NCBI GenBank assembly: GCA_964016885.1
Contig: OZ024760.1
Location: 7,130,001 to 7,194,000 of the forward strand
Direction: 5' to 3'
From: Eledone cirrhosa
Lineage: Eukaryota
Length of the DNA: 64,000 nucleotides
Below the pieces are notes generated by a model. That model was not told the DNA's origin. It made no database searches and worked only from the letters and a program-made list of their open reading frames with translations. Position numbers and translations under genes: made by a program. Shown piece after piece: positions 1 to 64,000 of the stretch (its first letter is position 1; each line of letters begins with the position of its first letter).

Positions 1-255
1 TTTTTGTGGAGAGGCATAGAGAATGGTTTTGCCCCATGCGTTTCTGCAAGCATCCGAAGGAGCTGCTGGCCTTGGCGTGGTGGTTGTCAGTGTCTTTGAT
101 GGGGTAGCGTTGTGGGTAATGACGCTTCCCAAGTATGTGAAGTACTTCAATGTACTGAGAGGGTGCCCATTGATGTTAATCTGCGGATGATGGTATTCTT
201 CATTTGCTGGCTTCTTCTTCTTGAGGCTGATGGTCAGGCAAAAGGCAAAGTTGAA
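1..255 (-). mobile_element. Degenerate LINE RT fragment
   Basis: Minus strand reads GLTISLKK.. and YFTYLGSVI-like motifs. Confidence 0.5.
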
Positions 256-761
256 CGTCGGACATGCTGTGAGGCATAGAGTTACGCCCCTTACATTCTG
301 AGTTCAAATCTCGCCGAGGTTAGCTTTGCCTTCCATCCTTACAAGGTCGATAAAATAATGCACCAGTAATACACTGGAGTCGACTTAATCGACTCTCCTC
401 TCCTCCAAAATTGTTGGCCTTGTGCCTAAATCAGAAATCATTATATATGGGAGTATCTGAGTTCAAATCCCGCCGAGGTTAACTTTGCCTTTCATCCTTA
501 CGGGGGTCGATAAAATAAAGTACGAGTAATGCACTGGGTAATTGCTGGCCTTGTGCCTAAAGTAGAAACAATTATATATGGCAGTATCGGTAGAGGGTCG
601 GACGCCATGTTTTCCAGCATAGTTACGTCCCTTTACGATCTGAGTTCAAATCCCGGCCGAGGTTAACTTTGCCTTTCATCCTTACGATTCTTTGCTTAAA
701 CAGCCGTCGAAACGGCTTGAGCTCAGCCGTCGGGGTCTTACTGGTTCCTATATATATATAT

Positions 762-972
762 ATAGGAACCAGTAAGACCCCAAGTAGAGTGGGTAATAGG
801 AACCAGTAAGACCCCGTAGAGTGGGTAATAGGAACCAGTAAGACCCCGTAGAGTGGGTAATAGGAACCAGTAAGACCCCGTAGAGTGGGTAATAGGAACC
901 AGTAAGACCCCAAGTAGAGTGGGTAATAGGAACCAGTAAGACCCCAAGTAGAGTGGGTAATAGGAACCAGTA
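762..972. repeat. 36-37-bp minisatellite, ~6 copies
   Basis: taggaaccagtaagacccc(a)agtagagtgggtaa. Confidence 0.9.
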
Positions 973-1041
973 TCTACTACACAAAGTATTGAGTACTTTG
1001 GTGCGTTATGGTCTACCTGGTTCCTTACCACATTTCCTTCG

Positions 1042-1087
<46 letters not shown>

Positions 1088-1433
1088 GAATTATAAACAA
1101 CCTTTCATTGAATTAAAATTGAACTATTTAAATTTAAAAAAATTTTTTTTTTTTAAAAACCAACAAAAGTTTGTGAATAATTTTACGCAATGCTACGAGC
1201 GTGTTGGCTTGCCTCAAATGTGCAGTTAACCGATAGATGTGAGGTGCGGCCGATTATCACACTTGGTGGTGAAGTGCCCCCCCCCCCCCCCCTCCTTTTT
1301 TTTTTTTCCCAATTTACCTTTTCTTTCCTTTATTATTTTTGTTCAATGAATTTATATTATTCTGTTATTATACACGGTTTATTATATTTGTAATGTCCTG
1401 AATGAATTGCGAGCAATTTATAATGTTACGCAT

Positions 1434-1672
1434 TTATAATGTTATTTATGTATATATTTAAAGCATATTTGCAATGTTATTCTACTGTAAATTTATACAG
1501 TTGTAGTAAATCTATAATGTTATTTATGTATATATTTAAAGCATATTTGCAATGTTATTCTACTGTAAATTTATACAGTTGTAGTAAATCTATAATGTTA
1601 TTTATGTATATATTTAAAGCATATTTGCAATGTTATTCTACTGTAAATTTATACAGTTGTAGTAAATCTATA
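1434..1672. repeat. 78-bp direct repeat x3
   Basis: Identical units; explains ORF 1439-1684. Confidence 0.9.
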
Positions 1673-2377
1673 AGAAGTATATGAAAAGGGAAGAATAAAA
1701 AAACATCAATGTGACATAAAATGAAATATTTATTGCTTTTAAGTCAGATTATTTTGACACGTAACTCCTGCACCGTTGCACTCTTGCAGCAAGCACCGTT
1801 GATAATAGAAAGGTGCGTGTGTGATGTCTTTAGCCTGATTTAAATAATTGTTTCTTAACGGGAATAATCAGCTCAGTGCTAATAATTGTTTCTACTTTTG
1901 GCACAAGGCCAGCAATTATTCAGTACATTACTGGTACTTTATTTTATCGACCCCGCAAGAATGAAAGGCAAAGTTAACAATAACTTCTGGTTTTTAATTA
2001 GAATTTACAGATGAAGAACAAAACAATATATATTGTTGTTGCTGTTGGAAGATATTGAATTGTTGATCGATAAAAACAGACACAAGCTCGATTGTTATTG
2101 TAAATAATATATTAATATATTTAATTATAGTCTATTAGAAAAGAAAAGACGAAACAGAAAGATGTTTAGGTTCGCGATGCAAACGTGAAGAACTACGTGT
2201 TGTGCCTGCTACACCAGACGAGGTTACATACATACACACACGCATACACACATACATATATATATACACTGCTTGTTTATGTTTCTTTAACAGATATTAA
2301 CAGTCAGGTGAGGCGAAATGTTTGTTTTTATTCTTCAATATGTCTTTTTAACATTGACCTATGTGTACATACTATAT

Positions 2378-2446
<69 letters not shown>

Positions 2447-3359
2447 TACATTCCCCCTTCGTAAGGTCCCATTTCCAAATGCTATTTTAGATATTTAACC
2501 ACACCACTCCGCTGACTAGGCGGCAGGCCATTCACTTCTTCAGTTTAACTGACCTTCAACCTTTCTGAATAGACTTTACGTCCGCCTTTTGGGAAGGCAG
2601 CCTATTAGCATGGTTGATAGTTGTAGCTAGGTTGGAGCCAGCTTTTAGCTTCGTAGAGGAGGGTAGTGATTATAACAGCTTTGTAGACTCTGATAGTTGT
2701 GGCTAGGTTGGACCTTTAGGGTATACATACATACATCCGTACGTACGTACGTATACCCAACCACCTATATAGCCACGGGACAGCCAGGGGCTCCGCTACG
2801 TCTCATTGAGCCTCTGAACAAGGATTTGAAACGGAATATATATATATATATATATATATAATTGTTTCTACTTTTGGCACAAGGCCAGCAATAACCCAGT
2901 GCATTACTGGTACTTTATTTTATCGACCCCGTAAGGATGAAATGCAAAGTAAACCTATATATAATTGTTTCTACTTTTGGCACAAGGCCAGCAATAAACC
3001 AGTGCATTACTGGTACTTTATTTTATCGACCCCGTAAGGATGAAATGCAAAGTAAACCTATATATAATTGTTTCTACTTTTGGCACAAGGCCAGCAATAA
3101 ACCAGTGCATTACTGGTACTTTATTTTATCGACCCCAGAAGGATGAAAGGCAAAGTTAACCTATGTCCGTCCTTTTCAACCTTCGTTTTTTACAACTGTT
3201 GTTGTTAATACAAATTGTTTAATAACAGACGAACCGTCTTTGAAATTGGTTTCATAAAGTACTTTTTCTAAACAGTTTTTCAAGGTTACCCCTTCTTTAA
3301 TAATTCTTTTAGAAATTAATTTTCTATTGTCTATCTTAATCTAAATCTCGTGTTTTATA

Positions 3360-3642
3360 TACGAGGGTCAGCTAAAACGTTTATAAGCTGACTATGAAGG
3401 AATGATGCTAGAGCTGTGAAATCTTGCATGCATTAATTTCAACACTTCTTATTAAATAACTGCATTGTTTCATTCCGGGGATTATGTTGAAAAATAAACT
3501 TTATTTGGTCATTCCATGAGGTCAGCCCAAGAACTCTTTTCAGCCGACCCCTCGTAAATAACTTTGCTATAGCCCGTGGATCTACTGTGGGCGAGGTCGC
3601 CTTTACCCTCTTCATATCAAAATCGATTCTGGTTCCATCATA
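3360..3642. mobile_element. Mariner-like remnant
   Basis: TACGAGGG terminal motif at 3360. Confidence 0.4.
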
Positions 3643-4967
3643 CAAAGCTGTTTATTTTTTTAATGTTTGTATTTATATATTAAATAAGCTTCCATCGAAC
3701 TCTCGTTAAGTTATGTTCCGAATAGCAGCTGAATTATGGGAAAGTTAACTCCTTCCAAATTATTTTTAAAAGTGACGGCTATGCTGTGATTGGGGGAGAC
3801 CCTCAGAGCTGTTTCTTGTGGGGGTGTAACTGTTTTTTTTTTAAGCATTGTATGTATGTGTATATATATATAAATGTATACAGGGTGTTCCAAAAATAAT
3901 ATATACAGACTTCAACACCATTCTAATAAATGTGTATACATTTTGGGGGGACACCCGTATATATAATGTAGGATCCCGATGTAAATCGGGAGGTGACAAC
4001 TGTAAAAAAAGGTACTCAGTATGGTAGTAGAGTATAGGTATGTTCATTTTATTTTAGAAATGACTTCTACAGGATTAGAACTGTTTCATTCGTAAGAAAT
4101 CATTATATATACATTAGTCTTATTCATTATATAAATTTTATTGACTCATATATAAAAATATATTGTTATAAAAAAAAAGAAAAGAAAAAACTAAAAGTAT
4201 AAGCAGTGTTTTACACTGGAGGGCAACACCAGGTCTCCTTCATTTAATATACAGTTGTGTACGTTCAGGTCTTTTATTTTAAATTTATTTCTAGCTTAAA
4301 TTTATTATTATACTGAGGCGGCATATCAAATCCCGCCGAGGTCAACTTTGCCTTTCATCCGTACGGGGGTCGATAAAATAAAGTACCAGTAATGCACTGA
4401 GATAATTGCCGGCCTTGTGCCAAAAGTAGTAAACAATTAGCGGTAAAGCGTCGGACGCTATGCGTCTTGGCATAGAGTTACGGCCCTTTGCGTTCTATGT
4501 TCAAATCCAGCCGAGGTTAACTTTGCCTTTCATCGTTACGGGGTCGATAAAATAAAGTACCAGTAAGGTACTGGGGTCGATTTAATCGACTTCCACCCCT
4601 CAAAAAAATTGCTCGCTTTGTGCCTGTAGTAGAAATTATTATTATAATTGTCCATTTGTTTGTGATAATAGAATTCATATCTATTTTATTGTGTTAAAAT
4701 AAATCTAGGATAAGATTACATAAAAATAATAAAGAATTTAATATTTAGTCAAACAAAGAAAAAGAAAGTATCATTAGAAAAAAACTATTAATGAGAAGAA
4801 AGGGAGTGAAAGGGGGAAGACATTAAGCTTCAGTGCACTTTAGGCGCCTTATAGAGTAATCTCCCCTTAATACATGATGCCGTGTTAAGAGAAGCAATTC
4901 ATAAAAAAATGTTAGCATGTTAAAGGTTAAACAATGAAAGAAAGGATGACAGAGAGGGAGACAGACT

Positions 4968-5240
4968 CTACACTAAGTCAGCTGTGCCCTGTAGATAAAA
5001 CAGCAAAAGCATTGCCATAGACAATGGCCAAGCAACACCCACCTCGTAGGGTTCCTTGCTCAGATGGGCTGCTGTCATTCCAATTTTACAGAGGGAGTCA
5101 GCTGTGTGGGTTCCGAGGATGCCTGAGGCCTCGATGACGACCGGGGCAAAGAGGAAGGGGCCAGACAAGCCCCGGCATTTGCTTGTCTTTCTGTCCCTTG
5201 TATTGCAGGGCCATGGTAGCAGGGTTTGTGGAACTAGATA
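4968..5240 (-). mobile_element. Possible CRE-type non-LTR restriction-like endonuclease remnant
   Basis: FAPVVIEASGILG resembles the F.P...E..G..G motif of RLE domains. Confidence 0.4.
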
Positions 5241-5489
5241 TTAGGGGAGGAAGGGTGTTGACAGACTATCATATTTGCAGGGTTTCTGAGTGTGGTGATG
5301 GTGTGTAAAGTGGAGTGGGGGTGTGTGTGTGTGTGGGGGGGGGGGGGGGGTAGAAACCACAATACACAGGTTACTGTTTTCAGGGTTTTGAGAAGTGTAT
5401 ACAGCATGACTGTGTATCAGGGATTTATTTACACTCAGGGTATCATGGTGGACAGAGGTAGCGGATATTGGCAGTGTTAACTGTACATG

Positions 5490-5780
5490 TTAACAGTACA
5501 TATTTGACAATGCTACATGTTTAACAGTGCTACACATTTGACAATGCTACATGTTTAACAGTGCTACACATTTGACAATGCTATATGTTTAACAGTGCTA
5601 CACATTTGACAATGCTACATGTTTAACAGTGCTACACATTTGACAATGCTATATGTTTAACAGTGCTACATATTTGACAATGCTACATGTTTGTTAACAG
5701 TACATGTTTTGATAATGCTACATGTTTGGCAATGTTACATGTTTAACGATGGTGCATGTTTGACAATGCTACATATTTGA
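5490..5780. repeat. ~36-bp minisatellite (composite of two related sub-repeats)
   Basis: tttgacaatgctacatgtttaacagtgctacaca. Confidence 0.8.
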
Positions 5781-6058
5781 TAATTGTTTCTACTTTTGGC
5801 ACAAGGCCAGCAATAACCCAGTGTATTACTGGTACTTTATTTTATCGACCCCCGTAAGGATGAAAGGCAAAGTTAACCTCGGTGGGATTTGAACTTTGAT
5901 AATGATACATGTTTGTTAACTACATGTTTGACAATGGTAAATGTTTGTTAACGTTTGATAACAATCCATGTTGTGTGAAACAGTTCAACACTATCTGTTA
6001 ACTATACATGGTTATAACCTATGTCTTTCAGGTGATTCTCTTCACAACAGCAGCCATC

Positions 6059-19595
<13,537 letters not shown>

Positions 19596-19764
19596 AACGT
19601 GTAATGGCACCGGTCAGTTGGCACATCTGTTAGGGGGTGCCACACTCGTTTTTGTGGGGGGAGGGTGTTAGGCATTGGCCACATTTGGTGAAGAAGGATT
19701 TCGTAAATTTTTTATTGCCACTGGTATCAACTGGAACAGAGCTATATAACGATAGTTTACCTTT

Positions 19765-19883
<119 letters not shown>

Positions 19884-20016
19884 CATATGTAAGTATACAC
19901 ACGTATGCATTTATATATATATATGTATACATATGTGGGTGTGTGTGTATATATATCATGCACATATATGTATGTGCATGTGTATATAAACATACATATA
20001 TATGTATCTGTGTATG

Positions 20017-20057
<41 letters not shown>

Positions 20058-20179
20058 ATGTATATAAAATATATATTATTTATGTAGTTTTATTTAATTT
20101 TTTATTTGATCATTACGAAAAAAAATAATCATAAATATCATCAAATGGTTTTTGCACAGAAATAGTGGCACAATAACAT

Positions 20180-21386
20180 ACATGACCCTGTTATATCTGG
20201 TGGGAATACCTGTGACCCTGTTGAAATGAGTGGGACCACATATGACCCTGTTATATCTGGTGAGAATACCTGTGACCCTGTTGAAATGAGTGGGACCACA
20301 TATGACCCTGTTATATCTGGTGGGAATACCTGTGACCCTGTTGAAATGAGTGGGACCACATATGACCCTGTTATATCTGGTGGGAATACCTGTGACCCTG
20401 TTGAAATGAGTGGGACCACATATGACCCTGTTATATCTGGTGGGAATACCTGTGACCCTGTTGAAATGAGTGGGACCACATATGACCCTGTTATATCTGG
20501 TGGGAATACCTGTGACCCTGTTGAAATGAGTGGGACCACATATGACCCTGTTATATCTGGTGGGACCATCTGTGACCCTGTTGAAATGAGTGGGACCACA
20601 TATGACCCTGTTATATCTGGTGGGAATACCTGTGACCCTGTTGAAATGAGTGGGACCACATATGACCCTGCTATATCTGGTGGGACCATCTGTGACCTTG
20701 TTGAAATGAGTGGGACCACATATGACCCTGTTAAATCTGGCAGGACCATCTGAGACTGTGTTGTAACCTTATTGAATATAGTGGGGCCATCTGTGGCCCG
20801 GTTAAAATCAGTGGGACCACACAGGGCCTTGTTGAAACTAGTGGGACCATCAGTGACCCTGTTGAAAGTAGTGGGACCACACAGGGCCTTGATGAATCTA
20901 GTGTGACTATACATGACTCTGTTAAAACTAATGGGTCCACACATGACCCTGTTGAAAGTAGTAGGGCTATCTGTGATCCTGTTAAAACTAGTGGGACTAT
21001 CTGTGACTCTGTTAAAGCTAATGGGACCACACAGAGCCCTGTTGAAAGTAGTGGGACCACCTGTGACCCTGTTGAAGCTAGTGGGACTGCACATGACCCT
21101 TTTGAAACTAATGGGACCTCCTGAGACTTTGTTGAAAGTAGTGGGACCACCTGTGACTCCGTTAAAACTAGTGGAAATATCTGTGACCCTGTTAAAACTA
21201 GTGGGGCCAGACATGACCCTTTTGAAACTAGTGGGACCACACAGGGTCCTGTTAAAACATGCGGGACCACCTGTGACTCTGTTGAAACTTGTGGGACCAC
21301 CTGTGACCCTGTTGAAACTTGTGGGCCCATCTGTGACCCTGTTGAAACTACAGGGAGCACTGTGACCTTCTTGTAACTAGTGGGAT
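20180..21386. repeat. 30-bp satellite with a homogeneous 60-bp dimer segment
   Basis: tgaccctgtt..gtgggaccac core; exact 60-bp register over 20221-20700. Confidence 0.92.
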
Positions 21387-21934
21387 AACATTTTGGGCGG
21401 GGAAGGGCTGGGATAGTTCAGGTTTTGGGATCCCAGGGCCGTTTCCAGAGGAGCACTTGTTTGACAAGGGGTGCCCAGGGCATTTTCCTGCAAATAAATA
21501 AATCCAGCCCTGCCTGTCCCACCTCACTCGGTGCTTTCCCCACCCTACCCTCCTCCCCAGTTTTCGAGGCTTTCAAAGAAGGTCATTTAGGATATCTTTC
21601 CTAATCTTACTAAAAAAACATCAGCAAAACATCAACAAAAACATCAACAAAAACAACAGCTGCAACATCAACAACAACGGCAACAACAACATAATAGTAA
21701 ACAAAATATATCTAACAATGACAAAACAATTATATAAATTACTGGAGAAGTGATGAAAACAACTACAAAAACAACAACAACAATGACAACAATGACAACA
21801 ACAACAACAATGGTAACAATAACAACTAGAGCAACGACAACAACAAAGAATTGTTTTTTTTTCAGATAACAAATTAATTGAGGTTTTTCATGCTGTCAGA
21901 TGTTCTTGTCGTCTCATGAATAGTGAACATCACG

Positions 21935-21958
21935 TACACACATGCACACACACGTGTG

Positions 21959-22016
<58 letters not shown>

Positions 22017-22638
22017 TAACCTGTGTACATACATGCACACACACGTGTGTACACAAACACACACACAGATAACCTGCGTACACACACACACACATACAAA
22101 TAACCTGTGTACACACATGCACACACACGTGTGTACACATACACACACACACAGATAACCTGTGTACACACACATGCACACACGTGTGTACATACACACA
22201 GACACATGCGAATACACGTGTGTACATACACACACACATACATAGGCAAATACATGTGTGTACACACGCACACAGGCACGTGCAAATACACGTGTACACA
22301 CACATACATGCACACACACATGTAAGTGCACGTGTGTATACACACACACACACACATGCACACACACACACATATACACACATGCACATGGAAATACATG
22401 TGTATACACGTACATGCAAATATACGTGTGTACACACATACACACACATGCAAATACACTTGTACACACACACATACATACAAATACACCTGTGTACACA
22501 CACATGCAAATACACATGTATACACATACACACTCACACACATGGATAAATATATATATATTTATATATAAATATATATATATAAATATACATATATAAA
22601 TATATATATATATAAATATACATATATATATATATATT
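21935..22638. repeat. Complex (CA)n/(TA)n microsatellite
   Basis: Direct inspection. Confidence 0.92.
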
Positions 22639-22778
22639 TAAAGGTTAAACAAGGTTCAATGAATAAATCAAAGAATGAGTTTTACAATAGATTGGAAGCA
22701 CTCCACAGATATTGTTTTCCGGAGTTATTAATATTAATTCAAAATATTAACAAAAATAGACATTCGTGTGATCAAGTA

Positions 22779-22844
22779 TATTATATTATACATATTTCAG
22801 AGGTACTGAGCTATCTTCAAAGTATGTCCTCATCAGATAAAATA
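22779..22844 (-). ncRNA. Type I hammerhead ribozyme motif (degenerate stem II)
   Basis: Minus strand: tattttat-CTGATGA-ggacatact..agtacctct-GAAA-TATGTA-TA^atataata; downstream ACTCC..GAGTGCT motif at 22697-22725. Confidence 0.65.
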
Positions 22845-23104
22845 AGATGATGCATGACATACCCTGACTTAGTAGATGGTTAAGATTCAGTCATGGTAGT
22901 AAATAAGATATGACAAAACTCAATATTTATATACCTTAAGATTATATATATAGAAAGAAGGCATCTGTGGTACTTTTACCTGGCAAAAATCTAAACAGCA
23001 TCTCATCTAGATTGACTTGATCCCTAATCAGCTGAGCTATAACTCTTCCTGTGACCTTCATGACCTGGTCAACCAACTTTATATATATATACTGTATATA
23101 TATA

Positions 23105-24069
23105 TAAAGTTTGTTGACCAGGTCATGAATGTCACAGGAAGAGTTATAGCTCAGCTGATTAGGGATCAAGTCAATCTAGATGAGATGCTATTTAGATTTT
23201 TGCCAGGTAAAAGTACCACAAATGCCTTCTTTCTTGGAAGGCAACTGCAGGAGAAGTACCTAGCTAAAGGTAAACCCCTCTACTTGGCTTTTGTGGACCT
23301 GGAGAAAGCTTTTGATAGAGTCCCCTGTTCCATTATCTAGTGGGCTCTTAGAAAACTAGGAGTAGATGAGTGGTTTGTAAGAGAAGTACAAACCATGTAT
23401 AGAGGAACAGTCAGCAAGGTCAGAATTAACAATGACTATAGCTAAGAATTTATCTTGCAGTTTGATGTCTATCAGGGCTCAGTTCCTAGCTTTCACCTGT
23501 TTATCATCATCCTACAGGCTATAACTGAAGAGTTTAAGACAGGCTGGCCATGGGAACTTCTATATGCAGATGATCTAACCCTTATAACTGAATCTATGGC
23601 AGAATTAGAGAAAGAATTCCAAACCTGGAAACATGGCCTAGAATCAAAAGGTCTTAAAGTTAACTTGTCAAAGATCAAAGTTCATGTATATAGAAAGGAA
23701 AACAGGGCCCAGATTCCCTCAGGGAAAATAGTCTTGCTCAGTGTGAGGAAAGGAGTAGGTAGAAATTCCATCCTATGTGCCAAATACAAAATATGGGTAC
23801 ACAAGAGATGTAGTGGGATCTCAGGCAGGCTAGCAAAGAATGTAGGTTTTATATGTGGCCAATGCATAGGTGCAGTAAGTATCAAGAACCCACAGAGGAC
23901 TCTGTAGAAATAGTAGATAGTTATCTGGGTTAGTAAATTAGCAGTGGAGAAGGTTGTTTTAAAAGCTCTGTAGCCAGAGTGAGAACTGGTTGGAAAAAGT
24001 TCAGGGAGTTACTACTGCTAAATACAAAAGGTTTTTCCTTCAAAATGAAGGGAAGATTGTCTGATGCAT
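23105..24069 (+). mobile_element. Decayed RTE LINE RT fragment
   Basis: AFVDLEKAFDRVP, LLYADDL; internal stops. Confidence 0.88.
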
Positions 24070-26390
24070 GTAGGACTGTATCTGGCAGGCTTTCTACGAC
24101 TGGATGCCCTTCCTAACACCAACCACGTTTACAGTGTGGACTGGAAGGTTTTTACCGTGTTACCTACACAGCTACGTTACAGCGTGGACTGTGTGTTTTT
24201 TTTTTGTCATGACACCTACACGACCTCATATTTAGGACTGGATGTTGTGGTACCAACATAACTTTACAGAGAAAGGGGTGGTGTTGATGGGGGTGGGGCT
24301 GGGGGAGTGGGATAGGGGTGTATATTTGATTAAGAGGTGCCTACTGACTTGGTTTCGTTTTGTACTTAGGCAAAGCAGGTCTTCTGTATTATGCCAAAGA
24401 TCTCGGTCCAGTGACATTGTCTTAGAGAGGTGTAAGTGTGTAAGGTCGGAATTTATCAAATCGTCCCAGGTTTTTCTGGGTCTGCCTACTCTGTAACTAC
24501 CATAAATTTTGATTGCCCTGCACTTTTTTATACATCTGTCGTCTTTCATGCGCATCACGTGACCATACCAAAGTAGTCTTCTCTCGAGTAAACAGCGTCT
24601 GATCCCTCTTATACCTAATTTCTCACTTAGTTCATTTATGCTTTGCTGTTCACGTATAGTACTATTAGACATCCAACGGAGCATACATGCTTTGTTCCTC
24701 TCCAGTCTGTGCAGATCCTCTGCACACAATGCCCAGGTCTCACTGCCATGTAACATTGCTGTTCATATACAGGCATCATACAGTCTGCCTTTCATTTTTA
24801 GAGAGAAACCTTTAGTGGCCAATAGTGGTATAAGCTCTCTGAACTTTTTCCATCCCGTTCTGACTCAGGCTACTGTACTTTCAGAGCACCCTCCACCACT
24901 GCTGATTTTGTCACCCAGGTAACGGAAGGTGTCCACTATTTCTATAGAGCCATCTGGGCAATAGAAGGAGCTAGTATCCTGTGGGCACTTGCGACTTATT
25001 GCATCTGAGCACTGGCCACATATAAAATCTACGTTCTTAGATAGCTTACCTGTGATCTCACTACATCTTTTATGCACCCATACTTTGCATTTGGGACATA
25101 GAATGAAATTTCTGCCTACTCCTTTCCTACACACTGAGCATGGCCATTTCCCAGAGGGGACTTGTGCCCTATTTTCCTTCCTACATACTAGAACTTTAGT
25201 CTTAGACAAGTTAACTTTAAGGCCTTTTGATTCTAGGCCATGCTTCCATGTTTGGAATTTCTTCTCTAGTTCAGCCATCGATTCAGCTATGAGCGTTAGA
25301 TCATCTGCATATAGAAGTTCCTATGGGCAGCCAGTCTTGAACTCCTCTGTTATAGCCTGAAGGGCAATAATAAATAGGAGGGGGCTAAGGACAGAGCCCT
25401 GATGAACACCAACTTTTACATTAAATTCTTCACTAAATTCGTTGTTAATTCTAACCTTACTGACTGTTTCTTTATCTGGGTATGGTGTGGTGCGCGGTGG
25501 CCGGAAGCTGGGGAGTGCTCGACCGGAAGAGTGCTTCACCGGAAGGGTGTTTGGCCGGAAGGGTGCTCGACCGGATGGGCCAGCAGGTCGGCCTCTCTCT
25601 AGCGGTGATCAGGAACGTTGTGGACGCGAGTTTTGCAGCTCCCGGTTTTAACGAGTTGGATTGTACGCACGTGGAAGAGGAGAAACCAGCCATGGGATCT
25701 AGCGGCGCCTGTGAAAAGCGGTAAGTGAGGTAGCTTTTTGTAACCACACTTTATACATGGCTTGTATAGCTCTCACAAGCCATTCATCAACCCCTAGTTT
25801 TCTAAGGGCCCACCAGATAATGACGGAGGGGACTCTGTCAAAGGCTTTCTCCAAGTCAACAAAAGCTAAGTATAGGAGTTTACTTTTAGCTAGGTACTTC
25901 TGTAGTTGTTGTACAAGGAAAAGGGCGTCTGTGGTACCTGACACAAACCCAAACTGCATTTCATCTAGATCAATTCGCTCTCTGATTAGTTGTGCTATAA
26001 CTTTTTCTGTGACCTTCATGGCCTAGACAATTAATTTAATGCCTCTATAGTTTCCCCTATCTAGGGCATCTCCTTTACCCTTGTAGCAATTAATGATGAT
26101 GCTGCTACAGTCATTTGGTATGACCCTGTTCTGTATGACTTGGCTTACTATCCAGGTGACCATAGTGTGTCCCACCATTCCAGGTGCTTTCAGCAACTAT
26201 CTACAAAGGTCCAGCTGCCTTGCCTGTCTTCATATCTTTGATTGCCTTACTTATTATACTACCTTCAACTTGCACTGCTGGTCCCTCTATTGGATCGATG
26301 TGGGGCAGACTATCTTTTCCCCATTTATTCTCCTCATTTAGTAGCCTTTCGTAGTAACACTTCCAAGCTACTTTCTTAGCATCAGTGATG
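24070..26390 (-). mobile_element. Decayed RTE LINE (RT plus 3'UTR), interrupted by an insertion
   Basis: FVDLEKAFDRVP, GVHQGSVLSPLLF, Cys-rich insert, FRYLGD, HGSETW, WYGHVMR, GRPRKTW. Confidence 0.88.
25476..25748. mobile_element. LTR-like insertion inside the RTE RT
   Basis: TGTGGT..ACCACA termini (25486-25748); CTTTAT on both sides; CCGGAAG-rich. Confidence 0.6.
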
Positions 26391-26437
26391 GCAAGTACAT
26401 ATATATATATACATACATATATATATATATATATATA

Positions 26438-29400
26438 TCATCATCATTCGTGGACTACTGTCGAGATGATGGATCTCACTCTCATACCCCAGAATTCCCT
26501 GTCCCCCATCGCTGCCCCCAGGTCCTGTCTACTGATTCCCGTATCCCTAGAGATAACGTCAGGGAATGACAGCTTCCTACTCCTAGTCAGGCTGGAGTCA
26601 GGGTTCCAGAGCAAGAGAGCGGATATGATTTCATTGCTGGCACGGTGACAGTGGCCAGCAAATTGAGCTCTCCAGGATTTTAGAAGGGCAGAGGCTCGAG
26701 GGAGTTTGCCATAGATTTTAGACAAGGTGGGATGTCGTTTCCAGGATAGGTTTTGCACTCTCGTTAAGAGGCGAGTATATGTGCCATCCAATCTCCTCTC
26801 AAGTTGTGATGTTAGTGTCCATGTTTCGGATCCATAAAGTAATATGGGCTTAATGGTTGCTTGGAATATTTCCAGTTTTAGCTTGTTGGTAAGTTGAGAT
26901 GTCCATATGGCGTGCATGTCATTGCACGCTGACCATGCCATACCCTTCCTGGTTAGAAAATCTTTTTTGGAGGAGGAGATATATGAGCCAAGATACTTGT
27001 AATCTTCCACCTGCTTAAGGGTGGTACCATTAAGGGTTCTGATGGGGTAGTTTGGGCTGTTGCGCATCTGTTCACATACTCAGTCTTGGATTCGTTGAGG
27101 TACAGTCCAACACAGTTGGACGCTTGCTCTAATGATTTCAAAAGACTCTCAGCATTTTCCAGTGACCGACTGATCAATGCGATGTCGTCAGCAAAGTCGG
27201 TGTCGGTCAAGTATTTTGCTGGGTAGCATGAGCTTCTCCTAGGCTGTAGTTGGTATCCCCTATCCTGAATCCTATCCACAGACATGCGCAAAACATAATC
27301 CACAACAATGATAAATAGATACGGAGCAAGGGTATCGCCCTGTAAAATTCCAGCGAGGATTGAGAAAGGTCGTGTTTCCCCATCTGGGTCAGGACAGTTG
27401 ATTTGGTATCTGTATACATTACACGTATGGCCGCGATGATTTTATCAGGAATCCCATAGAGTTGTAGAATTTCAAACATCCCCGACCTGTCAACTGAGTG
27501 CAAGGTCTAGATTGCGGTTTTGGGACTCCTCTATAAGTCGGCGAAGGCAGAGAATCTGGCTAAGGGTTGATCTACCTCTCCTAAATCCATTCTGGTTGTT
27601 ACGAAGGATTGGCTCAAGAAATGGGATTAAGCGGTTAAGAAGAAGCTTGTTGTATATTTTTGCAGCAATTGCCATGAGAGAAATTCCTCTATAGTTGGTG
27701 GCTAAAGAAAGATCTCCTTTTTTGGGCATGGGGATAATTTGAGCTGCATGCCAGACGCTAGGTGGTTTATTGGTCTCGAAAGTATGGTTACATAGGTTGA
27801 ACAAAAGGATGTGGAAATGCTCATCCTTCCAAATCAGGGTAGGTATATTATCCGGCCCAAAGGCTTTTGAGGCTTTGAGCTGTTTGATGGCTTCTTTGAG
27901 CTCAGGCATGGTGAAAGGAGAGGTGTTGATTCCTAAAGGCTCTGAAACCTGAACAGATGGCAGTTGATAGTTATCAGGGAGTCTGGCCTTTTTCCCTAGA
28001 AAGTTTTTAAAATGAGCAGACCAATTTTCAAGACGTTTTTTGGCAGATCCTCCTTTGATTCTAACTGCAGAGTTTGAGTTTTTGCCTGAAAGATCTTTGA
28101 CAACCTTCCAAGCAAGATGATGGTGTTTGCTGATGTGATGTTGCGATAGCTGATCAATCCTACCTGAGATATAGTCAGCTTCAGCATTAAGATAAGCGTC
28201 GTCTAGTCATTTTTTGGCCATGATAAGCTGTATCTTTTTCCCTTGAGATGGTGATTGATGGTGAGATTGGGATATTGACCTAAGATGGGCCCTTGCCTCA
28301 ACTACCTTCTCTGAGGCACTAGGTTTCACTTGGCTTCGGCTTTTCTTTTTAGGTAGGGTGGCAAGTGCAACTTCCTCTGTTGATTGCTTAAGACAGTCAT
28401 ACACATCCTCAATATTATCGTCATTGATGTCAGAAGTTGAGAGAGATTGAAATCTGTTATAGACTTGAAGTGTGAAGCTATTGGATAGTTGTTTGTTGGA
28501 AGAAACAGCTTTCCAGTCTATTCTTTTCATGGGATGAGATTCGGCCCTCTTGGATATCCTGAGACTAAATTTGATTGTTGCCGAGATGACTCGATGATCT
28601 GAGCCAACAGAGCTAAAGGAGGAATAAGATCTAGAATCTTTGATTGAGTTTCTCCATTTCTTGCGAAATATCAAATAGTCAATCTGAGCTCGTTTTGGGT
28701 TTGGGTATTCGAAGGTCTAAAGCCGGCCTCTGGTCTTCATGAAGTTGTTGTTTGAGCTGAATAGACTGAATTCTTCCATGAAGTCCTTGAGATATTCCCT
28801 ATTTCGGTTAGTAACCCTATTGTATGTGAACTTTACTTCATCCGGGCCAAGTTGAGTGTTGAGGTCTCCAGCGATGATAAGAAAGTTGTGTAAGGGTACT
28901 TGCTCAACAACTGAGCGAAGGGTCGTGTAGAATTCTCTTACCTCATCCTCAGGAGAGGCGTTATGAGGACTGTATACACATATCGCAGTGGTTCTAGGAT
29001 TGCCCTCTAGTGTAAGCACCAAGATTCTGGGAGAGATTGTTTCAATCCCCAGAAGATTATTGCTGGCTTTAGATGAGAGAAGGCAGCCGACTCCTCCGAC
29101 GGAGGCATTGACAGGGTTCTTGGTGGCTGAAGAGGTGACAAGTTGGTAGGATCCTAGGGTGTGATACTTGAGATCAACCTTTGGGTGGAAAAAGCGGTGT
29201 TCTTGGAGCGCAAGGATGTCAATGTTCTGAAGTTTGGCATTCTCTGCCAGCTCCTGGAGTCTACCTGTTGGAAGGAGGGTTCTGGTGTTCAAGGAGCAAC
29301 TATTATTTGCTTTTTACAGCTAACTAAGCGAGATTTGCTTGTTGTTTGGTTAGGACCTGTTTCTTCTCCATCAGATGAACCCCGCCCCTTGAGATTTGAG

Positions 29401-30063
29401 GATTCATCATCATTCGATGCCTTTGTAGGTGCATTATGATCAGAAACAGGACCCGGGAAAGCAGGGGCTGGACCTATATCAACAGGTATACCATATAGTG
29501 TGGTTCCCTGAGGAACAGGAACCCTGGTGCAGTTAGTTGCGAAATCCATCATCTTTTCAAATAGCTAATAATGTGTGTGGGCGCCACTACTACACACATG
29601 TGAAAGAATTTGACAGCCAAGTCTTGAAGAAGGTGCTTTCTCCTCCGTGTGGTGGGTTACCCGGCGCCAGATACTAACCTGGCATTTATACCCTCGCCCT
29701 AATTGTTCGTGTTGCAAGCACTAGAGTAGTCGCTAACCAAAGCTACGGACCCACTCTATCCGTCTGGAGATACGTTGTACTAGCTTACCAGCATACTAGT
29801 AGCAGGAAGTTGACTTTTCCGGCACTGCAGCGCCTTTCGGCGGTCCGTGCTGGTTTTGGATGGCCATTGACTCAAAGAGCTCTTAAGAGCTCCCAGGAGC
29901 TCCTTTGCCCTTCGACTGATTTTATTTTTAGTCCTGCAGGATGTCCAAAGTCACCCTCCTCACCAAGAAACCTTGGTGGGGTTGCTAGTTTAGTCGCCGA
30001 CGACCCGACCATGAGACAGGTTGTACTGGGGTACATGTTACCAGTAGCACCAACTGGTGACCT

Positions 30064-30066
<3 letters not shown>
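26438..30066 (-). mobile_element. Near full-length, decayed RTE-clade (RTE-X-like) LINE with APE endonuclease and RT
   Basis: ORF fragments: NTRTL..DILALQEHR..AGDLN and SDHR (APE); KGDLS..NYRGISL, QNGFRRGRST, FADDIAL, YKYLGS, LLYGSETW. (TGA)n tail; frameshifts and stops; flanked by (TA)n. Confidence 0.9.
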
Positions 30067-30112
<46 letters not shown>

Positions 30113-30590
30113 TATATATATATATATGCAGCTACACGTTTTATACTTGATCAGGTTAGTTGGCCTATATCTATACACACACACACACTCACGCATTCAT
30201 ACTTCTAATGCATACACTCATACACACACACTGATACTTCTATTGCACACACACACACATTTCCAATACACACACACACACACATGCTTCCAATACATAC
30301 ATATACATACACTCACACACACATACCCACACACACACACACTTCCAATACATACATACATACACACTCACATACTTCCATTACACACACTCACATGCTT
30401 CCATTACACCCACACACACACACTTCCAATACATACATACATACACACACACACTCACACTTCCAATACACACAGACACATTATATATATTTATTGTGGT
30501 GACATCTTGACCCCCCCCCCCCCTGGGTTGTTATCAACTGTAATTTGAGTGGACTGTTTTGATTGAATGTCTTTAGTTTACAACGTAGGT

Positions 30591-31095
30591 CTCTCTCTCT
30601 CTTTCTCTCTCTCTCTCACTCTCTCCTTCTTTCTATCTTTTCTCTCTCCTTCTCTCTCTCTCACTCTCTCCTTCTTTCTATCTTTTCTCTCTCCTTCTCT
30701 CTTTCTCTCTCTCTCTCTCACTCTCTCCTTCTTTCTATCTTTTCTCTCTCCTCTCTTTCTCCCTCCCATCTCTCTCTCACTCTCTTTTTCTTTCTTTCTC
30801 TCTCTCTCTCTCACTCTCCTTCTTTCTATCTTTTCTCTCTCCTTCTCTCTTTCTCTCTCTCTCTCACTCCTTCTTTCTATCTTTTCTTTCTCTCTCTCAC
30901 TCTCTTTCTTTCTATCTTTTCTCTCTCATTCTCTCTCTCTCTCTCACTCTCACTCTTTCTTTCTATCTTTTCTCCCCCTCTCTCTCTTCCTCCCATCTCT
31001 CTCTCCCTCTCTCCCTCTCTCTCTCACTCTCTTTTTCTTTCTAACTCTTTCTCTCTCTCTCTCTCTCTTTCTCCCCCCTCCCCGCCCTCTCTCTT
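30591..31095. repeat. Complex (CT)n low-complexity tract
   Basis: Direct inspection. Confidence 0.92.
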
Positions 31096-31457
31096 ATATA
31101 TATATATCATCATCATCAACACCCGTCACTATCATCACTATCAACACCACCACACCACCACACCAACATCCTTCTACATCACATGTCGCTACCAGTGTAC
31201 TTTCTTCTCCTCCACACCGTATCTCATTCCTTTTCTACCCACTTTTCTTTTGTCTTCTCTCTCTCACCCAGTATGTGCTCTGCCCTTCATACTCACTGCT
31301 GTTGCACAACAAGCAGGACATTCTTGCCCTCATTTCTTTCCAGCCTCTCTACCCCCCCCCCCCTAACCCATTCTCCCACAATACCTCACCCTATTGCTCT
31401 ACCATGCAATACTGTACTTCATACATACGCATCATATATGAAGTATACATCCAGTGA

Positions 31458-32002
31458 AGCCCCCAGCCCACACTGTAAAGTGGTTGTGTAGGTGACACGA
31501 CAAAAAGTACCCAGCACTAACTGTAAATTGGTCGTGATGGTGTCACGACAAAAAGCATCCAGCCAACACTGTAAAGTGGTCGTGTAGATGTCAACAAAAA
31601 GCACCAGTCCACACTGTAAAGTGGTTGTGATGGTGACATGGCAAAAAGCACCCAGCCCACACTGTAAAGTGGTCGTGTAGGTGTCATGACAAATAGCACC
31701 CAGCCCACACTGTAAAGTGGTTGTGATGGTGACATGGCAAAAAGCACCAGTCCACACTGTAAAGTGGTCGTGTAGGTGTCATGACAAATAGCACTCAGTC
31801 CACACTGTAAAGTGGTCGTGTAGGTGTCACGACAAATAGCACTCAGTCCACACTGTAAAGTGGTCGTGTAGGTGTCACGACATATAGCACTCAGCCCACA
31901 CTGTAAAGTGGTCATGTAGGTACCATGACAAAAAGCACCCAGCTCACACTGTATAGTGGTCATGTACGTGTCATGATATAAAGCACCAAGTACTCACTGT
32001 AA
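31458..32002. repeat. ~49-bp tandem array of an RTE-UTR/SINE internal segment
   Basis: gcacccagcccacactgtaaagtggtcgtgtaggtgtcatgacaaa. Confidence 0.85.
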
Positions 32003-32749
32003 ATGAGGTTGGCATAAGGAAGGGCATCCTGCTGGAGAAATCAAACCAAAATCAGTTCTGTATGAGCAAGACATGGTCACCTAACCTGGCATTGCCCACA
32101 ACAGGACAACTCGTCTAACCCATGCTAGTGTGGAGAAGTGGACATAAAAGGCTGATGATATATATATATATAGGTATTGAAACAAGTTAAATATTTACAC
32201 ATGTTTCTTCCTGAAGTTTGTATACATGTTTTGTTACAGACTCTGAATATATTTATATATATATAACAATAATAATAATTGTTTCTGCTTTTGGCACAAG
32301 GCCAGCAATTATCCAGTTCATTACTGGTACTTTATTTTATCGACCCCGTAAGGATGAAAGGCAAATATAATAATAATAATTGTTTCTACTTTAAGCACAA
32401 GGCCAGCAATTACCCAGTGCATTACTGGTACTTTATTTTATCGACCCCGTAAGGATGAAAAGCAAATATAATAATTGTTTCTACTTTAGGCACAAGGCCA
32501 GCAATTACCCAGTGCATTACTGGTACTTTATTTTATCGACCCCGTAAGGATGAAAGGCAAAGTCAACCTCGGCGGGATTTGAACTCAGATCGTAAAGGGA
32601 CGTAACTCTGCTGGAAAGTATGGCGTCCGACCCTCTACCGATACTGCCAATCCACAATAATGATTTCTCATTTAGGAACAATGGTTTGTACACTGATTTA
32701 TTCTTTTAATTAATTTGTATATACTATAACAAAGTGCAGGGCAATAAAG

Positions 32750-33498
32750 ATAGATGGTAGCCACGGAGTAGGCAGACCCAGAAAAACCTGGGACGAGCTG
32801 ATAAACTCCGACCTCACACACTTACACCTCTCCAAGACAATGTCACTGGATCGAGACCTTTGGCGGTACTCAGTTATAGAGAAGACCCGCCTTACCTAAA
32901 TACAAAGTAAAACCTACTACAGTCAGTAGGCATCTCTAACAAAATACCCCCCCCCCCCATTCACACCGCCCCATTCAATGTAAAGTTATGTTGGTGCCAC
33001 AACATCCAGACCGAAACAAATGAGATCGTGTAGGTGTCACGACAAAAAACACACAGTCCACGCTGTAATGTGGCCGTGTAGGTAACACGGTAAAAACCTC
33101 CCAGTCCCACACTGTAAATGTGGTTGGTGTTAGGAAGGGCATCCAGCTGTAGAAAACACGCCAGACAGTCCACGCTGTAATGTGGCCGTGTAGGCAACAC
33201 GGTAAAAACCTCCCAGCCCCACACTGTAAATGTGGTTGGTGTTAGGAAGGGCATCCAACTGTAGAAAACACGCCAGACAGTCCACGCTGTAATGTGGCCG
33301 TGTAGGCAACACGGTAAAAACCTCCCAGCCCCACACTGTAAATGTGGTTGGTGTTAGGAAGGGCATCCAGCTGTAGAAAACCCGCCAGACAGTCCTATGC
33401 GAGCAAGACAACCACTCTTGCCTCAAGTGGGAAAACTCCCGTCCAAACCCATGCAAGCGTGGAACATGGACGTTAAACGATGATGATGATGATGATGA
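32750..33498 (+). mobile_element. RTE LINE 3' end and 3'UTR with an internal ~119-bp triplication; truncated copies of this UTR at 7197-7580, 6818-6970, 16415-16606, 41940-42232
   Basis: GRPRKTW-coding segment continues into the UTR and ends gacgttaaac(gat)n. Confidence 0.75.
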
Positions 33499-33828
33499 TA
33501 TTCCATCCATAGTTTATATGTTCTTTACCAGGGTGGTATTTGATCCCCTATTATCAGATGTATTTTATTACGTATCTCTAATTATTATGATTTGCTGTTC
33601 AGTGGATTGGCAGTATTGATAGAGGGTCGGACGCCATGCTTTGCAGCATAGAGTTACGGCCCTTTATGTTCTGAGTTCAAATCCCGCCGAGGTTAGCTTT
33701 GCCTTTCATCCTCACAGGGTCGATAAAATAAAGTACCAGTCACACACTGGGGTCAATTTAATCGACTTTCCCCTCCCCCAAAATTGCTGGCCTTGTGCCT
33801 ATATAAGAAATCATTATTATGATTTTCG

Positions 33829-34017
33829 GGCGGTGGATTGGCAGAATCGGTAGAGCGTCGGATACCGTGCTTTCCAGTATAGTTACGTCCCTTTACGGTC
33901 TGAGTTCAAATCCCGCCGAGGTTAACTTTGCCTTTCATCCTTACGGGGTCGATAAAATAAAGTACCAGTAATGTACTGGGTAATTGCTGGCCTTGTGCCT
34001 AAAGTAGAAACAATTAT
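33829..34017 (+). mobile_element. tRNA-derived SINE family 1 (representative copy; >15 copies or fragments in the window)
   Basis: A box TGGCAGAATCGG, B box GTTCAAATC, core gcctttcatccttacggggtcgataaaataaagtaccagt; other copies near 255-690, 2860-3160, 4330-4640, 13713-13902, 32275-32655, 41096-41272, 57730-57920, 62960-63097. Confidence 0.85.
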
Positions 34018-35378
34018 GATTTTCTGTTTGGTGGATTGGCAGTATCGGTAGAGCGCCGGAGACTGTGCTTTGCAGCATAGAGTTATGGTCCTCTACGTTC
34101 TGAGTTCAAATCCCGCCGAGGTTAGCTTTGCCCTTCATCCTTACGGGGCCGATAATGCATTGAAGTCGACTTTCCCTTTCCCCAATATTGTGCCTAAATC
34201 AGAAACCATTGTTTAAATGGTCTGAGTCCTTGCACTTGTACAATATCTCGGTCTGTCTGTCTGTATATATTTATTACTCAATTCAGTTTTTGTGCCAACC
34301 CTTACCTATGGTCATGAATTTTGGGTAATGACCGAAAGAACATGATCGTGAATACAAACGCATTGGGGTCGATTTAATTGACCCCCCCCCCTCCCCAAAA
34401 AAATTGCTGGCCTTGTGCCTAAAGTAGAAATAATAATTATTATTATTATTATTGGGCCTACTCTGAGTATGTGTCTGTAAATTAAAGGTGGAAAACTGGG
34501 AGAGGGCACTTGCCCTGGTGGTCAGGGTCACTGTGGCCTTTTAATGGACTTTCTCCACAAATGTCCCTCGGAAGTCTCCCCCCTATTGGGGAATATTTCA
34601 TTGTTATTTTTTTGTTACATCTTCTGTTTTTTTTTTTTTACATGCAGAAATGCCCATTTGTACCGTCCTGTATTGTCCTGTCCTTAATATCTACTTTATG
34701 TAAACCCTTGTGGTTAATAAAGAAAGCATTATTTCCATTATTATTTTTATTGCGCATCATTTACAGCTCTGTGCATCTTGGGCATGGAGCAGTGTAGTTT
34801 TTGCTGATGTAGTCATCATCATCATCATCATCATTTCATGTCCGCTTTTTCCCTGCTTGCAAGGGTGGGACAGGAACTGATTCTGGCTTGATTTCTACAG
34901 CTGGATGCCCTTCCTAACACCAACCTCATTTACAGTGAGTGCTGGGTGCTTTTTAGCCGTGGCACCTCCACAAGCACTTTGCAGTGGAATGATATGGACC
35001 CCAGTCCCTATCATCTCATTTCTACAGCTGAGTAAACTGGAGCAATGTGAAATAAAGTGTCTTGCTCAAGGAAACAACACATCACCCGGTCTGAGAATTG
35101 AACTCACAACCTTTCGATTGCAAGGCCAATGCTCTAACCACTAAGCCATGTGGCTCCAATTATATATATATTATATATATAAATATATATAATTGAAAAA
35201 GTGGAGAATAACATGGTCAACAGTACAAAAAAGGGGATTTATTTACAGTTTAGTACTTGTAGTAATATGTGTGCATTGCCTAGTAGTGCTATCTTTTGTA
35301 TGTTCTATATATTTGTAAGTTCTGGAGTCTGGGCTATCTATCTGACTGCATGAATTTTTAACATTCCCAGAGCAGCTA

Positions 35379-35415
<37 letters not shown>

Positions 35416-35706
35416 GAGGTGTGAGAATGAAATTCAATTTCTGAATTTTTATATCTATTTTGTGTCTACAGAGGGTGGACTACAAGTAAAGAGAACAGCC
35501 TAATTTATAAAACATGAAATCAGATGTTAAATGATAATGATGATTATGATGATAGTGATGATAACAAAATAATAAAAAAAATAGAACCCCAAAACAAGTA
35601 GATAAGGTTATTTCTTAAAAGACTCTCCACCTTGTCAGAATTACATCGCTTCCTACGAGTCTGTAAGTTTTTATTTTTGATATCTTCATGGTTCTTTTGA
35701 AATGTC

Positions 35707-35746
<40 letters not shown>

Positions 35747-35857
35747 GAAAGTATAGAAATTATTGTGAGTGTGAAGCCAACAGTATTTCATAATATATAT
35801 ATATAAATATACAATATTAAGAAATGGAAACTATATTTATAAAACTGATCTATATTA

Positions 35858-35922
35858 TATTTTATCTGATGAAAGCACACCATAATTTAACTTGGTGTCC
35901 TTGAAATATGTATAATGAAATA
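35858..35922 (+). ncRNA. Type I hammerhead ribozyme, same family as 36670-36734
   Basis: tattttat-CTGATGA-stem II-GAAA-TATGTA-TA^atgaaata. Confidence 0.72.
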
Positions 35923-36052
35923 AATATGGTTTTATAAATATAGTTTCCATTTGTTAATATCGTAGTTTTACTCCAAATATTTGTTGAGTGCTTTATATCA
36001 GTTATAAAAATATTTGCTTGTTGTATCCCAACAATTTAAATAGAACTTTTAC

Positions 36053-36117
<65 letters not shown>

Positions 36118-36418
36118 TATGTGTATATATATATATAAATATATATAATTGAAAAAGTAGAGAATAAGATGGTCAACAGTACAAAAAAGGGGATTTATTT
36201 ACAGTTTAACAATTGTTTCACTGATAAATATGTCTAAAAATTGCTGAACACTAGAAGCAGTGCTACTCAATTTTAAATACGATGTTAGCTTGTAAACCTC
36301 TTGTTGAGTCAAACAACGCCATACGCTAAAACTATCCATAATAAGAAGTATTCACAACTTCTAACTGGATTACCTACAACGATATTTTGTTATCCTTTAT
36401 ATATATATGTATATATAT

Positions 36419-36865
36419 ATATACGATATTAATAAATGGAAACTATATTTATAAAACCATATTTATTTCATTATACATATTTCAGCGATACCACATTAAA
36501 TTATGGTATGCCTTCATCAGACAAAATACAATATATAACAGTTTTACAAATAGGTTTGACGTACCCTTTAAAATACAACCATTACTTTTGGAGGCTGTCT
36601 GGATGTCCAAAAGTAATGGTTGTATTTTAAAGGGTACGTCAAACCTATTTGTAAAACTGTTATATATTGTATTTTGTCTGATGAAGGCATACCATAATTT
36701 AATGTGGCATCCCTGAAATATGTATAATGAAATAAATATGGTTTTATAAATATAGTTTCCATTTATTAATATCGTATATCTACTCCAAATACTTGTTGAG
36801 TGCTTTATATCAGTTATAAAAATATTTGCTTGTTGTATCCCAACAACTTTAAATAGAACTTTTGC

Positions 36866-36868
<3 letters not shown>
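36419..36868 (+). mobile_element. Penelope-like pLTR/retrozyme-type element: 174-bp inverted arms plus unique tail, inserted in (TA)n
   Basis: Arms 36419-36592 and 36606-36779, 13-nt loop; hammerhead in each arm; a shortened relative lies at about 35809-36052. Confidence 0.7.
36670..36734 (+). ncRNA. Type I hammerhead ribozyme (inverted copy at 36464-36528 on the minus strand)
   Basis: tattttgt-CTGATGA-aggcataccata..tgtggcatccct-GAAA-TATGTA-TA^atgaaata. Confidence 0.75.
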
Positions 36869-36915
<47 letters not shown>

Positions 36916-36974
36916 TAGATATTTCCGAAGAAAAAGCTATATAATTAGAAAGTGAACAACACAACATATAACTA

Positions 36975-37042
36975 CTCCATAACCAAAGGTTTCAGGATCC
37001 CAGACACTATTAATATATGTCTAGATCGTTCATCAGACAGAG
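36975..37042 (-). ncRNA. Type I hammerhead ribozyme motif
   Basis: Minus strand: ctctgt-CTGATGA-acgatctagaca..tgtctgggatcct-GAAA-CCTTTGG-TT^atggag. Confidence 0.65.
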
Positions 37043-37433
37043 AGGTTATCTAACCTGTTCACCTTCTAAATATATATATATACATATATTCATGTTGAAG
37101 ACACACATTTACAATGCACCATATATTTTATTTTGAATCAAATTTTTCTATGTTCATATTTTAACCCTTTAGAATTTACATTATTCCATATTTACTATTA
37201 TATTTTCACGTTAATTATCTCACATAATATCTCACCTGTGAGATTTTGATATTATTTATTTTGAGAACAATACCTTAACATCAGTACGAGTGGCCAGTTA
37301 CGGCCAGTTTGAATAGAAAGAGGTGAGAGAATTGAAGCCAGATAGGGCCGGTTTAAATGCTAGAGGGTTAAGTCATTTTCATGTTGTATTTAAGTGGACA
37401 AGGTGCGCCTTATACATGAGTATAAACAGTATA

Positions 37434-37504
<71 letters not shown>

Positions 37505-37510
<6 letters not shown>

Positions 37511-37880
37511 ATATATAAGAACAAAAGATGGTTAAAAGAGTTCCATGTATTTTATTATGCGCATTTCAAAAACAAATATCATCATGCAATAATATTTGTG
37601 TTTTCATCAGATAAAACAGGAGGACATGATATGAAGGTTAAAAAACACTTGTGGATAGTGCAGTTTTAAATCATATCATGTCTTCCTATTTTATCTGATG
37701 AAAACACAAATGTTATTGCATGATGATATTTGTTTTTGAAATGCGCATAATAAAATACATGGAACTCTTTTAACCATCTTTTGTTCTTATATATTATGTA
37801 TACTCCAGTCCTACAAACTGTAGAGTGCTTCTTATCCGATATCTGCATTGCTTTATTGTACTACAATAAAACTCACCTCC

Positions 37881-37882
<2 letters not shown>
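37505..37882 (+). mobile_element. Penelope-like pLTR/retrozyme-type element, second family: ~130-bp inverted arms plus tail, in (TA)n
   Basis: Arms 37505-37634 and 37671-37800; hammerhead; tail tactcc..gagtgct. Confidence 0.7.
37687..37757 (+). ncRNA. Type I hammerhead ribozyme (inverted copy at 37548-37618 on the minus strand)
   Basis: tattttat-CTGATGA-36-nt stem II hairpin-GAAA-TGCGCA-TA^ataaaata; stem I 8 bp; palindromic stem III ATGCGCAT. Confidence 0.82.
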
Positions 37883-37924
<42 letters not shown>

Positions 37925-38309
37925 TATATCATCATCATTATCATCTAATGGCCCACTATCTCTGCTAGCAAGGGTTGGATGGGTCTTTAGAGACTGAAGT
38001 GGGGCTACTGACCTCCCACACAGGTTGGGGGGGTTCACACCTCACTTTCATACAGTTCTGCATTCTACCAAGGGCAATTAATCATGGTATTAGCGTTATT
38101 CTGTCTTCAAGAAGCCACTGGTAAATGAATTAATTATCTTATGTTGTTTATTACATAACTAAAAAGCTCTGTAGCCTACATAGAGCACTCTCTTTTCCTT
38201 TACCTTTCCTATGGAAACACTTTATATATATATAGTGAAAGATTGAAGAGTAACATGGTCGGCTGTACAACTGGATTACCTACAACGATAACTTGTTATC
38301 CCATATATA

Positions 38310-38653
38310 TCATCATCATCATCATCATCATTTTACGTTCACTTTTCCCTGCTTGCAAGGGTGGGACGGGAACTGATTCTGGCTTGATTTCTACAGCCGG
38401 ATGCCCTTCCTAACACCAACCTCATTTACAGTGAGTGCTGGGTGCTTTTTTGCCGTGGCACCTCCACGACCACTTTGCAGTGGAATGATAGGGACCCCAG
38501 TCCCTATCATCTCATTTCTACAGCTGAGTAAACTGGAGCAATGTGAAATAAAGTGTCTTGCTCAAGGAAACAACACATCACCCGGTCTGAGAATTGAACT
38601 CACAACCTTTCGATTGCAAGGCCAATGCTCTAACCACTAAGCCATGTGCCTCC
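38310..38653 (-). mobile_element. tRNA-derived SINE family 2 with RTE-type tail (copies at 34814-35157, 53650-53972)
   Basis: Minus-strand head ggcacatggcttagtggttagag..gagttcaattctc; (TGA)n tail; three near-identical copies. Confidence 0.8.
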
Positions 38654-39409
38654 TATATATATATATAAGCTAGAATGGAGGCAGTAAAAACTTGTTAGAC
38701 CATTACTCACTAGAGTACTTGATACCTGGGGTGGTAGAGTGTGGTAATATGGAGGATTCGGGGCCCCGACGGCTGAGCTCCTGCCGTTTCAACAGCTATT
38801 TCCGAACTGCAGTAAAAGTAGTCTGGGTGTTTTGTAATCCAGAGGTCAACAGCTTCAATTCCTAAGTCGTGTGGGATGTTAGTATATATTTATTACTATT
38901 ACACATCCTTTGAAGCATGCAGGCTTCATACATACATACATATATACATGGTGGCTGCCAACTCGTTTTCGAGTACGGCCACTACTTTATATCCATGTAG
39001 GAGAACTCCTACCGAAGCGCTGAACGAGTGTGACATTTTAGTCCAGCCAGCGACTTGAAAACTCTGGTACAAACTAGTGACAATTACTGACACATAGTGC
39101 TGGGCCCATGGTACCATGTGACGACAAGTGCAGAGAGATCTCCAGATATAAAGCAATGCCTGTGCCGTGAAGATTTTATAGTGAGCAAAGGCACTGCACA
39201 AAGCCAGTCCCACTCTCTTAACCAAGATGATATTTACCAAAAAGAAGAACAAGTCAACATCATTGGATACCATCAGGGTTGCAGGTGTTATATCAGAGTT
39301 TTCCTTCTCCTAGAATTCTGCCTTGACAAAGGCTAAGGGGTCATCTCTCCCGGGACAAAGGCTAAGGCGTCATCTCTCCCGGGACAAAGGCTAAGGGGTC
39401 ATCTCTCCC

Positions 39410-39441
<32 letters not shown>

Positions 39442-39554
39442 GGGTTCTTATATATTTGATATATATTTATCCTTATCGAGCCCTCTTTGTATTTTATCAT
39501 GCACCTCCCCACTCAAGCACCCAGTCCACACTTTAAAGTAGTCATGTTTGGTGT

Positions 39555-39809
39555 TGTGGGGCTGCAGTGAGATAGACGGGGTGTGTAGAACTGCCGTGGG
39601 AGGGGGATTGCCGGAAGTTGGGGGACGTCTGGCCGGAAGCAGGAGGATGGGGGTGGCTCGAGAGACCAGGCGGTAGACAGCCCTCCCTTCGCTGTTGGCA
39701 CTGCAACGAGACGAGTCGTGTGAAGATAGACGCTAGTGGAAGTACCCCATGTGGACGGTGGAATGAGTGATAGAAAGACACAAAGTAAGTTTGAATGCAT
39801 CCGACTACA
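39555..39809. mobile_element. Solo-LTR-like element
   Basis: TGT..ACA termini; 5-bp TSD GGTGT; interrupts an RTE-tail repeat. Confidence 0.7.
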
Positions 39810-40087
39810 GGTGTCACGACAAAAGGCACCCAGTCCACATTGTAAAATGGTTGTGTAAGTGTCATGACAAAAAAGCACACTGTAAATGAAGCTGGTGTAA
39901 GGAAGGGCATCCAGCTGTAGAAACCAAGCCCAAACAGTTCTGTATGAGCAAGACCTGGTCACCTGACCTGGCATTTCTCACAACAGCTCAGCTCATCTAA
40001 CCCATGCTAGTGTGGAAGATGGACGTTAAACAGTGATGATGATGATGATATACACACACACACAATACAGAGGTTGTCATGCCCTTG

Positions 40088-40121
<34 letters not shown>

Positions 40122-41385
40122 TTTTTTGCCATGGTCAACTTTGTCTTTCATCCTTCTGGGGTTCATAAAATAATGTACCAGTAACACACTGGGGTCAATC
40201 CCCCACCCACTCCAAAAGAAATTCTGGCCTTGTGCCTAAATCAGAAAATATTATTTAACCCTTTAGCATTCACATTACTCTATATTTACTATTATATTTT
40301 TATGATAAACGCTTTATCTTACATAAATATCTCACATAATATCAAATCTACGAGATTTTGAAATTTATTTTGAGAACAATACCTTAACATCAGTATGAGT
40401 GGTTGGTTACAGCCAGTTTGAACAGAAAGAGGTGAGAGAATCCTGTCTGGATATGACCAGTTTAAATGTTAAAGGATTAATGTAACTTCCGAGGTTTATA
40501 AAATAAAATACTGGTACAAAGTGGGGTAGAATTCTGTTATCACTAGGTCATGCATGGTATTAGGGTTTATGTGGCTATATGAGGCCAAATCCTGTCTTTT
40601 GTGGGGTGGGGTGCCCTATCTTGTCAAATACTGACCCTAATTTCCAAATTTAACTTGTAGTTTATTGTAAAATATTTTTTTTTTTCTTGAAATTTTATCA
40701 TACCAAAAAGATATGGCACAAAGTAGACTCTTTAGGGGTTGTATTTGAAGATTTTAAATGATATAATTTAACCCTTTAGCATTTACATTACTCTATATTT
40801 ACTATTGTATTTTCACGGTAAAGGCTTTACCTCACATAATTATCTCACATCATATTGAATTTACGAGATTTTGATATTTATTTTGAGAACAATACCTTAA
40901 CATCAATATGAGTGGGCAGTTATGGCCGGTTTGAACAGAAAGAGGTGAGAGAATTCTGGCCGGATATGGCAGGTTTAAATGCTGATGGGTTAAAGTAGGA
41001 AAAAAACCTTCATTTTTTTTTTTCTGAATGGGGACCAAAATCCCACCATGCAATAAAGCTCTTAGAATCAATATAATCACTATTATTTTTTCCAATTGGC
41101 AGTATCGGTGGAGGGTCGGATATGCTTTCCAGCATAGTTACGTCCCTTTACGATCTGAGTTCAAGTCCCGCCGAGGTTAACTTTGCCTTTCATCCATACA
41201 GAGGTCGATAAAATAAAGTACCAGTAATGTACTGGGTAATTGCTGGCCTTGTGCCAAAAGTAGAAACAATTATTTTTTCCAGCACCATCTCAAAGACTTT
41301 CATGTCCTCCCCACCATAAATTGCTGTTCTTGTGCCTAAATAAAATAATCATTATTTTTTTCCAGAGCCATCCCAAATCGCAATT

Positions 41386-62752
<21,367 letters not shown>

Positions 62753-63099
62753 AAAAGAAATCTAATAATTATTAAAAATAACTCGTTAATTAAAAGAATG
62801 CTGTCTTTATGAAAACAAGTGTTTGGTTTAAATATATTTTACTTTTTGCACCCTGTCCACCATCTCTCTATTCTGAATTTAAATTCCATTGTATCCCAAT
62901 CTAATCAATAAATTATGTGTGAACAATAATATACTAACAACTATTATTATTATTATTGGGGTGGTGGATTGGCAGTATCGGTTGAATGTCGGACGCCTTG
63001 CTTTCTGGCATAGAGTTATATCCCTTTATGGACTGAGTTCAAATCCCGCCGAGGTTAACTTTGCCTTTCATCCTTACTGGGTCAATAAAATAAAGTCAT

Positions 63100-63790
63100 T
63101 TGCATCACAGAATTCCAGGATCCTGAAGCCTTCCTCATTACTAGTACCAAACCCATAACTTCCATGGACACCATTCATAGCCATCACAACATTGTTCAGC
63201 ATGACCATTAAGATTGCCATCAATAATTATATAGTCACTGTTGGGTATCTGGGAGGTAGTGAGCATTAGAGACTCATAGAACCTGTCTTTAGTAACGTCT
63301 GGTAATGTTGATTGGGGTGCATAAGCAGAAATAATAGATAGTTGTCCTTTTTTAGTACTAATCTTATTTTAATTATCCTGTAATTCACGGCAATTACCTT
63401 GTCTCCCCATTTTTCTGCTAACATAATTACAACACCCCCCAGCCCACTATCACAACCCATCCAGAAAAGCTTATAGCATTGTTTCCTGTCCACAATAAAT
63501 CTAGCAAACCCACCCCTCCACCCGATCTCTTGAACACAAGACATCGACTTCCTTACATTCAAGCATCTCTACACCCTCATTTGAACGACCTTTCAATATG
63601 CCTACATTCATGGTACCAATTCTGAAATTTTGGATTTTGCTGGGTGCGGGAGACGGAATTATGTTGGCCTTGGGCTTCCGTATTTGATACAATGAGGAGC
63701 GTTTGCATGCTTGTCCTGAAACGGGAGGTGAATTCATCTTTATCATTGTGAGTGGTAATATTCCCCAACTCCGTAATCCATTTATCGTAG
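63100..63790 (-). mobile_element. Decayed LINE APE endonuclease fragment (RTE-like)
   Basis: FRIGTMNVG..KGRS, VQE..WRG, YKLFWMG..GGV; frameshifts. Confidence 0.75.
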
Positions 63791-64000
63791 CAAACACCTA
63801 GGTCTAAGCTTAAGAAATATCGGCCTTATGAGAGAGATTAGCATTAGAAGACTTATTATAAAACTGCTGAGTTTTCATTGGCCCAATAACTATGGTGGTG
63901 AGTGGGAGGGGAAAGGTGACTTCCGGAAGACGAACATACTTAGCCAACTTAGAAGCTAGAATTAAGAATTTCGCCTATTTCTAAATGGATACAGACAGGA

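Follow-up and report, generated by a model that had tools for sequence, protein, structure and literature searches.

Genomic Setting and Anatomy of the Two Palindromes

The DNA analysed here is a 64-kb stretch, referred to throughout as the window, of a genome that is likely that of an octopod. It contains two tandem AADAT-like (aminoadipate aminotransferase) paralogs on the + strand, with exons at ~6059–19592 and 41386–62749. The AADAT-like exon that was tested is 82–85% identical to proteins of Octopus bimaculoides and Argonauta hians, and at most 68% identical to the others listed. Two palindromic elements, A and B, lie between these genes. An earlier note on this DNA, made from the letters alone, had described two (TA)n-flanked palindromes of shared architecture at this site, and that description is confirmed, with arms of 177 nt in A and 130 nt in B.

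Element A begins with an inverted, tail-less arm (36416–36592, - strand; core start 36520, predicted cut after 36472) that meets (TA)n ~50 nt beyond its predicted cut. A 13-nt spacer (36593–36605) separates this arm from the direct arm (36606–36782, + strand; hammerhead 36672–36732, core 36678, predicted cut after 36726), which has a proximal 3' end at 36779 and is followed by a tail (36782–36867, +) that opens with an ACTC/GAGT hairpin and whose distal 3' end at 36867 abuts (TA)n. The arm length of 177 nt includes a few TA-like end bases, and the arms differ at 3 mismatches. Element B has the same layout, with an inverted, tail-less arm (37505–37634, -; core 37610, predicted cut after 37556), a 36-nt spacer (37635–37670) that is an imperfect hairpin in itself, a direct arm (37671–37800, +; hammerhead 37689–37755, core 37695, predicted cut after 37749) in which stem III is a perfect palindrome, and a tail (37802–37884, +) with an ACTC/GAGT hairpin at its start and (TA)n at its end. 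The arms of B differ at 4 mismatches. Both elements have (TA)n on both flanks, and the private differences between arms number 2 internal ones in A and 3 in B. Each tail (83–89 nt) is present on one side only, so the inverted repeats are not terminal.

The interval described in the earlier note, 36419–37882, also contains a further hammerhead between A and B (element F, core 37036, -), as well as an unrelated repeat (~37156–37371). The latter belongs to a repeat family with TTAACCCT-type ends (37156–37371, 14207–14417, 19060–19274, 40254–40480, 40763–40993, 54717–55161, and 62446–62590), which we take to be piggyBac-like. Two TTAACCCT-ended copies make a 444-nt palindrome (93%) at 54718–55161. 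Another repeat is found in three pieces beside (TA)n tracts (35172–35260, 36128–36404, and 38236–38310).

Hammerhead Cores and Covariation

A strict type I hammerhead descriptor was run over the window, with 100 Markov shuffles as the control. The descriptor returned 8 distinct cores, compared to a shuffle mean of 0.13 (max 2), and passes three of the four palindrome arms. The left arm of A is missed by the descriptor owing to a G-G mismatch of its own within stem II (the right arm has one stem II mismatch, the left arm one extra). Adding this arm gives nine cores in all, namely the four palindrome cores (CTGATGA...GAAA...TA) and one each in elements C, D, E, F, and G. The assignment to type I follows from the CUGANGA, GAAA, and UH core joined by stems I, II, and III in type I order. 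As had been claimed, every palindrome arm holds such a hammerhead, with CTGATGA, stem II, GAAA, a palindromic or near-palindromic stem III, the TA, and stem I, and the cuts predicted earlier after 36726 (A) and 37749 (B) fall at the same positions in this analysis.

The families are unalignable in sequence, and the stems covary across the nine cores, in agreement with the earlier statement that pairing is kept while sequences differ between families. Over 9 cores and 15 pairs, 88.9% of the cells pair and 10 of the 15 pairs change on both sides. The covariation score of 0.543, calculated from rows that are not independent (three come from family A and two from family B), was reached by 0/500 shuffles, and slid controls gave 0.10–0.24. 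Stem III starts with A-T and is palindromic in A–E and G. In 8/9 cores, stem II is mismatched (C-C or C-T) at its fourth pair while the three pairs below it covary; this kept C-Y mismatch possibly makes a tertiary contact with stem I.

The Rfam check that had been proposed yielded nothing at gathering score in the window, and no hammerhead family is present among the 30 Rfam matches at E up to 10 in 35700–38000. Weak miRNA-type matches were set aside, as they reflect hairpins only. A combined hammerhead and ACTCC pattern had 0 matches in viral contigs. Its sole match in metagenome contigs (L001) was rejected as a chance match, as it lies in a bacterial-looking coding region and has neither the stem pairing nor the second half of the tail motif.

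Related Elements in the Window

Element C (35806–36053, +; core 35866) is a member of family A, 91% identical, with one hammerhead, a full tail, and (TA)n on both sides. Its 5' end carries a ~39-nt inverted cap joined at a 12/13-nt microhomology, which is the microhomology between the two sides of an extended stem I. Element D (22631–22945, -; core 22836, cut after 22787, tail hairpin 22725) represents a third family and has (TA)n on both sides without a long inverted arm. Directly adjoining D is a LINE RT fragment arranged as a 283-nt palindrome (97%; 22952–23234) around a TA-rich centre, perhaps a fold-back from the same insertion.

Element E (17640–17907, -; core 17747) is tail-less, with (TA)n 56 nt past the cut and a 111-nt hairpin upstream. 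Element G (7583–7638, -; core 7632) has a (CAT)n-headed repeat in place of the 3' strand of stem I. Both are intronic, and both hammerheads in AADAT-like introns are antisense to the gene (n = 2). Element F (36930–37068, -), located between A and B, has complementary ends, a GUU triplet, and a non-palindromic, Hydra-like stem III (ACC-TTT-GGT). No long sense-direction open frame was found in the sequence upstream of D, E, F, and G.

Family H comprises (TA)n-flanked copies at 61805–62031 (-), 704–1045 (+), and 38665–38808 (-). The first of these, H1, has the order (TA)n, inverted repeat, tail hairpin (61879), (TA)n, and contains a degenerate 3' half of a hammerhead only, lacking CTGANGA; its relatives at 709 (+) and 38790 (-) retain GAAAC..GTC. 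That a palindrome, a tail hairpin, and (TA)n occur together in a copy whose hammerhead is incomplete indicates that the ribozyme is not required for the layout. The H1 spacer matches the reverse complement of the start of its own tail, and the copy at 765–970 contains approximately six tandem 32–34-nt units of spacer/tail-start inverted pieces, which suggests that the template was switched repeatedly at the hairpin. The idea that family H is a different ribozyme was dropped, with no Rfam support. An orphan tail hairpin of the GCTC/GAGC version is located at 38166–38222 (+) and ends in (TA)n; no hammerhead was recognised upstream of it.

The long inverted arms and TA flanks are also what would be expected of MITEs or fold-back DNA transposons with TA targets, in which the hammerhead would be a passenger or a chance occurrence, and elements of this kind do exist in the window (37156–37371). 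This explanation requires terminal repeats, in contrast to those of A and B with their one-sided tails, and it does not accommodate C, D, and E, which share the sequence type without long arms, nor the two discrete 3' ends described below. The covariation of the hammerhead stems across unalignable families, together with the single-arm copies, refutes the MITE reading, which is left with hardly any probability.

The Tail-Start Hairpin

In five families of the window, a paired RCYC…GRGY-RCT hairpin stands at the start of the tail. The one-sided tail opening ACTCC..GAGTGCT, reported in the earlier note, is confirmed in A and B; C (35970, +) and D (22725, -) carry it too. The motif was defined on A and B, and its occurrence in D, 62 nt past the cut, has a chance of ~1e-5 for a position of this kind. 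A looser pattern, with the first four bases paired, is found at 6 sites compared to 1.87 expected in the window, a weak excess indicating that the tail motif alone is not rare. Four of these six sites lie 53–62 nt past a hammerhead cut and all six meet (TA)4 within 57–89 nt, which is true of 4% of positions; the independent cases are D, 38166, and 61879.

Similar hairpins are visible by eye in Hydra-clade consensus sequences of Penelope-like elements (PLEs) in the PMC8557442 supplement. In Hydra-2_Amil, Hydra-2_Ajap, and Hydra-1_Crog the hairpin follows a T/A-rich stretch and lies 38–47 nt past the cut; it is GCTC/GAGC followed by ACT in the first two, the hairpin in Hydra-2_Ajap having been expected beforehand and then found, and imperfect in Hydra-1_Crog. 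Among the six new Hydra-clade consensus sequences in that supplement, all three long-ended ones thus have a like hairpin, as judged by eye with no alignment or score, and the three short-ended ones end 36–47 nt past the cut. Such a hairpin also opens the consensus of Hydra-1_Ajap (GCTC/GAGC, by eye) and that of Hydra-1_Crog (GCCC/GGGC, by eye), as it should if the tail is where the following unit begins; at the start of Hydra-1_Obim no clear hairpin match was seen by eye.

Searches of the Craig supplement with short strings are less specific. The exact window tail heptamer occurs there at 10 places, none at a Hydra 3' end, and the two stem III 14-mers occur 0 times. Two variant heptamers occur 22 and 12 times; the 18 and 12 occurrences listed fall mainly within coding sequence that is unrelated, and the heptamer by itself is thus uninformative. 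The main text of PMC8557442 does not contain the terms 'hairpin', 'stem-loop' or 'stem loop', and no title on a PLE tail-start hairpin was listed in literature searches. The layout of A and B is already published for PLEs; the tail-start hairpin is the new lead.

The shared hairpin likely marks where the element's enzyme starts copying. A broader and decidedly tentative proposal is that the hairpin may be a conserved recognition or start signal of the RT-endonuclease of (TA)n-targeting PLEs, causing both the one-sided tail and the mirror arm via a proximal start or stop of the cDNA, and that hammerhead plus hairpin may form a ~150-nt cis module copied in trans to very high numbers in octopod genomes. 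If this were true, compensatory change would have maintained the hairpin across corals, sea cucumbers, copepods, and octopods, and hammerhead-hairpin modules would seed perfect dsRNA hairpins in octopod genomes.

Folding and Predicted Ribozyme Behaviour

With the arms head to head, a transcript of either strand passes through the antisense arm first and reaches the sense hammerhead only in the second arm. The earlier note expected a transcript of either strand to contain a self-cleaving motif and to be able to fold into long dsRNA. The latter expectation is borne out by the predicted folds: the four full-palindrome folds have minima of -210 to -280 kcal/mol, with -273 kcal/mol given for a palindromic RNA. 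Self-cleavage by such a transcript is doubtful, as forcing stems I and II in the full palindromes costs 89–94 kcal/mol and their pairing probability is 0.0 in 4/4 folds. The hammerheads are therefore predicted to be locked away inside read-through palindrome RNA. For transcripts starting at the centre, the forcing cost is just 3–6 kcal/mol.

Monomeric stem III is unpaired (<=0.001) in 15/15 folds, while the calculated energy of the stem III self-duplex is -10.5 (B), -6.0 (G), -2.2 (A, C, D), and +0.9 (E) kcal/mol. The hammerhead of D in its own context lies 9–17 kcal/mol above the minimum and is not the favoured fold. Since the two hammerheads of a palindrome are on opposite strands, they would not dimerise within one transcript. 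With the stems predicted to be locked in the palindrome and monomeric stem III unpaired, any cleavage would depend on a transcript running outward and on a partner or protein.

Family A in Public Reads

Family A was followed in public data by aligning 36593–36868 (spacer, right arm, and tail of A) to 4 of the 16 listed runs at 84% likeness. The runs used were X1, X5 (another organism), X14, and X15 (RAD-seq); X6–X12, with small shares, were left out. Organism A contains 0.69 of the words; it is possibly a relative and not the same species. Matches were found in 5250 contigs of X1 and 79 of X5, and in 33,322 (X14) and 36,158 (X15) reads, numbers that are not copy numbers, as a few loci dominate in RAD-seq.

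Two discrete 3' ends are observed for family A, 53 and 141 nt past the predicted cut. Among the listed loose ends, which exclude a further 485, the proximal end runs into (TA)n behind 36779 in 49 contigs (X1) and in 5692 (X14) and 6537 (X15) reads, and the distal end runs into (TA)n behind 36867 in 21 contigs of X1 and 2 of X5. The same two classes are seen within the window, where the short-ended copies (A-left, B-left, and E) meet (TA)n 45–56 nt past the cut and the long-ended copies (A-right, B-right, C, and D) 134–149 nt past the cut.

The inversion joints are variable. Thirteen of the 15 joints listed (of 20) switch strand, every one at a different pair of places, and 6 of these 13 are located at 36659–36661, beside the microhomology used by C. 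Three joints involve the tail (36660/36791, 36660/36793, and 36645/36826), indicating that inverted pieces are not always tail-less. Joints detected at 84% likeness with short sides may be library chimeras or other repeats. Positions 36593–36602 of the A spacer have zero depth in 4/4 runs. Junctions near that of A do recur: in X1, one 393-nt contig (record 1) forms a palindrome whose junction is no more than ~6 nt from that of A, and a strand switch at 36606 is seen in 5 X14 reads. The arms of this contig are 27 and 4 letters off the window, which, if real, is a misfit with fold-back.

These joints bear on two explanations that differ from an insertion product of a PLE. The first is that the palindromes are chimeras of assembly. 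Palindromes beside microsatellites can be misassembled, and the A spacer is uncovered in all four runs; the arms nevertheless have their own private differences, the independent contig has a similar palindrome, raw reads show strand switches, and the layout is common to three families, so that an artefact deserves next to no credence. The second explanation is that these are non-LTR retrozymes, in which tandem monomers self-cleave, circularise, and re-insert. The short palindromic stem III would suit dimers (self-duplex energies above), molluscs have retrozymes (PMC7229834), and retrozymes derive from pLTRs (bioRxiv 10.64898/2026.07.22.740005). Against this, no tandem direct monomers are found among the nine window cores, no tail-to-head joint occurs among the joints listed, both 3' ends run into (TA)n rather than into a next monomer, and only two short joints that go back (20 and 45 nt) are present among the 15 listed. 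The retrozyme reading is largely refuted by these observations and is very improbable.

Sequence variation in family A fits a selected ribozyme. Among the best 40 of 61 variants, the only core position hit is the free N7 (36682), a pattern with a chance of ~0.05 for the variants shown. A G>A change at 36722, at 45% of X1 depth, makes stem III a perfect palindrome, and G-C to A-U variants of stem II are present at 36686 and 36713. With a consensus T at 36708 and no listed variant at 36712, each arm of A is left with one private change. The arms of A agree at 11 family-polymorphic places (chance ~0.003, assuming independence), which indicates a single template or homogenisation.

Origin and Proposed Insertion Mechanism

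Taken together, the anatomy, the covarying hammerheads, the two 3' ends, and the variable joints suggest that A and B are probably 5'-truncated 3' ends (pseudo-LTRs) of Penelope-like retrotransposons, with the inverted arm made during insertion. An alternative that differs from this reading only in the template RNA is that they are self-standing, non-autonomous, SINE-like PLE families, in which short master RNAs comprising hammerhead and tail hairpin, some of which may already be palindromic, would be transcribed independently and copied in trans by a PLE enzyme. Depth falls ~400-fold toward the 5' end (from 835,594 at the core to 2,012), a drop that blends truncation with subfamily divergence, and a plateau starts at ~36606 and stops there. 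This plateau, the very large number of matches that contain little sequence 5' of the hammerhead, the second palindrome in X1 with its near-identical junction, and the absence of a long sense open frame upstream of D, E, F, and G would all suit short master RNAs, as would the finding that pLTR cis sequences suffice for trans mobilisation in Adineta (PMC3846280). In contrast, the exact spacer of A is without depth in every run, the joints vary, the 5' ends differ among the window copies (A, C, D, E, and H1), and a palindromic RNA would form the -273 kcal/mol hairpin described above. SINE-like families are judged unlikely, though worth keeping in mind.

For the preferred reading, truncated PLE ends, the following route is proposed. 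A GIY-YIG endonuclease/RT encoded elsewhere would nick (TA)n, and cDNA synthesis would begin inside the element RNA at one of two points, a distal start 141 nt past the hammerhead cut, which would yield the tail, or a TA-rich proximal start, which would lie 53 nt past the cut, immediately ahead of the tail hairpin, and yield no tail. Synthesis of the cDNA would halt early, and the cDNA would fold back on itself where it meets a short internal complement, in many cases the extended stem I. The folded cDNA would then copy itself up to the TA-like proximal point, which would join the target. Alternatively, priming from both nicks on one RNA could give the same product. The hammerheads would come down from the parent element, where they would likely need a partner or protein, since stem III is a 2–3 bp palindrome, and read-through RNA of the finished palindrome would form a long hairpin that locks them.

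The earlier note saw no PLE RT/GIY-YIG ORF in the window, and none was found in a six-frame scan, in which PLE motifs gave spurious matches only. A scan of 20 of the 101 window ORFs returned only RVT_1, AP-endonuclease, and PHD matches of LINE type and no GIY-YIG. As no RT/GIY-YIG partner was found, we infer PLE and clade membership from features of EN+ PLEs that are seen, namely a hammerhead near the 3' end of the pLTR (53 and 141 nt), a one-sided tail, and an inverted copy. Of the proposal that the elements are ribozyme-bearing PLE derivatives, the PLE origin stands, on the basis of the covarying hammerheads, the (TA)n, the two 3' ends, and the inverted tail-less arm; the notion of a retrozyme-type or self-standing palindromic system is not supported. 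The parent is, by a small balance of the evidence, of or close to the Hydra clade.

Significance

The finding itself is ordinary for PLEs, with a known layout, here in an octopod. The origin of the one-sided tail and inverted copy is an open question in the portion of the PLE literature covered. Copies of this kind are short and abundant; they define two ends to the base, offer a large set of inversion joints, and supply a candidate signal hairpin open to mutation in an existing in vitro PLE assay. Nine cores per 64 kb and thousands of contigs suggest that many octopod PLE stumps are missed by Rfam, and repeat annotation could take such stumps for MITEs. Palindromic stumps would be long dsRNA if transcribed, and long dsRNA from palindromes would bear on RNA editing in cephalopods.

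Comparison with Known Systems

The closest counterparts of A and B are the insertions of EN+ PLEs, which carry an inverted 5'-truncated copy and a one-sided 30–40-bp tail (PMC8557442, Fig. 2). Head-to-head arms of pLTR size, a palindromic junction, a one-sided tail, and solo pLTR-type copies are common to both. The tail of A and B is longer (83–89 nt), A and B are without an ORF, and a target duplication is unreadable inside the (TA)n here. Inverted pLTRs, solo pLTRs, and junction palindromes have been reported, with self-priming as the reading (PMC3846280), and 31 recently active PLE families are described in O. vulgaris, in a source whose covered portion lacks the words hammerhead and ribozyme (PMC13282606).

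Hydra, Neptune, and Naiad elements target (TA)n, and an octopus Hydra element exists (PMC8557442). The Hydra clade (Hydra-1_Obim in Octopus bimaculoides, Penelope-13_HM, Hydra-2_Amil, Hydra-2_Ajap, and Hydra-1_Crog) shares with the window elements the (TA)n target, a hammerhead near the 3' end, and short and long end classes. Penelope-13_HM itself, which targets (TA)n, has an inverted 5' copy as well as hammerheads on the two strands (PMC8557442). The listed Hydra-clade consensus sequences end 30–48 nt (10/25), 63–70 nt (2/25), 88–153 nt (11/25), or further (2/25) past the cut. A like hairpin is located 38–47 nt past the cut (by eye) compared to 53–62 nt in the window elements. Hydra-clade hammerheads have a non-palindromic A-C..G-T stem III in 25/25 listed cases, unlike the A-T palindromic form of A–E and G. 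The Hydra form, which is a reading of File S2 rather than a stated criterion, is found in the window in F and family H. The window elements also have a longer stem II than Hydra's, with the C-Y mismatch at pair 4, and no linked ORF. Thus target, end classes, and hairpin would agree with Hydra membership, while the form of stem III disagrees, and the (TA)n preference is shared by Neptune and Naiad as well. Naiad was rejected as the parent because octopus Naiads, in the source consulted, target (TA)n without canonical hammerheads.

Metazoan PLE hammerheads (PMC4209133) are likewise of type I with a palindromic stem III and occur as many divergent families per genome, mostly as single copies, with some opposite-strand pairs 100–700 bp apart, as here. 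Such pairs are ascribed there to truncated PLEs, and the hammerheads are described as dimer dependent and of low activity. Unlike them, the window hammerheads have no bulged base after A9 and no fixed G10.1-C11.1, the first pair being A-U or G-U; octopods are not named in the one supplement file of PMC4209133 searched. In Poseidon of Anolis (PAc), the tail is bounded by two internal RT start sites, both target strands are cut and extended, and the hammerhead needs protein and is dispensable for insertion in vitro (PMC11167929). Two internal RT starts bounding the tail and an AT-rich target would be shared with the window elements. The PAc hammerhead overlaps the ORF start, whereas here frames from ATGs in or after the hammerhead close at once. 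Non-LTR retrozymes resemble the window elements in being non-coding and PLE-derived with a type I hammerhead. They are defined as tandem repeats (PMC7229834; bioRxiv 10.64898/2026.07.22.740005), direct in orientation and yielding circular RNA, in contrast to the window elements, which are single or inverted copies.
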